A stretch of 64,000 nt of DNA from Bdellovibrionales bacterium (GCA_027317865.1 DAHVQG010000003.1:64001-128000), one strand, 5' to 3'. Shown: positions 1 to 64,000, counted from the stretch's first letter. Notes: generated by a model from the letters alone, not told the origin. Made by a program: numbers and translations.

Positions 1-1
1 G

Positions 2-160
2 AAGATGCCCTTCACGATTATTGATCAAAACACTGCCGATATTTTGGCTTTGCATGGCATGGGCGGCCTGTTTAACAGTTTGATTGGAAGTCAAAATCAC
101 CGGCCGATGCATCGGGAGCTTGCGTACACTTTGCGTTGTGACTCTTTTTTGAACCGCCAT
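2..160 (-). CDS. CBS-domain protein, 5' part (runs off window start)
   Basis: Not in ORF track. Manual minus-strand translation from ATG at 160 gives MAVQKRVTTQSVRKLPMHRPVILTSNQTVKQAAHAMQSQNIGSVLINNREGHL, a typical CBS pattern (TVxxAAxxMxxxNIGSVxV...G.L). Confidence 0.75.
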   Translation of the reverse strand, partial: MAVQKRVTTQSVRKLPMHRPVILTSNQTVKQAAHAMQSQNIGSVLINNREGHL

Positions 161-265
161 GCCGGCATTATGCTACGAAGGGCTTTATCTGAAGTTACGA
201 TTTGGTGTTGAAATTTTAATACCTAATGTAGACTTGAAGCTGCGATCGCGCTATTGATCAACGTT

Positions 266-1153
266 ATGACAACAGTCGTTTTACTCGCTCACAGTAGCGA
301 TACTATTATCAGCCAGAATATTTTTTGCCTGTTCAGCCTTCTTCATCAGGTTGGGGCTACCAGTTCAGGCGACTTGCAAATTTTCATTTACACCGACCAA
401 CCGGCGCGGTTTCAAAAATATTTTGGCGACGACAGCCGCATTAAATATGTGGAGCTGACACCGGCTCGCGTGCGAGAGTGGCGTGGATCCATAGATTTCG
501 TTCATCGCGTAAAAGTCGAAATGCTTCGCGACGCCGGTACAAAATTGTCGGGCCAAGTGAAAACCACCATTTTTTACGTTGATGGCGATACGATTTTTTT
601 AAAAGATCCCGCGCCGCTTTTTGCGAAAATTGACGCAAAAAATAGCGTTATGCACGAGCTTGAAAATTATTTGGACGAAGGGCGCGATCCGTTATCAAAA
701 AAAATGGCCCGATTTCTGCGCAAACAATGGCCAGCGGCTTATCGTAAAAAGCAGTTGAGCATGGACCGAGCTAATGAATTGAATGAGCATGTGGCGATGT
801 GGAATTCGGGCGTGCTTGGATTTACCTCGGATTTCGTTCCTCGTCTTGACGATGTATTACGGCTTACAGAAGAACTTTACACGCAATATCCAAAACACGT
901 AATGGAACAACTCGCGCTATCTTTTTACATGCAAAAGTGCACTCACATTCACGATGCTCGGGAGTACATATTCCATTATTGGCGTCAGAAAGACGCTTAT
1001 AACAATTGGATCGCGCAATTTTTGTCAGAACACCCAAATGTCGAGGCGGCTCATCGCGATTTTGATTTAGCCAGGCTGCCCTCAGTCGATATTGCAGCAG
1101 CGAAACCTGATAAGTTGAAATGGTTTAAAAAGTGGCGTTCGCTCCGAGCGTAA
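266..1153 (+). CDS. Putative GT-A fold glycosyltransferase-like protein
   Basis: IYTD, YVDGDTIF (DxD), WNSGVLG, EQLALS and HYW motifs; ATG at 266 preferred over TTG at 254. Confidence 0.6.
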   Translation: MTTVVLLAHSSDTIISQNIFCLFSLLHQVGATSSGDLQIFIYTDQPARFQKYFGDDSRIKYVELTPARVREWRGSIDFVHRVKVEMLRDAGTKLSGQVKTTIFYVDGDTIFLKDPAPLFAKIDAKNSVMHELENYLDEGRDPLSKKMARFLRKQWPAAYRKKQLSMDRANELNEHVAMWNSGVLGFTSDFVPRLDDVLRLTEELYTQYPKHVMEQLALSFYMQKCTHIHDAREYIFHYWRQKDAYNNWIAQFLSEHPNVEAAHRDFDLARLPSVDIAAAKPDKLKWFKKWRSLRA

Positions 1154-4061
1154 ACAGTACGTTTGTGCCCGAGTAGGTGGAATGGGCTTCGAGCCACGTC
1201 ATACGAAACGGATATTTGTTGGCCAGTAGAAATTCAAATTCAATGCCGCCGCCCGTTTCATCAAATAGATGGTCAGGCGAGCCGTGGGATCTAAAAGATC
1301 CGTCATACCGGTTGTAAACTCCTAGTACTGCAAATCGGCGTAAACTTAACGGAAAAGTTGTGAAATATAATCCGTAATCAAAGGCTTGTTTTAGCTCAAA
1401 ACTGGTTCGACGGACTTCATAATAATATTGGTCGGCATAATCGGTAAGACGGTAAACCGTGGCTGCCGTCGATAACAGAAACGGGTGTTGAAAGTTGCGC
1501 AATTCAACCACCGGCGTGCGCCCGTCTGTCCAAGAATCTTGGTAAGCCGCTGAGAGATAAGTTTGGTGCCAAATGTCGTACTCGAGAGAAGCTTCACCGG
1601 CGTAAACGTTTGATGGGTTTACCCACTGAGGCGCATCGTGGAGCAGTTCATGATCGAATTCGAGACTGAAATGGCGATAATCGTCAAAGCCTAAAGGTTC
1701 AACGACATGCCGGTCGAGAACGAATCGTGTTAGGTCGACATACTGATTGGCATCGTAAAAATTGCGCAACAAATCTTGGTCGTCTTCATAAGCGAAATAC
1801 TCACTTATTTCGCTGGACCATTGTGGCCGTACAAAAAACGGATATATCACTCCGGTTGTGCCGACCCACGCATCATAGTGGCCAAGCACAAAATTCTTGC
1901 CGCTCGAGTTGGATACGACATCGGCGCCGTGAATGTATTCACCAGACAACTCCCAGTTTAAAACGTACTGCGTGTTGAGATAACTCAGAGTTGAATCCGC
2001 ATAGTTGTAACTTCCACCACCGACTGAAAAAGCTAAATTTTGATCTTGTAGAGGATCTGAAAAATGCATATTCAGACCGCCGGTCGCTAAAACGCCATTG
2101 ATCGAATCCCACCCCACATCTAAGCTCGGATCAATACCCTCGTAGTGCAAATTTCTCCACGAACTGTAGGGCCGCTCGTTCTTCAAATTCAGTTTGGGTA
2201 GTTGAACAGGTGTAGATTTGGCGGGTGTTGAAGTCGAACTGGCCGTAGAATTTGCCGTAGTATTGGCTGCGGAGACCTCGGTGGGGTGAGCTGACTGGCG
2301 AGTTGAGTCCGCTAAATCATACAAATGAAAATTCGGACTTGATTCGAATTTGTATTTATAATCGTACGGTGATTGCGCTATGTTTTGAAGCGTAATAATT
2401 TTATACCGGTAGCCCGTGGCCGAAAACTCTGCGACGAGCGCGTGTTGCGAATCGATTATCTGTGCGTCGACGACGACGTCCGAATCAGTCAGGCGGGTAT
2501 ACGTACCGTTCTGCCATTTAAAAAGCGATGAACCGCGTTTAACCGGCGCGACGAAATAAACGGCACCATTTTTGCTGACCTTGACCGGAAACCCCCAAAA
2601 ACCTTTGTATGAAAATAGCTTTGTGGGCCCGCGATACAAGATATGGTTCTTCTCGTTTTGGCCAAAATAATACGGATGCATATGGGGGCCAAAAATAGCC
2701 GAAGATACCGTTTTGCCGATATAGGTTCGCTGATCAGATGGCGTGCTACTTTTTACGCCTTGTTGTCGACGGTCACATTCGCTCCATAATGAAAAATGCA
2801 AAAACGACTTGTTGGCGTCGGCGTAGAGCCTGCAAGAACCCTGTTGATCGTAAACGATTTGATTTTCAGTCCCGCGCCTTAACGTATAGCCATCGCCAAA
2901 AAGCCCCGCTTTGAAATTGGCATTGTCGATTTGCTCAGCGCTCGCTGAAACAAGATGGCCTTTTTCATCTTGAAATATCGAACCCATAGGTAAATCAATT
3001 TTTCGATTTTCCCACTTTCCGGTTTTAATATTATAGATGTGCACGGTCGGCTCGGATTCAAGATCAGTCGTCAAAAAGCGAATTTTATTGTTCTCTTGTG
3101 TAAGAGGACCTTCTTCCATTGAAACAAAAAGCGTCGGACTTGCAGCGGACTTCTGGGTGGAATAAATCGGTTGCCAATGCTTGAGAAAATCTTTTATGGC
3201 GGCCTCATAACCAAAGCCAAATGTGCGCACAAATGCTTCGCGTACATTGAGCGGATTAACATAATTAAATGAGTGTTCATAAAAAAAGTGATCGACTTTT
3301 TGGACGCCAAATTTATCGCTCAACCAATCTTGAAGATATCCGCCCACCCAATATTTTTCATTCGTATACGGAAAGTAAAGATGATCGTTCATAAGGCGCG
3401 TTGAATTTACGTCACCCGCTTTAGCAAGTGCGAAAACCGCCGCGCGGACGCTGCCGCTGTACAACCGCCCGCCGTTACCGAATCGACTCTCGTTCAAAAC
3501 GGCATTGCCTTCGAGAAGAAAAGTCGGAAGAAATTCATTAGGGTACTCCATATAAGTGAAAGGCAGGCTCAAAAATGCGCTCCAACCTAAACTGGTGTCG
3601 CCGAAATATTTTTTTAAAAAAGCCGAATATCCTTCTTTTTGATCGAGTTGATACATATGACTGGTTTCGTGCGACAGCAGCATGTAGAGCCACGAATTAG
3701 CCGCAAATTCATCGGGGATTTCAGCTCCCGCGGGGAAGAATACGGTAAAAAGGCGCGGCAAAATTGTCGTTTCACCGTTAGCGATTTGGTTATGATTCGA
3801 TGCCAGAATTAGGTAAGGAGGGTCGTCAAATTTCCAATTAAAATCTTTTTGATAAAGTGCGCGTAATTTTGAATTGAAAAATACCAGGTCGCGAAGCAAT
3901 GGCCGATCGCTTTTTGTATAGATATATCGGTAGAAGCCATCGTTGTAGATATAATAGGGTTCATCGCTTGAGACGGTGAATCGATTTGAAATCGGCGCAG
4001 TTTGAGCATGGGCGGGTAATGGAATCGCAAACAAGCAACAAAACAGCATCGCGAAGATCAT
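1125..4061 (-). CDS. Outer-membrane protein: zincin-like N-domain, beta-rich middle, Ser/Thr linker, C-terminal beta-barrel
   Basis: Signal peptide (AHA-Q), HETSH...EGNA gluzincin-like motif, alternating beta strands ending in C-terminal Phe (GANATF). Confidence 0.65.
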   Translation of the reverse strand: MIFAMLFCCLFAIPLPAHAQTAPISNRFTVSSDEPYYIYNDGFYRYIYTKSDRPLLRDLVFFNSKLRALYQKDFNWKFDDPPYLILASNHNQIANGETTILPRLFTVFFPAGAEIPDEFAANSWLYMLLSHETSHMYQLDQKEGYSAFLKKYFGDTSLGWSAFLSLPFTYMEYPNEFLPTFLLEGNAVLNESRFGNGGRLYSGSVRAAVFALAKAGDVNSTRLMNDHLYFPYTNEKYWVGGYLQDWLSDKFGVQKVDHFFYEHSFNYVNPLNVREAFVRTFGFGYEAAIKDFLKHWQPIYSTQKSAASPTLFVSMEEGPLTQENNKIRFLTTDLESEPTVHIYNIKTGKWENRKIDLPMGSIFQDEKGHLVSASAEQIDNANFKAGLFGDGYTLRRGTENQIVYDQQGSCRLYADANKSFLHFSLWSECDRRQQGVKSSTPSDQRTYIGKTVSSAIFGPHMHPYYFGQNEKNHILYRGPTKLFSYKGFWGFPVKVSKNGAVYFVAPVKRGSSLFKWQNGTYTRLTDSDVVVDAQIIDSQHALVAEFSATGYRYKIITLQNIAQSPYDYKYKFESSPNFHLYDLADSTRQSAHPTEVSAANTTANSTASSTSTPAKSTPVQLPKLNLKNERPYSSWRNLHYEGIDPSLDVGWDSINGVLATGGLNMHFSDPLQDQNLAFSVGGGSYNYADSTLSYLNTQYVLNWELSGEYIHGADVVSNSSGKNFVLGHYDAWVGTTGVIYPFFVRPQWSSEISEYFAYEDDQDLLRNFYDANQYVDLTRFVLDRHVVEPLGFDDYRHFSLEFDHELLHDAPQWVNPSNVYAGEASLEYDIWHQTYLSAAYQDSWTDGRTPVVELRNFQHPFLLSTAATVYRLTDYADQYYYEVRRTSFELKQAFDYGLYFTTFPLSLRRFAVLGVYNRYDGSFRSHGSPDHLFDETGGGIEFEFLLANKYPFRMTWLEAHSTYSGTNVLFTLGANATF

Positions 4062-4251
4062 GTGTTATCATTTGTGAGGGGCAGAAAAGTGTCAAAGTTC
4101 CCATGACCGTGAAGAAGTTTTCATGTCGCAGTATGCCAAACGTCTTTTCAAGATAACCAAGTCAGCGAAAAATTTACGCAAATTTGAAATATGAAGGTTT
4201 ATAGTGTATAGATTTTAGACAGTGCATCTAGACAGTTATCGAGGAGGTTTC

Positions 4252-4737
4252 GTGCTTAATCCCCAGCAAAATGAGTCCGCGTCGAAAGAAATGCTAAAAG
4301 ACATCCCTAAGGACATTCGAGAAATAGCTCGAGTGGTGACGAAGGTCACAACATTCTCAGAGCCTGAGGATGATTTGAGTTTCATCGATCGCATCGACAA
4401 TATTTTGGACTTGGCCGAAAATGAGTACCCCGTATTTACGTTGGCTAAAAATAAAGCCCGCTTTTTGCGCATGTTGACCTGGTACAAACAAAAAGAAACA
4501 TGGTTGGATGTGGCGCCGCTTTCAGGCGTGAGCAAGTTGTTCAAACAACAAACGAAAGAATTAGAAGGCATTCGCTCCAATAAGCTGGATTATGAAATGG
4601 AACTTGAAACGGGTACTTTAACTCCGAGCCAAAGGTCGTACCGGCGCGATGAGCTAAAGATGTGCAAGGTTCAAGAAAAGATGGCTGTGCATTTGATTGC
4701 GAAAATGCAAGTCAAAATCAAATCGGGCCGTCGATAA
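4252..4737 (+). CDS. Hypothetical helical protein
   Basis: GTG at 4252 preceded by GAGGAGG RBS (4241-4247); no recognisable domain. Confidence 0.7.
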   Translation: MLNPQQNESASKEMLKDIPKDIREIARVVTKVTTFSEPEDDLSFIDRIDNILDLAENEYPVFTLAKNKARFLRMLTWYKQKETWLDVAPLSGVSKLFKQQTKELEGIRSNKLDYEMELETGTLTPSQRSYRRDELKMCKVQEKMAVHLIAKMQVKIKSGRR

Positions 4738-4914
4738 AACAGCTTTAATTTCAGATAGTTAGAAACTATTTTCAAAATGAGGCAATTTTTGCCTAATCAT
4801 CTCGTATTGATCCGCCGATAAGGTCTTTGTAGGGCTTAGTGGGAGTGTTGTCGATGCAATAACCACATAAGCCACAAGGCTTTGAGTCTCAAAAATAAAT
4901 TGGGAGGGATCAAT

Positions 4915-5346
4915 ATGGGACGTAAAGTGGTTATCGTGAGCGATGACAATGAATTCATCGGTCAGGTTCAATCTTACTGTGCGGATAAAGGTGCTACAGT
5001 TCATGTGTTTTCACTCGATGAGTGGCACAAGCAAGGCGCAAAACCTGGATTCGACTATATTGCTTTAGGCGAAAATCCGCCGTTGGCAAAAGGTACGGTA
5101 CCGATGGAAGGCGCCAAGATTTTACAATTCCCGCAAGGTACTCACGGTCATCGCGTGCAGACGATGAACCAGCTTGAAAGCGCGGCTATTAAAAATGCAA
5201 TTCAAAACTACAATGGCAATCTGACTGAAGCTGCTAAAGCCTTGGGTATCGGCCGGGCGACGCTTTATAGAAAAGTTAAATTGTTCAATATTGATCCAAC
5301 ACAAGCTCGCCGTAACAATAACCGAAATGTGAAAAAAGTGGCCTAA
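4915..5346 (+). CDS. Fis-type HTH (HTH_8) protein with degenerate receiver-like N-terminus
   Basis: LESAAIKNAIQNYNGNLTEAAKALGIGRATLYRKVK; GGGAGGG RBS before ATG 4915. Confidence 0.85.
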   Translation: MGRKVVIVSDDNEFIGQVQSYCADKGATVHVFSLDEWHKQGAKPGFDYIALGENPPLAKGTVPMEGAKILQFPQGTHGHRVQTMNQLESAAIKNAIQNYNGNLTEAAKALGIGRATLYRKVKLFNIDPTQARRNNNRNVKKVA

Positions 5347-5355
5347 TAGTTTGCT

Positions 5356-5382
5356 GCTAGGGTGACGAGTCGTCACCCTGGC
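5356..5382. terminator. Hairpin between convergent genes, overlapping the TPR gene stop
   Basis: AGGGTGACG-AGT-CGTCACCCT perfect 9-bp stem (5359-5379), extendable; no strong U tract. Confidence 0.5.
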
Positions 5383-6382
5383 AAATCGCCGTTTTCGCGT
5401 CGTATTTGTCCGCCATATTATCGTTTCTTTCGTCGCGCAGCTGGGTAGCTGCATTTTCAAATTGGGTATAACTATCGCTCTTTTTGTCGAGATGGCAGGC
5501 GATATTAAAATGAGTCAAAGCCTGATTGTATTTTTTAATTTTAAATAACGATTGAGCGAGCGTCAGTTGCGAACGCACTGATTTGGGCTTGATCTTCGCG
5601 GCAAGAGATAAATACCGGACCGCCGCAGGATAATTTTTTTGCGTGTAGTAGAATTGGCCGGTTGCGTATTGTGCAAATTCGGATTTTTTGAACTGTCGGG
5701 CGACGTCATTAAAAACGCGCTCGGCGGCTGTCACCTTGCCGCTATTGTAGTAGGCTTGCGCGAGAAAAATCCGGTTATCGGGTAGCGATCCGTCGGCCGC
5801 AATTGCCCGCTCGCACGTTTCAATAGCTTGTTTAAGAAATCCGTCATTTGAATAGAGCTTACATTGACGGGCGAGCAGATCCTTTTGGCGGCCAAACTCT
5901 TGAATCATTTGCCTGAGAAGCGTGCGGCTTTCATAGTCCAGCTTGTGTTTTGCAAAAATTTTTAACAGTTCATCATAGCTGGGGCGATATTTGGGGGCGA
6001 GTGCGATCGTTCGTCTCAGACTTTGAACGGCTTTTACGGTTTTACCGGCACGGTTGTATGCGATACCGAGAAAATACTCCGCCCGAAACTGATGCGGATC
6101 ATGTACCAGTACCTGTTGGAGCATTTGAATTTCGCTTTGTACGTCGCCAGTCTTGCCGTACGCCAGAGCTAGAGCCATAGCCGCGATGTCTGAAATTTCA
6201 TTTGAGTAAGGCGCGAGTAAATTAATCGCCTTTTGATACGACTTTTTCTTTAACAGTTGAAACGCCAAATGTTCACGGGCTGGAATCGAAAGGGACGCCG
6301 TCTCTGCGGCAAACACCTTTGGCCCCAGGGCTAAAATCGAGATTATGAGCACCATTTGAGCGGAATGCGCGATTTTCTTCAT
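5357..6382 (-). CDS. Exported tetratricopeptide-repeat protein
   Basis: Signal peptide (VFA-A) and repeated TPR helices (AEYFLGIAY, IFLAQAYY, AQYATGQFYY). Confidence 0.85.
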   Translation of the reverse strand: MKKIAHSAQMVLIISILALGPKVFAAETASLSIPAREHLAFQLLKKKSYQKAINLLAPYSNEISDIAAMALALAYGKTGDVQSEIQMLQQVLVHDPHQFRAEYFLGIAYNRAGKTVKAVQSLRRTIALAPKYRPSYDELLKIFAKHKLDYESRTLLRQMIQEFGRQKDLLARQCKLYSNDGFLKQAIETCERAIAADGSLPDNRIFLAQAYYNSGKVTAAERVFNDVARQFKKSEFAQYATGQFYYTQKNYPAAVRYLSLAAKIKPKSVRSQLTLAQSLFKIKKYNQALTHFNIACHLDKKSDSYTQFENAATQLRDERNDNMADKYDAKTAICQGDDSSP

Positions 6383-6405
6383 GTCTCAATAATAGAAATT
6401 CCTAT

Positions 6406-6432
6406 TAAGGAGCGCAATGGAGTTTCCGATGA
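6406..6432 (+). promoter_or_regulatory. Sigma28 (FliA)-type promoter
   Basis: TAAG-N15-TCCGATGA, 7 nt before ATG 6440. Confidence 0.6.
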
Positions 6433-6439
6433 ATATCAT

Positions 6440-7090
6440 ATGGCAGAACAAGACGATTCAAAAAAGAAGGATAACGGCAAAATCGTGGAATTCCCGCTGC
6501 ATAGGGTGCGAAAACCTAAGGCCAGCGAAGTTCCCCCTGTTCCTAAAACCCCGGAACAAAAAAAGCAGGCACTGGTCGTGTCGCTGCTTTCGGCGATTGT
6601 GGTTGCGATGTTTTTTTCGCACCACACTGCTCCGAGCAGGGCTCCTCAGTCCATCGACATTCGTCCCGGTCTTCACCATGACATTGTCATGGCGGCAAAA
6701 ATCAATCAAGAGTCGCTACGTGAACCTTCAAGTTTGGGTCTTGAGCCGACTTTGGTGGATCAGTTACGGTTCGGGTTACTTGGTAACCGGTATTCATTAA
6801 AGCTAACGTCGGATCACTCTCTGCGGTCGATCAGCTTTGAACAAAAGTCTGGTGCTCACCGCATTCGTGTTCAAGATCTGAACGCATTTGTTAAACAATA
6901 CGGGCCGCTATTTCAAATTCCGTTCGATGACATTAAGGGCCCGACCAAGTTTCACGATAAACAGTATACCTTTGAGATTTTTGAACTTCGCGATAGGTCG
7001 CGATTAGTTGCACATGTGAACTTTATGCTTTTGAAAAATCACGCTCTCGAAGAAATGAACGTTCAACCCGTGGCAATGAAGAATAATTAG
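6440..7090 (+). CDS. Single-pass membrane hypothetical protein
   Basis: One TM helix (ALVVSLLSAIVVAMFFS); first gene of a three-gene operon. Confidence 0.65.
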   Translation: MAEQDDSKKKDNGKIVEFPLHRVRKPKASEVPPVPKTPEQKKQALVVSLLSAIVVAMFFSHHTAPSRAPQSIDIRPGLHHDIVMAAKINQESLREPSSLGLEPTLVDQLRFGLLGNRYSLKLTSDHSLRSISFEQKSGAHRIRVQDLNAFVKQYGPLFQIPFDDIKGPTKFHDKQYTFEIFELRDRSRLVAHVNFMLLKNHALEEMNVQPVAMKNN

Positions 7091-7096
7091 GACAAC

Positions 7097-9097
7097 ATGT
7101 CGTTACTTTTTGGTCCGCAAAGTTCGAAATCCGAAGACGCTAACCGTGATGGGGCGGCACCACTTGATCGATTTGCAGCGGGCGTTATCGATTACGCCAT
7201 TGTACTGATGCCTTTTATTTATTTGATTCTGGCGCCGTTTCAACGCGCGATCAAAGTGGCTGCAGTTTTTGGCACAGCTCCGGCGTGGGGCATTCCAATT
7301 ATAACGGCACTTTCTGTTTTTTCTGTCGTCGTCATGATCTTTCTTTATCAGACGCTGATGGTGACTTTTTGGGGTGGCACGGTTGGTCAGTTACTTTTGG
7401 GCTTACGCGTTTGCAATCTTTGGGATCGTACTAAACCGCGCTTTGGCCAATCGGCGATGCGCTCGTTTTTTTGGTTTTTAAGTTGGATCGCATTAGGCGT
7501 TCCGTTTTTGGCAATTTTTGGCAATGAACTTCGGCGGACGATTCACGATCGCGTGGCCGACACGGTTGTGATTTCAGTGCGAAACGATCGGAAAGTTGAA
7601 AGCCCGACGCGACGGGCGGCGCTGATTGTTTCGGGTATTTTTTGGGCCGTAGGCGTCGTGGCCGTAATCTTTTTAGCCTCAACCGTAATTTCTTATCTCA
7701 ACCAGTATTCGCAACAAAACGGGCTTATCGCACAGCTCGAAGCCGACAACGTTTTGTGCGAACAAGTTTCGGATGCGCAGGCGAACTGGCCGAACGAAAA
7801 TGGTGCGCAAGCGAAACGCCTAAGTGTCGCCATGTCACTCTATACAGCCGGCATCATTGGCAGACATTGCCTTCAAGGGGAAGTTGAAAATTTGCCGTAT
7901 GGTAAAACGGAACAACCTCTTCTTGACCTTGCAAAATCGTTTGTTTACGCCGATGCGCCCGGCCTTTCACAGAGCTACTTAACAAAAATTTGCCAGCTCA
8001 ATTCTTCTAGTGTCGAATGCGCGATGAGCCAGTGGATGACCCAAATTGCGCACGGTAAATGGTCGAACGTTAAGGGCGAATTGGCCGCTCTCAATCATGT
8101 GCAAAAGGTCTTTCCATTTATATGGGCCGAGCGCGAGGCGATGGCACATAATGACTACCGGCTTGCGTGGTCGTTTCTACAAAAGTTGCCGGACGTAAAG
8201 GAACTCGCCGATTTTGCCACTCCCCAACGATTGAAGCTTCTGGTAGCGCTTGGCCATAATAAAGAAGCACACGGTGTCGCTGCGGCCGCATACTCCGCGC
8301 TTGATGACGATGCTAAACTTCGCGTGTCGTCATTTATGTGTGACGAGAACATTGGGTTGTCCTGTGCAAAACTTCAGAGTCGTGGATGCCAAATCTTTTC
8401 GCGACTGACATCTGAATATTCCGACGCGTTGAATTCCACGCAAGCTTCGTTGGCCTACCTACGCTTGTACGAGTGCGGCGACTCTACGCAAAACCCGGCG
8501 TCTATTAACTATGAACCGCTTTTGTCGCTTCCTTTAAATCGTAACGTCAAGGAATTAGTCGAAGCGATCAGCCGCCCGGGTACGCGGGCATTGAATAAAA
8601 TCCGGCAACGAAAATCGCTTGGCGAAAAAGTTGTTGCGGAGGCTACGTGTCGAATTATCGAACGTACTTCCAACATTCAAAAGCTGACGGCACTGATGCG
8701 CTATTGGCGGGATAAACCCGATACGTTGGCTTGGCAAAGAGTCGGTGAACAATTGTTTAACAAGCTTTATCAATCGCACTCCTATGCATTGTCGGCCCAG
8801 GTTGGTAAAACCCTTCTTGCAGAAAAGATGTCGCAAATGAGACTTGCCCGGCAAATCCTCGCGCTCAAACATTCGAATCAAATGGCGCGGGCGCGAATGC
8901 GGTTGGCGGAATATCTGGCACGTTACCCGTCGCCACAATATGCAATGGGTGCAACGTCTGAAGATATGCGTATGCCGGCAAGTCTGCCGTTGCATAGCGC
9001 GGCGGCGACCACTCAATTCCGCACATTTGTTGATCGAACCGGTTTTGTGCACGTGGTTGAATTTTTGGAGAAGAACGCATGCCCGAGGGGAAAATGA
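7097..9097 (+). CDS. RDD-family membrane protein with large Cys-containing helical periplasmic domain
   Basis: RFAAGVID, GGTVGQLLLGLRV, RRTIHDRVADTVV RDD signature. Confidence 0.8.
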   Translation: MSLLFGPQSSKSEDANRDGAAPLDRFAAGVIDYAIVLMPFIYLILAPFQRAIKVAAVFGTAPAWGIPIITALSVFSVVVMIFLYQTLMVTFWGGTVGQLLLGLRVCNLWDRTKPRFGQSAMRSFFWFLSWIALGVPFLAIFGNELRRTIHDRVADTVVISVRNDRKVESPTRRAALIVSGIFWAVGVVAVIFLASTVISYLNQYSQQNGLIAQLEADNVLCEQVSDAQANWPNENGAQAKRLSVAMSLYTAGIIGRHCLQGEVENLPYGKTEQPLLDLAKSFVYADAPGLSQSYLTKICQLNSSSVECAMSQWMTQIAHGKWSNVKGELAALNHVQKVFPFIWAEREAMAHNDYRLAWSFLQKLPDVKELADFATPQRLKLLVALGHNKEAHGVAAAAYSALDDDAKLRVSSFMCDENIGLSCAKLQSRGCQIFSRLTSEYSDALNSTQASLAYLRLYECGDSTQNPASINYEPLLSLPLNRNVKELVEAISRPGTRALNKIRQRKSLGEKVVAEATCRIIERTSNIQKLTALMRYWRDKPDTLAWQRVGEQLFNKLYQSHSYALSAQVGKTLLAEKMSQMRLARQILALKHSNQMARARMRLAEYLARYPSPQYAMGATSEDMRMPASLPLHSAAATTQFRTFVDRTGFVHVVEFLEKNACPRGK

Positions 9098-10131
9098 TTT
9101 TTCCGCTTTTAGCCGGATTTCAGTCAATTTTTCGCGCCCCGGTCACTTGGGCGCTGTTCTTTTTGAATTTGGCCGTTTTGGTTTACACCTATGTGCCCGC
9201 GCAAAAATCGCAAATTGTTTTAGAAAATGAGTTACGCCAACCGGCTTTCAGTCAAATGCAGGGTCTCGTCTTTGCCCATTACATTAAGTCGAATCCGACG
9301 CGATATTTGGCCAGTGTGGTGAATCTTGCGAATCGAGCAGTGGAGCCTGGCGGCCGAGATGGTCGTGAAATTTTGGGTGGCATTGCCGTTCGCGATAACG
9401 GATTTATCAACCGCTCCACGCGCCTCACGGATAATATCGGCGATCCTATTGCGTTCAACTGGTGGAAGAAGAAGGTTGCTGAATTTAAAAGCGTGCGTGA
9501 TGCCGACCCGAGCTATCAACTTGGAGTGACCGCCGCACATAATGATCTCAAACATTGGATCACCTACCAGTTTGTCCACAGCGGGGTCGCACACTTCTCT
9601 GGCAATATGCTTTTCTTTCTTATTTTCGGTTGTAGCCTTGAAATGATTTTTGGCGGTTTGGCCGTGCTTGTTATTTATTTGATGTCAGGCATAGCGGGAG
9701 CCATGATGTTCATGACGGTAAACCACGGATCGGCCATTCCACTTATTGGCGCAAGCGCTGCAATTAGCGGTATTGCCGCATTCTTTTGCGTTATGCTTTG
9801 GACTCGTCCCGTTCGTTATATCTATTTTTTATTTATACCAAAACGCGATTATGTGGGTTTTGCGTATTTGCCCGCGTGGATCACTTTGGTGCTTTGGATG
9901 CTTTCAGATATCGCAGGGCAGTGGGCTACGCCTCCCGGGTTGGGTGGTATCGCTTATGCGGCGCACTTCGGTGGCGAATTATGCGGTATCGCGGCCGCGC
10001 TTATTTTGTTGAGTATGCGTAAAATTCGAGGTCAACCATTGCTACCAGAGCTCAATAATTGCCCATCATTTTGGAGCAAACCCTCGGCGAATGGTGTTCT
10101 CGGTAACAACTCGCGGGTCCATGTATTGTAA
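9094..10131 (+). CDS. Rhomboid intramembrane serine protease
   Basis: FVHSGVAHFSGNM, GASAA (catalytic Ser), AHFGG (catalytic His); ATGA overlap with the RDD gene stop. Confidence 0.9.
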   Translation: MIFPLLAGFQSIFRAPVTWALFFLNLAVLVYTYVPAQKSQIVLENELRQPAFSQMQGLVFAHYIKSNPTRYLASVVNLANRAVEPGGRDGREILGGIAVRDNGFINRSTRLTDNIGDPIAFNWWKKKVAEFKSVRDADPSYQLGVTAAHNDLKHWITYQFVHSGVAHFSGNMLFFLIFGCSLEMIFGGLAVLVIYLMSGIAGAMMFMTVNHGSAIPLIGASAAISGIAAFFCVMLWTRPVRYIYFLFIPKRDYVGFAYLPAWITLVLWMLSDIAGQWATPPGLGGIAYAAHFGGELCGIAAALILLSMRKIRGQPLLPELNNCPSFWSKPSANGVLGNNSRVHVL

Positions 10132-13077
10132 AAGGTATTCTGGGCCGCCGGTTTTACTTCCAAGCCCTGACATTTTAAAGCCACCGAACGGATGGCGCCC
10201 GACCATCGCCCCCGTGATTCCGCGATTCACGTAAAGGTTGCCGCACAAAAATTGATCACGCACTTTTGCGATATTGGCAGGGGAGCGCGAATAAAGTCCG
10301 CCGGTTAAACCGTATTTTGTGGCATTTGCGATCTCTATTGCTTCGTCGAGATTATTCGCTTTTATCACAGCTAGGACTGGACCAAATATTTCTTCTTGCG
10401 CCAACTCGGAATTCGGGTCGACATCCGCGAAAATATGCGGGCCAATGTAATACCCTCCGCTTGGGGCTTCGCCACGGTAAACCAGACGCGATTGCGTCCC
10501 AGCACCCTCGCTTTGCTCGGAAAATTTTTGAATCGTGCGTGTGATACGATCAAATGCTTCGTGATCGACAATTGGGCCCATGTAAGCATGCGGGTCGGCG
10601 GCATCGCGCACATAAATGCTGCGAGCCGCTTCGACAAGACGATTGAGAAAGCGTTCGTAATTTTCTTCAAGTACAATCACTCGGCTGCATGCCGAACATT
10701 TTTGCCCTTGATATCCAAAAGACGAATACAAAACTCCAGTAACGGCCTCGTCAAGATCTGCGTCCGAGTCGATAATTATTGCGTTTTTGCCGCCCATTTC
10801 AATAATCGCACGTTTCACGAAATTTTGGCCGGGTTGAACATTTGCGGTTTGTTTTACAATTTCAAGACCCACGGCTCGTGAGCCAGTGAAACTAATGGTT
10901 CGAATGGCGGGATGCGCGACGAGATAGGCACCGACGTCTTCGCCCAATGCTGGAACAAACGAAACCACTCCCTTGGGGCAACCGGCTTCAAGCAAATGGC
11001 GCATAAGTCGTGCGCCTATGAGTGAGCTTTGCTCCGCCGGTTTCATGATGCACGTATTGCCACTAACAATTGTGGCGGCCACTTGGCCGCACAATATCGC
11101 AAGCGGAAAGTTCCACGGAGAAATAACAAGTGTCGGACCGCGAGGGATATGTTCGAGCCGACTGTCTTCACCGAGTACAAAACTAACTCTTAAACCCGCT
11201 CCAAGCCGCTCGGCTTCGCTCGCGTAGTATTCACAGAAATCAACGGCCTCGGCAATATCGCCATCGGCTTCCGTCCAAGTTTTGCCGACTTCTAGAACTT
11301 CAAGTGCCATGAGTGAAAAACGCTCTCGTCGAAATATAGTCGCGAGGTTGCGCAAAACTTTCGCGCGTTCACGGGCTGGAGTCGCCCGCCAATTCGTAAA
11401 AGATTTCACGGCCGTTGCAACGGCCAAATCCGCTTCGGCTCGGGTCGCCAGTTCTATTGTTCCTACAGTTTCGGTTGTACAGGAGGGATTTTCACGCGCG
11501 ATCGTCGGTGCTTGCTGCGGCCGAATTTCGCGTCCGTCGATAATTGGCCGAACCACTCGTTTCGAGGATTGCGCACGTACCGTGCGTAAAGCTTCATCCA
11601 TTTTCTCGCGGTTCTTATCAATTCGCCAATCTAAAAGCGGTTCGTTATAAAACCGCCCCGGTTCACGGTCGGGCACTGGCTTTGATTCGGTCATGATCGC
11701 CGCTGGATTCTGCAACAATTTTTTCGTTGAAACGTTCTCCGCAAACTTCGACCGCAAAAATGATTCATTCGACGTGTTTTCGAGTAAGCGGCGCACCAAA
11801 TAAGCCATGCCGGGTATTAATTCGCCAATCGTTGCATATTCTCGAACGCGATAGCCTTGTTTGACGAGCGCCTTTTTTATCGGGTCGGCCATACCGTAAA
11901 GCATTTGAATTTCAAATGCGCGCGAATCAACGCCGAGCTTCTTTGCCGCGACTATAGTTGATGCCATCGACCGAACGTTGTGAGTGCCAGCGGCAAGGCG
12001 CACCCATTGATGATTTGAAAGCATCGCATATGCGCACTTTTCGTAATTATAATCGCTTTCATATTTATTGGTGAAAACCGGAATCGGCCAACCCGCCTGA
12101 TCACTCCACAAGACCTCTTGATCCCAATAGGCGCCTTTTACAAGACGCACGGTAATAGGTGTGCCACGCTTTTGTGCAAATGAAATCAATTTATTTGTGT
12201 CGGCGAGGGATTCACGCAAATACGCTTGTACGACAATGCCGAAATGCGGGTACGAGCGGAATTCATCTTCGAGAAGAAGTTCTTGAAATACCTGTAGCGT
12301 CATGTCTTTGAAACGGTATTGTTCCATGTCGACGTTGACGAAAACACCGCGTTCACGCGCCAGCGAAAAAATGGGGCGCAAACGATCTTTCAATGTGCGA
12401 ACCGAATCGCTCCACGCCTTTTCTGAAACTTGCGAATAAAGAGCCGTCAACTTAACTGAAACGTTCACTTTGGGGATTGGTCCACGATCGTCGCTGTCGA
12501 TTTGCGGATTATTTGGCCACGTTTCGGCATCCTGGCAAAGCCGGCGGATAAGATCGAAATAGCGCGATTGGTATTCAAGCGCTTCCTTTTCAGACAGAGT
12601 TGCTTCTCCCAAAAGATCAGCTGTGAACGCGAGAGAATTTTCACGCGCTTTACGCAAAACTTTCAGCGCCGCTTCCGGATTTTCGCCGGTAATAAACATT
12701 TTGGCCATTTGCGTGACATTTTTTCGGATCGCGCCGGCCATCAGCGCTGGTGCCAGAGAACCGACTCCGAGTCCGAAACTTAAAATACCCGAAGCATCTT
12801 CTGGTAGATCCGCAAAATATTCTTTCAGGTGGCGCGCGACCTCCGAGCTGGAGTTCAAATACGGCAAGACATCGACGAAGCGAAACATCCGCGTCTTGAA
12901 CTGTTCATTTTTCATGCTCCAGTCCATAATGCGGCCGTACCACCAATCTTTGTTGAAAATGGACGACGAATCGTTGGCGATCATTTGAAAAATCTGTTCG
13001 CCCGTTTGTTCCACCTCGGCTTCAAAATCGACCGCCTGAGTTGTGGATTGCGAACGTTCAAAATCTTGAGTGTTCAT
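10066..13077 (-). CDS. putA: Bifunctional proline dehydrogenase / P5C dehydrogenase
   Basis: RLVKGAYWD, YLVRRLLENTSN (PRODH); ISPWNFPLAI, EMGGKN, GQKCSA, EEIFGP (ALDH). Confidence 0.97.
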   Translation of the reverse strand: MNTQDFERSQSTTQAVDFEAEVEQTGEQIFQMIANDSSSIFNKDWWYGRIMDWSMKNEQFKTRMFRFVDVLPYLNSSSEVARHLKEYFADLPEDASGILSFGLGVGSLAPALMAGAIRKNVTQMAKMFITGENPEAALKVLRKARENSLAFTADLLGEATLSEKEALEYQSRYFDLIRRLCQDAETWPNNPQIDSDDRGPIPKVNVSVKLTALYSQVSEKAWSDSVRTLKDRLRPIFSLARERGVFVNVDMEQYRFKDMTLQVFQELLLEDEFRSYPHFGIVVQAYLRESLADTNKLISFAQKRGTPITVRLVKGAYWDQEVLWSDQAGWPIPVFTNKYESDYNYEKCAYAMLSNHQWVRLAAGTHNVRSMASTIVAAKKLGVDSRAFEIQMLYGMADPIKKALVKQGYRVREYATIGELIPGMAYLVRRLLENTSNESFLRSKFAENVSTKKLLQNPAAIMTESKPVPDREPGRFYNEPLLDWRIDKNREKMDEALRTVRAQSSKRVVRPIIDGREIRPQQAPTIARENPSCTTETVGTIELATRAEADLAVATAVKSFTNWRATPARERAKVLRNLATIFRRERFSLMALEVLEVGKTWTEADGDIAEAVDFCEYYASEAERLGAGLRVSFVLGEDSRLEHIPRGPTLVISPWNFPLAILCGQVAATIVSGNTCIMKPAEQSSLIGARLMRHLLEAGCPKGVVSFVPALGEDVGAYLVAHPAIRTISFTGSRAVGLEIVKQTANVQPGQNFVKRAIIEMGGKNAIIIDSDADLDEAVTGVLYSSFGYQGQKCSACSRVIVLEENYERFLNRLVEAARSIYVRDAADPHAYMGPIVDHEAFDRITRTIQKFSEQSEGAGTQSRLVYRGEAPSGGYYIGPHIFADVDPNSELAQEEIFGPVLAVIKANNLDEAIEIANATKYGLTGGLYSRSPANIAKVRDQFLCGNLYVNRGITGAMVGRHPFGGFKMSGLGSKTGGPEYLLQYMDPRVVTENTIRRGFAPK

Positions 13078-14063
13078 AATTTTGGTCTTTGTTTATAGCC
13101 TTGTTTTTCTAGGAGGCGCACCATACCGTCAATATGATTTTTTGGTACAATGGCGAGCATCTTAGCCGCGCCCTGGCGTCCCCGCAATACACGAATAATA
13201 TTTTTGACCATCGTTACACTTCTACCGTTCATAATGCTTATGCCCATAGGGAAGTAACGCTGGTACCAGGCTCGCAATTTGAATTGCGGAGAGGTGATTA
13301 TGAAATGATTGGCATAGCGGTAAAAGTTGGCACCGGTAAAGGCCAAATCAGTGAACCATTGGGCCCAATTCGGTATGTGGCCGGCCGCGAAGTAGAACCC
13401 CGTAAAAAGCGCCGCTGAAATATACGAGCTAATGGACTCGAAGTTTTCTCCCAAAGTGGGGGAATGGTTTTTTTCAAGATCAATAATTTGGAGCTGCGGT
13501 GAGAATAGCGATCGACCCAGAGAAGCATTTTCGATGTCGACAACGGTGACGGCATCGGGTTGACCGTACTGGCCGTATATTCGGCCCAAAATTCGAATAA
13601 TGCCAAGTCGTTTTGTCACGTCCGCCAAACTGAAACTAAAATGTTGTCCGGCTAAATGAAACAACCGGGCATTGATTTGACCACCCCAAGTACTGTGAAC
13701 GCCGTTACCGGTGACACCGATATGGTCAAAATGGCTCATGAGGGGACGCGCGCTGGTTAAATTGACATTGGTTTTAGGAGCAATCAGTACAACTGTTTTC
13801 AATTGACCGTTGATCGGCTTATGTAAGACCCGAATATCAAAATCGGCTCGTGCTTCTTGGATCGCAGACTCGAATGTTCTAAAGGGTAACGGCGGTGCCG
13901 GCGGACTTTTTAGAATTTGATAACAAGAACCGGCAATTTCTCCTGATGAAAGTGCTGTTGTTGGATCGGCAACGGCCTGATGGCCACGTCCAATTAAGCC
14001 CAAAATGAAAACGGCGACGATCAAACTTTTAAAATTTGAAACTAATGTATGTCGGGGTTTCAT
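13074..14063 (-). CDS. Exported hypothetical protein, possibly a degenerate TraB/GumN-like fold
   Basis: Signal peptide from ATG 14063; C-terminal RSVTMVKNI...LAIVPKNHIDGMVRLL resembles the TraB R..M...I...VG..H..G...LL pattern. Confidence 0.5.
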   Translation of the reverse strand: MKPRHTLVSNFKSLIVAVFILGLIGRGHQAVADPTTALSSGEIAGSCYQILKSPPAPPLPFRTFESAIQEARADFDIRVLHKPINGQLKTVVLIAPKTNVNLTSARPLMSHFDHIGVTGNGVHSTWGGQINARLFHLAGQHFSFSLADVTKRLGIIRILGRIYGQYGQPDAVTVVDIENASLGRSLFSPQLQIIDLEKNHSPTLGENFESISSYISAALFTGFYFAAGHIPNWAQWFTDLAFTGANFYRYANHFIITSPQFKLRAWYQRYFPMGISIMNGRSVTMVKNIIRVLRGRQGAAKMLAIVPKNHIDGMVRLLEKQGYKQRPKL

Positions 14064-14166
14064 TACGTGCGTTAATATACCAAACGGCAGCACGCGCCGC
14101 CATAACGCCCTTACATTAAGCGTGGTAATAATTTTCAAATTATGGAGCAAAAAGTGGCAGTTCGGG

Positions 14167-14802
14167 CTATTTACCTGATTTTAATTTCGCCACCCATTCC
14201 TCAGATTGTTTAACAACGCGCTGGTACGCCGGTCGATCCGTGCAACGTGCGACGTATTTTTGAAACGCGGGACGTTGCTCCAATATTTTGGTCATAAAGC
14301 CAAAGCCAATGTTTGACGACAAATAGAGGTCCGCCGCCGTGAAATGATCGCCTAAAAGGAATGGCTTGTCGCTCACGGCTTTTTCAAGTGTGTTAACGGC
14401 GTCTTCAAAGGTCCCGTAACTCAGTGCCCCAGTGCGCTCAACTGGCGGTCGCCCGAGCATTTTGTCAACAATGGCCGGCTCAGCGCAAAGGCCGCCGAAA
14501 AACATCCAACGGTAATAAGTGCCGCGTTCAGGCGAGTCTGTTTCTGGCGCGAGTTTCGCTTTTGAAAACGCATCGGCTAAATAAGTGATAATCGCCGGTG
14601 TCTCGGTGATAACGACTCCACGGTGAACAATCGCCGGTACCTTACCCATGGGGTTGATCGCAAGATATTTTGGCTCTTTATGTTCGCGCTTATCAAAACT
14701 CAAAAGTTTAGCTTCATACGGCGCGCCGGTTTCTTCGAGCATCCAATGTACGGTGCGTCCGCGTGACATCGGGTTTGTGTAAAACGTAACTTTGTTATCC
14801 AT
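14167..14802 (-). CDS. Glutathione S-transferase family protein
   Basis: NPMSRG, INPMGKVPAI, ETPAIITYLAD, FLLGDHFTAADL. Confidence 0.95.
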   Translation of the reverse strand: MDNKVTFYTNPMSRGRTVHWMLEETGAPYEAKLLSFDKREHKEPKYLAINPMGKVPAIVHRGVVITETPAIITYLADAFSKAKLAPETDSPERGTYYRWMFFGGLCAEPAIVDKMLGRPPVERTGALSYGTFEDAVNTLEKAVSDKPFLLGDHFTAADLYLSSNIGFGFMTKILEQRPAFQKYVARCTDRPAYQRVVKQSEEWVAKLKSGK

Positions 14803-14837
14803 GCTGCCCCCCTTGAATTGTTAAAGCATACACCCAA

Positions 14838-14872
14838 CAAAAACAGGCGGGGAGGTTTTATCCTCCCCATGC
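14838..14872 (-). terminator. Intrinsic terminator
   Basis: Minus strand GGGGAGG-ATAAAA-CCTCCCC followed by GCCTGTTTTT. Confidence 0.6.
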
Positions 14873-14949
14873 GGTGGGCTAATTGGCGGGCTGATTTGCT
14901 CCCCTTTATGGTCCTCCAGATCAGGAGAAGGAGCGGGTGGGCCGTTGTT
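14838..14949 (-). ncRNA. Candidate structured small RNA or 5' leader
   Basis: GC-rich non-coding stretch with two hairpins, three GCCCRCC copies, an upstream sigma54-type promoter and a terminal hairpin plus U tract. Confidence 0.45.
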
Positions 14950-14959
14950 TAGTGAGTAC

Positions 14960-14975
14960 TGCATACTTGAGACCA
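14960..14975 (-). promoter_or_regulatory. Sigma54-type promoter
   Basis: TGGTCTCAAGTATGCA = GG-N10-GC. Confidence 0.5.
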
Positions 14976-15319
14976 ACTTTGGTGGAGTCAAAATGGAACA
15001 AAAATGCTGTATAAGCCCAACAGTTCGTTTTTCGCACGAGCCAAAAGTTTTACTTATGTGTCACTTTCAGCGCACTTGGTAGCGAAACGGGACCGTAGCA
15101 CAAATGTGGAACAAAAATTGTCATTTGCCCGTAGTCGAATTGTCTACATTTTAGGCGATTCATTTCAGCTACTGATTTCAATCAGTTCGGCGTAATTCGG
15201 CGGTTTATGGTTGTAGTGTATTCGTCGTTGCCAACAATTGGTAGCCAGGGGTCAGTTTCTTTGTCATCTGGCAAATTTTGAAATCATAAACGAAATCAAA
15301 CTGTTGCGAAATGGCCCGC

Positions 15320-15335
15320 GGGCATTCGATTTGCC
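15320..15335 (+). promoter_or_regulatory. Sigma54-type promoter
   Basis: GGGCATTCGATTTGCC = GG-N10-GC, upstream of the matrixin gene. Confidence 0.5.
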
Positions 15336-15348
15336 ATAACGGTAAAGT

Positions 15349-16032
15349 ATGAACTACGAACAATTGCCCCCCAAAAAAACACGATTTTCTCAGATGAAAA
15401 TTATGGCAATACTCGGAATTTTAACGGGATTGTTCTTGGTTGAAGCTTGCGGGCGTAAAATTAATCCTCAATCGGCCGACGGTTTCGTTGAAAACCAAAA
15501 CTTGCAACGAGTTTCATGGAGTCCAAACGACTTGCCGGTAAATCTATATTTAGACGCGTCGGTTCCGCAACAATATGTTCCTACGATTGAAAAGGCCATC
15601 GCCATTTGGAATCACGTTGGGCAAACAATCGCCCACGAAGACTTTTTTGTTTTGCGTACAGGCGACCCCGGCAGCCCGACGCCGGCGCAGGACGGTTATA
15701 ACAAGATCTATTTTGTACACAACTGGAACACCACTACTGATAACGAACAAGGGTTGACTACAGTCTATTGGGCGGGGACGCGGATTTATGAAGCCGATGT
15801 CCGGATTAATGCGACGGGAACATTTCAATATTTTACTGAAAGTACAAACCCAAACCGTTACTCGGAGGTCGATTTTGAATCCTTGATTATTCATGAGTTG
15901 GGCCATGTGCTGGGCCTTGCCCACGTAACTGCGAGCGATAGTGTGATGCAACCGAGTCTAGCTGATGGCCAAGTTCGAAATACACCTGGACCGACGGACT
16001 ATAAAGATTTGGCTTCTCAGTACGGGACATGA
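15349..16032 (+). CDS. Matrixin (M10) zinc metalloprotease, lipoprotein
   Basis: HELGHVLGLAH plus Met-turn SVMQP; lipobox-like VEAC; alternative start at 15394. Confidence 0.9.
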   Translation: MNYEQLPPKKTRFSQMKIMAILGILTGLFLVEACGRKINPQSADGFVENQNLQRVSWSPNDLPVNLYLDASVPQQYVPTIEKAIAIWNHVGQTIAHEDFFVLRTGDPGSPTPAQDGYNKIYFVHNWNTTTDNEQGLTTVYWAGTRIYEADVRINATGTFQYFTESTNPNRYSEVDFESLIIHELGHVLGLAHVTASDSVMQPSLADGQVRNTPGPTDYKDLASQYGT

Positions 16033-16160
16033 GTAAAAAGTTCCAAATTGGAACTAGACACTGGAGAATTTTACGAATTTAAGATGATTTAAGTTTTGCG
16101 AATTGAAGACAGGATCTAGCATTAAGTAGTGCTATTGAATAAGACGAAAGAAGAGGTCAC

Positions 16161-16406
16161 ATGAAGGCCAATCAAGCGATCGACGAAGCCGCGACAAGTG
16201 AAAACACGGCGAGACAAGTAAAACAATTCAACCGCGTGACGGATGAATCAATCGGTTGGACCGCAGGTGAGAATTTTTCTCGCGAAGCTTTTGAAAACGA
16301 AGACGGTTTATTGTCGCAATTTCGAGCCCATCTAGACCAGATCGAAGAACTTAATGCACGTTTACATTTTGTATTGGGCGAAATTCGCCCGCTGATTCGC
16401 CGCTAA
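16161..16406 (+). CDS. Small hypothetical coiled-coil protein
   Basis: GAGG RBS; C-terminal heptads (LDQIEELNARLHFVLGEI). Confidence 0.65.
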   Translation: MKANQAIDEAATSENTARQVKQFNRVTDESIGWTAGENFSREAFENEDGLLSQFRAHLDQIEELNARLHFVLGEIRPLIRR

Positions 16407-16411
16407 TTTAT

Positions 16412-17629
16412 TTAACTTTCTATCGGTAATTTTGGAATTCGAACGACGAGATAACCGTTCTCGTAAGTTTTCTCGACATCTTTAGGAATGGTCGGATGTT
16501 CTAGCGGAATTGTTTCGTGAAATGACTCTGCGGAATTGGACGAAAAGGTTTTGCCCGCCAACTTCGTCTGATCGTTAAATTCACGCTCGCAGCTGATTAC
16601 GGCTTTATTTGATTCGACATATACATTCACATCGTCTTTTTCAAATTCCGGTACTTTCGTTTTCAAAATATAAAAGTTGGGCGTTTCTTCTAGCGTCGTT
16701 TCAAATGCGTGCATTCGGTAAAATGGATCTTCTGAAGCCTTTTCGTAAACGCCAAACTCTTGAAATAGGCGTTTCTTTTGGTTCATCAATGCATTTATAA
16801 ATTGATTATGTTGATTTTCGAGTTGCCCTTCATCGACCCCTTGGTTTGCATTATATATTCTATGAAAATCTTGCGCTTGTTCGCGCAGCGCCTTTGATTC
16901 GATTTTACGTTGTTCCGCCAATTGCTGTTGTTCCAACTGCGTTTCGTGTTTTTCATCACTCTGTTGGGTCATTCGTCTTTTTTGCATCTCTGCCTTATAG
17001 CCGAGATCTTGCTGGGCGAGTTGTTTTTTGTATAATTTTTTTTGTGTCTCTAGGGCCTGTTGTCCGTGTTCACGAATGGCTTTGAGTTTACTGCTGTAGC
17101 GTTGATTGGCGAGTTTGAGTTGCTCCGTACCGCGATCCGTTTCATTACTGAGATTTTCTTCGTCTGTTTTTTGTTGGGCGGCAAGACGCTCCTCGCCCAT
17201 AGTTTTTTCTTGAGCGTATTTGGTTTGTAGGTCTCTTTGCAGCCGGTCGAGTTTTTGGCTGTCTAATTTTTGTTGATTGCTATATAGGTATTGCGATTTT
17301 TCACGTTGATCCTGCAACGTTTCGTCTGAAGCCGTTTGTTGTTTTTTGAGCTGGTCGCGTGTTTCTTGCCGAATGTGATTAATGGCGGCTTCGGTTTGCG
17401 CTTGGTCCTCATTGACCTCTCGATTGGAACTTTTTCGTTGCTGTTGCAACTGTTCATGCGTCTCGTTTTGAATGTTATTGAGCGCAGATTTATTTTGCGC
17501 CTGTTCTTCGGCTATTTCTCTTCGGTAACGTCGGCGGATATCCTGAAGCTCTCGCTCGTTTTTCTGAATAACTTCCGCTCGGCGTTGTCGATACCTATTG
17601 TTGAGGTCTGCAATGGAATCGGCCATCAA
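16412..17629 (-). CDS. Hsp20/alpha-crystallin domain protein with ~300 aa coiled-coil N-terminus
   Basis: C-terminal ETPNFYILKTKVP...YENGYLVVRIPK; Q/E/K/R-rich N-terminus. Confidence 0.8.
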   Translation of the reverse strand: MMADSIADLNNRYRQRRAEVIQKNERELQDIRRRYRREIAEEQAQNKSALNNIQNETHEQLQQQRKSSNREVNEDQAQTEAAINHIRQETRDQLKKQQTASDETLQDQREKSQYLYSNQQKLDSQKLDRLQRDLQTKYAQEKTMGEERLAAQQKTDEENLSNETDRGTEQLKLANQRYSSKLKAIREHGQQALETQKKLYKKQLAQQDLGYKAEMQKRRMTQQSDEKHETQLEQQQLAEQRKIESKALREQAQDFHRIYNANQGVDEGQLENQHNQFINALMNQKKRLFQEFGVYEKASEDPFYRMHAFETTLEETPNFYILKTKVPEFEKDDVNVYVESNKAVISCEREFNDQTKLAGKTFSSNSAESFHETIPLEHPTIPKDVEKTYENGYLVVRIPKLPIES

Positions 17630-17665
17630 TTCAATGCTAACACGAATTGGTATTGAAAATAAAAA

Positions 17666-17971
17666 CTAGAGAGGATTTCCCGTCTTCTGGAGGGGCGCAA
17701 TCGAGGCGCCAGCGGGTTTCGAGCAAATCGGGTGAAAGTGGCTCATGTTGCCGTGGCACATCCATGAATCCACAGGTTGAATCGTTTCGGAGGCTTGCAG
17801 GGGATGGTAAGTTGGGTATTGCCGGCTGTCGAGAATCGAAACAACCGTGCGCGACTCGCCTGAAGTCGAGTTCGTGATTTTAAGTTTATAAGCGCGGTAC
17901 CCGCCTAGCACAAGGTCCGGAAAAACAAAAACAGCAATTGTGAGAACGATAACAAGCATACCGATTCGCAT
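17666..17971 (-). CDS. Small exported hypothetical protein
   Basis: Hydrophobic N-terminus; WMCHGN...PIC cysteine pair. Confidence 0.65.
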   Translation of the reverse strand: MRIGMLVIVLTIAVFVFPDLVLGGYRAYKLKITNSTSGESRTVVSILDSRQYPTYHPLQASETIQPVDSWMCHGNMSHFHPICSKPAGASIAPLQKTGNPL

Positions 17972-17978
17972 GATGCCC

Positions 17979-18005
17979 GTATCGGAAAAAAAAGGTCGCG
18001 CTTTA
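17979..18005 (-). promoter_or_regulatory. Sigma28 (FliA)-type promoter
   Basis: TAAA-N15-TCCGATAC, 7 nt before ATG 17971. Confidence 0.65.
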
Positions 18006-18326
18006 GTGTCGCGTCGGTTTGTGAGTCAGTAAAGTCGACTCGACAATGTGAAAATATGTGCGTAATAGAATTTCATATTGTGCGGGGTCGAGCCGTTCAA
18101 TAAAAGCTCGTTTTTCTTCAATCGACGTTTTCTGAATGAGCTGATCAAAAAGGCGCTGAATAACATTCATGTTTTCGGCAGTAAAAAAATCCAGTTCTTC
18201 GGTTGGTTTTTTTAATACATGCGCGATTTGGTTATTATCAAAAAGATGATGAATGCCCATCATCGACTGATTTAATAACTTTTCTAGTGCGGCTATATTA
18301 ACGTCTTCGATCTTTGCATCTTCCAT
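18003..18326 (-). CDS. Hypothetical helical protein
   Basis: ATG 18326 with GGAGG RBS (18338-18342). Confidence 0.7.
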   Translation of the reverse strand: MEDAKIEDVNIAALEKLLNQSMMGIHHLFDNNQIAHVLKKPTEELDFFTAENMNVIQRLFDQLIQKTSIEEKRAFIERLDPAQYEILLRTYFHIVESTLLTHKPTRH

Positions 18327-18357
18327 CGTCGCGCGAACCTCCGTTTTGTTGCCTGGT

Positions 18358-18374
18358 TGTCTCATCTTGAGACA
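18358..18374. promoter_or_regulatory. Perfect 7-3-7 palindrome, putative transcription-factor site
   Basis: TGTCTCA-TCT-TGAGACA; second copy TGTCTCA-AGA-CGAGACG at 18494-18510 in the same divergent intergenic region. Confidence 0.65.
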
Positions 18375-18549
18375 CGCGATGTTCCTAAATTGATTAGAAA
18401 AACAATTATCCTCGAGGGCAAGCGAAAAGGCGGCGGATTTGACATGATCGGCCGCAATCCCTATCATTAATATAGAGGTGATGTACCTCGCTTTGTCTCA
18501 AGACGAGACGGGGTGCAAATGAAACTGGACTTTCAACGGGATAATAAAA

Positions 18550-19395
18550 ATGAGCCGTCGAATGGCAAAAAAAGATCTTGAAAAGATCGTCATCGATGAG
18601 TCGAAAAATCTCGTTTTTGATTCTGAAGACGAGCTTTATCAACATTTCTTCAAAGAGATTTCTTTTTTGGAGAAAGAGTTCTTTTCGCTTCGGCCGCAAG
18701 ACGACATCACCGAAGCGGAATTCGACAACTACGAAAAAAATCTGAGCGTTCTTCTCGAGAATCCAGATGAAATTTGGCATGATACCTCGACTATAGCCGG
18801 GGTTGATTTTTATATTTACATTCGAAAATTCGAAGTTGAAGAGCCGGAGGGTGACGAGTCCGTACTGTATCATGTCGCATTCGTCTATTTAACCGGTAAA
18901 GTTCCCAGTTTTGTTTACCTGCACTTTCCGACTCGCAGTGAAAGTCTTGTCGCCAAATACCGGCGCGGCGAGAAAAGTTATGACCGAATTGAACAGAATG
19001 TCCCGTTGGGCGCTATTGACGGGGATGCTTTACATGAAAGTGACGAGCTCGCACGCGGGCTTTATTTCGCAATGCTAAAAGTTCGCAGCGAAAGCGACAT
19101 AAAAGAAGCTGAATTTCGTGATTTTGCACGGCTTCGCGAAAGTACGATCGAGCAACCTGACGAAATATGGCGCAACAATGATTCTATGGGGAATGTCTTG
19201 GTCAGTTTTATCCGCGAGTATCCGGAAGAAGAATTGAAGGGGCTATATTATATAGCTGTTACTCTTGAGGATATGGCATCGAACAGCCACGCGCTTTTGT
19301 TTTCGTTTCCGACTGTGGACGAAGCGCTCGTCGGCCGCTACCGGCATGGCGAAAATTTGCAAGCTGATGAGGTCGTGCAAGAGGCGAGTCACTGA
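18550..19395 (+). CDS. Acidic protein with two tandem PBECR2-like (BECR nuclease-fold) domains
   Basis: Internal duplication LENPDEIW...HFPTRSESLVAKYRRGE / IEQPDEIW...SFPTVDEALVGRYRHGE. Confidence 0.65.
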   Translation: MSRRMAKKDLEKIVIDESKNLVFDSEDELYQHFFKEISFLEKEFFSLRPQDDITEAEFDNYEKNLSVLLENPDEIWHDTSTIAGVDFYIYIRKFEVEEPEGDESVLYHVAFVYLTGKVPSFVYLHFPTRSESLVAKYRRGEKSYDRIEQNVPLGAIDGDALHESDELARGLYFAMLKVRSESDIKEAEFRDFARLRESTIEQPDEIWRNNDSMGNVLVSFIREYPEEELKGLYYIAVTLEDMASNSHALLFSFPTVDEALVGRYRHGENLQADEVVQEASH

Positions 19396-19430
19396 TAAGT
19401 TTAGCTGCTTCCGGCCATCTTTTCTTCTGG

Positions 19431-19464
19431 GGCCACCTCGTATTTTGGGGTGGCCTTGTGTTTT
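19431..19464 (+). terminator. Intrinsic terminator
   Basis: GGCCACCTC-N7-GGGGTGGCC followed by TTGTGTTTT, between convergent genes. Confidence 0.65.
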
Positions 19465-19469
19465 GCGGT

Positions 19470-22250
19470 CTACTTATGCTTTGCGGGCATCGATGATTGA
19501 GCAGACGGCAATCCCAACATTCCGCCCGGTCCGGAACTAATCAAAGCCATCGTGACAAGGTTGCTCTCCGTTTCGAATTTATTTATTTCTTGTTGGGTTG
19601 CAGGCGGGAGCTTAGCGCCAGAAGATTTGCTGGTGAAGTGATCCGTCATCTCTCGGTAAGCTTGGATAAGCTGCAATCGATGGTTGTACATCCACATCGG
19701 ATTTTCGCTTCGATCTGCCGCCAAAAGTTGGGTTGCAAGTAAGCGGAACTTTAACGGTACCGTAAATTTCGGCAATAAAAGCATAGTCGTTGTGGATTTT
19801 TTGCCGGTCAATTTTTGTAATCCGAGGGGCAGTTTAACCGTTGGCCCCGCAAGTTTTTCGACACCACCGCTTAAAAGAAATTGCGCTTCGACTTTGAACA
19901 AATATCTTCCAAAATCGTTAGCGAGCGGGTTATCGGCTAACCTTAAAGGTTGCGGCTGTTGGCCGGGGCCCGACCTGGTGACCATGCCGTTGCCGGCGAG
20001 CAGTTCCAAGTTGTGTTTATTGTATTCTTCAGCAAATTTTTGAAAGAAGAGCCGCGCATTGGTGTTGATCGTATTAATTTCGTGCGGGCCAAATGCACTC
20101 GACCCGTTCGGGATAAGCCCTTTTTCGTAACGGCTGTACAATAAATGATCGAGGCGAGCCATTTCTGTGTTCACAAAATTGGGGGGCAAAAATCCGAAGA
20201 TCTTACTAAATCCGCCGTTTTGTTTAATTTGGTCGTCGATGCGATGCCATTCTTGCCACCGTACCATGCTGGCGTTTGATTCGTCGACGGCCGTGAATTG
20301 GCGCTCAACCGACACGAGTCGAACTTCTTTTGTGAATTGCTTCATCAGCTCAAGACGCGGTGCCAGCATTCGTTCGGCATCTTCTGTCGGATGCAGCACA
20401 ACTTTGCTGACGGGAATGGCGAGTTCGTTTTGAAACGGTGTTTTGGCGGCTAAGTACACCTCAAGTAAAATATCGGGTAACGTTTTGAGATTATGCTCGC
20501 CCTCATACGCGACGTAACCGACTTCGGAATTACCCGAATCGAATCGCTGACAATCATAATATTTTGGATCTCCCGAGTCGGTACAATAAAGCGGCCATTT
20601 TGCGGGGCTTTTGCCGCCGTATAAAAAGCGGATGGTATCGCGGTCGTAAGCCATTGCCTTACCGCGCGCGATTTGGTCACCAAGCATAAAGTCGTCAAGC
20701 ATTGGCATGTAATCCATCACCGAACTGCTGACGACGACACCTTTGGGAGTGTGCCCTGTTTTAAAATAAGATTGAAGTAAGCTTGCGCGCTCAGCCATCG
20801 TATAATTCGCTGCGAGCGTTCCGGCGAAATTGTGGCGGAGCCCTAAAGTGTGACCGACTTCATGGGCGACCACCACACGAAGTAAATCCGAAGCCGCTCT
20901 TTGAATGACGGAGTTTGTGGCTCCGTTGTTTATAAACCAGTCAATCGTGCTTTGAATTCCGTAAGACCCGTCATAATCGCATAGCGGCGGTTTGAAGAAT
21001 CCTCGAATTCCGATTCGAAGCGACGAAGTTTGTTTCGTCGTGTTGCTAGTCGAAACTCCCCCATGAAGTTGCCGGACCAAATCTTGAAGTGAGTTAAACA
21101 CAAATGAGCTCGAAATATAAACTTGCGCGTGCAGAATTTCACCCGTGCGCGGGTCCGCCTGCACATCGGCATACGACATTGGAGCCGTGTTATACGGCAC
21201 CCATTGAATCATATTGTAATCGGGGTTTGGTGCACTCACGCCTTTAGGGGTCATCACGACTTTAACGATCGGCATGCCTAACATGTGGTTCCAGTACAGA
21301 GCGCCGCTTTTGACCGCTTGAACATATTGCGCGGGGGTATTGGCCGAGATCGCATAGGTGATCGGAAAATTGCTTGGATTCCATCGCTCGGCGTATTGTA
21401 CGGAATCTCCGTCAAAGGTCATTTGCGGTGCGGTTTGAAAATAACCGTAGTGAGTAAAATTGTCGAATTCTTGAAATGGTAGATAATTTGGATCCGGTCG
21501 ATACGGCGACAAATAATAGCGAACTTCAAACGGCATTGATGCCCCGGGTTGCCCGGATAACGGATTGCTCAGGTAAGCCTGCGCCACTTGGCGAATGACC
21601 AGGCGATGAATGGATTGCGTGTCTTCGATGCGTGCGCTGTCGATATAACTGTCTTCAAGCGGCAGACTTTGAAACTCGTTCACCGGATTGTATTGTGAAC
21701 CGCCAAAGTCCGAACCGGACATGTCGGTGAAGAAAAACAATTTTGACATCCCCGAATTAAAATCAAAAACAATTCTTGTTTTGTTGGTAGAAAGAATCGG
21801 AAAGCGCGCCAGAAGCAAGTGTTGTGGCAGATCGGTGGTCACCGAATTGCCGTTATTTGATTCGAGCATATACAAATTATTATTGCGCTTTATGAATGTA
21901 ACGATCCGGCTACGAATTGAATTGCTCCACGCGACGGGGACGACCTGCGTGAATTCCCCTTGAAGGAGAAATTCTTTATTTAGCGCAACCCGCGCAATCG
22001 AAATGTGATAATGGGAGTCAATACCTAGTTCGGCGCTTTGGCTCGGCGAAACCACGTGAAATGATTGACCGATATTTTTCGGAGCCAACTTTGACTGGCT
22101 CTTTTGGCCGCAACCGGAAAGTAACCCGAGAGCCAAAATTGAGACTAATGAACAGGTAAACTTGCGCAAAACAAAGCGACGAGTTTTTTTGCGCTGTAGT
22201 TTTAAAAATTGTGTTCCAAAAAAACTTCGCGAACGAAGGACCTTACCCAT
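19470..22250 (-). CDS. Zinc-dependent metalloprotease lipoprotein (DUF5117/DUF4953, EcxA-like)
   Basis: Lipobox LLSGC, DPRTGEILHAQV, HEVGHTLGLRHNF, SSVMDY; true start may be downstream of 22250. Confidence 0.85.
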   Translation of the reverse strand: MGKVLRSRSFFGTQFLKLQRKKTRRFVLRKFTCSLVSILALGLLSGCGQKSQSKLAPKNIGQSFHVVSPSQSAELGIDSHYHISIARVALNKEFLLQGEFTQVVPVAWSNSIRSRIVTFIKRNNNLYMLESNNGNSVTTDLPQHLLLARFPILSTNKTRIVFDFNSGMSKLFFFTDMSGSDFGGSQYNPVNEFQSLPLEDSYIDSARIEDTQSIHRLVIRQVAQAYLSNPLSGQPGASMPFEVRYYLSPYRPDPNYLPFQEFDNFTHYGYFQTAPQMTFDGDSVQYAERWNPSNFPITYAISANTPAQYVQAVKSGALYWNHMLGMPIVKVVMTPKGVSAPNPDYNMIQWVPYNTAPMSYADVQADPRTGEILHAQVYISSSFVFNSLQDLVRQLHGGVSTSNTTKQTSSLRIGIRGFFKPPLCDYDGSYGIQSTIDWFINNGATNSVIQRAASDLLRVVVAHEVGHTLGLRHNFAGTLAANYTMAERASLLQSYFKTGHTPKGVVVSSSVMDYMPMLDDFMLGDQIARGKAMAYDRDTIRFLYGGKSPAKWPLYCTDSGDPKYYDCQRFDSGNSEVGYVAYEGEHNLKTLPDILLEVYLAAKTPFQNELAIPVSKVVLHPTEDAERMLAPRLELMKQFTKEVRLVSVERQFTAVDESNASMVRWQEWHRIDDQIKQNGGFSKIFGFLPPNFVNTEMARLDHLLYSRYEKGLIPNGSSAFGPHEINTINTNARLFFQKFAEEYNKHNLELLAGNGMVTRSGPGQQPQPLRLADNPLANDFGRYLFKVEAQFLLSGGVEKLAGPTVKLPLGLQKLTGKKSTTTMLLLPKFTVPLKFRLLATQLLAADRSENPMWMYNHRLQLIQAYREMTDHFTSKSSGAKLPPATQQEINKFETESNLVTMALISSGPGGMLGLPSAQSSMPAKHK

Positions 22251-22379
22251 TTGATTTCCCCCTTAGATATTTCGGCTCAAACCCACCCGCTGAACTGCTT
22301 TACTGTAAAGCACTTTGTCGGTGGCTTTACTAGAGGTCGTGTAAATTATTTAGTGTATTGGATGAAGATTGCGGTTTTT

Positions 22380-23312
22380 CTAATACTTCGGTGGCTGATC
22401 GAGCGGCCGGCATTGAACAGGCACAGAACCTAAAAGGTTCTCGTCGCTCGGTTTTACAACGCTTGAAACCATGCACGAGCGAATGATAATCCGGGTGTTC
22501 TTGCCGCTCAAGCTTTCTGACGAAACCAAATACGAATACAAAACTGTGCCTCGGGTGAGTGAAAAGAGGAGCGACCCATTCATTGAACTCACAAATTTCG
22601 GCAGTTTGTTTGCGCTACCGTCATTTTCGGATCGCGTGGGTTCAAGTTGAACCGTGCCTGTCAAATCGATTTCAGCGCAGCGGCCGGTTGTTCCGCATTT
22701 GCGGATAGCCCGCAACGTTGAAAGGGTTTTCATTTTAAGCGGAAGTCCCGATTTCAAACTCACCCACTCCGAAGTCATTGGCCACGAATCTCCGACTTTA
22801 ACCGGTTTATTGGGGAGTGAAACTGGCGGCACAAAAAACAACGTGCCCGGCGGATAATTGCCCGCTCGCAAAACCTTACCTTGATTGGTGAGCATAAGTT
22901 CAAGCGTTTCACCTAAATCGGGCATGGCAAAATCAGAAAGGTCGACCAAACCTGTTTTTTTGATTGTTGTTAAGTCATAAGTTGCGGTTTGATTTTGGTT
23001 GTCGACTGCAACTGTTTTCGTTTTAACCGTAAAATTAGCGATATCAGTGAGAGTTTTTACAAGTTCATTATCGGAATACGCGTGGGTCGTCGATCGGGAA
23101 TAATAATTGGTGATGTCGATATGGTTGAGAACCGGTTTGAAAACAATTTGAACGGGTCCGCTTGCTTTTAACCGTTTCGCCGTCGGCCCTTTCGCGACCG
23201 CGCCACTCGCCGTAAGTCCGGCCGTGTCGAGTGAACCGTTGGACATCAAATTCGCACAGCCCGAGAGAAATGATAATGAAAGGAAGAGCTCAAGACAAAG
23301 AAGGTATCGCAT
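22380..23312 (-). CDS. Beta-rich hypothetical lipoprotein
   Basis: GGAGG RBS, lipobox FLSGC, LPNKPVKVGDSW motif. Confidence 0.7.
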   Translation of the reverse strand: MRYLLCLELFLSLSFLSGCANLMSNGSLDTAGLTASGAVAKGPTAKRLKASGPVQIVFKPVLNHIDITNYYSRSTTHAYSDNELVKTLTDIANFTVKTKTVAVDNQNQTATYDLTTIKKTGLVDLSDFAMPDLGETLELMLTNQGKVLRAGNYPPGTLFFVPPVSLPNKPVKVGDSWPMTSEWVSLKSGLPLKMKTLSTLRAIRKCGTTGRCAEIDLTGTVQLEPTRSENDGSANKLPKFVSSMNGSLLFSLTRGTVLYSYLVSSESLSGKNTRIIIRSCMVSSVVKPSDENLLGSVPVQCRPLDQPPKY

Positions 23313-23427
23313 TGTTAATGCCTCCGCACTGTTGAGAATATCGTGATCAGATACAAGAAGCAAAGCTGGACTTACGAAGTCGCGACCGCGTCGTTACAAT
23401 TAAAGAAATATCATGTGAGGGCTTCTC

Positions 23428-24390
23428 ATGCGGTGGGCATTTTTATCGTTGGCTTTCATTTCGCTATTTTTTTCATCACTTTTTTTAAGTGGCTGCGGTG
23501 CGAGCAGCTCGAATGCCGACTCAAGTCGGGGAACGGTGTCGTCGGCGTCATCTTACATCAGCCCGACGGCGGCACTGGCGGAATGCAATAATATTTCAGG
23601 TTCAGAAATGGTGTTATCCGGGCAGGTGAGCACTTATTATCAAGCTGGCCAGCTTGTGCCGAGCGATCTGTTATTGAACTTGGCCTCTGTGCCGCCCACA
23701 GTTGAATCATCAAACACCGCATACCTTCAATTTGTGCCATATTACGAGCCGACGCCCGGAAACATTTCATACGGTTCCGCGCTTTCAATGGTGTTTATGG
23801 ATAAACTTACGGGGGCGACATCGAATCAGTATTCTGAAATTTCGCTTGCCAACATTCAATCGGCGCTGAAAGATTTGGCGCTCACGTCGACTATTACGCC
23901 GTCTCAGTTTTTTTCTCGCGTTTACGTTTTGCTGGTGGGAGTGGCCCAGCAATATGTCGCGGCTTCGGCTGAACTTTTCGATTCGAGTAAAGGTTCCGGC
24001 GCGCTCTCTTCATTAAATTTTTTATTGCCAATATTTTACGCTAATCCCTCTGTGTATCAGGTTTACGAGCCGTCGCCAGACCTTGATCAACTGCATCCCT
24101 TTTGGTCGTATTTAAGCAGTGGTTACAGTGACTCCGAATTCGCTTCGATGGACGAACAAATCTGCCAAGCCATGTCGGGCGGCGGTCGCATCCCCGCTTC
24201 TGTGGGGGCAATGGATCAAGTCGACATGGTTTCGATGGCGAAAAACTTGAAAGGGTTTTTACATACGCCGCTGGGCGCGCGACTCGTACATGTGAATTTT
24301 TTCGCGAGGATTTGGACGCAATTCCTGGTCAGCTACTTGCAGCCGACATGGCGGCAAATCATCCATTCAATTCTTGATTTGAATCTTTAG
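23428..24390 (+). CDS. Hypothetical lipoprotein
   Basis: Lipobox FLSGC followed by a Ser-rich tether. Confidence 0.75.
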   Translation: MRWAFLSLAFISLFFSSLFLSGCGASSSNADSSRGTVSSASSYISPTAALAECNNISGSEMVLSGQVSTYYQAGQLVPSDLLLNLASVPPTVESSNTAYLQFVPYYEPTPGNISYGSALSMVFMDKLTGATSNQYSEISLANIQSALKDLALTSTITPSQFFSRVYVLLVGVAQQYVAASAELFDSSKGSGALSSLNFLLPIFYANPSVYQVYEPSPDLDQLHPFWSYLSSGYSDSEFASMDEQICQAMSGGGRIPASVGAMDQVDMVSMAKNLKGFLHTPLGARLVHVNFFARIWTQFLVSYLQPTWRQIIHSILDLNL

Positions 24391-24419
24391 GTGATAGTCG
24401 CTTAACGATTTAAATTAGC

Positions 24420-24824
24420 TTAGCTCGGTTCGATGCCAAGGCGCTTTGCCACGTGAATCGAAACGAAGATGAGCCCTGCGGCGATGGTCATATATCCAAT
24501 ATTCATGCCCGCGGCGCCCCAGTAACGTTCGCACGCCGTGTGCGGAAAAAAGTAGTCAGGTGCCAGCACAAATACGGTCACTGTCGTTGTAATAGCCATT
24601 ACAAGCAGGCCAATCGCACAGGCAAAATTCCATCGCGCCGACATACCGAGACCCAGCAGCAAAAGAAAATCGGGAAGTGCTACCGCTGGCCCTTCGACGG
24701 CGTGCTTAGTAATAACTCCGACAATAATGCCGATGATTCCGATTGCGATGAACGCCCAACTCAACTGTTTTACAAGTGAAGGTTGCGTTTGCCACTTATC
24801 TTGGTTCGATTGACTTGTTTTCAT
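24420..24824 (-). CDS. Small four-TM membrane protein
   Basis: Four hydrophobic segments; fills the gap between neighbouring genes. Confidence 0.55.
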   Translation of the reverse strand: MKTSQSNQDKWQTQPSLVKQLSWAFIAIGIIGIIVGVITKHAVEGPAVALPDFLLLLGLGMSARWNFACAIGLLVMAITTTVTVFVLAPDYFFPHTACERYWGAAGMNIGYMTIAAGLIFVSIHVAKRLGIEPS

Positions 24825-24949
24825 GTTTTTCAATTTAAATGGACTCGTGCGGGTTTGTCTAGAGCTGATCGAAAAAATCAAACGGGGCGCTGACGCTTCG
24901 GGTTGTCATATTGTCACGCAAAGCTTACACTTCAACCGCGAGGAGGCAA

Positions 24950-26881
24950 ATGGCGCGCGAGATCCCTGGGTATTTGAAGCATTACATGGCTCGGCAAAAT
25001 TACAAAGCCTATACCGCCATCGATCATGCGAGTTGGCGTTATATCATGCGTGTGTCGCGGGCTTTTTTTAAAGATCACGCTCATCAGAAATACCTTACGG
25101 GACTTAAAGAAACCGGAATCACAATTGAGCGGATTCCGCGCATGACCGAAATGGATAAAAAGCTGAAACGTTTCGGTTGGCGCGTGGCCACTGTTACGGG
25201 GTTTATACCGCCATCCGTTTTTTTGGAGTTTTTAAGCCTCAATATTCTGCCCATCGCGTGCGACATGCGACGTCTCGAACATTTGGAATACACTCCCGCG
25301 CCTGACATTGTGCACGAAGCGGCAGGGCATGCGCCGATTATTTCGGCGCCCAACTATGCCGCCTATTTAAACCGCTTTGGTGAAATCGCGCGTAAGGCTA
25401 TTTTTGCCAAAGAAGATCTCGATGTTTACGAAGCCATCAAAGAATTGTCTGAAATAAAAGAAAGTGCCGCGGCGACGGCCGACGAAATAGCGGCGGCTGA
25501 GCGAAAACTTCAAGAAATGTACAAAACTGTGACCTATACGAGCGAAGCGACGAAACTTGCGCGTTTGGGTTGGTGGTCAATTGAATACGGACTGATAGGC
25601 GCGCGCGGCCAATTTAAAATTTACGGCGCCGGTCTATTATCTTCAGTCGGCGAGAGTTACGATTGCTTCTCAGATCGGGTCAAAAAGATTCCGCTCACCA
25701 TGGACTGCGTCAGCGTGAATTACGACATAACAAAACCGCAGCCGCAGCTGTTTTACGTCGAAAACTTTAAACAACTCGAAGGCGTGATTGATGAGTTGTC
25801 ATTGGAGCTGGCTTACAAGTTGGGCGGTATCGAGGGGCTCGCGCGGGCGAAGCGGTCGGGGCTAGTCAATACGGTTGAATTGGATTCCGGGCTGCAGATA
25901 AGCGGAAAATTAACAGGTGTTTTTTGTGGCGGTAGAACCGGCGCGGATTCGCGGGGGCAAACGAGCGACGTAAAAGAAATAGGTGAGCCGTGGCGCGCGG
26001 GAGTTGACATTGCGTTTTCAGAATTTTGTGACGCCTCAGCCGACGAACTCAATGCGCAAATCGAGAAAAGGTACGGGTGCCCGATATATTTGCAGTTCAC
26101 GGGGCCCGTACAGCTCAGCTATGCGGATAAACAGTTGCTGGGACATTCGGCGAAATATCACGCACAAGGATACGGTACGCCTCTCGGGAGAATTCGGGGC
26201 TTGAATAAAACAGCTGCCGAACTAACTAAAAAAGATTTAACGAAGTGCGGGTTTAAGGGTCGGTCGCGCGGTCGGTTGGAATACGAATCGGGTATTGTTG
26301 TCGAGGGAGTTTTGAAACGCGTTTTGCGGAAAAGCGGGGGCGGAGCGAACCGACATGTTCGCAATCTCGTCCTTACGTTTTCAGAATGCCGCGTCTACAG
26401 GGCGCAAACACAATCCGCATGTGAGCAGGTATTTTTCGCTCCAGAATGGGGGCTGTTCGATCTTGCTTGCGGTGGGGCCGTAACCGGAGTGTTTGGCGGA
26501 GCGGCGGATCGTCGCTCTTATTTGCGTGACACGCGTCGTGAGCGGCCGAAAATTCGCGCGCAAAATATAAATTTGACCGATGATAACCGGCCGCTTGTTC
26601 CGCTTTACGAGCGCGTTCGTAAACTGCGCGAATCGCTTGTTCGTCAAACGCACGCGCGTACTTTAGCTGAGGCGGAGCAAATTGCTGTCAAATTACAGCA
26701 TCATTTTTCGAACGACTGGTTGCTGCGGCTCGAACTCATCGAAATTTTGCAGCAGCTCAATGATCTTGAACAGGCGCGAAATCTGAGTTTACGTTTAAAA
26801 AATGAATTGCTCGGCCTAGGCGCAAAAAATGCGAATATTGCCACGCTCGTTCGGCGCGGTTTGAAACTCATAGAGAATTAG
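24950..26881 (+). CDS. phhA: Long-form aromatic amino acid (phenylalanine) hydroxylase
   Basis: YTPAPDIVHEAAGHAP, WWSIEYGL, YGAGLLSSVGE; GAGGAGG RBS before ATG 24950. Confidence 0.9.
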   Translation: MAREIPGYLKHYMARQNYKAYTAIDHASWRYIMRVSRAFFKDHAHQKYLTGLKETGITIERIPRMTEMDKKLKRFGWRVATVTGFIPPSVFLEFLSLNILPIACDMRRLEHLEYTPAPDIVHEAAGHAPIISAPNYAAYLNRFGEIARKAIFAKEDLDVYEAIKELSEIKESAAATADEIAAAERKLQEMYKTVTYTSEATKLARLGWWSIEYGLIGARGQFKIYGAGLLSSVGESYDCFSDRVKKIPLTMDCVSVNYDITKPQPQLFYVENFKQLEGVIDELSLELAYKLGGIEGLARAKRSGLVNTVELDSGLQISGKLTGVFCGGRTGADSRGQTSDVKEIGEPWRAGVDIAFSEFCDASADELNAQIEKRYGCPIYLQFTGPVQLSYADKQLLGHSAKYHAQGYGTPLGRIRGLNKTAAELTKKDLTKCGFKGRSRGRLEYESGIVVEGVLKRVLRKSGGGANRHVRNLVLTFSECRVYRAQTQSACEQVFFAPEWGLFDLACGGAVTGVFGGAADRRSYLRDTRRERPKIRAQNINLTDDNRPLVPLYERVRKLRESLVRQTHARTLAEAEQIAVKLQHHFSNDWLLRLELIEILQQLNDLEQARNLSLRLKNELLGLGAKNANIATLVRRGLKLIEN

Positions 26882-27996
26882 TTTGTCGTATACAGCCCGA
26901 CATCGGTCGCCGCGTATTGAGCGGCCGCCATCATTTCATTTAGGCGCGTGGCAGATGAAGTCGCGTCAAGGCTAACGGCCCCAGGTTCACCTTTTATGTA
27001 GAGGCTCTGCGCGGACGATTGAATATTAGCCGTGAGCGTTTGCTTTGGAACGGTGGCGGTCAAAGTAAACGGGATTGCGCCAACCGGTACTCCGTTTGAA
27101 AAGGGGATAAAATTTGTTTGCGGGTTTTGAATTTCAATGCTCCCGCTGGCAAGGGGTTGGCTTTGTGACGGACCTGTAGCTAAATATTGAACCGAAAATT
27201 TTGTCAGTTCAATTTTTTGTTGAGTTGAGTTGCGACGATCGAGTTCGCCTTGAATCGTAACGGTTGCGGTAAGAATTTTTTGATTATTCCGTTGGCCTTT
27301 TACGTTCGACGTGTCGTAAGTGAATTGCATAACCGTGTTTGCGCTGAATTGATAGATCCCGTTTTGGTTGGTCAACGTGATTGATTCACCGGGTGATGTG
27401 TTCCCGTTCGATGCCGTCGTTTCATTGGGGATCGTCAAAGTTTGGGAAATTCTTTGATGGTTAGTTGTACTTTGTTGATTGAGCGCGAGTACCGGATAGG
27501 CGCCATATTGAAACAGTGACGGATCTTTCGACGAGTCGTAATTCAATGAAGCGATCTTGCCGCTTTGATCGGTGGTGAACGAAAACTGCGAAGTCCATTT
27601 ATTGATTGCTCCGCTGCTGCCACAATTACTGCTGTCAACGCGGTAAGTGACCGACCCGTTTTTGGCCGAAGACACGGGCGTCACTTTCTCACAGCTTGGG
27701 AGTATATTTTGTTCGATGGTTTGTTTTTGATTGCCCGACGTTACCGGAAATTTTGTAGTCCCCGTTTCAGCAATGTCTAAATAAATATCGAGATTTTTAA
27801 GAGCGATTACGCCGAGGGCATAAGCTCCGAGCACAGCCATGTTTTGGCGATTGGTCGGCGTTAAAATCTGGACGTTGTGGTTTCCGGCAAATCTCATGTC
27901 GAGTTTCGGCGGGAGCGATTGACTGCAAGCCGTTAAAAACATGAGCACAGCCACAAAACTAAAATGAACAGTACTTTTGCAATAATTCGATTTCAT
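26878..27996 (-). CDS. Beta-rich hypothetical lipoprotein
   Basis: AGGAG RBS, lipobox LTAC, Thr/Ser/Asn-rich beta strands. Confidence 0.7.
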   Translation of the reverse strand: MKSNYCKSTVHFSFVAVLMFLTACSQSLPPKLDMRFAGNHNVQILTPTNRQNMAVLGAYALGVIALKNLDIYLDIAETGTTKFPVTSGNQKQTIEQNILPSCEKVTPVSSAKNGSVTYRVDSSNCGSSGAINKWTSQFSFTTDQSGKIASLNYDSSKDPSLFQYGAYPVLALNQQSTTNHQRISQTLTIPNETTASNGNTSPGESITLTNQNGIYQFSANTVMQFTYDTSNVKGQRNNQKILTATVTIQGELDRRNSTQQKIELTKFSVQYLATGPSQSQPLASGSIEIQNPQTNFIPFSNGVPVGAIPFTLTATVPKQTLTANIQSSAQSLYIKGEPGAVSLDATSSATRLNEMMAAAQYAATDVGLYTTN

Positions 27997-28067
27997 GTCA
28001 AAATGACTCCTGCCGAGACAATGATGCACAATTGGCGTGTACTACAATCCGGTACGGCTTTTTAGCC

Positions 28068-28083
28068 TACAAACTGTGTGCCA
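28068..28083 (-). promoter_or_regulatory. Sigma54-type promoter (near consensus)
   Basis: TGGCACACAGTTTGTA: perfect -24 box, GT instead of GC at -12. Confidence 0.45.
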
Positions 28084-28174
28084 CAGTACAAAGTTTATGT
28101 GTCCAATTTGCCCGACTTAAAATGGAGGTTAACGGGTGTGGTTGTCAAATTTTTGGACATCGCGTGCCATTATC

Positions 28175-28190
28175 TGACATAACCATGACA
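28175..28190 (+). promoter_or_regulatory. HemR-type direct-repeat operator
   Basis: TGACA-TAACCA-TGACA, 58 nt upstream of hemA. Confidence 0.7.
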
Positions 28191-28248
28191 ATTAACGGCG
28201 TTTATTAGGGCATAAAATGAGAAAAATGGGTTTCAAGGAAAACAAATA

Positions 28249-29154
28249 ATGAATGGTTCAACAGATGTCGTCATCGTGCATCGACGGCGGGATTCGCAGC
28301 CGGCTGCGTTTTCGTTTCACAATCCGCAATGGTTCATTTGGGAGACGTGTGTGCGCCGGCTCGCATTTGGCAGCGAAAGTTTCGGGGTTGAAAAAGCCGA
28401 AGACGGCGATGAAGTTTACACAGGTCAAAACGCCTTTCGATTTTTGCTTGAAATCGTTTGTGGGTTACATTCGCCAGTACGCGGTGAAACCGAAGTCCAC
28501 GGCCAATTTCGCCAGTTCTTGAAGTCCATACCGCAAGATTCTTGGTTGAAACCTTTTTTAGACAAAACACATTTGCAAGCACGACGTGTTCGCGATGAAT
28601 TTTTACGTGATCTCGGCAGCCAATCTTACGGCAGTCTAGCGCGACGAAAATTTCGCGAGTGTGACGGTGTGGATATAGTTGGTGGCGGACAGTTGGTCCG
28701 AGATGTACTCCCTTGGCTTTTGAAAATGGGCCATCCCGTACGAATCTGGGTGCGATCACCGGAAAAGATGGCATGGACAGCCGAACGTTATTCGCCGGTT
28801 TTACTCGAGAAGCTCACAATTTGCGCCCTGGCCGACTTTGAACGTAAAAATGGAGGCGAGAGCGGTTTAGCTGATGAGCGGCGAGGTTTGATGATTGCGG
28901 CACCTATTGAAGCAAAAGACCTCAAACCGTGGGCCGAAAAGGCTCAATGTATCTTAGATTTTCGTGCCGATTCAGCGACAGATCGAATTGCCGATTTGAT
29001 ATCAAAAGCGGCGGTGAATCGCGCACATATTCTCACTTTGAACGATATTTTTTCTGAAATTGAAGCCACTCGCGGTCGTGTCGACCAGCAAACGCAGCGC
29101 GCGCTCGAACACATCGGCGCCTTGGCACTCGATCATAACAAAAGATATAAATGA
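28249..29154 (+). CDS. hemA: Glutamyl-tRNA reductase, short divergent form
   Basis: ETCVR (catalytic Cys), CGLHSPVRGETEVHGQ, IVGGGQL Rossmann motif; heads the hem operon. Confidence 0.8.
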   Translation: MNGSTDVVIVHRRRDSQPAAFSFHNPQWFIWETCVRRLAFGSESFGVEKAEDGDEVYTGQNAFRFLLEIVCGLHSPVRGETEVHGQFRQFLKSIPQDSWLKPFLDKTHLQARRVRDEFLRDLGSQSYGSLARRKFRECDGVDIVGGGQLVRDVLPWLLKMGHPVRIWVRSPEKMAWTAERYSPVLLEKLTICALADFERKNGGESGLADERRGLMIAAPIEAKDLKPWAEKAQCILDFRADSATDRIADLISKAAVNRAHILTLNDIFSEIEATRGRVDQQTQRALEHIGALALDHNKRYK

Positions 29155-30746
29155 ATTCAGTTTTGCGAATAGCATCTCGAAAAAGCGATTTGGCGCGATT
29201 GCAAGCCTACGAGGTGGGGCGTGCGATTTTGCGTGCTCATCCGGAAGTGCGGATAGAATATCGTTTTTCAAGTTCGCTTGGCGACGCGAATTTAAATGAC
29301 CCTTTGTGGAAAATGCCAGAAAAAGGCGTTTTCACAGCTGACTTGTCGGAAAAACTCGCGCTCGGGGAGTGTGACCTCGTCGTGCATTCTTGGAAGGATC
29401 TACCGACGGAAGTGAATCCTCGTACCGAAATTGTTGCAACACGACCGCGGGCTGATGTGCGTGACGTCGTATTAGTGAAACGCGATCACCTCATGAGACA
29501 CAGTGACGCCAAACTGCGAGCAAGCGGACCGCGCGGGGCAGTCGAGCCGCGTCCGTTTCAAGTGTTTTCGTCATCGCCTCGGCGTGAATATAATATTCGC
29601 GATTTTTTGCAATGGTCGTTGCCAACGCGGCAACAAATTATTTTTTCGCCGGTTCGGGGCAATGTGGCCACGCGTGCGCAAAAATATTGTGAAAATCAAA
29701 AAGTTTCGGCTTGGGTTGTCGCCAAAGCGGCGCTCGATCGTCTTTTGTCTTCGCAAGACGTTGCAAATGCTTCGCCAGCCGAGTTTGCGACTTCGCGGGC
29801 AATTTTAAGGAAGGCATTATCGATATCGAAGTTTCAGGTTTTGCCGGTTTCACAAGCTCCTACTGCTCCAGCGCAAGGGGCGCTTGCCGTTGAAATAGCG
29901 CGCGACCGTGAGGATATGCGTTCGCTGTTGCAGGCGATCAATGATCAAGCGACATGGTTTGATGTTTGTGCCGAGCGCGAAATATTTCAGCGCTACGGCG
30001 GGGGCTGCCATCAAAAAATTGGCATTACGTATGAGACGCGACCTTACGGGCAAATTCAAAATGGCCGGGGCCAAGGCGTTGATCAGAAATCGTTTTGGTT
30101 TACCCGGCTGGTTCAAGACCGCTCGCAATTTCAAATTCCAAAAACAACTAGAGAGCATATTTATCCGCTTGAAACGGGAGCAAATAATTTCGTTTCAGGG
30201 CGTCGTCTGATTCAATTTGATAGATCCGAGCTAAAGGATCGCGATTTATTTGTCGCGCGAGCGGATGCGTGGCCTGAAAATTTTGGCGAAGGTTTTTTAG
30301 ATAGCGACTGCATTGCCTGGGCGAGCGGAATTAAAACGTGGCGCAAACTGGCGGCGCGGGGCATTTGGGTCTCAGGCTGCCAAGACGGCCGCGGCGAGAC
30401 GGAACCAATGGCTCTTGAACACATACTTGGCCGTTTACCTCAATTTACGAAGTTAACTCATCGTGAGGGCGACACTGGGTCAAGCGAGCGCGAAGGTATG
30501 CCGATCGTCGCAACCTACGAGTTAGTTGATGCGCCTGAATCGGACCTGCCGGATTTAACCGGTAAAACCCATTTCTACTGGAGCAGTTTTTCGCAGTTTG
30601 AGCGGGCCGATCGTCATTTTCACGACGTACTTCAAAAAGGCTACCATTCTTGCGGCCCTGGGAGCACCTACGAGCGTCTTCGCAACGTGACGTCGCGAGT
30701 TTCTGTTTACCTTTCGCACGAATCGTGGCTACAAGATGTTTTATGA
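29151..30746 (+). CDS. hemC: Hydroxymethylbilane synthase with probable C-terminal uroporphyrinogen-III synthase-like domain
   Basis: [42 protein letters not shown]; ~200 aa extension with ATYEL, FYWSSFS, CGPGST. Confidence 0.9.
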
Positions 30747-32080
30747 ACGAATTCGAAATGAACTCCCACGATTTGTTTGAACGGGCCAAAAGGGTTTCAC
30801 CCGGTGGTGTGCATAGTCCGGTGCGATCTTTTCGTTCCGTGGGTGGTGACCCGATTTTTTTTAAAACTGCGCAAGGCGCTTATCTGACTTCTGTCGAAAA
30901 TAAACGGTACATTGATTTTTGCCAGAGTTTCGGTCCGAACATTTTGGGCCACCGCGATCCGGATGTCGAAAGCGTCGTGCGAACGGCTGTGGCTGAAGCG
31001 TGGACATTCGGCGCGTGTGAACCCTATTCGCTTGAGCTTGCCGAGTGGATCACCTCCCGGTTGCCGTTTGTTGAATCGATCCGTTTTGTTTGTTCCGGAA
31101 CCGAAGCCGTGATGAGCGCACTTCGTGTGGCCCGGGCGGCGACAAAGCGTGATCTTGTTTTGAAATTCGATGGTTGCTATCACGGTCACGCCGATTCGCT
31201 TCTTGTCCGCGCGGGCAGTGGACTTGCCGGCAGCTCGGCATCGGACAGTGGCGGAGTTTCTTCGCAAGTTGCCAGTACAACCGTTGTGTGCCGGCTCGAC
31301 GATGAACGTGAATTTTCGAAGGCTGTGGCAAATTTCGGTCACGAACTTGCGGCGGTGATCATCGAACCTCTGCCGGCTAATTTTGGTTTGCTCCCGCAGA
31401 GAAGAGAGTGGATTGAACATGTGGTTAGGCGGGCGCGCTCTTGTGGGGCGCTTGTTATTTTCGACGAAGTCATTTCCGGTTTTCGCGTTGGGCTGGGTGG
31501 CATGGCTGAACAGCTCGGAATAAAACCGGATCTCGTAACCTACGGTAAGATTATCGGCGGAGGGTTTCCGGTTGGCGCCTATGCGGGCCGGCGTGACCTT
31601 ATGGAGCTTGTGGCCCCTACGGGTCCGGTTTATCAAGCTGGAACGCTCGCGGCTAATCCGATCGGCATGCGCGCGGGGCTTGCGACATTAAAGAAAATTG
31701 AAACTCACCATGTTTATACTGAACTCGAAAGCCGAGCGAAATATTTCGGCGATTGGGTCTCAGCCGAACTTAATGCGCGCGATTTGCCGGTGCGATTGGT
31801 ACGGCGTGCGAGCTTGTTTTGGTTGCATCCGATTCCTGAAAATCTTGGCAGCGAAACGACGCCAGAAGCGGCAGGTGAGCGGATGATTAGAAGACCGGAC
31901 CAAATGCATCCCGAAGCACGCGAGTGGTATTCGCGATTTTTTCGCCATGCGCTTAATGCCGGTGTATATTTGCCGCCCAGCCCCTATGAAGTGTGTTTTA
32001 TTTCGTTAGCCCATACACCTGAAATTTTGCAAGCAGCCGGCGAAATTTTGGTTGCGGCCGCAGAAAAGGCGGTCAAGTGA
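30743..32080 (+). CDS. hemL: Glutamate-1-semialdehyde 2,1-aminomutase
   Basis: [60 protein letters not shown]. Confidence 0.96.
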
Positions 32081-32985
32081 ACTGGCGCCTTTTTCTTGCT
32101 ACGTTTTTACACGCGTTTATTTTCGTTTTGATTTTGTGGTGGATGATTTTTGCGGTTTCGCTTATCGATCGGTATGAACCGTCGAGCACCATGGTACAGC
32201 ATCGCAACATGCTCATGTGGGAGGGCGGCACGCTGCTCTTTCTAGTTCTCGTCACGGGCGGCATCACGGTCTATCTTCTTTTGCGTGAAAAGCGGCAAAT
32301 GCAAAAGCTTGAAGAGTTTGTGGCCGGCTTTACTCACGATTTAAAAACGGCATTGGCGCGCGTGCGGCTTCAAACCGAAAGTTTGCGCGCCGATAACCGC
32401 GATTCTTCGCTTAATGAATTGTTCAACCGTCTTATCACAGATACTTCGCGACTTGAAACACAAGTGCAGAATTCGCTTTTTATTGGCGCACACTCCCGAC
32501 CCCGCCCGTCTACCGGTTCATCTTTGCATCCCGAAGCGCGATCGCTTCTTTCGCTTGTTGACCTTTTGCAAGATTCCTGGCCACAAATTGAAATAGTTGC
32601 GGATATGAACGGCAGCTCCGATGCTGTTCTCAATGTGGACGGGCGAGCGATGGAGTCGGTGCTGAGCAACCTGATTCACAATTCGATTATTCACGGGCAA
32701 GCCACTCGCGTCACGATTCAGGCTAAAAGTATGATTACGAGCTCAAAGGGCGGTGCCGTTGCGAACGGAGTGCGATTGCGCGTATTTGATAACGGTCATG
32801 GGTTTCATGGCGACGTCAAACGGTTGGGTGAAATGTTTTTTCGCCATAACCCTTCGAGCGGGAGTGGTTTGGGGCTGTTTACGGTAAAAAGCTATGTTGA
32901 GCGCATGCAGGGTTCGGTCAAATTCGAAACGTTGCACGATGGATTTTGCATAGAGATCGTTCTGCCGGGGATAATGAAAACATGA
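32077..32985 (+). CDS. Two-TM sensor histidine kinase embedded in the hem operon
   Basis: THDLKT H-box, NLIHNS N-box, DNGHG, GSGLGL. Confidence 0.92.
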
Positions 32986-33680
32986 AAAATTCGGCGGTAA
33001 CAAGTTCGCGGGTATTTTTGCTTGAAGACGATCAAAGTCTTGGCGTCACTTTGACTGAACGTTTGCACAAAGAAGGCTTCGATGTGAAATGGGCGCGGTC
33101 CATTGGCGAAATAAATAAACAAGAGTTAGCAAATACTTTTGATCTTTTAATTTTAGATGTGGGTTTACCCGACGGCAGCGGGTTTGAAGTAGGTAAAGAA
33201 ATTCGCTCCACCAGCGATGTGCCGATCATATTTTTAACGGCGCAAAGTTCGGCCGAAGACCGGCTACGCGGTTACGAAATTGGCGCAGAAGAATTTATTC
33301 CAAAACCGTTTCATTTGAGAGAACTATTTTTGCGCGTGCGGCACGTTCTTCGTAATCATCCCCGAAGTCAAAAATTGACCCTGGCCGATGTGACCGTCGA
33401 CTTCGCGTCTTTATCGGTCGAGCGTTCAAACGGCGACGGAGACCTTACAAAAGAAAAACTCAACGCCAAAGAGGCCCGCGTATTGCGGCTTTTGATAGAG
33501 CGTTCCCCGAGTGTTGTCAGTCGAGACGAACTTCTTGATCGTGTTTGGGGGGTGAACGAATACCCATCGAATCGAACTGTTGATAATGTGATCGTTCGTT
33601 TACGACAGCTTTTAGGGCCCATTGCAGGCCAGAAAATTGTTTCGGTTCGCGGGATAGGTTATCAGTGGGTGCAATCGTGA
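32982..33680 (+). CDS. OmpR/PhoB-family response regulator (HemR-like)
   Basis: LLEDD, LDVGLPDGSG, FLTA, KPF, winged helix SRDELLDRVWG...RTVDNVIVRLR...VRGIGY. Confidence 0.93.
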   Translation: MKNSAVTSSRVFLLEDDQSLGVTLTERLHKEGFDVKWARSIGEINKQELANTFDLLILDVGLPDGSGFEVGKEIRSTSDVPIIFLTAQSSAEDRLRGYEIGAEEFIPKPFHLRELFLRVRHVLRNHPRSQKLTLADVTVDFASLSVERSNGDGDLTKEKLNAKEARVLRLLIERSPSVVSRDELLDRVWGVNEYPSNRTVDNVIVRLRQLLGPIAGQKIVSVRGIGYQWVQS

Positions 33681-34699
33681 CGACCAACGAGCATGCCCGT
33701 GTTGGCAATATAAAATTTCAAAATGCGTGCGCGAAGAAAGCACAAAACGTGCCGCCGATCTGGTTTATGCGACAGGCGGGCCGCTACCACCGGCACTATC
33801 AGAAATTGCGCGAACGCTATACGTTTATGCAACTTTGCAAAGAACCTGAACTTGCGGCAGAGGTTGCACTTGGGCCTGTTCGCGATTTCGATTTTGATGT
33901 TGCCATCTTGTTTAGCGATCTTTTATTTCCTCTTGAAGCTCTGGGGATGAAACTCGCATACAACCCCGCGCCACAATTTGAAAGCCCCCTCGACGCAAAA
34001 ATGTTTAAGCGATTGCGCGGCGTGGATGAAGCCGCCAAACATCTGGAGTTTCAAAAGCGGGCAATGCAGCTGACGCGCGAAACGCTACCTAATGAGAAAA
34101 GTTTAATTGGTTTTGTTGGCGGCCCGTGGACATTGTTCAACTATGCGACAGGCGCGAACATCGCCGACAGGGGATTATTTATAAAATTCTCCTTAGTGAT
34201 GCTGGAGCTTCTCAAACGAAATATCGCGCTTCAATTAGAAGGTGGCGCCGAAATTGTGATGATTTTCGATACGTCGGCAGGTGAACTTGACCCCGTGTTG
34301 TTTGATGAGTTGGTTTGTCCGGGAATTCAGGAGCTGGCCGGTATGTTTCCACATCGTCTCGGATACTATTCGAAGCAAACTCAAGTGCATCATATCTCGA
34401 AGTTTTTTATCGAAACGAATCTCGCGGGAATTGGTCTCGATCATCACTGGGATTTGAGTGCAGCGCTCAGAGATAAACATACCGGATTTATTCAAGGTAA
34501 CTTCAACCAGTCCTTAATGCTGCTCGAGCCGAGTGAATTTGAAAAGCAGCTGCAGAAGTGGCTTGCCCCCCTATGCGAAATGCGCGCTGAAGACCGCGCC
34601 GGTTGGGTTTGCGGTTTGGGGCACGGGGTGTTGCCGAAAACTCCCGAAGAAAATGTGCGTCGATTGGTACAAAAAGTGCGTGAGGCATTTTCAAAATGA
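33677..34699 (+). CDS. hemE: Uroporphyrinogen decarboxylase
   Basis: PIWFMRQAGRY, AILFSD, IGFVGGPWTL, LGHGVLPKTP. Confidence 0.96.
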   Translation: MTTNEHARVGNIKFQNACAKKAQNVPPIWFMRQAGRYHRHYQKLRERYTFMQLCKEPELAAEVALGPVRDFDFDVAILFSDLLFPLEALGMKLAYNPAPQFESPLDAKMFKRLRGVDEAAKHLEFQKRAMQLTRETLPNEKSLIGFVGGPWTLFNYATGANIADRGLFIKFSLVMLELLKRNIALQLEGGAEIVMIFDTSAGELDPVLFDELVCPGIQELAGMFPHRLGYYSKQTQVHHISKFFIETNLAGIGLDHHWDLSAALRDKHTGFIQGNFNQSLMLLEPSEFEKQLQKWLAPLCEMRAEDRAGWVCGLGHGVLPKTPEENVRRLVQKVREAFSK

Positions 34700-36024
34700 A
34701 AAAAGTTTGCATTATCGGCGGCGGTTTTAGCGGGCTGAGCCTGGCCTACTATCTGTCGCGTGCTGGCGTAAAAGTTGAACTATTTGAAAAGTCGGATCGA
34801 CTCGGTGGTCTAATTTCGACCTTATCTTTGGGATGGGGGAAGGTTGAAACTGCGGCCAGCGGTTTAATCGGATCACCACTTGTTGACGATCTGATTCATG
34901 AGCTAGATCTTGAATATGCGGATCGGCCTAACCAATCTACCCGCGCCCGTTACGTCTTTCGCGAGCGCCCACGAAAGTGGCCTTTACGTGTGGGCGAAAC
35001 GTTGCGGCTGACGCAGGGCCTATCTAAAATCGGTTTGCACCGGGCATTAAACGGTGTTCGTAATGCCGGCAATGAAACAAGCGGGGCTAAACCCCTTGGC
35101 ATAACGGCCAAAGAATGGGTGAGTCGACAATTCGGAGCGAGTGCATTCGATTATCTCATCGGTCCGGCTCTGCAAGGAGTGCTCGGAACCGACGACGTGG
35201 CCGCTGACACATTACTTGACTACGTTCGGGGCATGCGAAAAAAGGGCCGGAGTAAGGGTCAAAACGACGGGTTTAAAAATGGCGACAATCAAAAACGCTA
35301 CCCCCGCGGAACAGTTTCGCCAAAACAGGGTATGGGTGATCTTATATTAGCCTTATCGAAGAAGGTCGAAGAATTGGGTTGCATTACACATTTGAACACG
35401 GCGGCTGAATGGCGCGATGACATCACGACCGTGATTGCGGCACCGGCCTACGTCGCCGCTGGAATGGTTTCCGAACGCTTGCCGGAGTTGGCGCACGAGC
35501 TTGCCAAAATTCAATATTTGCCGCTGACAACCGCGACCGTGGCTTTTTCACAAAATGACGGGCACGACGAGATAACAAATGGATTTGGTTGCCTGTTCCC
35601 GAAGAGCGAGAAATTTAACGCTTTGGGGGTGTTGTTTTCGAGTTCCATTTTTGACCGTCCCCATGACGGCGAGATCGAGACGTGGTTGTTCGGCGGCCCG
35701 CAAGCTTCAGATGAAATCATTATAAATAAAATCTGTATCGACCGCGCACGGTTATTGCGTCGAATAGCTGGCGGCAATGAAGTGCATCGAAAGTTGCTTA
35801 AGAATTTTAAAATTACCCACTGGTCGCGCGCCTTACCGCATTACGATTTATCAACCAGCGAGGTGTTGCGTAAAGTGCCGCGGATTTTGGCCGATTCACG
35901 CAATGCCCGGCGGGGCCATGGTGCCGGGCTGTATCTCACCGGAAATTATCTGGGTGAGATAGGATTGGGGCGAATTCTTGCGCGTAATTTTGAACTCGCG
36001 CGGCAGATTGCGAGTGATATTTGA
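34696..36024 (+). CDS. hemY: HemY-type FAD-dependent proto/coproporphyrinogen oxidase
   Basis: IIGGGFSGL...EKSDRLGG, GFGCLFP, LGVLFSS, ALPHY, GNYLGEIG. Confidence 0.85.
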   Translation: MKKVCIIGGGFSGLSLAYYLSRAGVKVELFEKSDRLGGLISTLSLGWGKVETAASGLIGSPLVDDLIHELDLEYADRPNQSTRARYVFRERPRKWPLRVGETLRLTQGLSKIGLHRALNGVRNAGNETSGAKPLGITAKEWVSRQFGASAFDYLIGPALQGVLGTDDVAADTLLDYVRGMRKKGRSKGQNDGFKNGDNQKRYPRGTVSPKQGMGDLILALSKKVEELGCITHLNTAAEWRDDITTVIAAPAYVAAGMVSERLPELAHELAKIQYLPLTTATVAFSQNDGHDEITNGFGCLFPKSEKFNALGVLFSSSIFDRPHDGEIETWLFGGPQASDEIIINKICIDRARLLRRIAGGNEVHRKLLKNFKITHWSRALPHYDLSTSEVLRKVPRILADSRNARRGHGAGLYLTGNYLGEIGLGRILARNFELARQIASDI

Positions 36025-37016
36025 AAAATAACGCACTTCTCGTGATGAATCTTGGCAGTCCGAAGTCAACTTCTGTTGGTGATGTCGGCGCGTATTTACG
36101 TGAATTTCTGATGGATCCGTACGTGATTGACTTGCCGTGGTTGTTTCGATGGTTTCTGGTGAATGTCGTAATTGTACCGTTTCGCTCGCCAAAGTCGGCT
36201 CAGTTGTACAATAAGATTTGGCGCGAAAAGACAGGCTCGCCGCTTTTACACATATCAAAAAAGTTTGTCGAAAAATTGCAAGATCAATTTGTGTCTTCCG
36301 AAGACATCAAACAAGTGAAGTTGGCGATGCGTTACGGTGAGCCCGATCTTCGCGCGACGCTGAACCGAATGCTGAATGAACTGTCGAGCATTGATAAGCT
36401 CTATGTTTTGCCCATGTACCCGCAGTACGCGGAGTCTTCGACGAAAAGCGCTCTCGTTAGAGTACGACAAATTTTGCGGGAGCTTCAGTTTGGTGGCGAA
36501 ATAGTTGAGTGCCGCGGTTTCTTTAGGCATCCCGGGTTTATTGAGTGCGTAACGAAGAAAATTGTAACTGAAATTGAGACTTTTCAACCCGATCATTTGC
36601 TCCTCAGTTATCATGGTCTGCCCATGCGACAGGTTGGCAGTTATCGGGATGAATGTCTTGCGACGACGGCGGCGATTTCGGAGGAGCTGGATAAGCGCGG
36701 CGCGTGGCCAAAAGAGAAGGTCTCAACGGGGTTTCAATCGCGACTCAACGAGCGCTGGATTCAACCTTTTTCAGACCACTTCTACCGAACTTTACCGGCG
36801 CAAGGAGTGCGAAAATTGTTGGTGGCTTGCCCTTCTTTTGTCGCCGATTGTTTAGAAACACTTGAAGAAGTGGCGATTCGCGGTCGCGATGAATTTTGTG
36901 CGCACGGGGGCGGAGATTTGCGGCTGGTACCTTGCTTGAATGACTTTGACGAGTGGGTGAACGCGGTCGCTGACATTGTGCGGGATCAAAATTATTGGCA
37001 AGTTTATCAACTTTGA
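36021..37016 (+). CDS. hemH: Ferrochelatase
   Basis: NLGSP, MRYGEP, MYPQY, SYHGLP, FQSR, FVADCLETLEE. Confidence 0.96.
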   Translation: MKNNALLVMNLGSPKSTSVGDVGAYLREFLMDPYVIDLPWLFRWFLVNVVIVPFRSPKSAQLYNKIWREKTGSPLLHISKKFVEKLQDQFVSSEDIKQVKLAMRYGEPDLRATLNRMLNELSSIDKLYVLPMYPQYAESSTKSALVRVRQILRELQFGGEIVECRGFFRHPGFIECVTKKIVTEIETFQPDHLLLSYHGLPMRQVGSYRDECLATTAAISEELDKRGAWPKEKVSTGFQSRLNERWIQPFSDHFYRTLPAQGVRKLLVACPSFVADCLETLEEVAIRGRDEFCAHGGGDLRLVPCLNDFDEWVNAVADIVRDQNYWQVYQL

Positions 37017-37028
37017 TAAGGCACGAAT

Positions 37029-37790
37029 GTGAAACGATTGAGACAAAAGCATTTTCGGCGGTATTTGCTGACCCGAGAAGAATTGTGTTCGGCGGCACAT
37101 ATTTCCGAGTTGCATCCTCGAATCGCGCAATTATACCGACAGTGGCGAATGGGGCAATTGGGCGACGTTGAAGTCGTGAGTGAGTATATCTTGAATTTTT
37201 TGCGCGTCTTTCGCCCGCGCGATTATTTAGGCGGGCCGCATAATCGGAATTTATTTGGACCGGAACTGCGGCAGCAAGTGTTCTTGCATGACGAAGGCGA
37301 TTCTCTAAACGAGCTTATGGGTGTGCCCATTTTCGCAAAATATTCTCTGCGATCAGTACCGCTTGCCGTCAATCGCGCAATAGTGGGGTGGGCTCAGAAG
37401 CGCTATTCCTTGCGCTTGCTAGATTATATCCCCTCCGCTGAGAAACTTCTTAAGTGGCAGGCTTCGGGTGAACGCATTGTTACTTGTTTATTCAAACCTA
37501 CCGAATTGACGGACTGGGTAAGCGACTCACGCGATCCGTTAGGATTTGTTTTGCACGATCTGATTCACGCGGATCATTTTTTTCGCGATCCCGCTCTATG
37601 TGCGAGCCAAGTTGAGTTTTATCGTGAAGTTAGTGAGAAAATGGAGCGGGGTGAGTATTTACGAATTTTGAGCGATGCGGGTCGCCGTGCGGAATTTGAG
37701 TACATCGTGAGCGACATGAATTCTCATCCTGCGCACTTGCGGGCCTGTTTGTTGTGGCTCGAACGTACGAGTGGTAGCGTGGGGATATGA
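37029..37790 (+). CDS. Hypothetical protein with His-rich motif
   Basis: RDPLGFVLHDLIHADHF and SDMNSHPAH; 12 nt after hemH and coupled to arfB. Confidence 0.7.
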   Translation: MKRLRQKHFRRYLLTREELCSAAHISELHPRIAQLYRQWRMGQLGDVEVVSEYILNFLRVFRPRDYLGGPHNRNLFGPELRQQVFLHDEGDSLNELMGVPIFAKYSLRSVPLAVNRAIVGWAQKRYSLRLLDYIPSAEKLLKWQASGERIVTCLFKPTELTDWVSDSRDPLGFVLHDLIHADHFFRDPALCASQVEFYREVSEKMERGEYLRILSDAGRRAEFEYIVSDMNSHPAHLRACLLWLERTSGSVGI

Positions 37791-38197
37791 AACCTATCGA
37801 CGTGGCTCAACTTCGTCGCGAAGTTTGGTTTGAGGCTGTTGCAAGTCGAGGACCTGGCGGGCAAAACGTCAACAAAGTCGCTTCGGCAGCCCTATTGCTT
37901 TGGGATATTCACGCCTCACGGGCGCTAACTGACGTTGAGAAGCTGCGAATCATCCCGAAATTTCGCAAGATCATCAATCGCGCGGGTGTGGTTTTTATTC
38001 GCTCCGACGAATTTCGTGATCTTGAGCAAAATAAATCGCGGTCATTTGAAAAACTCGTTTCGCGTTTAGATCAGGCACGGCATGTGCCTAAACCGCGACG
38101 ACCGACAAAACCGACGCGCGCATCAAAAATAAAGCGACATGAAACTAAAAAGCGGCGCGGTGAAAGAAAAAAACTGCGCAGTCGCGTGGAGTACTAG
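37787..38197 (+). CDS. arfB: Alternative ribosome-rescue factor B
   Basis: SRGPGGQNVNKV plus basic tail RRPTKPTRASK. Confidence 0.93.
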   Translation: MKPIDVAQLRREVWFEAVASRGPGGQNVNKVASAALLLWDIHASRALTDVEKLRIIPKFRKIINRAGVVFIRSDEFRDLEQNKSRSFEKLVSRLDQARHVPKPRRPTKPTRASKIKRHETKKRRGERKKLRSRVEY

Positions 38198-38347
38198 GGG
38201 GTATCAATGAAAAGAACCGGTGGTTGCTTTTGCGGCTGGTTGGTCGACCCCACAATTGTCTTTATTGTTTTGCGCCCCTGCAATAATTGGGGTTATAACG
38301 CTAAACCTGCATAAGCATGAAAAAACAGTCGATGAAAGCGAGGCGCA

Positions 38348-39304
38348 ATGCTGTACAACAATATTCTTGAAACCATCGGCCGTACGCCGCTCGTTCGGCT
38401 CAACCACATTGGCAAAGAGTACGCGTGTACCTTTTGGGCGAAGTGCGAATATTTCAATCCAGGTGGGTCTGTCAAAGATCGTATTGCTTACCGGATGATT
38501 CTAGAAGCCGAAAAATCGGGTCGAATCAAAAAAGGCGACACTCTTATTGAAGCGACTTCCGGTAATACCGGTATTGGAATTGCGCTTGCCGGTGCGGTTC
38601 TCGGTTACAAAGTGATCATTACGATGCCGGCTAAGATGAGCCGTGAAAAACAAGTTGTTCTCGAAGCGCTGGGAGCAAAAATCGTGCGCACTCCCACTGA
38701 GGCGGCATTTGATTCACCTGAAAGTCACATTAGTGTCGCTCGAAAAATGCAAAAAGAAATTCCGCGTTCGTACATTCTTGACCAATATCGGAACGCCGAC
38801 AATCCGCGCGTTCATTACGAAACTACGGCCGCAGAAATTGTAGAAGATTTAAACGGCCAAGTGGATATGGTGGTGATGGGCGCGGGCACGGGTGGCACGC
38901 TCGCGGGAGTGGCCGATCGGCTCAAAAAAGAAAACCCAAAAATTCAAATCGTGGGGGCTGACCCCGAAGGTTCGATTCTTGCTGGACCGAGCGAAGTGAA
39001 ATCATATGCTGTCGAGGGTATAGGCTACGATTTTATCCCCGAAGTGATGAAGGATGCGAAAGTTGATCGTTGGGTAAAAACCAACGACCGTGAATCGTTT
39101 CTACTCGCGCGGCGAATGATCCGCGAAGAGGGAATTCTTTGCGGTGGATCAACAGGATCGGCACTGCAAGCGGCGTTGGCGTGTGCGCCGTCATTAAAAA
39201 AGGGGCAGAATTTAGTTGTGATTGTTCCCGATAGCGTGCGTAATTATATGACGAAATTTTTAGACGACGATTGGATGAACAAGAACGGTTTTATGAATGC
39301 GTAA
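38348..39304 (+). CDS. Cystathionine beta-synthase-like PLP enzyme (catalytic core only)
   Basis: [51 protein letters not shown]. Confidence 0.9.
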
Positions 39305-39354
39305 CAACGCGGCGACCTTATTGTAATTCGACTGCACTTCGGCGACGATAAAAC

Positions 39355-40257
39355 ATGAAAATCGCAATTTTAACTACCAGTCCGAACAATTACTCGAATC
39401 GGCGAATTATTTTCGAAGCCGAGAAACGCGGCCATACGGTCGTGCTCGTCAATTATTTGCGTTGCTATCTAAAAGTTACTCCAAAAGATTGCGCCATTTT
39501 CTATGCTGGGCACGAGCTGCGCGATTTTGACGCTGTCATTCCACGCGTTGGGGCTTCGCATACGTTTTTTGGCGCGGCGGTTGTACGGCAGTTTGAAATT
39601 ATGAAGACGCTTTGTTTGAACTCGTCGCTCGGTATCACGCGATCACGCGACAAATTGCGTGCGCTACAAACACTCGCTCGCCGCGGATTTATGATACCCG
39701 ATACGGGTTCGTCTCATTCGACGAATGACGTTGGCGGTCTGATCGACGTCGTCGGGGGCACCCCATTGGTTGTAAAACTTGTCGAGGGGACTCAAGGTTT
39801 AGGAGTGGTGTTGACCCGCACGCGCAAGGCGGCCGAATCGGTGATCCAGGCCTTTTGCGGCATGCGTTCAGACATTCTCGTGCAAGATTTTATTAGCGAA
39901 GCTCGCGGCGCCGATGTGCGGTTATTCGTGGTCGGCGAAAAGGTAGTGGCATCGATGCTTCGTAAAGCCGCCAAAGGCGATTTTCGATCGAACGTGCACC
40001 GTGGAGGTTCGGCGAGGCCCATAAAAATATCCCAGCGCGAACGTTCGATGGCTGTTCGCGCGGCCCGACATCTTGGTCTGCGCGTTGCTGGAGTTGACAT
40101 CATTCGGTCAAAGCGTGGCCCGATGATTCTTGAAGTCAATTCTTCGCCGGGGCTTGAAGGCATCGAATCCACAACTGGTGTTAATGTTGCAGAAGAAATC
40201 GTGCGCTATCTTGAGCGACAGAGTCAACGGCACCAAACAAAAAATATTCAGACGTAG
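39355..40257 (+). CDS. rimK: Ribosomal protein S6 glutamate ligase (ATP-grasp)
   Basis: DAVIPRVGAS, RSRDKLR, EGTQGLGV, FRSNVHRGG, EVNSSPGLEGIE. Confidence 0.93.
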   Translation: MKIAILTTSPNNYSNRRIIFEAEKRGHTVVLVNYLRCYLKVTPKDCAIFYAGHELRDFDAVIPRVGASHTFFGAAVVRQFEIMKTLCLNSSLGITRSRDKLRALQTLARRGFMIPDTGSSHSTNDVGGLIDVVGGTPLVVKLVEGTQGLGVVLTRTRKAAESVIQAFCGMRSDILVQDFISEARGADVRLFVVGEKVVASMLRKAAKGDFRSNVHRGGSARPIKISQRERSMAVRAARHLGLRVAGVDIIRSKRGPMILEVNSSPGLEGIESTTGVNVAEEIVRYLERQSQRHQTKNIQT

Positions 40258-40266
40258 CAGCAAGTT

Positions 40267-41172
40267 TCAAAGAGCGGTGTCAATTTTTGTTAGTGTCTTG
40301 GGTCGCGCAAGACGTGTAGCTCCAAAAGCCGCTAGAAATATGAGAAGCCCGCCCAGCGCCTGCAACAGAGTAATTCTCTCGTTGAGCAGTAAGACCGCAA
40401 AAAGCAGAGCGAAAGGCGACTCCAAAAGAAAGAGCAAACTTGACAGCGATGATGATAGCGTCTTTTGCGCTTTGACTTGTAAAAAAAAGCCGAGCAGTGT
40501 CGAACCGAAAATGAGAGAAAATGTCCCCAAGGCCGCACGCCAGTCGAGTGTGCGAAAATAGCAGTGCGGATAAAATGGAATAAATAAAGCCGCTGCCACT
40601 GCCGCCCATAGACTTTGAAACGCATTGTAAGCCAATGGTGACTCGATCTGTTGGCTTTGACGACCAATCAAAACGATTTGCAATGCAGCGGTAACCGAAC
40701 AAGCCAATGTGAGAACGTCACCGGAATTGAATTGGCCAAGTTGAAGATTGACCATGAGACCTGTTCCGACCAATGCAATAGTCACCCAAACAAAATGAAG
40801 CTGGCGCAATTTGTGCTTGAAAATAAGTAGTTCGATGAGCGGCACAAATACAACATACAATGTTGTGATGAAGCTGCTGTTGGTTGCCGACGTGTATTCA
40901 AGACCCCACGTTTGCAAAAGCAGCGTAATTCCAAGAAATATGCCCGGCCAGAAACTCATACGGAGATAGCGGCGATTCAAAAATGGACGGGTAGACGGTT
41001 GAAAAAATATAATGGCGCTTGTGACGACGAAGCATATTGTGAAGCGGCTGAGAGTCAAAGTGATGGTATCGAAACTATGCTGTGCCCAAATGGTCGCGGT
41101 AAAACCGAATCCCCATATCAGAGTCGCGACCAAAAGTTCTGCGGCGGCGATCCATGTTTTCATTTTGTACAA
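40267..41172 (-). CDS. EamA/DMT family transporter
   Basis: Ten TM helices, IWGFGF, GLEYTSATNSSFIT, LESPFA. Confidence 0.9.
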   Translation of the reverse strand: MYKMKTWIAAAELLVATLIWGFGFTATIWAQHSFDTITLTLSRFTICFVVTSAIIFFQPSTRPFLNRRYLRMSFWPGIFLGITLLLQTWGLEYTSATNSSFITTLYVVFVPLIELLIFKHKLRQLHFVWVTIALVGTGLMVNLQLGQFNSGDVLTLACSVTAALQIVLIGRQSQQIESPLAYNAFQSLWAAVAAALFIPFYPHCYFRTLDWRAALGTFSLIFGSTLLGFFLQVKAQKTLSSSLSSLLFLLESPFALLFAVLLLNERITLLQALGGLLIFLAAFGATRLARPKTLTKIDTAL

Positions 41173-41184
41173 CCGCTCCAGTTT

Positions 41185-42369
41185 TTATGCCGCTAAATCA
41201 TCATCGGCGTTAGGTCGAGAGCGATAATTTTCTTCTGCCAAAACTTTTTCTTTAGGGACAGTAATCCAAAATTCCGTGCCCACGCCGACGGTGCTTTTGA
41301 GCGCGATATCGCCACCCATTGCGCGAATCATGCGCTGACTGATGGGCATGCCGAGGCCCGTACCTTTGGAATGGTTTGCGACCTTGCCGAGAGTCTCAAA
41401 TTCGTTAAAGACTTTTGCTTGGTCGCCTTCGGCAATTCCAGGACCGGTGTCTTTGACATGCAGTTCAACCGTAGACGGAGTATTGACGAAGAATATGTCG
41501 ACTTTGCCGCCGGAGCGATTGTATTTGATGGCATTGTTAATAATATTCGCAACTATTTGGCGCATGCGGAGTTCGTCAAAATAGCAGCCGGTTTCATAAT
41601 CAGGTTGGTTCAAAAAAAGTTGCACGTGCGCCGCTTCAGCCATTGGTTTCAGGCTTTCGATTTCATTTTTTGTCAACGCAGCAAGTTCATGTTGTTCGAC
41701 GTAATAATCCATACGGTTAGCTTGAATTTTAGCAAAATCGAGAATGTCATTGACGAGTTCGAGCATGTGTTGACCTTGCGTATAGATCATTTCGACAAAT
41801 TCGTCATGCTGTTCGGGAGTGTCAAATAATTTTAACTTTAAAATTTCAGCCGAAGCGACAACCGCCGAAAGTGGCGTGCGCAATTCGTGCGTGGTCATCG
41901 CAATGAATCGGTTCTTTGCCAAATCGAGATCTTTGAGTTGTTTATTTTGCCGCAAAAGTTCTTGATACGCATTGTGAATGACCGTCTGCTTTTCGGTGAT
42001 TTCGCGCTGCAATTTCTTTTGTAAAGTTACATCTTGAACCATTAACAGAAGGAGCGTTTGGTTGTCAGTTTGCACTTGTTTAATGCCAAGGGTGGCAAAA
42101 AAGTTAATATTGCTCAGTTTTTTTATTACGACTTCTTGAAAAAATCCCTGCAGTTCGAGAATTTCAGCATTGAGATATTTGACGCGTGAATCGCCTTTAT
42201 TGGCCGGAAAAATCTGAGAAAGTTGAACTTTCGAAATGTCGGCGCCAAATGGGAATTCCAACAAATCCCGTGCGCGCTGATTGGCATACACGAAATGGCC
42301 ATCCGGGTTTGCCACTAATATCGCCATTGTTGCTTCGTCGGAAATCACTCGGTATAGGTCGTTTTTCAT
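41185..42369 (-). CDS. Cytoplasmic PAS-domain histidine kinase
   Basis: PAS-like N-terminus, THELRTPL, NAIKY, DTGPGI, GTGLG. Confidence 0.92.
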   Translation of the reverse strand: MKNDLYRVISDEATMAILVANPDGHFVYANQRARDLLEFPFGADISKVQLSQIFPANKGDSRVKYLNAEILELQGFFQEVVIKKLSNINFFATLGIKQVQTDNQTLLLLMVQDVTLQKKLQREITEKQTVIHNAYQELLRQNKQLKDLDLAKNRFIAMTTHELRTPLSAVVASAEILKLKLFDTPEQHDEFVEMIYTQGQHMLELVNDILDFAKIQANRMDYYVEQHELAALTKNEIESLKPMAEAAHVQLFLNQPDYETGCYFDELRMRQIVANIINNAIKYNRSGGKVDIFFVNTPSTVELHVKDTGPGIAEGDQAKVFNEFETLGKVANHSKGTGLGMPISQRMIRAMGGDIALKSTVGVGTEFWITVPKEKVLAEENYRSRPNADDDLAA

Positions 42370-43280
42370 GCAACTTTCTTGCCTTCGCTGCGCGACGTGC
42401 CGCCGATCATTTTGATAAATTCGGATCCCTGTTCTAACCCGGTTTTTATGTTTTTTATTATGGCGGGCATTTCGGCTTCAGGGTGAATATGCAAGCGATC
42501 GAGAAGTTCGTTTGGTACGCCTAAAACAGCTTGATGCCCGCTATTGCCGAATTTAAAGGCATGAATGAGCAAGTTGGCGAGGGTCACGATGTCGACCGTT
42601 TGGTTGAGATCCGAAGAAAGTCCCGCACGACGTTCGAGTGAAAATTCGTGATGAAAGCGAATCGAGGCTTGCAATGACTTTGGGAGGGTCCAGCGTTCAG
42701 CTAACATTTGACCGATTTCTGTGTGCGGACTTACGTGAGCTTCAATTTCGACGTCGTAAAATGATTTTTTACCCTCAATTGCCTGCGCGGTAATGTTGCA
42801 CAGTGCTTCAGGGGCCGCAAGATAAAGAGCGACTTTACCCATGTCATGAACCAGCCCACACGTAAACAAATCCGCAGGGGCGGGGTGATTGAGGTGCTTC
42901 GCGATGGTTTCAGTGGCTATCGCGACGGCGATGGAGTGCTTCCAAAATTCTGTGATGTCAAAAATTTGGCAGCTTTGAGCGTCGAGCGCTTCGATAATTG
43001 AAGCCGACAGCACGAGTTGGTGAATCGTATCGAAGCCGATAAATGCGATGGCGCGGTCGAGGCTCGATACCCCACCGGGGATGGCGTAGTACGCGGAGTT
43101 CGCCAATTTCAGAACTTTTGTTGTCATGCCAATATCTTGTGACATGATCGTTTCAACTTCTTTGGTCGACGACATCGGGTCATTAATGACTCGGCTTAAT
43201 TCATAGACGATGGACGGTAACGACGGGAGCTCATCAAGTTTTTTTGCGAGAGCAACGGTGTTGAACGCAATTGAATCCAT
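42366..43280 (-). CDS. HDOD-domain protein
   Basis: LPSLP, LKLANSAYY, FWKHS, GLVHDMGK, RFHH. Confidence 0.92.
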   Translation of the reverse strand: MDSIAFNTVALAKKLDELPSLPSIVYELSRVINDPMSSTKEVETIMSQDIGMTTKVLKLANSAYYAIPGGVSSLDRAIAFIGFDTIHQLVLSASIIEALDAQSCQIFDITEFWKHSIAVAIATETIAKHLNHPAPADLFTCGLVHDMGKVALYLAAPEALCNITAQAIEGKKSFYDVEIEAHVSPHTEIGQMLAERWTLPKSLQASIRFHHEFSLERRAGLSSDLNQTVDIVTLANLLIHAFKFGNSGHQAVLGVPNELLDRLHIHPEAEMPAIIKNIKTGLEQGSEFIKMIGGTSRSEGKKVA

Positions 43281-43293
43281 GGTTGCCTTTTAC

Positions 43294-43749
43294 TTAAGCC
43301 GCAACTTTTGGGAATAATCTTTGCGGGAACAGTGACTTCAGCTTAGTCATCACCTTTTCGTAGGTCACGGGTTTTAAAATGTAACCGTTTACGTTCAACG
43401 TTTTGGCGGTGAGAATCTGATCGCGGTCCGAAATGGCAGAAATAAAAACAAACGGAAGAGCTTTAAAACTTTCGTGCTCGCGCACCTTTTTCAAAAGGGT
43501 GAGCCCGTCCATTTCAGGCATCATCATATCCGAAAGAATCGCCACTACGTTCTTGGTTTCGGGGTCATTGAGTTTTTCCCATGCCTCGACGCCGTTGTTA
43601 CCGGCGACAACGTTGTAACCCATCTTGACGAGCAGATGCTGCAATATTTTTTGGTTGGGGATTGAATCCTCGGCAATAAGAATCGTTTCTTTATTGTCTT
43701 TTGCCGCTTCTGTTGCGTTTGGTTTTTCTGTGTTGTTTGATTCTTCCAT
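43294..43749 (-). CDS. Single-domain (CheY-like) response regulator
   Basis: LIAEDS, SDMMMPEMDG, FISA, YILKP. Confidence 0.92.
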   Translation of the reverse strand: MEESNNTEKPNATEAAKDNKETILIAEDSIPNQKILQHLLVKMGYNVVAGNNGVEAWEKLNDPETKNVVAILSDMMMPEMDGLTLLKKVREHESFKALPFVFISAISDRDQILTAKTLNVNGYILKPVTYEKVMTKLKSLFPQRLFPKVAA

Positions 43750-43757
43750 CAGATGAC

Positions 43758-43784
43758 GTATCGGTGCGGATTGGTATCGCCTTA
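43758..43784 (-). promoter_or_regulatory. Sigma28 (FliA)-type promoter
   Basis: TAAG-N15-ACCGATAC, 8 nt before ATG 43749. Confidence 0.65.
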
Positions 43785-43802
43785 AGGCACTTCGATTATG
43801 AC

Positions 43803-44552
43803 TTAGGCCGAGTCATGTATGAACGTTGTCGGAGGCAAATTCCATTCGGTCAGGATGGATGCTTCATCTTCTAGCTTGAGCGCTTTTTTGAATTTTGCTC
43901 CCGATTGTCCTTTTACTCGACGTTCACACGACGTCCAGTCGCGATGGCGCCAAACCTCGCCGTGAACCAGACTCAGGTAAGAGTAGGGTTTTGTCTTTTC
44001 AACTTTTGGTTTCAGTTCAGGTAATGACGTGTCTTCGGGTACGTCGTAAATTGCAACGGGATATTTGAGCAATGGGCCACTGTAAAGATCAATCCATTTG
44101 TGCTTGCTGAAAGCGACCGCAATTTCGTCGCAACGTTCGTTACCGGGCGTGCCTTGGTGCCCGCGTGCATAATGCCAATTTACGCGATTTTTCGAACCGC
44201 GATCCGAAATGAGCTGCGACAGAATCTCCCATAAATCGCGATTGAGAACGTCGGCGCCTTCGGAGTTTTTCCAACCGCGTTTGCGCCAACCCCATATCCA
44301 TTGAGTGATGCCGCGAATGACATAGGTCGAATCCGAATAAAAATCGATTTCACCCGGTTGATCGGCAATGAACCGGAGGGCCATGATCGCAGCGGTGATT
44401 TCCATGCGGTTGTTGGTTGTCGGGTCATCGCCGCCGCCCAGTTCACGTACTGCTCCTTCAGGAGTCACAATAATGGCACCCCAGCCGCCGGGGCCCGGAT
44501 TTCCGGTGCAGGCGCCGTCTGAAAATGCAAGTAAACGTGAAAATTGCGACAT
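43803..44552 (-). CDS. rnhA: Ribonuclease HI with C-terminal viroplasmin/hybrid-binding-like domain
   Basis: DGACTGNPGPGGWG, TNNRME, SDSTY, GHQGTPGNERCD; tail WTSCERRVKGQSGAKFKK. Confidence 0.92.
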   Translation of the reverse strand: MSQFSRLLAFSDGACTGNPGPGGWGAIIVTPEGAVRELGGGDDPTTNNRMEITAAIMALRFIADQPGEIDFYSDSTYVIRGITQWIWGWRKRGWKNSEGADVLNRDLWEILSQLISDRGSKNRVNWHYARGHQGTPGNERCDEIAVAFSKHKWIDLYSGPLLKYPVAIYDVPEDTSLPELKPKVEKTKPYSYLSLVHGEVWRHRDWTSCERRVKGQSGAKFKKALKLEDEASILTEWNLPPTTFIHDSA

Positions 44553-44598
44553 AATTTTGTTATCGCTGAAAATCTGCGGTTCGTAAAGCGCGATGAGA

Positions 44599-45495
44599 TT
44601 AGTTCAACAATTCGACTTTGTAGGCGCGGTAATCAGTGGTGTAGCCTCGGACGATATTTTCAGGTCCGGCAAGGGGTCGCATCAGTACGTAATAGTAGAG
44701 CCGTACGTATCGGCCTGTTGCCATCGTCTCAATAATAAAGTTAAACAGTGCGCGATCGGGAACTGCAATCTCGTTATATATGCCACCGCCGACACCTTGT
44801 TGCATCACAATTTCTCGGGCTTTTCGGATGACGTTATTAACCGAAGCTTTAACGACGCGGCCGACGTAATAGCCGGTCACAAGCCGAGGAATGCGGGCAA
44901 CAAGTGGAATCGGAGCAGTAAACGACGCACGACGCGGCAACAGTGTTGGGTCGACTAAATAAACTTTTTCTAAATAGTTGTCAGACAAAGTAAACGGAAT
45001 ATAGAAATACGATCTATAGTAAAGAACGACTTCCGAATCGCCGATGGATGCGAGTTGATTCAATAAATATTCATTTTCGCTGCTAAACGGCCAGGGGTTG
45101 ACCGTGACCGTGCACCGGCGCTCGGCATTTTGCAGTTCTACAGGATAATTGGGCCCGGACTTTAATTTACTTTTGGCGTCGTCAATACAATACTGTTCAA
45201 CATATCCCCCGGCTGTGCTGGCTTGGCCGACTTTTACCGAACCTTCTAGAGTTTGAATAATTCGACCGTTTCTGTGCACGCCGATCAACGTGCCAAGAAC
45301 GTAACCGGCCGAGTATTGCATCGGATCGAACGACCACCCGATTACGTGCAAATGCCGAGCGTCGCCGATAATTGTAGAACTATGAACAGTAGTTGAAGGC
45401 GTGGTGTCGGCCGCCAGGCACACGCCAGCTGTTAGAAAAAATGCGCTCAGCACCCCTATCAATATTGTAAGACCAGCGAGCGATGACCGTTTCAT
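44599..45495 (-). CDS. Exported protein with two tandem copies of an uncharacterised beta domain
   Basis: Signal peptide from MKRSS; YSAGYVLG...VVLYY and VTGYYVG...VRLYY repeats. Confidence 0.7.
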   Translation of the reverse strand: MKRSSLAGLTILIGVLSAFFLTAGVCLAADTTPSTTVHSSTIIGDARHLHVIGWSFDPMQYSAGYVLGTLIGVHRNGRIIQTLEGSVKVGQASTAGGYVEQYCIDDAKSKLKSGPNYPVELQNAERRCTVTVNPWPFSSENEYLLNQLASIGDSEVVLYYRSYFYIPFTLSDNYLEKVYLVDPTLLPRRASFTAPIPLVARIPRLVTGYYVGRVVKASVNNVIRKAREIVMQQGVGGGIYNEIAVPDRALFNFIIETMATGRYVRLYYYVLMRPLAGPENIVRGYTTDYRAYKVELLN

Positions 45496-45632
45496 ACGGT
45501 AGCATGTAACAATAAAATCAGCGCATCGGTCAACGAGGCGAGTTTCCACATGCCGAGGCATTTACGAACATAACTGTACAGTAATCTCTAACAGTATCCA
45601 CTTTCTCTAAGAGTTCACTTTCGATGAATGAA

Positions 45633-45648
45633 TGGCATGACCGTTGCA
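45633..45648 (+). promoter_or_regulatory. Sigma54-type promoter of the four-gene operon
   Basis: TGGCATGACCGTTGCA, close match to TGGCAC-N5-TTGCA. Confidence 0.7.
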
Positions 45649-45729
45649 AAGAATGCTTCTCTGTTATGTAAAAAAAAATTTTAACAGTGCGCTCGGCAAA
45701 AAAAGTAACCAGAGCGGAGGAGAAAAATT

Positions 45730-47475
45730 ATGAAGAGCGAACGAATTCACAGACGAATGTTACCGACTGTCGTCGGCAGCATTTTGATTTGTTTATGCGG
45801 ATGTGCCCCACGGCACTCGCATTCGTCAAAAAGAAATGGGCCGGCTGCAGTAGCAAATAAAAATCATGCTACAGGATCGAAGGGGCCGAACTCCCGTGCT
45901 GGATCTTCCGCATTTTCAGGAGTTTCGCCAGCGGCCGCGCACACAAGTCGTAATGGCGGCTTAATCTCTGCTGCGGCTATCGGCGCTTCCAATGTAAATA
46001 ATTTAGGTGATGTCCCAAACGACGTCCCGCCAGCTACCGCAATCAACACCGAAGGCGGAAGGCTCCTCGTTGGATACTTAAAGGGTACGTTCTCTGGAGA
46101 GTCCGTCGTTGACGCTGTTTTTGACACTGAGAAACTCGTACCATATCGGCTAGCTGAGATTTCGGCCGCGATTTTAAAATTGCGTAGCGCCGGCCAGTTC
46201 ACGGCTCAAGACGAAGACAAAGTACAAATGCTTGAGACCGCTTTGAACAAGCGGCTGATCGGTACAATTGAGTATCACGACACTCTCGACCGTTGGATTA
46301 AATATTCAGTGGCAGCGGCGATTTCGATTCCGGCGACAATATATGCGCCAGAAATTATAGGAGCAGGCAAAGGTCTGCTTGAGTCGCCAGTTATTACCGC
46401 CCCTAAATCGTGGATCGTCCGGGCTTATGAAGGAACGTTGGCCCTTTTTAGGCGATTTGGTCGTAGCAAAGGTGCCGAAGCGGCTGGTGAAGCGGCCGCA
46501 GGAGAGGTTGCCACAGAGGCTACTGCGGTGGCTGAACAAAGAGCGGCCGAACAAGCGGCGGCAGAAGGTTTAAAACCCGGTGAGGTCAGGGAAGATCTTT
46601 CCGGCACAGTCGGCGAAGGCGGCCCAACCGAAGAAGAATTTCCGACGGTGGCTGGCGCTAAGACGGAAAGCGCAGCACAAGCTGGCCAAGCAGCTGAACC
46701 GGCTGCACAAGAAGAAGCTGCTGCAGAGAGTGAGTCTGCTGCTGCGGCAAAAAGTGAAAAACCGGGTCTTTATGCCCGAATTGTGGGTTCATATAAAACA
46801 AGATTTGGCCGCGTAACACCTGAACAAGTTGTGATCCGCGATATCAATCGCGCATTGAGTTCACCCGAATTAGCTCGCGGCTTTGAGGTCACAGCTATAC
46901 CTGAAGAACAACTCGATCAGGCAAAAGCTCTTACGTTTAGCCGTACGGGTATCCCTGGTTTTGCCATGAATCAAGGCGAAGGGAGCCGATTCCTAACCGT
47001 TCGAGTCGCAACCGGTGCCGGCTATAAATACTTTTACGTCAATGGCCGTGCAATTGAAATCTTAACCGAAAGTGGTGAGAAGCAGATTGTGCGTGGCCCT
47101 ACCATCATAAAAATTGCAGCTGACCGAATGAAAGGTTGGAGAGACGACACGGCCGGATTCTTCTCACGAGTCGGCGGCAGAACAAAGAATTTGGCTCTGC
47201 AAGCTAAAGACGCGGCCTTTAATAACCGTGTTTCTCAGTGGCTCTTGAGTCAAAGAGGCAAGCAGATCATTCAGCAATCCGTTGTTGGTGGTGCCACAGG
47301 TATGTTGACTCTGTGGGCTTTAAGTCCAATCAACACGCGCTATTTGACGGTTAATGAATATCTTCGGGCACTTTCTAAAGAAGGAATAAATTTAAATGAC
47401 TTCCCAGATGAATTGCGGACAGAGCTGCAGCAAGAGGCCAAAGTCCCGAATAAAGTGGCTCTGCCAACACACTAA
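45730..47475 (+). CDS. Hypothetical lipoprotein with Ala/Glu low-complexity linker and two hydrophobic segments
   Basis: GGAGGAG RBS, lipobox LCGC, YSVAAAISIPATIYA and VVGGATGMLTLWAL segments. Confidence 0.8.
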   Translation: MKSERIHRRMLPTVVGSILICLCGCAPRHSHSSKRNGPAAVANKNHATGSKGPNSRAGSSAFSGVSPAAAHTSRNGGLISAAAIGASNVNNLGDVPNDVPPATAINTEGGRLLVGYLKGTFSGESVVDAVFDTEKLVPYRLAEISAAILKLRSAGQFTAQDEDKVQMLETALNKRLIGTIEYHDTLDRWIKYSVAAAISIPATIYAPEIIGAGKGLLESPVITAPKSWIVRAYEGTLALFRRFGRSKGAEAAGEAAAGEVATEATAVAEQRAAEQAAAEGLKPGEVREDLSGTVGEGGPTEEEFPTVAGAKTESAAQAGQAAEPAAQEEAAAESESAAAAKSEKPGLYARIVGSYKTRFGRVTPEQVVIRDINRALSSPELARGFEVTAIPEEQLDQAKALTFSRTGIPGFAMNQGEGSRFLTVRVATGAGYKYFYVNGRAIEILTESGEKQIVRGPTIIKIAADRMKGWRDDTAGFFSRVGGRTKNLALQAKDAAFNNRVSQWLLSQRGKQIIQQSVVGGATGMLTLWALSPINTRYLTVNEYLRALSKEGINLNDFPDELRTELQQEAKVPNKVALPTH

Positions 47476-47494
47476 GCGAGGAGTCACGATACTT

Positions 47495-48574
47495 ATGGCG
47501 CTGGTGCTAGGAACACAAATCGCGTACGCGGGAGAGGCTGGAGAAATGCAAACGGATCGGCAAATTCAGATTCTCGAAACCTACGTAAATATCCGCGATG
47601 GTGTCGCACCAGCCGATAATGTCGTCCCCATGCTTCGCGCATTCAATCGATATCGAACTTCGTTCGCGAACTTCGAAAACGATGCGGTCGAATGGAGTTC
47701 AACGGCGAATTGCACCCGATATAAAAATCTCTACGATAAAATTGGCCAAGAGTTAGTGCAGTATTACGGATTGCTCCTCAATTCAAAAACTCTTGCGCCC
47801 GCGACACGAGAAAATGTGGAGGGTCGCCTTTACACACTTAAATTGTTTGAAATGGCGCTTTTCAGTTTAGCCGTGACAGGCAAAGAGGGCGGAATTTCGA
47901 TGATTGATCCGCTCGAAAAACATTATTGTGTGGTGAAAGGTCGAAAACAATGGTTAAGCGCCATGTCTCGCGCCCACCAAGACCTGCAAAGATTGCATGA
48001 AACCGTATTTGGTTATCGCAGCGCTATGGATTTTCGTAACGCATCCGATATCGTACAGCGGTTAAACGCAAAAATTGAACACCGCGGCCGCATTGAGAGA
48101 TACGCATATAATATTGCGGAATTCGGCCTGTCGATTTTAGTCTGGTTCAAAGGCGTGGCGCCGCTGCTCAGGCGCGCGCGTACTTCGATCGAATCGCCGC
48201 CACTTCGTGCGGCCACTACAATTGCCGCCGGTATTGCTTATACCCTGGCCTTTATGAAGCTCGATCAAGAGGCATATGCTCATTTCTCTTTTTTGCAGCC
48301 GAAACCGTCGCTGAAAGAAATGAGCCTTTTGCGGTGGAACGACCTGATGTCCAGAGGCGAAGAAGTGGTGAATTCGAAACTTGAGTCGACACCGCTTTAC
48401 TTTGCCTACCTGAAACTGACTGCCCTATTGGATCGAGAAACGGCATACAACTTTTTGCTCGAGCATCAAGAATTTTTGTCTGAGATGGAGACTCAATACG
48501 GCTCCATCAATGCGGCTCTGAATCATTTAAAGGAGGAACGTGAAAATGAGACGAACAATAAACGGGCAGGATAG
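47495..48574 (+). CDS. Exported helical protein with hydrophobic hairpin
   Basis: GAGGAG RBS, short signal (AYA-G), FGLSILVWF and TIAAGIAYTLAF segments; start uncertain. Confidence 0.75.
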   Translation: MALVLGTQIAYAGEAGEMQTDRQIQILETYVNIRDGVAPADNVVPMLRAFNRYRTSFANFENDAVEWSSTANCTRYKNLYDKIGQELVQYYGLLLNSKTLAPATRENVEGRLYTLKLFEMALFSLAVTGKEGGISMIDPLEKHYCVVKGRKQWLSAMSRAHQDLQRLHETVFGYRSAMDFRNASDIVQRLNAKIEHRGRIERYAYNIAEFGLSILVWFKGVAPLLRRARTSIESPPLRAATTIAAGIAYTLAFMKLDQEAYAHFSFLQPKPSLKEMSLLRWNDLMSRGEEVVNSKLESTPLYFAYLKLTALLDRETAYNFLLEHQEFLSEMETQYGSINAALNHLKEERENETNNKRAG

Positions 48575-49748
48575 AAAATGGTATCTTGCCGAAATCTTAG
48601 CGGCCGTAGCTGTAACCTGCGGTCTTGGCGCCGGGGCCACTGCGAAACCGGCAACACCTGTATTGGGTCCCGTTGAAGTACAGGAAGAAGTCGGACAGCG
48701 AGTTCAACAGCTCACACACGGGAATAAAGAATATGCCAAAGAGTTGGAGTACCGAATTCAGGATACCTTCGGCGTAACGGCCACGTGTCCGGATGAATTT
48801 TTCTCGACTCAGGCGAGAAATCTGGATTGCGTGCAAGGCTTGCAGAATCTTGAAATCGCGCTAACAAAATTGAGCCCCAATGCGCAAAGACTTACGCGTG
48901 AAATCGAGGTGAAAATCGGCGATGCGGGCGATTGGGGCGGGCTCACTTATACCGATCAAGAACTTGTCGTGCCCTTTCATGCCGATCCTAACGTAATGGC
49001 TGAGTTTATCGCAAAAGAGGTGAATCTTTTAAATAATGTTAGTTTCGATCAGGTGAGACAAGAGAACAACGTAATGGCCCGGAACATAGAGAGAAAATAT
49101 TTTATTCTCGTTAGTCCGGCTCCCGATCTCCAGCCGATCGTGTATCATGACGGTCTTGAACGGTTGAATTTTGCTTTGGCCACTTTGTTTGTCAAAGTGA
49201 AACCCAGTCCCGAACAAGCCGCTAAACTTGGATTCGACCGGGTGATACTCGGCAACGAAGATCGCGGCCTGTATCAAAACGATGGTGAACTGCGGATTAA
49301 TCTCGATGCGACGGATAGTCCAGTCGATATGCAAATTCGTTTAATTAGCCAAATTCGCCGACCGGTAAAACATTGGTATGAGCACTTCAATTGGAACCAC
49401 CTAGGCACTTATACTTGGGCACAAGTCAGCGAATTTCGTCTGGCCAGAGAGCGCGCTCGGCAAGCTCTTGAGTGGTTGGATGAAAACGTACCGGAACTGC
49501 ATGTGACCTGTAACTTGAATAATAAAGCCCATAACTCCATCGATATGACTGAATGTGAGCAAGGCGTAACCACGATTGCAAGGGCATTTAAGCGTTATCA
49601 TTTACAAGATAAAACCGTGCCGTTTCAAAATTTGATTGTCGGTTCGCTTTGGATTAGCTCCGCTGTCCCGCAGAGATATCGCAATGCTGTATTGATGGAT
49701 CATGCGGCAAGTGAAAAAACAGTTTATAAACTCATCACTCAGAAGTGA
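48546..49748 (+). CDS. Exported protein with three internal ~100 aa repeats
   Basis: AGGAGG RBS, signal (ATA-K), repeats CVQGLQNL / YHDGLERL / CEQGVTTI. Confidence 0.78.
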   Translation: MRRTINGQDRKWYLAEILAAVAVTCGLGAGATAKPATPVLGPVEVQEEVGQRVQQLTHGNKEYAKELEYRIQDTFGVTATCPDEFFSTQARNLDCVQGLQNLEIALTKLSPNAQRLTREIEVKIGDAGDWGGLTYTDQELVVPFHADPNVMAEFIAKEVNLLNNVSFDQVRQENNVMARNIERKYFILVSPAPDLQPIVYHDGLERLNFALATLFVKVKPSPEQAAKLGFDRVILGNEDRGLYQNDGELRINLDATDSPVDMQIRLISQIRRPVKHWYEHFNWNHLGTYTWAQVSEFRLARERARQALEWLDENVPELHVTCNLNNKAHNSIDMTECEQGVTTIARAFKRYHLQDKTVPFQNLIVGSLWISSAVPQRYRNAVLMDHAASEKTVYKLITQK

Positions 49749-49766
49749 AAATGATAAGAAGTGACG

Positions 49767-51785
49767 ATGGCAAAAAAACTAATCTGTCTGCTCGTTTGCA
49801 TGGCAATGATAGACGGGCAGATGGCATACGGCCTTCGGTTACGGTGGTGGAAGCGACGCGCGTCGACGGAATGCGCGTCTCTTTTGGCTCCTGATATTCG
49901 CGAACCGACGCTCAATCAGCAACAAGCGCTCGCGACGGTATTCAACGACGCTTCAAAACTCGTGGAGCAGATGGGTCAAACAAAAGACCCTCCAGCATGG
50001 TACCGTGTGCTTAAAGATTATATTCTCCCGTACCGGCAAACTAAATCTAATCAGTTGGCCGTTGCCTTGGTTGGCCCGGCTAATTCGGGCAAGTCAACTA
50101 TTATCAATTCGCTAGCGGCATATTTTCAAAGTCCGACCGACATATCAAGGTCTGGCTTTGCCGAGCTGTCGACTTCGCGACCTGTAATCTTAGTCAATCC
50201 GGCGTTAGAAAAATCGTCATTACTTACTAATCGATTTGGCCCGGTAGTTCCATGGCAAACTTTGATGATGACCTCACAGGAGGGTTTACCGGTTGTCTAT
50301 CCGCTTAAGAATTTTTATAAAAACTTGATTTTAATAGATGTTCCATCCTCCGACAGCGATCCGCTTCGAACAATTGCCGACAAAGCTGTGCGATGGGCCG
50401 ACATATTAGCGTACACCTTTACGTACACGAGCTATCGAAATGATATCAATTTGCAACAGCTTCGCGACACCTTTGCGCGAATTGGCCAAAAACCAGTAAT
50501 ATTAATTTACCGGGCTCCCGCATCGATGCCAAAGCGGGATGCGGACGCCCATTTTAAAACCGTCACGCAAGCGATGTTCCCGAACGCAACAATTAATCCA
50601 GATACGGGCTTACCAACATTGATAAAAGGCGTCTACATTCTTCTTGAATCGGACAAGGTTGGTGCAGGATACGCGATTCCTGTTCTTAAGCCATACGGAA
50701 AAGCGGGAAAGAAATTGTGGGATGTTTTGCAAAATTATGATTCTGCTCCGTTGCCGGCAAGGCGGCAGTCCCTTCAAAACAATTTTACGTTTGTGGTAAA
50801 CGGCATTAATAAGGACATTATTAATCTGCAGCGCGAACAAGCCGAGCGAAAAGTGACTGATGAAGCATTTCAGTTACTGATGAAAGCCTCAGTTGACCGC
50901 ATGCTCAATATGTTCCCATATGATCGATTGGCTTCGGATTTACAAGAAATTTGGATTGGGCGACATCAAGGTATACATCAGTGGGCGCGATGGTTGGCGC
51001 ATCCGTTGCAGATGGCTCGTGGGCACAAAACCGTCCTTGAAATCGGTGAAATTGACCGCGATCGTATTGAATATTTTTTGGACAGCGCAGTTGAACAAAT
51101 TGTGAACGCCACATCACTAGCGGCTTCGCGCCGAATGATGAAATTTCCTTTAAAACTAAAGGGCGTAGAGAGGCTTCTTAAGTCTGTAGACGAGATGCAC
51201 AAGCGCTTTGGAATACCTGAAAAGCAAACGCCAAATTATAAAATTAAAAATGAAACTGTGGAATTTTATTTACCTGATACTCCGAAAGTCAACTCAATGC
51301 TCAACAGTTATTTACATCAGGATTGGGACAACATAAAAGTAGAAATTAAGAAAGCAGCTCTCGAAACCGTACTTCGTCTGACTTATACGATTCAAGCAGA
51401 ATTAGATAGCGTTGTGGGTAGAACAAGAATGCGGCATCGGTTAAAAAAAATGTTCTATTCAGGAGGAGCAGTCGCCCCGGCGGTTTTTTTAACCTTTTAT
51501 ATATTTTTTAGCGGCGTCGCAAGTCTTAAGGCTTTATTCGGTGCCTTTGCGGTTATGGTGAATGCGAGAATTTTAACGTATTTCGATGAACGCACGCTAA
51601 AACAAGATTTGCGCGAAATGGTTGCCAATTGGTTTAACGAACGACAATCGCCGTTTTTCATTGATCAACTCAATCATTTTGCAAGATTTGATCCGAAATC
51701 CGAACACGTTCCAGCTCTAAAAGAGTTTGGCCGGCTCCGGGCGGCGACTCGGGTTTTGCGCGAACATCCACCACAATGGAATTGA
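49767..51785 (+). CDS. Dynamin-like P-loop GTPase with N-terminal signal peptide and C-terminal TM hairpin
   Basis: G1 GPANSGKST, G2 STSRP, G3-like LIDVPSSDS, helical stalk, TM hairpin AVFLTFYIFFSG...LFGAFAVMV. Confidence 0.75.
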   Translation: MAKKLICLLVCMAMIDGQMAYGLRLRWWKRRASTECASLLAPDIREPTLNQQQALATVFNDASKLVEQMGQTKDPPAWYRVLKDYILPYRQTKSNQLAVALVGPANSGKSTIINSLAAYFQSPTDISRSGFAELSTSRPVILVNPALEKSSLLTNRFGPVVPWQTLMMTSQEGLPVVYPLKNFYKNLILIDVPSSDSDPLRTIADKAVRWADILAYTFTYTSYRNDINLQQLRDTFARIGQKPVILIYRAPASMPKRDADAHFKTVTQAMFPNATINPDTGLPTLIKGVYILLESDKVGAGYAIPVLKPYGKAGKKLWDVLQNYDSAPLPARRQSLQNNFTFVVNGINKDIINLQREQAERKVTDEAFQLLMKASVDRMLNMFPYDRLASDLQEIWIGRHQGIHQWARWLAHPLQMARGHKTVLEIGEIDRDRIEYFLDSAVEQIVNATSLAASRRMMKFPLKLKGVERLLKSVDEMHKRFGIPEKQTPNYKIKNETVEFYLPDTPKVNSMLNSYLHQDWDNIKVEIKKAALETVLRLTYTIQAELDSVVGRTRMRHRLKKMFYSGGAVAPAVFLTFYIFFSGVASLKALFGAFAVMVNARILTYFDERTLKQDLREMVANWFNERQSPFFIDQLNHFARFDPKSEHVPALKEFGRLRAATRVLREHPPQWN

Positions 51786-51814
51786 GTTCTTCAGACTTTG
51801 AGCGCTTTGTCGCG

Positions 51815-52387
51815 CTACAAGTTCACAGGTATACTCAAACACGCGCCATACATTTTGCTAGTGACGTTTGCTGATAACGGGCCATTCGAGTCTTTGGTAT
51901 ATGTGGCGTCGATATATTCGAAATTGATCGCGATAAGCGGGACAAGGTGAAAGCCGATACCAATTTTATAATCTGTGCCGGAGTAAGTGTCTTCATAACC
52001 AACTCGCGTTTGTTTTAAGCTCGAAGCGATGCCGTAACCAAAGTACATTCGCATGAGTGGGCCGTCGTAACCGACAAATGCCCCAACCGACGTTGGCGTT
52101 TCGCTGTCGTTTGGAGAGTATTGATCCGTCCAAGACCCTGACATGGCATCGCCACCGAGCATGAATCCCATGGACTCAACTCCGACGCGGGCACCGTACG
52201 TCGCGCCGCTTTGGTGTGCGGAACATGTTGTACAATTTGAACTTTTGCTCCACTGCCCAGAATCGTATCCCACATAGGGCTCAAGTAAAAGACCGGCATG
52301 GGCCGTTTGCGAATTAAAAAATAGACCCAGCATTGCTACTGTGGCACAAATCGTTGCAATTAAAGGAGCCCTTCGCGTGCAATCCAT
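51815..52387 (-). CDS. Small outer-membrane beta-barrel protein
   Basis: Signal AHA-G, LLLEPYVGY first strand, ~8 amphipathic strands. Confidence 0.8.
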   Translation of the reverse strand: MDCTRRAPLIATICATVAMLGLFFNSQTAHAGLLLEPYVGYDSGQWSKSSNCTTCSAHQSGATYGARVGVESMGFMLGGDAMSGSWTDQYSPNDSETPTSVGAFVGYDGPLMRMYFGYGIASSLKQTRVGYEDTYSGTDYKIGIGFHLVPLIAINFEYIDATYTKDSNGPLSANVTSKMYGACLSIPVNL

Positions 52388-53193
52388 GCATTAACTTTAG
52401 CAGGTAATCTCTTCTGAAGGGAAGGCTCCGTGCACAAAAAACTGCCGAGTTCGGCAAAATATTCGTCGATATCCGTCATTGAATAAATTGACGGAAAATG
52501 GTGCGCAATGGACCACTTTAAATCGAATGCAAAGGCCCTTTCAGGACTTAAGCCATACAGTTGGTTATATTGGTTAAATAACGAATAATACTCTTTTACC
52601 GTAATGGGACTAGGAGGGTCAGCAGGGTAACCGGACGCCGAATCCCAACCAAAACCCCAATTAAGCGCCTTTGCAAGCGAGGTCCAGAACGGCCGTGACT
52701 TGTCATCGTAATTTCGGGCGTAAGCGTATTGATGATAAAGTTCATGTATTAAGGCATGCACACCGACAGTCGTAGAATGAAATCGAAGCGGCCCCTCTGT
52801 GAAATAATCTTTGGCCAGATAAATAACGTAACCGTGGTATTGCGCCGAGGCGCCGAGCTCAGATGAACTGTCAACTAGCACCAAGCGAATTACATGCTGC
52901 TTTTTTGTCAGAAGCATATTCTGTAAAGGTGCAATATGTTGCGCTTTTGCGATTAATCGAAATTCTTTAAGGACGAACGCTTTCTTTTTTGGAGTCCAAT
53001 TGTAATAGGTAATTTCACCGGGCCCGTCGCAAAAGTTATTATTTTGCCAATGGCCGTTACAGTAAGCGGCATTTAAAAATTCGATCGGAAGGCGCCATCC
53101 AGGCACATAAGTAAGCGGTGTAGCGCGAGAAGCCTGCGAATATCCTATGAGACTCGTGGCGGCAAGTAGCAGAACACCTAAAAGAAATTTCAT
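52360..53193 (-). CDS. Secreted zinc metallopeptidase-like protein
   Basis: Signal peptide, HELYH and downstream YS...EYFAE gluzincin-like motifs. Confidence 0.7.
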   Translation of the reverse strand: MKFLLGVLLLAATSLIGYSQASRATPLTYVPGWRLPIEFLNAAYCNGHWQNNNFCDGPGEITYYNWTPKKKAFVLKEFRLIAKAQHIAPLQNMLLTKKQHVIRLVLVDSSSELGASAQYHGYVIYLAKDYFTEGPLRFHSTTVGVHALIHELYHQYAYARNYDDKSRPFWTSLAKALNWGFGWDSASGYPADPPSPITVKEYYSLFNQYNQLYGLSPERAFAFDLKWSIAHHFPSIYSMTDIDEYFAELGSFLCTEPSLQKRLPAKVNAWIAREGLL

Positions 53194-53317
53194 TTGATCG
53201 CCCCCCATTACTATGGCCGAAAAATTCAGAAACGACAGGGAGGTTATTTACCCGATTAAGCTCAAAATGTCAGCGATCGCGGTCGGCATTGGTAAATATG
53301 ACAATTACAATTCAAAC

Positions 53318-53989
53318 CTAATTCGGTTCAACTCGTCGATATTTGGTGGGGATGATGCGCGGACCTTGTCGAAGGCCGCGGCCCTTGTACAGACCGTCGT
53401 TCATGCGTGGACGAATGTAAACATAGTAGAACAATATCCCGGTGATTGCCCCGCCGATATGGGCCGCGTGTGCAATTGGTATAAAATCGCCACCGTGTAT
53501 TTGCCAAATGAAACCCGCGACGTCTAAACCCATAAAAGCGAGAGCGCCGGGCAATGCAGGCACAGGAATCAAACCTAAAATGTAAAGCCGCCACCGCGGG
53601 TACATAAGGGCGAAAACGAGAACCACTCCCATGATGGCGCCCGACGCGCCCAGCGCGGCTAATTGGGGTTGATGTAACATAAAATTTGATGTCCACGCAA
53701 AAACGTATGAGCTAATTACTCCACAAACCAAAAAAACAGCCAGAAATAAAATCGGCCCCAAAACTTTTTCAAGTACGCGGCCAAAAGTGTAGAGAACGAA
53801 CATGTTAATGAGTATATGCCAAACGGCGATTTGAGAAAAAACGGCGGTGAGTAGCGTCCAGTAGCGGCCAGCTTCAAGCGTCTGCCAGCTCACCAGAAAA
53901 TTATGGATCATAAATGTGGAGTGACTGGCTTCAGTCATGTGCCACATGATAAAAACGACAACGTTAAGTGCGATCAATAAACGGGTCAT
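53318..53989 (-). CDS. Rhomboid intramembrane serine protease
   Basis: WHILINM, GASGA, AHIGG. Confidence 0.9.
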   Translation of the reverse strand: MTRLLIALNVVVFIMWHMTEASHSTFMIHNFLVSWQTLEAGRYWTLLTAVFSQIAVWHILINMFVLYTFGRVLEKVLGPILFLAVFLVCGVISSYVFAWTSNFMLHQPQLAALGASGAIMGVVLVFALMYPRWRLYILGLIPVPALPGALAFMGLDVAGFIWQIHGGDFIPIAHAAHIGGAITGILFYYVYIRPRMNDGLYKGRGLRQGPRIIPTKYRRVEPN

Positions 53990-54089
53990 AATTTACCGCT
54001 CCGATCCCGTGAGCCTATGCCTTCTTACAGCGGTCAGCAAGCAGCAAAAAATTGTTGAATCTACTGACATGTTGCCGATAATGGGGCCT

Positions 54090-55214
54090 ATGATTATTTC
54101 GTCTATTCAATTCGATGCTGATGCCCTTGAATCTATGGTCGGCGGTCAAACCTTTTTGGATGTCGATCACCTATCGATTCAGAGTCGTGAACAAGGCAAA
54201 GCATTTTTTAAAGCTTACGGTTACGACGTCGACAGCGAAGACGATTTAAATAGACTATGGGCTTACCACCGAAAGGCGGTCACATACGTACAAGACGAAT
54301 TGCTTTTGCCGGACGAGCGCGTGCCGGTTACTTTGAGCGACCCAAAAGAGCTTGGCGACATTGTCAATATTTTGATTATGGCGTCGACAAAAAGCGGTGA
54401 ACTTCAAAGATGGGCAAACGCCATTTTAAAGGTCATGCATATTTTCGTTCACCTTGAAAACGATTTGTTCGCGCAGTTTTCCACTGAAATTCAAGATCAA
54501 ATTTTAAACCCCATTCAAAGTCACATTCATGAAGATCCGGTTATAGGTACGACATTGGGGCCGGCAATGGGGCCGCGCTCGATTGTGTTGAAGAAATTTG
54601 AAGTGAAACCGTTTAAAGCAACTGCGTCGTCGGTAACGAAGCTCTTGGCGAAGCGCGAGTTGGTGGCATTCAGTCTGCTTGATAAAATCGGCGTGCGCAT
54701 TGTAACCAAATATATGTTCGATGTGTTTCGCGTCCTTCGTTATTTTGTCGACCAAAACATCGTGAGCGTTGCGCATAACATTCCCGATCAAGCCAACAAT
54801 ACGCTTTACCCCCTCAACCTTTTTCTCGAAACGATGGAGGCATTGGACCGCGACGGTGAATATACTCCTGAGCAAATGGATAAACTGTTGCTGGAGCGAT
54901 TGCAGAAAAATGCGGATCGAGCCCGTTATTTTGAAAAAATAAATGCGTTTTCAAGCCACGATTTTCGATTTGTAAAATTCATCACGCGGCGGCTGGTTCG
55001 TATCGAAAACACGGTGACGCAAAAGAACGATAGTTCGACGAACCGTGCGCAACTGAGCTTTTTTTATCCCTACGAGGTTCAAATCGTTGACTATGAAACG
55101 TATTTAAAAAATACCACGGGCGCGGCTTCGCACGAGTTGTACAAGAAACGGCAAGTTGAGAAGGCCCGTGAGCGGATTTTGGGTGCAATTAATCAAAAGA
55201 ATTCGAAGAATTGA
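54090..55214 (+). CDS. TIGR04552-like protein (RelA/SpoT-type nucleotidyltransferase fold)
   Basis: K...SSVTKLLAK, DKIGVRIVT, FYPYEVQI, ASHELYK; start uncertain (54069-54090). Confidence 0.75.
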   Translation: MIISSIQFDADALESMVGGQTFLDVDHLSIQSREQGKAFFKAYGYDVDSEDDLNRLWAYHRKAVTYVQDELLLPDERVPVTLSDPKELGDIVNILIMASTKSGELQRWANAILKVMHIFVHLENDLFAQFSTEIQDQILNPIQSHIHEDPVIGTTLGPAMGPRSIVLKKFEVKPFKATASSVTKLLAKRELVAFSLLDKIGVRIVTKYMFDVFRVLRYFVDQNIVSVAHNIPDQANNTLYPLNLFLETMEALDRDGEYTPEQMDKLLLERLQKNADRARYFEKINAFSSHDFRFVKFITRRLVRIENTVTQKNDSSTNRAQLSFFYPYEVQIVDYETYLKNTTGAASHELYKKRQVEKARERILGAINQKNSKN

Positions 55215-55216
55215 TA

Positions 55217-55948
55217 ATGAAGTTAATTTTTATAGTCAGGTCAATTATTGCGAGCGGTATTTTTATTCTAGCGACGGTCGTTTACGGCGGCCTCGTGATT
55301 GTTTTAGCGGGTCTAACAGGTAATCCAAAAGTTATTGATATTCTATCGTGGCTCTGGGGGCGTACGACGGAATTAGCGTTTAACTTGCACGTGCATCGTG
55401 AAGGCGATGAGAACCTCCCGAAAGAAGGGTGCCTATTTATTTTCAATCACACCAGCCACTTTGATATTATTACGATTTACGGGCAGTTAAAAAAGAGCGC
55501 CCGCTTTGGAGCAAAAATCGAATTGTTTAAAATCCCGTTGTTCGGCCGAATTTTGCGTTCGACCGGAATGCTGCCTATCGCGCGTTCAAATCGCGAAGGT
55601 GTTTTGAAATTGTATGAAGATTCCATCGTGCGGGTTCGAAACGGCGAAAGCTTTTTACTTGCTGCCGAAGGCACGCGGCAAACGTCGCCGGGTGTGGGGG
55701 CAAAATTCAAGTCAGGCCCGTTTATCTTTGCGATCAACGGACAGTTCCCTATTGTTCCCGTCGTATTGAAGGGTGCAACAGAATGTCTGCCGAAGGGCCA
55801 GCTTCTTGCCTGTACGGACCGCTGGCGTCACGATATAAAGTTAAAATTTCTTCCGCCGATTTCAACAGTTGGCCTAACGCTTGACGATCGAGCGCGATTG
55901 CAAGAAGAGACGCGAGACCTTATGGCGAAGGCCTATGAAGAGATGTGA
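55217..55948 (+). CDS. plsC: 1-acyl-sn-glycerol-3-phosphate acyltransferase
   Basis: NHTSHFD, AKIELFKIPLFG, AEGTR, FKSG, PIVPV. Confidence 0.9.
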   Translation: MKLIFIVRSIIASGIFILATVVYGGLVIVLAGLTGNPKVIDILSWLWGRTTELAFNLHVHREGDENLPKEGCLFIFNHTSHFDIITIYGQLKKSARFGAKIELFKIPLFGRILRSTGMLPIARSNREGVLKLYEDSIVRVRNGESFLLAAEGTRQTSPGVGAKFKSGPFIFAINGQFPIVPVVLKGATECLPKGQLLACTDRWRHDIKLKFLPPISTVGLTLDDRARLQEETRDLMAKAYEEM

Positions 55949-55996
55949 ATTAATCCGTTTTGACCGGGTCATAAACATAAAGTAAACTTGTCAATT

Positions 55997-58900
55997 ATGC
56001 CATATAAACCCCTGCGCCCGATTCGCGTCGTGACGGCGGCATCCTTGTTCGACGGCCATGATGCCAGCATCAATATCATGCGCCGGATTTTGCAAGATAT
56101 GGGTGCGGAGGTGATTCATCTTGGGCACAACCGCTCGGTACATGAGGTAGTGAACGCGGTTTTACAAGAAGGCGCGCAAGGAGTGGCCATTAGCTCCTAC
56201 CAAGGTGGCCACATGGAATATTTTAAATACATGAAAGATTTGTTGCGCGAAGCCGGCGCGCCGTACGTGAAAATTTATGGTGGTGGCGGCGGCGTAATCG
56301 TGCACGAAGAGAAGCTCGCACTTGAACAATACGGCATCGATCAAATATTTCACCCGGATGACGGCCGTCGGTTGGGCCTTGAAGGGATGATCGAAGTGAT
56401 CGTGCGGGGTTGCGATTACGATTTGGTGAACGCGGCGAAAACAGCGGGTACGATGAGTACCGAATCGGTCCGACGCCGTAAAAATCAGAATAAATTGCTA
56501 CCCAATCGCAATGTCGGACTTTTTGTCACCGCGATTGAAGAATCAACGGTTACGCCGAAAAGCGCGAACTCCGGCCATGGCAGCGCCAAGGCAAATTCGA
56601 TCGATTATTTTCGCGAGCAATTGTCGAGCTTTCGGCGCCCGACTGAAAAATCCGCGCCACTCGTGTTGGGAGTCACGGGTACCGGCGGAGCGGGTAAATC
56701 AAGTTTAGTTGATGAATTGATTCAACGATTTTTAAATGTTTTTTCAGATATAAAAATCGGCGTTGTTTGCGTCGATCCGTCGAAACAAAAAACCGGCGGT
56801 GGGTTGCTCGGCGACCGGATCCGGATGAATTCGCTCAGTCGCGAGGGGGTTTACATGCGTTCTATGGCAACGCGCGGATCAGGCCGCGAGATTGCCGTTG
56901 CGTTGCCGCCCGTACTCGACGCGCTGAAAGAACTCGATTTTGATTTGCTTATCGCCGAAACTTCGGGGATTGGCCAGGGCAGCTCGGCAATTCTCGACGT
57001 TTCGGATCTGAGTCTCTACGTAATGACCGCCGAGTTTGGAGCGCAATCGCAACTTGAAAAAATCGACATGATCGATTACGCCGATTTTATCGCAATTAAC
57101 AAAGCTGATCGCCGTGGCGCCGAAGATGCTCATCGGGACGTTGCGAAGCAGTACCGACGCTCCCGCAAACTGTTTAACAATGATAATCCGATGCCCATTT
57201 TTCTCACGCAAGCGTCAAATTTTAACGATCGGGGGGTGAACGCCCTGTTTTCGGCCTTGTGCGCGAAGTTGAACCGGCCAATCGATGATCATTCGCGTGT
57301 CCGCCTTCGGGATACAGAAAAGCAGTCGATTGTTCCAGTCGACCGGCAAAACTATTTGGCGGAAATTGTCTCGACCGTTCGCAAATACAAAGCCGATGTT
57401 GAAGAAAAAGCGCAAGCAGCGAGCGAAATTGCGGCACTTCGCACGGTGGGTAAATTGGATTCGAATTTAGACGCCGAAACGCAAGCCATTACAAATAAAG
57501 CGCATGCGCAAAAAGAACACGAGCTGAAGCAAGTGTTTCGAGAGAGCGAATGGCGTGAACTCGAAGCGTTCGACAAATTACGTGAACAATATTCGGGCGA
57601 CGAATTGAGTTACCGTGTGCGCGGGCGCGAAGTAAAACAAAAATTAACGAAGACTTCGTTAAGCGGCTTGAAATTCCCCAAGGTGTTAGTGCCTAATATG
57701 AACGATTGGGGCGACCGATATCGCTATCTTGCGCTCGAGAACGTGCCCGGCAAATTTCCGTTTACGGCGGGCGTGTTCCCTCTCAAGCGTGTTGAAGAAG
57801 AGCCGATCCGCATGTTCGCCGGTGAAGGCCCGGCCGAGCGAACAAACAAGCGGTTTCATTTTCTTTCAAAAGATTTACCAGTGAAACGGCTTTCAACTGC
57901 GTTTGACAGCGTGACTCTTTACGGATTTGATCCGGATTTACGGCCCGATATTTACGGCAAAGTCGGTGAAAGTGGCGTCAGTATTTCGACGTTGGACGAC
58001 ATGAAGCGCCTCTATAACGGCTTTGATTTATGCGATTCGAAAACGTCGGTGTCTATGACGATCAACGGGCCGGCTCCGATGATACTCGCGTTTTTCATGA
58101 ATACGGCGATTGATCAACAGGTAGAAAAAAAAGAACGGGATCTCGGGCGAAAGCTTTCAAGCGGCGAACGCGACGAAGTGGTAAAGGCGACGCTGTCAAC
58201 AGTTCGCGGAACGGTTCAGGCCGATATTCTCAAAGAAGATCAAGGGCAAAACACATGTATTTTCTCGATCGATTTCGCGCTTAAAATGATGGGCGACGTT
58301 GAAGCGTATTTTATCGATCACAATGTGCGCAATTTCTATTCGGTATCAATTTCTGGTTATCACATTGCCGAGGCGGGTGCGAACCCAATTTCGCAACTCG
58401 CATTTACGCTGGCGAATGCTTTTACGTACGTCGAGTACTACCGGGCACGCGGGCTCAATGTCGACGACTTTGCACCCAATCTGTCGTTCTTTTTCAGTAA
58501 CGGTCTCGACCCCGAGTACAACGTGATTGGTCGTGTTGCGCGAAGAATTTGGGCGATTGCGATGCGCGATTTATACAAAGGCAACGAGCGGTCGCAAAAG
58601 CTGAAATACCACATTCAAACCTCGGGGCGGTCACTGCACGCTCAAGAAATTTCGTTTAACGACATTCGGACAACGCTTCAAGCGCTGATAGCGGTGAATG
58701 ATAATTGTAATTCGCTCCACACCAACGCATTTGATGAAGCCATAACGACACCCACAGAGCAATCGGTTCGGCGTGCACAAGCGATTCAAATGATTATCAA
58801 TCGTGAATTCGGCCAGACACAAAATGAAAACCCAATGCAGGGCAGCTACTTTACGGAATGGCTCACGAACGCCGTTGAAGAAGCTGTTCTTGATGAATTT

Positions 58901-59314
58901 TCGCGCCTCAACGCTCGTGGAGGCGTTCTCGGTGCAATGGAAACTCAGTATCAGCGCGGCAAAATTCAAGACGAGTCACTTTACTACGAAACTTTGAAAC
59001 ATTCGGGGGCCTTGCCCATAATCGGAGTGAATACGTTTATTGACCCCAAAACGCTGGCGGACGATTTCGCTCCGCCAAAAATTGAGCTGGCGCGGGCGAC
59101 TAAAGTAGAAAAGGATTTATGTTTAAAACGCACCGAAGAGTACAAGCGCAGCCACTCCACTGAGGCGATTCGTGAATTGAGGTTATTGAAAGAGGCGGCG
59201 CTCAGTGGCGAGAATATTTTTGCCGCGCTCATGACCGCGTCGCGCGTCTGCACGCTTCACCAGATGACCGAAGCGCTATTCGAAGTGGGCGGCCAGTACC
59301 GACGGAATGTTTGA
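55997..59314 (+). CDS. icmF: Fused isobutyryl-CoA mutase / MeaB-type GTPase chaperone
   Basis: N-terminal B12 domain FDGHDASINIMRR, GTGGAGKSS GTPase, mutase barrel RLSTAFDS, ISGYHIAEAGA, NSLHTN. Confidence 0.95.
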   Translation: MPYKPLRPIRVVTAASLFDGHDASINIMRRILQDMGAEVIHLGHNRSVHEVVNAVLQEGAQGVAISSYQGGHMEYFKYMKDLLREAGAPYVKIYGGGGGVIVHEEKLALEQYGIDQIFHPDDGRRLGLEGMIEVIVRGCDYDLVNAAKTAGTMSTESVRRRKNQNKLLPNRNVGLFVTAIEESTVTPKSANSGHGSAKANSIDYFREQLSSFRRPTEKSAPLVLGVTGTGGAGKSSLVDELIQRFLNVFSDIKIGVVCVDPSKQKTGGGLLGDRIRMNSLSREGVYMRSMATRGSGREIAVALPPVLDALKELDFDLLIAETSGIGQGSSAILDVSDLSLYVMTAEFGAQSQLEKIDMIDYADFIAINKADRRGAEDAHRDVAKQYRRSRKLFNNDNPMPIFLTQASNFNDRGVNALFSALCAKLNRPIDDHSRVRLRDTEKQSIVPVDRQNYLAEIVSTVRKYKADVEEKAQAASEIAALRTVGKLDSNLDAETQAITNKAHAQKEHELKQVFRESEWRELEAFDKLREQYSGDELSYRVRGREVKQKLTKTSLSGLKFPKVLVPNMNDWGDRYRYLALENVPGKFPFTAGVFPLKRVEEEPIRMFAGEGPAERTNKRFHFLSKDLPVKRLSTAFDSVTLYGFDPDLRPDIYGKVGESGVSISTLDDMKRLYNGFDLCDSKTSVSMTINGPAPMILAFFMNTAIDQQVEKKERDLGRKLSSGERDEVVKATLSTVRGTVQADILKEDQGQNTCIFSIDFALKMMGDVEAYFIDHNVRNFYSVSISGYHIAEAGANPISQLAFTLANAFTYVEYYRARGLNVDDFAPNLSFFFSNGLDPEYNVIGRVARRIWAIAMRDLYKGNERSQKLKYHIQTSGRSLHAQEISFNDIRTTLQALIAVNDNCNSLHTNAFDEAITTPTEQSVRRAQAIQMIINREFGQTQNENPMQGSYFTEWLTNAVEEAVLDEFSRLNARGGVLGAMETQYQRGKIQDESLYYETLKHSGALPIIGVNTFIDPKTLADDFAPPKIELARATKVEKDLCLKRTEEYKRSHSTEAIRELRLLKEAALSGENIFAALMTASRVCTLHQMTEALFEVGGQYRRNV

Positions 59315-59765
59315 GTCAATACAAGCCATGAAATTTGAAATTAGAAATATCGAATACGGATCCTCTGAATATAAGTCCGAAATTCTTTTGCGCGACAAAG
59401 TTCTTCGAAAACCGTTGGGTCTTCACTTTACCAACGAAGATTTAGAAAAAGAATGCGGAGACATACACATGGGGGCCTTTGCTGGGTCACAATTGTTTGG
59501 CTGCGTACTTCTGAGACCCATCTCGAAACAGACAGTAAAAATGCGCCAGGTTGCTGTTGACGGCACCGTACAAAGAACTGGAATCGGCAGCGAACTGGTG
59601 GCGGCCTGTGAGCGCAAAGCGCTTGAACTTGGATATTCAGAAATCGAACTGAGCGCCCGCGATGTTGCCGTACCGTTTTACTTGAAATGTGGATATGAAA
59701 TTTTTGGTGAGCCGTTTACGGAAGTAACCATTCCTCATCGAAAGATGCGTAAGAAGCTTTGCTAA
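59307..59765 (+). CDS. GNAT acetyltransferase
   Basis: LRKPLGL, KMRQVAV...QRTGIG, AVPFYLKCGY; alternative start 59328. Confidence 0.9.
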   Translation: MFESIQAMKFEIRNIEYGSSEYKSEILLRDKVLRKPLGLHFTNEDLEKECGDIHMGAFAGSQLFGCVLLRPISKQTVKMRQVAVDGTVQRTGIGSELVAACERKALELGYSEIELSARDVAVPFYLKCGYEIFGEPFTEVTIPHRKMRKKLC

Positions 59766-59792
59766 ATAGCGGGGCCAGCCAAGCTGACCCCG
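59764..59792 (-). terminator. Intrinsic terminator-like hairpin between convergent genes
   Basis: Minus strand CGGGGTCAGC-TTG-GCTGGCCCCG (one G-U pair) then CTATTT. Confidence 0.55.
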
Positions 59793-59814
59793 TCACCAGT
59801 TGTCATTTTATTAG

Positions 59815-60654
59815 CTAATTGACTTGCGTAGATAAGCAGGCTGATGCCGAACTCAGCGCGTTTTCGAGTCCGAAAAACGTGCTTTCACCAGGAGCAACGG
59901 GATTTATGAAATTGACGACCCCGCCATTGCACGCGGCCGGGTAATTCGAAGAGCTGACGTATCCAGATCGAGTTGAATCAAAGGTGCAGCCTTTTTGAAA
60001 ACTAAAGTATGCGTTTGGGCCGCCGTAACCGGTAGTATCCATCGGATTTGTGCTGAAATTTGTTGTTCCATTTGTGACATTGGTATGGCCTATATAGGTA
60101 TCGATTCCATCACCGTCGAAACCAAAAATGTCACTATTTGAATTTAGGCCCAGTGTTTTGATCGTCGTTGAATTGCTTATGTTGAGAACTCCGATGATCG
60201 TGTCATCAAAACCGTTACCAAAATTTGCGCCATCGTCAGACGAAGGCTGGTTTGGATTAAAGTACAGATAGACGCCACTATCAGAGACGATAATAACGGC
60301 AGTGCAGTCTGAGTTTGAACCGACGGCCGGGCAAATTGCCGCGAGCATCGTTGGCGTTACGCCCAACGGCAGCGTGGCACCGCTGACGATGTGTGTATTA
60401 CTTGTCGTGCAGGCAGCTGGAACAGAAGTTGAGACAGTCGAAGACCCTCCGCTACTGACGCCTGTATTACCATCCGTTGAACTTGTATTGCTTACGGTGC
60501 TTGTGCTGCTCGCTGAATTTGCGCCGGTTGAGCTGCTCTGCGCTAGCCCGCCGGTCTTAAATGAAACTGGTTGAGAACAATTTGTAATAAACCCTAATAA
60601 CACTGCGGCCGCCGCGAAAGAAATCGGGCGCACCAAAAGATTTTTTTGGTTCAT
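59815..60654 (-). CDS. Lipoprotein with Ser/Thr tether and Cys/Gly/Asp-rich extracellular domain
   Basis: Lipobox-like ITNC, DDTIIGVLN, IFGFDGDGID, TGYGGP, FFGLE. Confidence 0.75.
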   Translation of the reverse strand: MNQKNLLVRPISFAAAAVLLGFITNCSQPVSFKTGGLAQSSSTGANSASSTSTVSNTSSTDGNTGVSSGGSSTVSTSVPAACTTSNTHIVSGATLPLGVTPTMLAAICPAVGSNSDCTAVIIVSDSGVYLYFNPNQPSSDDGANFGNGFDDTIIGVLNISNSTTIKTLGLNSNSDIFGFDGDGIDTYIGHTNVTNGTTNFSTNPMDTTGYGGPNAYFSFQKGCTFDSTRSGYVSSSNYPAACNGGVVNFINPVAPGESTFFGLENALSSASACLSTQVN

Positions 60655-60689
60655 AAAGAGTCCCCCCACAAGACTTATCTTGTTAGAAG

Positions 60690-60705
60690 AGCAACTCGCG
60701 TGCCG
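60690..60705 (-). promoter_or_regulatory. Sigma54-type promoter
   Basis: CGGCACGCGAGTTGCT, near-perfect consensus. Confidence 0.7.
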
Positions 60706-60917
60706 TTCTGAAAATGAGTTTTAGTCGGCGGAAATTTCATCTTTCTCAATCTGAAACGTAAAATCACGCGACACTGAGAGCTTACTTGACACATTGCGTA
60801 TAATTTTTAAAGCGTTTATTTCAACTTGCCGCCATAAATTTGTGCACGCAGGTGCTGTTCAAATAACAAATGCGATAATTGCAAATCGATTTTTGTGGGA
60901 ATGTCTAACCATTTTGC

Positions 60918-63206
60918 TCAATAACTCGACAGCCGCGCAGGGCGATAGCTGATTTTGAGCGTGGATTCCGGAAAGTGCATCGTGTTCGCGCTATTGTCTA
61001 ACAGTTGATAAGTAATAAGGTTTCGCAGCACGAGTTTCACATAATCGCGAGTTTCGTCGTAGGGGATGTCCTCGATAAAATCTAGCGTGTTGCCGTCGTA
61101 GCGTGTTTTTAACCACGAATTAATTGCCGAGCTTCGGGCGTTGTACGAAGCAATGGTTAATACCACATCACCATCATATCGATCCCATAATTTGCGCAGG
61201 TAGGCTGCGGCGGTTGGGATATTCACTTGGGGATCATAAAGTTGGTCGGCGGAATGATACGGAATCGCGTTCGCTTTTGCCGTTCGCGCCGCCACTTGAG
61301 GCAAAATTTGCATAAGCCCGAAGGCATCCATCGGACTGCGCGCACGCGGGTTAAACGTGCTCTCTTGGCGCATGATCGCGTAAATGAGCTCCGGTTCGAC
61401 GCCAAATCGAGTTGCCGAATCGTCCACTGTTTCACTGTACGGCATCGGATAAAGCATTTTGGGATGGTTTGCGATGATACGATCGCGCATTCGACTTCCA
61501 AGATCGGCGAGTTTCGAAAACATTAACGAATAATTTTTAGATAGCGAATACGCGCGCAGCAGGGCGACCCAACTGGCTGTGTCGTTGGGTGCCTCATGTT
61601 GAAGTCTAAAGGCGACGTGGTTTAAATATTTACCAGCGATATGCGTCTCATTTACTGAAATGAGCCAATCCAAATAAACCGGGTCCATATCCTTTTTTAA
61701 CCGGCTCGTGAGATATTTTTTTGTGGGAACCGGATCGTCGCTCTCGCCCACACTCACATCGGCCGGATTACGCAGTAAACCCGCGCTAAGATGTTTGTTC
61801 AGTTCGCGTGCCGCAAGGAGCCCGTAGTACCCGAACTGATCGTCTTTAATTAGCGATGTAAAATCGGCTCGTGCTTCTTTGGTGTTGATGCTCCGGTCTT
61901 TCGAAGTTTGTTCCAGAGTTTTAGCTAACCAAAATTTATATTTCGCTTTTTCAAATGCATCTTTGCTGTTGTAAGCAAGCGTCTTTAAGATTGGAATAGC
62001 CTTGCCGTATTGACCAATTGTGCGTTCATCCCATGCCAAATTCCATAAAATTCGATTTTTGAAATCGCGGGTTGCAATCTGTTCTTTGAGTGCACGGTGG
62101 TACCAATCGATGGCCCATTTAAAATTGCGCCGTTCTTCATCGATTCGTCCATGAAGCCAATCGACTTCGGCGAGCGAGGCCCGGCCTTTAAGCGAACGCT
62201 GAAGTATCCACAGTAGATCAAGGGCGCGGTGGTCATGGTTTTGTGTCCATTCATCTTCCGTGACCTCGATTAAAGTGTTCATGTATAGAGCAATGTTAGC
62301 CGGGGTTTTTTCTGAATTTCTGTAGATACGTTCTATGTATCTGGCCATATCACGGCTGATCGCAAGAGAGTGATGCTGGTTGAGTTCAATTTTATACATG
62401 AGCCGCAAGCCCTGAAATGCGGCGATTTTATCGTCGACGGTGAAGTCCCGGCCACGCAATATGGCGAGATAATAGCGATGGGCCCAATAAAAGTCGCGGC
62501 GATAGCGAAAATCATCGGCGACTTCGAGAAATTGACTGGGGCTCGGGTGTGGATTGCGGCTGGGTGACAAGCTGTAAATGCGGGTTTGAATTTCATTTAT
62601 TAGTGCGCGTCGTTTTGCCCACGAACAATGCATCCAGCGGGCTGCTCGTAACGCGAGTTCGCTGTACCGGATTTTTTCTTCACGCGGCAGCCACTCACGC
62701 GACTTTTTCAGGTAAAGGTAAACGAGTTCGTTGTCGCTCCTTAGGAGTATTGCATTTCGTATCTCGGCATTGAGTTTGAGACCTTGTAGCCAGGACGGGA
62801 ATTTTATTGAGTTGAGCGAACTCAAGTGAGCTAAATCGGGGTCATTTTTGGGGCAGACGAGATATGCCCGTAATAATGCCAGATGATGAAGCGGAAAAGC
62901 CGGCACTTGCGCGAGCGACGCATAATTTTCGCACGCAATTTTCGGATCTTTTTTTGTCCAGAGTTCGGCGCGGCGATAGTCAGCCCACCATACCGTGCTC
63001 GGATCGGGATGTTCCGTTGCAAGCTTGTTCAAAAATAAATCGACGCTACCTAGGTCATTGTCGCTCGAAACTTCGCTATTGAGAACCAAGCCTTGTGTAG
63101 TCGGTGGCTCAGGTTCGACGGCCACGCGTTTTGTCTTTAAAGTCGCGCAACCCGAGGCAAAAAGAAGTCCGTACCCGAGCCATATTACAAAAAACCGATT
63201 CCCCAT
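60918..63206 (-). CDS. slt: Slt-type lytic transglycosylase lipoprotein with helical repeats
   Basis: Lipobox ASGC, AIMRQES, GLMQI, ASYNA, FIEDIPYDETRDYVK. Confidence 0.92.
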   Translation of the reverse strand: MGNRFFVIWLGYGLLFASGCATLKTKRVAVEPEPPTTQGLVLNSEVSSDNDLGSVDLFLNKLATEHPDPSTVWWADYRRAELWTKKDPKIACENYASLAQVPAFPLHHLALLRAYLVCPKNDPDLAHLSSLNSIKFPSWLQGLKLNAEIRNAILLRSDNELVYLYLKKSREWLPREEKIRYSELALRAARWMHCSWAKRRALINEIQTRIYSLSPSRNPHPSPSQFLEVADDFRYRRDFYWAHRYYLAILRGRDFTVDDKIAAFQGLRLMYKIELNQHHSLAISRDMARYIERIYRNSEKTPANIALYMNTLIEVTEDEWTQNHDHRALDLLWILQRSLKGRASLAEVDWLHGRIDEERRNFKWAIDWYHRALKEQIATRDFKNRILWNLAWDERTIGQYGKAIPILKTLAYNSKDAFEKAKYKFWLAKTLEQTSKDRSINTKEARADFTSLIKDDQFGYYGLLAARELNKHLSAGLLRNPADVSVGESDDPVPTKKYLTSRLKKDMDPVYLDWLISVNETHIAGKYLNHVAFRLQHEAPNDTASWVALLRAYSLSKNYSLMFSKLADLGSRMRDRIIANHPKMLYPMPYSETVDDSATRFGVEPELIYAIMRQESTFNPRARSPMDAFGLMQILPQVAARTAKANAIPYHSADQLYDPQVNIPTAAAYLRKLWDRYDGDVVLTIASYNARSSAINSWLKTRYDGNTLDFIEDIPYDETRDYVKLVLRNLITYQLLDNSANTMHFPESTLKISYRPARLSSY

Positions 63207-63276
63207 CCTATAATTGTAAAACAGTGGGGGGCGAGCCAGACAGTCCTAACGCTAGAGGGCTTCTTAAAAACTTACT

Positions 63277-64000
63277 TTAAGTTCGCCGTAATGAAACGGT
63301 TGTGGCGACTCCGCCGACGACCAAAGCCGCTCCTAAATAGCCGCGCCAGTGGATGGGCTCAGGTGAAATAAAGTGTAGTCCGAATTCGGCGATAAGACCT
63401 ACAAGCAAAATCGTGATTAATGGGTTCATCGTAATTACGAGACTGACGTAGCTAGCCGGGATGCGGTGTATAGCTTCAGCGAACGATCCATAAGCGATTA
63501 TCGTGTTCAACCCCAAAATAAAAAGGATAACCCAATCCCAAGGGGTGAAAGCGTCCGGCCGGAATGGAGACAATTCCGAAAATCGGGCAAGCGGCAAAAG
63601 TGCGACCGCACAGACCGTGAAAATCAATAAGTTCACTTCTTGGGGGTTGAGCTTTGTCTCATTTTTCGTCTCGTGCCCGGTTGGGTCGGATCTTTGAGAC
63701 ATAACTTTCTTCTGAATCGTTGCAAATAGAGCCCACGCTACGCCACCTGCGGCAATCCAGGATGTTCCCAAAACGTACTTGTACAAACCGCCACTTGACG
63801 AATGGAGGGTCATCGCAGTTCGACCTTGATCCCAATCGAAAAAGAAAAAACCCAAAACCGCAAGGGCAACGCCTGCCCACTGAGCGGGCACCATTGACTC
63901 TTTGAAATAAAAAACACCGACTAACGCGAGAAGTAGGGGGCCAATTTGTACGACGATTTGCGCGTTACTGGCGGAGGTAAAAGCAAGCCCATTCATATAA
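63277..64000 (-). CDS. EamA/DMT transporter, 3' part (5' end beyond window)
   Basis: GLAFTSASNAQIVVQ, multiple TM helices, MNPLIT. Confidence 0.88.
   Translation of the reverse strand, partial: YMNGLAFTSASNAQIVVQIGPLLLALVGVFYFKESMVPAQWAGVALAVLGFFFFDWDQGRTAMTLHSSSGGLYKYVLGTSWIAAGGVAWALFATIQKKVMSQRSDPTGHETKNETKLNPQEVNLLIFTVCAVALLPLARFSELSPFRPDAFTPWDWVILFILGLNTIIAYGSFAEAIHRIPASYVSLVITMNPLITILLVGLIAEFGLHFISPEPIHWRGYLGAALVVGGVATTVSLRRT

Follow-up and report, generated by a model that had tools for sequence, protein, structure and literature searches.

We read the gene set described here as a sigma-54-controlled envelope operon in which a module of exported proteins, A-B-C(-E), has recruited a Sec-exported dynamin-like protein of the mitofusin/BDLP class (D) that acts on the periplasmic side—a reading to which we assign a probability of about one half. 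The established part of this picture draws on the conservation of the promoter, the linkage of the genes, the fold of D, the export signatures and the retention of nucleotide-binding residues; actual export, a complex of A-B-C(-E) with D, membrane activity and the source of nucleotide are parts that we infer. The coordinates of all features are listed in Table 1, counted from the first letter of the window, i.e., the whole stretch of 64,000 nucleotides of Bdellovibrionales DNA that was analysed.

Table 1. Promoter elements and genes of the operon and of the divergent gene E.
Feature	Position	Strand	Description
Sigma-54 (-24/-12) promoter element	45633..45648	+	TGGCATGACCGTTGCA; ahead of A; TGGCAC-N5-TTGCA, canonical spacing
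Expected transcription start	~45658-45660	+	predicted from the position of the sigma-54 element
RBS of A	~45717-45723	+	GGAGGAG
A	45730..47475	+	581-aa lipoprotein, lipobox L-C-G-C, Cys25
B	47396 (or ATG 47495)..48574	+	359-392 aa, start ambiguous
C	48546..49748	+	400-aa predicted exported soluble protein; alternative start 48540
D	49767..51785	+	672-aa mitofusin/BDLP-fold dynamin-like P-loop NTPase; alternative start 49761
E	44599..45495	-	298-aa predicted exported protein, divergent from the operon; likely start MKRSS at 45495

Promoter and layout of the operon

An earlier note on this DNA had claimed a sigma-54 promoter ahead of A, and the claim is borne out by TGGCATGACCGTTGCA, by its conservation within the genus and by the genome-wide frequency of the motif. 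The pattern TGGCAYN5TTGCW has a single match in the window (0.23 expected), which is TGGCATGACCGTTGCA; at least one match also appeared in 22 of 100 shuffled windows, so that the lone hit is weak evidence when taken by itself. The element is present at the orthologous loci of three genomes of the genus, with the two congeneric copies reading TGGCATGACCGTTGCA and TGGCATGGCCGTTGCA, and the alignment of these loci reveals it as an island of identity within a diverged spacer. Moreover, a second genus (genome G362) has a variant, TGGCATATCCATTGCT, 86 nt ahead of A, G651 has TGGCACATCAAATGCA, as read by eye, and the copy in G604 has a spacing one base over the canonical one. Scanning the entire genome gave 21 matches to the sigma-54 motif, against 5 for the reversed control. 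As for the regulators, 15 PF00158 matches above 180 bits mark bEBP genes in this genome, none of which adjoins the operon. The rpoN gene was recognized by TIGR02395 over positions 1-259 of 434 (203 bits) and is truncated where contig C22 ends—which is why the search of the genome for the DNA-binding domain of RpoN gave no match. Within the operon, sigma-70 promoter-like and terminator-like sites were not commoner than in shuffled sequences.

The four genes on the promoter strand are tightly packed, as the earlier note had also claimed. B either overlaps A by 80 nt, if it starts at ATG 47396, or begins 19 nt after A and behind GAGGAG, if it starts at ATG 47495; C overlaps B by 29 nt, with ATG 48546, 8 nt past AAAGGAGGA, as a likelier start than 48540; and D starts 18 nt past C. 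Export signals were predicted for all four products, in line with the earlier claim, from the lipobox of A, the n-h-c type N-termini of B, C and D, and the retention of these features in orthologues—calls that rest on features judged by eye, hydropathy scripts and conservation among homologues rather than on predictor scores. The signal of A is MKSERIHRRMLPTVVGSILICLCGC, and its nine homologues share the lipobox residue Cys25 and Met1, with no other residue being invariant; the protein has two conserved domains and low-complexity Ala/Glu/Pro-rich linkers between them. Invariant Cys residues, always even in number, were found in B (two, behind a signal-like N-terminus), in C (four, arranged as two C-x13-15-C-x-x-G-L pairs) and in E (two). 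The additional hydrophobic segments attributed earlier to three of the proteins could be placed at residues 194-212 and ~525-545 of A (by hydropathy), in two helices of B (240-258 and ~270-290) and in a hairpin of D (564-605).

The A-B-C-E module represents four predicted exported protein families that are devoid of annotation. Neither these proteins nor their distant homologues gave anything above cut-off in Pfam, NCBIfam or PADLOC, PDB profile searches with the four returned noise only, and word-based homologue searches yielded just five relatives for C, four for B and four for the B profile. ESM Atlas returned zincin-like leads for C (at most 0.85) and no usable match for B. The best matches to the C model (pLDDT 68.6) are unconvincing: TCAIM has a Foldseek E of 5.6e-6 with an rmsd of 25, and VIA reached a Z of 8.4 with an rmsd of 19; zincin-like subdomains scored Z 5-6.5. 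The assignment of C as a peptidase was rejected on these zincin scores and on the lack of conservation of its only HxxEH-like string (HWYEH). The idea of A, B and C as GTPase-less dynamin stalks was likewise rejected at the sequence level, with hhalign probabilities against the D family of at most 0.6%. B and C constitute a single fused ORF of 729 aa in G114, which supports contact between the two proteins; complex prediction for D (residues 44-672) with C (residues 36-400) returned a score of 0.00, which speaks neither for nor against an interaction.

Fold, nucleotide site and predicted export of D

Judged by its predicted fold, D is a dynamin-like NTPase of the mitofusin/BDLP class, for which membrane binding is a predicted property and hydrolysis a candidate one. 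The AF2 model (pLDDT 88.3, pTM 0.79) comprises a G domain together with helical neck and trunk bundles, i.e., a full-length fold match. Foldseek placed BDLP first (2j69, E 1.6e-10, ~700 columns), followed by Drp1, Cj-DLP and IniA, and VIA-align scored Fzo1 at Z 20.5 (298 aligned residues, rmsd 4.1) and Mfn1 at Z 19.1 across residues 52-672, compared with a baseline of Z ~13 for generic GTPases. The hairpin is strongly hydrophobic (KD19 1.88), and its two 19-residue arms (564-582 and 587-605) sit at the turn of H555-582/H587-639. The Pfam family Dynamin_N reached 16 bits on D, against a cut-off of 27, with residues 101-119 (the P-loop) alone being matched; 29 of 44 D-family relatives matched the same profile at E <=0.01, the best at 1.2e-9.

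A tree of the D family (FastTree, N-terminus excluded, rows being representative clusters and long branches less reliable) groups the signal-bearing homologues into one clade of 27 rows with a support of 96—24 with a signal and three truncated gene calls—next to a signal-less sister clade of 41 rows. The P-loop (G1) of D reads GPANSGKST; G103, G108 and K109 are found in 27/27 rows of the exported clade and S110 in 26/27 (Thr in the other), and the sister clade keeps the G, G, K and S positions in 41/41. Also conserved in every row of the exported clade are T136 of switch I (G2, a position assigned by alignment) and the Walker-B residue D191. The G3 motif DxxG is not matched in D, where D191-V-P-S keeps the Asp and replaces the Gly; the exported clade has D-T/S-P-[D/A/S] at this site, and the sister clade DTPD in 41/41. 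Similarly, the switch-II stretch DTPDFDTG, present in at least 38 of the 41 signal-less rows, is relaxed in the exported clade, with Gly198 in 9/27. The alignment lacks the G4 motif [NT]KxD in both clades, the strand reading LIYRAP in D and [YF]-[RNQ] family-wide. The relaxed switch II and the missing NKxD imply that GTP hydrolysis by D is not assured, and since NKxD is the motif of guanine specificity, NTPase is the preferable term. The earlier designation of D as a dynamin-like GTPase stands for its first half, by virtue of the fold, and is not established for the second, given the altered G3 and the missing G4.

Sequence features suggest that D probably works outside the cytoplasm. Unlike known bacterial dynamins, the protein begins with a Sec-type signal (MAKKLICLLVCMAMIDGQMAYG), and its single conserved Cys (Cys36, numbered from ATG 49767) lies just past the predicted cleavage site, a feature shared across the exported clade. 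A different topology would make the N-terminal helix an uncleaved anchor (N-out, C-in) and D a conventional inner-face dynamin for repair or stress, merely co-transcribed with its neighbours. The predicted mature N-terminus, directly past the hydrophobic segment, is indeed very basic (LRLRWWKRR), which speaks against Sec export and, by the positive-inside rule, agrees with an anchor that faces the cytoplasm; in addition, the invariant P-loop, Thr and Asp imply access to nucleotide, and the sister clade, which lacks the signal, shares this hairpin at a comparable hydrophobicity (median KD19 1.73 vs 1.61). We nevertheless consider this topology unlikely, as the h-regions of the exported clade are short (~11 residues) and interrupted by D/N/Q/H, the n-regions at its N-termini are positive, AxA-type sites occur in 24/24 full-length members and the operon partners of D all appear to be exported. 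Cys is, moreover, almost absent from the clade, at 0.30 per protein from the P-loop to the end, against 4.83 in the sister clade. Proteins of the window contain 1.0% Cys, and zero Cys over 570 residues has P ~0.003.

Occurrence of the module and a proposed mechanism

The co-occurrence of the genes, whose absence the earlier note had named among the outcomes that would refute it, was found in four genomes of two genera. G000, G005 and G006, all of the same genus, carry A-B-C-D in synteny, and the cluster recurs in G362, a member of another genus, where the genes overlap and the proteins are 27-31% identical. Across the order, D was detected in 7/384 genomes, with none among the 182 genomes of family f10, and B, representing the A-B-C module, in 10/379; both are present in five genomes and adjacent in four of them, counts that overstate independence since the related genomes are few and kin (three genera for D plus module). 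A-B-C lacks D in 5/10 genomes, and D lacks a detectable A-B-C in 2/7, so that the coupling is not obligatory. Within the genus, 4/7 genomes, which are 78-97% complete, have no copy of the cluster. The present genome has one D-family gene, and scans of the collected genome contigs and metagenome contigs with the queries P0004, A4 and A9 gave no match. At the candidate empty site in G004, RNase H is the one neighbour still in place, and a clean insertion site is therefore not definable. The sequencing runs listed as matching the stretch are four mine-drainage DNA runs from one study, with no RNA run among them.

In three other genomes, A-B-C is followed by a codirectional homologue of E, which indicates that E belongs to the module; the earlier boundary of the unit had omitted this divergent upstream gene. 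The claimed four-gene unit thus holds as far as the recurring linkage of A-B-C-D is concerned, and fails in that the set is composite: A-B-C, usually with E, is an independent module, to which D has been added in only two genera. A sceptical account would treat D as functionally unlinked, i.e., as a chance insertion downstream of an unrelated envelope operon whose promoter it shares. Five genomes with A-B-C(-E) and no D (G651, G114, G030, G604 and G605) and three in which D stands alone (G328, G274 and G055) lend themselves to such an account, which is made improbable by gene order and overlaps or near-abutment being kept across two genera at 27-31% identity, by G055 having both D and the module, though unlinked, and by 5/7 D genomes carrying a module that is itself found in only 10/379.

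Under the preferred reading, recruitment of D by the envelope module, the operon would stay silent until an enhancer-binding activator fires, whereupon four envelope-targeted proteins would be made. The lipoprotein A, a membrane-embedded and disulfide-bonded B and a periplasmic C with two disulfides would form the pre-existing envelope module, probably in one complex that also contains E. Recruitment of D from the Sec-exported dynamin-like clade would have taken place in this lineage; cleavage of the signal would leave D on the periplasmic side, with the hairpin at its stalk tip holding it to a membrane. From the periplasmic face, D may tether, bend or fuse membranes, as mitofusin and BDLP do—candidate sites being the inner versus the outer membrane, vesicle budding or repair, and the predator versus the prey envelope. 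NTP from prey could enter the periplasm and serve as its nucleotide, or D could act without nucleotide.

The earlier suggestions of pore formation and of action on prey are speculative. D might be a prey-directed effector that reaches the envelope or the cytoplasm of the prey, where GTP/ATP is available, and remodels or breaches membranes there, with A-B-C-E as the delivery or docking apparatus. The related genomes are Bdellovibrionales, export has not cost the clade its nucleotide site, and the family shows a rare, patchy distribution of the kind often seen for accessory predation genes. Searches of the cluster in Pfam, NCBIfam and PADLOC, however, recognized no secretion-system genes, the hairpin, at KD19 1.88, should stop transfer in the inner membrane of the producer, the predatory habit of these uncultured organisms is itself putative, and D was not detected in the 182 genomes of family f10; delivery into prey is thus a rather unlikely role. 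Returning to a D that acts in the periplasm of its producer, a bolder version would cast the Sec-exported mitofusin-like NTPases of Bdellovibrionales as bacterial topological counterparts of OPA1/Mgm1 and as the genetic proof, so far missing, of bacterial dynamins acting beyond the cytoplasm, powered by prey nucleotide and fusing, sealing or budding envelopes with A-B-C-E during predation—a speculation that we hold to be doubtful.

Relation to known dynamin-like systems

No described system with this layout was found in the literature, Pfam, NCBIfam or PADLOC, in agreement with the earlier note. In the prevailing view, bacterial dynamin-like proteins are cytoplasmic enzymes, and the D clade, with its Sec signals, Cys depletion and exported partners, offers a clean and testable case to the contrary. 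If true, dynamin-type machines could act on the cytoplasmic membrane from its outer face, the side from which vesicle budding or the fusion of two envelopes would need driving. It would also raise the question of which ligand the invariant P-loop binds in a compartment held to lack NTP.

The minimal GTPase domain of mitofusin/Fzo1 and Nostoc BDLP1 (PDB 9kfe, 5yew and 2j69) are the best fold matches to D, and all have in common a G domain on an N-/C-terminal helical bundle, a long helical stalk and, for insertion into membranes, a hairpin or paddle of hydrophobic character. D differs from them in its Sec-type signal, Cys depletion and exported operon partners, as well as in a G3 of D-V/T-P-S/D/A instead of DxxG, the lack of NKxD and a sequence identity of 12-13%. 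As stated in passages of PMC4159319, LeoA (of the LeoA/LeoBC system of enterotoxigenic E. coli) is a bacterial DLP reported to be periplasmic and tied to vesicle release, a location that the authors call unexpected, nucleotides being absent there. These passages describe the Leo proteins as having no signal sequence, whereas the D clade carries one; furthermore, the Leo proteins are a DLP pair, and here a single DLP is accompanied by three or four non-DLP partners. The PADLOC profiles for LeoA, LeoBC and LeoC matched D weakly around the P-loop (E 3e-4 for LeoA and 1e-3 for LeoBC, range to 5e-3). The paired bacterial DLP operons (Cj-DLP1/2, DynA and IniA/IniC) provide, according to PMC6104087, a precedent for a membrane-tethering DLP within an operon; these join two cytoplasmic DLPs, whereas the neighbours of D are a lipoprotein and predicted exported proteins outside known families. 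Finally, D would resemble Mgm1/OPA1—an analogy that part of PMC4159319 draws for LeoA—as a DLP moved across a membrane into a periplasm-equivalent compartment and anchored in the inner membrane. OPA1 and Mgm1 rank below mitofusin as fold matches to D, with homology seen only at the superfamily level, and the anchor of Mgm1 is an N-terminal TM segment, whereas that of D would be the hairpin near its C-terminus.

Promoter and layout of the gene cluster

The four packed genes A, B, C and D lie behind a sigma-54 element, with gene E diverging upstream. The sigma-54 pattern occurs once in the 64 kb against 0.23 expected, and at least one match arose in 22 of 100 shuffles; by itself, this lone match is without significance. 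Across three congeneric genomes, the element forms an identity island within an otherwise diverged spacer; a second genus has a variant, TGGCATATCCATTGCT, 86 nt upstream of its copy of the cluster. Genome-wide, the pattern was counted 21 times versus 5 for the reversed control, and 15 strong genes for enhancer-binding proteins (bEBPs, the activators of sigma-54) are present. A search of the genome returned no match to the sigma-54 DNA-binding domain because rpoN is truncated by a contig end (G000:C22:3-878, positions 1-259 of 434 assembled). Taken together, these lines of evidence make the single promoter match credible—and uphold the sigma-54 promoter proposed in the earlier note.

Successive genes from A to D overlap or sit no more than 19 nt apart, in agreement with the tightly packed, same-strand layout described previously, and A-B-C-D very probably constitute a real operon. 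If B began at its earliest ATG, it would share 80 nt with the 3' end of A (window 47396-47475), and in each of the three congeneric genomes this overlapping frame is open and codes for basic sequence; database gene calls place the start at the later Met. The exported protein encoded beyond the operon, which carries an HELYH motif and has no Pfam match, may be an unannotated metallopeptidase.

Coordinates of the promoter element, the operon and neighbouring genes in the window
Feature	Position	Strand	Remark
Sigma-54 -24/-12 element	45633-45648	+	TGGCATGACCGTTGCA; perfect match, 97 nt before the ATG of A
E	44599-45495	-	Divergent gene upstream of the cluster
A	45730-47475	+	First gene of the operon
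B	47396 or 47495 to 48574	+	Second gene; two candidate starts
C	48546-49748	+	Third gene
D	49767-51785	+	Fourth gene
Cys36 of D	49872-49874	+	Numbered from ATG 49767
OMP beta-barrel gene	51815-52387		PF13505, E 6e-7; start overlapped by the next gene
Exported 282-aa protein	52360-53208	-	HELYH (HExxH) motif

Fold and predicted export of D

Pfam matched the P-loop alone in D. An exhaustive HMMER search of 1.84 billion representatives yielded 101 relatives, mostly of ~660 aa, and Dynamin_N was matched by 29 of the 44 aligned family members. The AF2 model of D was confident (pLDDT 88.3, pTM 0.79); Foldseek ranked the bacterial dynamin-like protein BDLP first (E 1.6e-10), followed by Drp1, Cj-DLP, IniA, dynamin and LeoA. 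VIA-align gave Z 20.5 against truncated Fzo1 (298 residues, rmsd 4.1) and Z 19.1 against mitofusin-1, with generic GTPases well below, at Z ~13. Judging by the modeled fold, D is very probably a dynamin-like protein. Two 19-residue hydrophobic arms (residues 564-582 and 587-605) sit on either side of the turn in an extended helical hairpin, akin to the paddle of BDLP or the membrane hairpin of mitofusin. The G3 motif of the family, D-x-P-[D/S/A], is non-canonical and a motif check on the alignment found no NKxD; D is therefore termed an NTPase rather than a GTPase, and the fold bears out the 'dynamin-like' of the earlier note.

In a FastTree reconstruction of the D family, with the N-terminal region left out of the alignment, all signal-bearing homologues fell into one clade (27 rows, support 96; hereafter the exported clade), separate from a signal-less sister clade of 41 rows. 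The three signal-less rows inside the exported clade stem from truncated gene calls or contig-end positions, and for one of them the signal is directly visible in its genome. Exported-clade members have short h-regions of ~11 residues and AxA-type sites, and one conserved Cys (Cys36 in D) follows 2-15 residues past the predicted cleavage site in 24/24 full-length members, none of which has a lipobox. This residue—often preceded by a basic-Pro stretch and the sole Cys in most mature proteins—might serve as an intermolecular disulfide or modification site. From the P-loop to the end, the mean Cys count is 0.30 in the exported clade versus 4.83 in the sister clade (Mann-Whitney p 4e-12, the rows being related); at the 1.0% Cys of the window's large ORFs, zero Cys in 570 residues has P ~0.003. 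Among the nucleotide-binding residues, G103, G108, K109, T136 and D191 are kept in 27/27 exported-clade members and S110 in 26/27, and switch II shows looser conservation than in the sister clade.

D's clade is probably exported, as far as its sequences indicate. Two points argue against export and would favor the rival in which D faces the cytoplasm: the basic stretch LRLRWWKRR directly after the signal of D, and the absence of nucleotides accepted for the periplasm, as stated in PMC4159319. Set against them are the clade-wide signals and Cys distribution. A less likely reading takes D as a prey-directed effector, with which the hydrophobic hairpin fits less readily. In the genome G055, the gene after a stand-alone D homologue (L041:9866-10687) encodes a signal start with a Cys soon after (…FAFADCEH…), akin to the N-termini of D's clade, in which the signal is followed by one Cys.

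The sister clade (P0015-P0099) comprises ~41 representative clusters of ~660-aa cytoplasmic dynamin-like proteins, without a name in the sources checked. They share the C-terminal hydrophobic hairpin with the exported clade and have an AICGGGNSGKS-type P-loop, with Cys in 26/41, and a nearly invariant DTPDFDTG stretch, each position being kept in at least 38/41.

Partner proteins and composite nature of the operon

A, B, C and E matched no Pfam, NCBIfam, PADLOC or PDB profile. In A, invariance across nine homologues is confined to Met1 and the lipobox Cys; B has two hydrophobic helices and two invariant Cys, C two repeated C-x13-15-C-x-x-G-L units holding four invariant Cys, and E two invariant Cys. 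B and C homologues form a single 729-aa ORF in G114 (L073:7362-9551, - strand), with B at residues 88-387 and a C-like part from about 416, a fusion of the Rosetta-stone kind, hinting that B and C may interact and act together.

The cluster with divergent E was found again in two genomes of the same genus (G005 and G006, 45-65% identity) and, as overlapping A-B-C-D genes, in another genus (G362, ~27-31%), confirming that the genes co-occur in other genomes. D is present in 3/7 genomes of the genus and 7/384 of the order, and the cluster is accessory. Diverged A-B-C modules were located with B and C profiles in other Bdellovibrionales (B family, 10/379 genomes of the order), with the gene order A-B-C-E and no D in G651, G114 and G055, and as A-B-C in G604 and G030. 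Just upstream of the G604 module, a 733-aa lipoprotein (L064:12572-14773, - strand) matches Peptidase_M74, a murein endopeptidase family (E 1.3e-7). G328 and G274 each carry two copies of D that lack module neighbors, and D and the A-B-C-E module are unlinked in G055; the module is also present in five of the seven D-bearing genomes, and D adjoins it in four. These module loci without D, stand-alone D genes and partial co-occurrence therefore mark the operon as composite, with an older envelope module that D joined later. The unlinked loci might suggest a mere chance neighbor of A-B-C, against which stands a recruitment maintained across two genera.

Proposed mechanism and nearest precedent

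We infer, with a probability of about 0.5, that sigma-54 would turn the operon on upon a bEBP signal, that all its products would cross the inner membrane and that A-B-C would assemble in the envelope together with E. D, held by its hairpin and facing the periplasm, would tether or remodel membranes there, as mitofusin and BDLP do; remodeling on the periplasmic face is the more tentative element. A full-text literature search brought up no bacterial dynamin-like protein described as carrying a signal, and none described in Bdellovibrio; new here are such a signal-bearing variant and four unannotated exported families. The nearest precedent for D is LeoA, which PMC4159319 describes as periplasmic by fractionation yet devoid of a signal sequence, whereas D's clade carries one.
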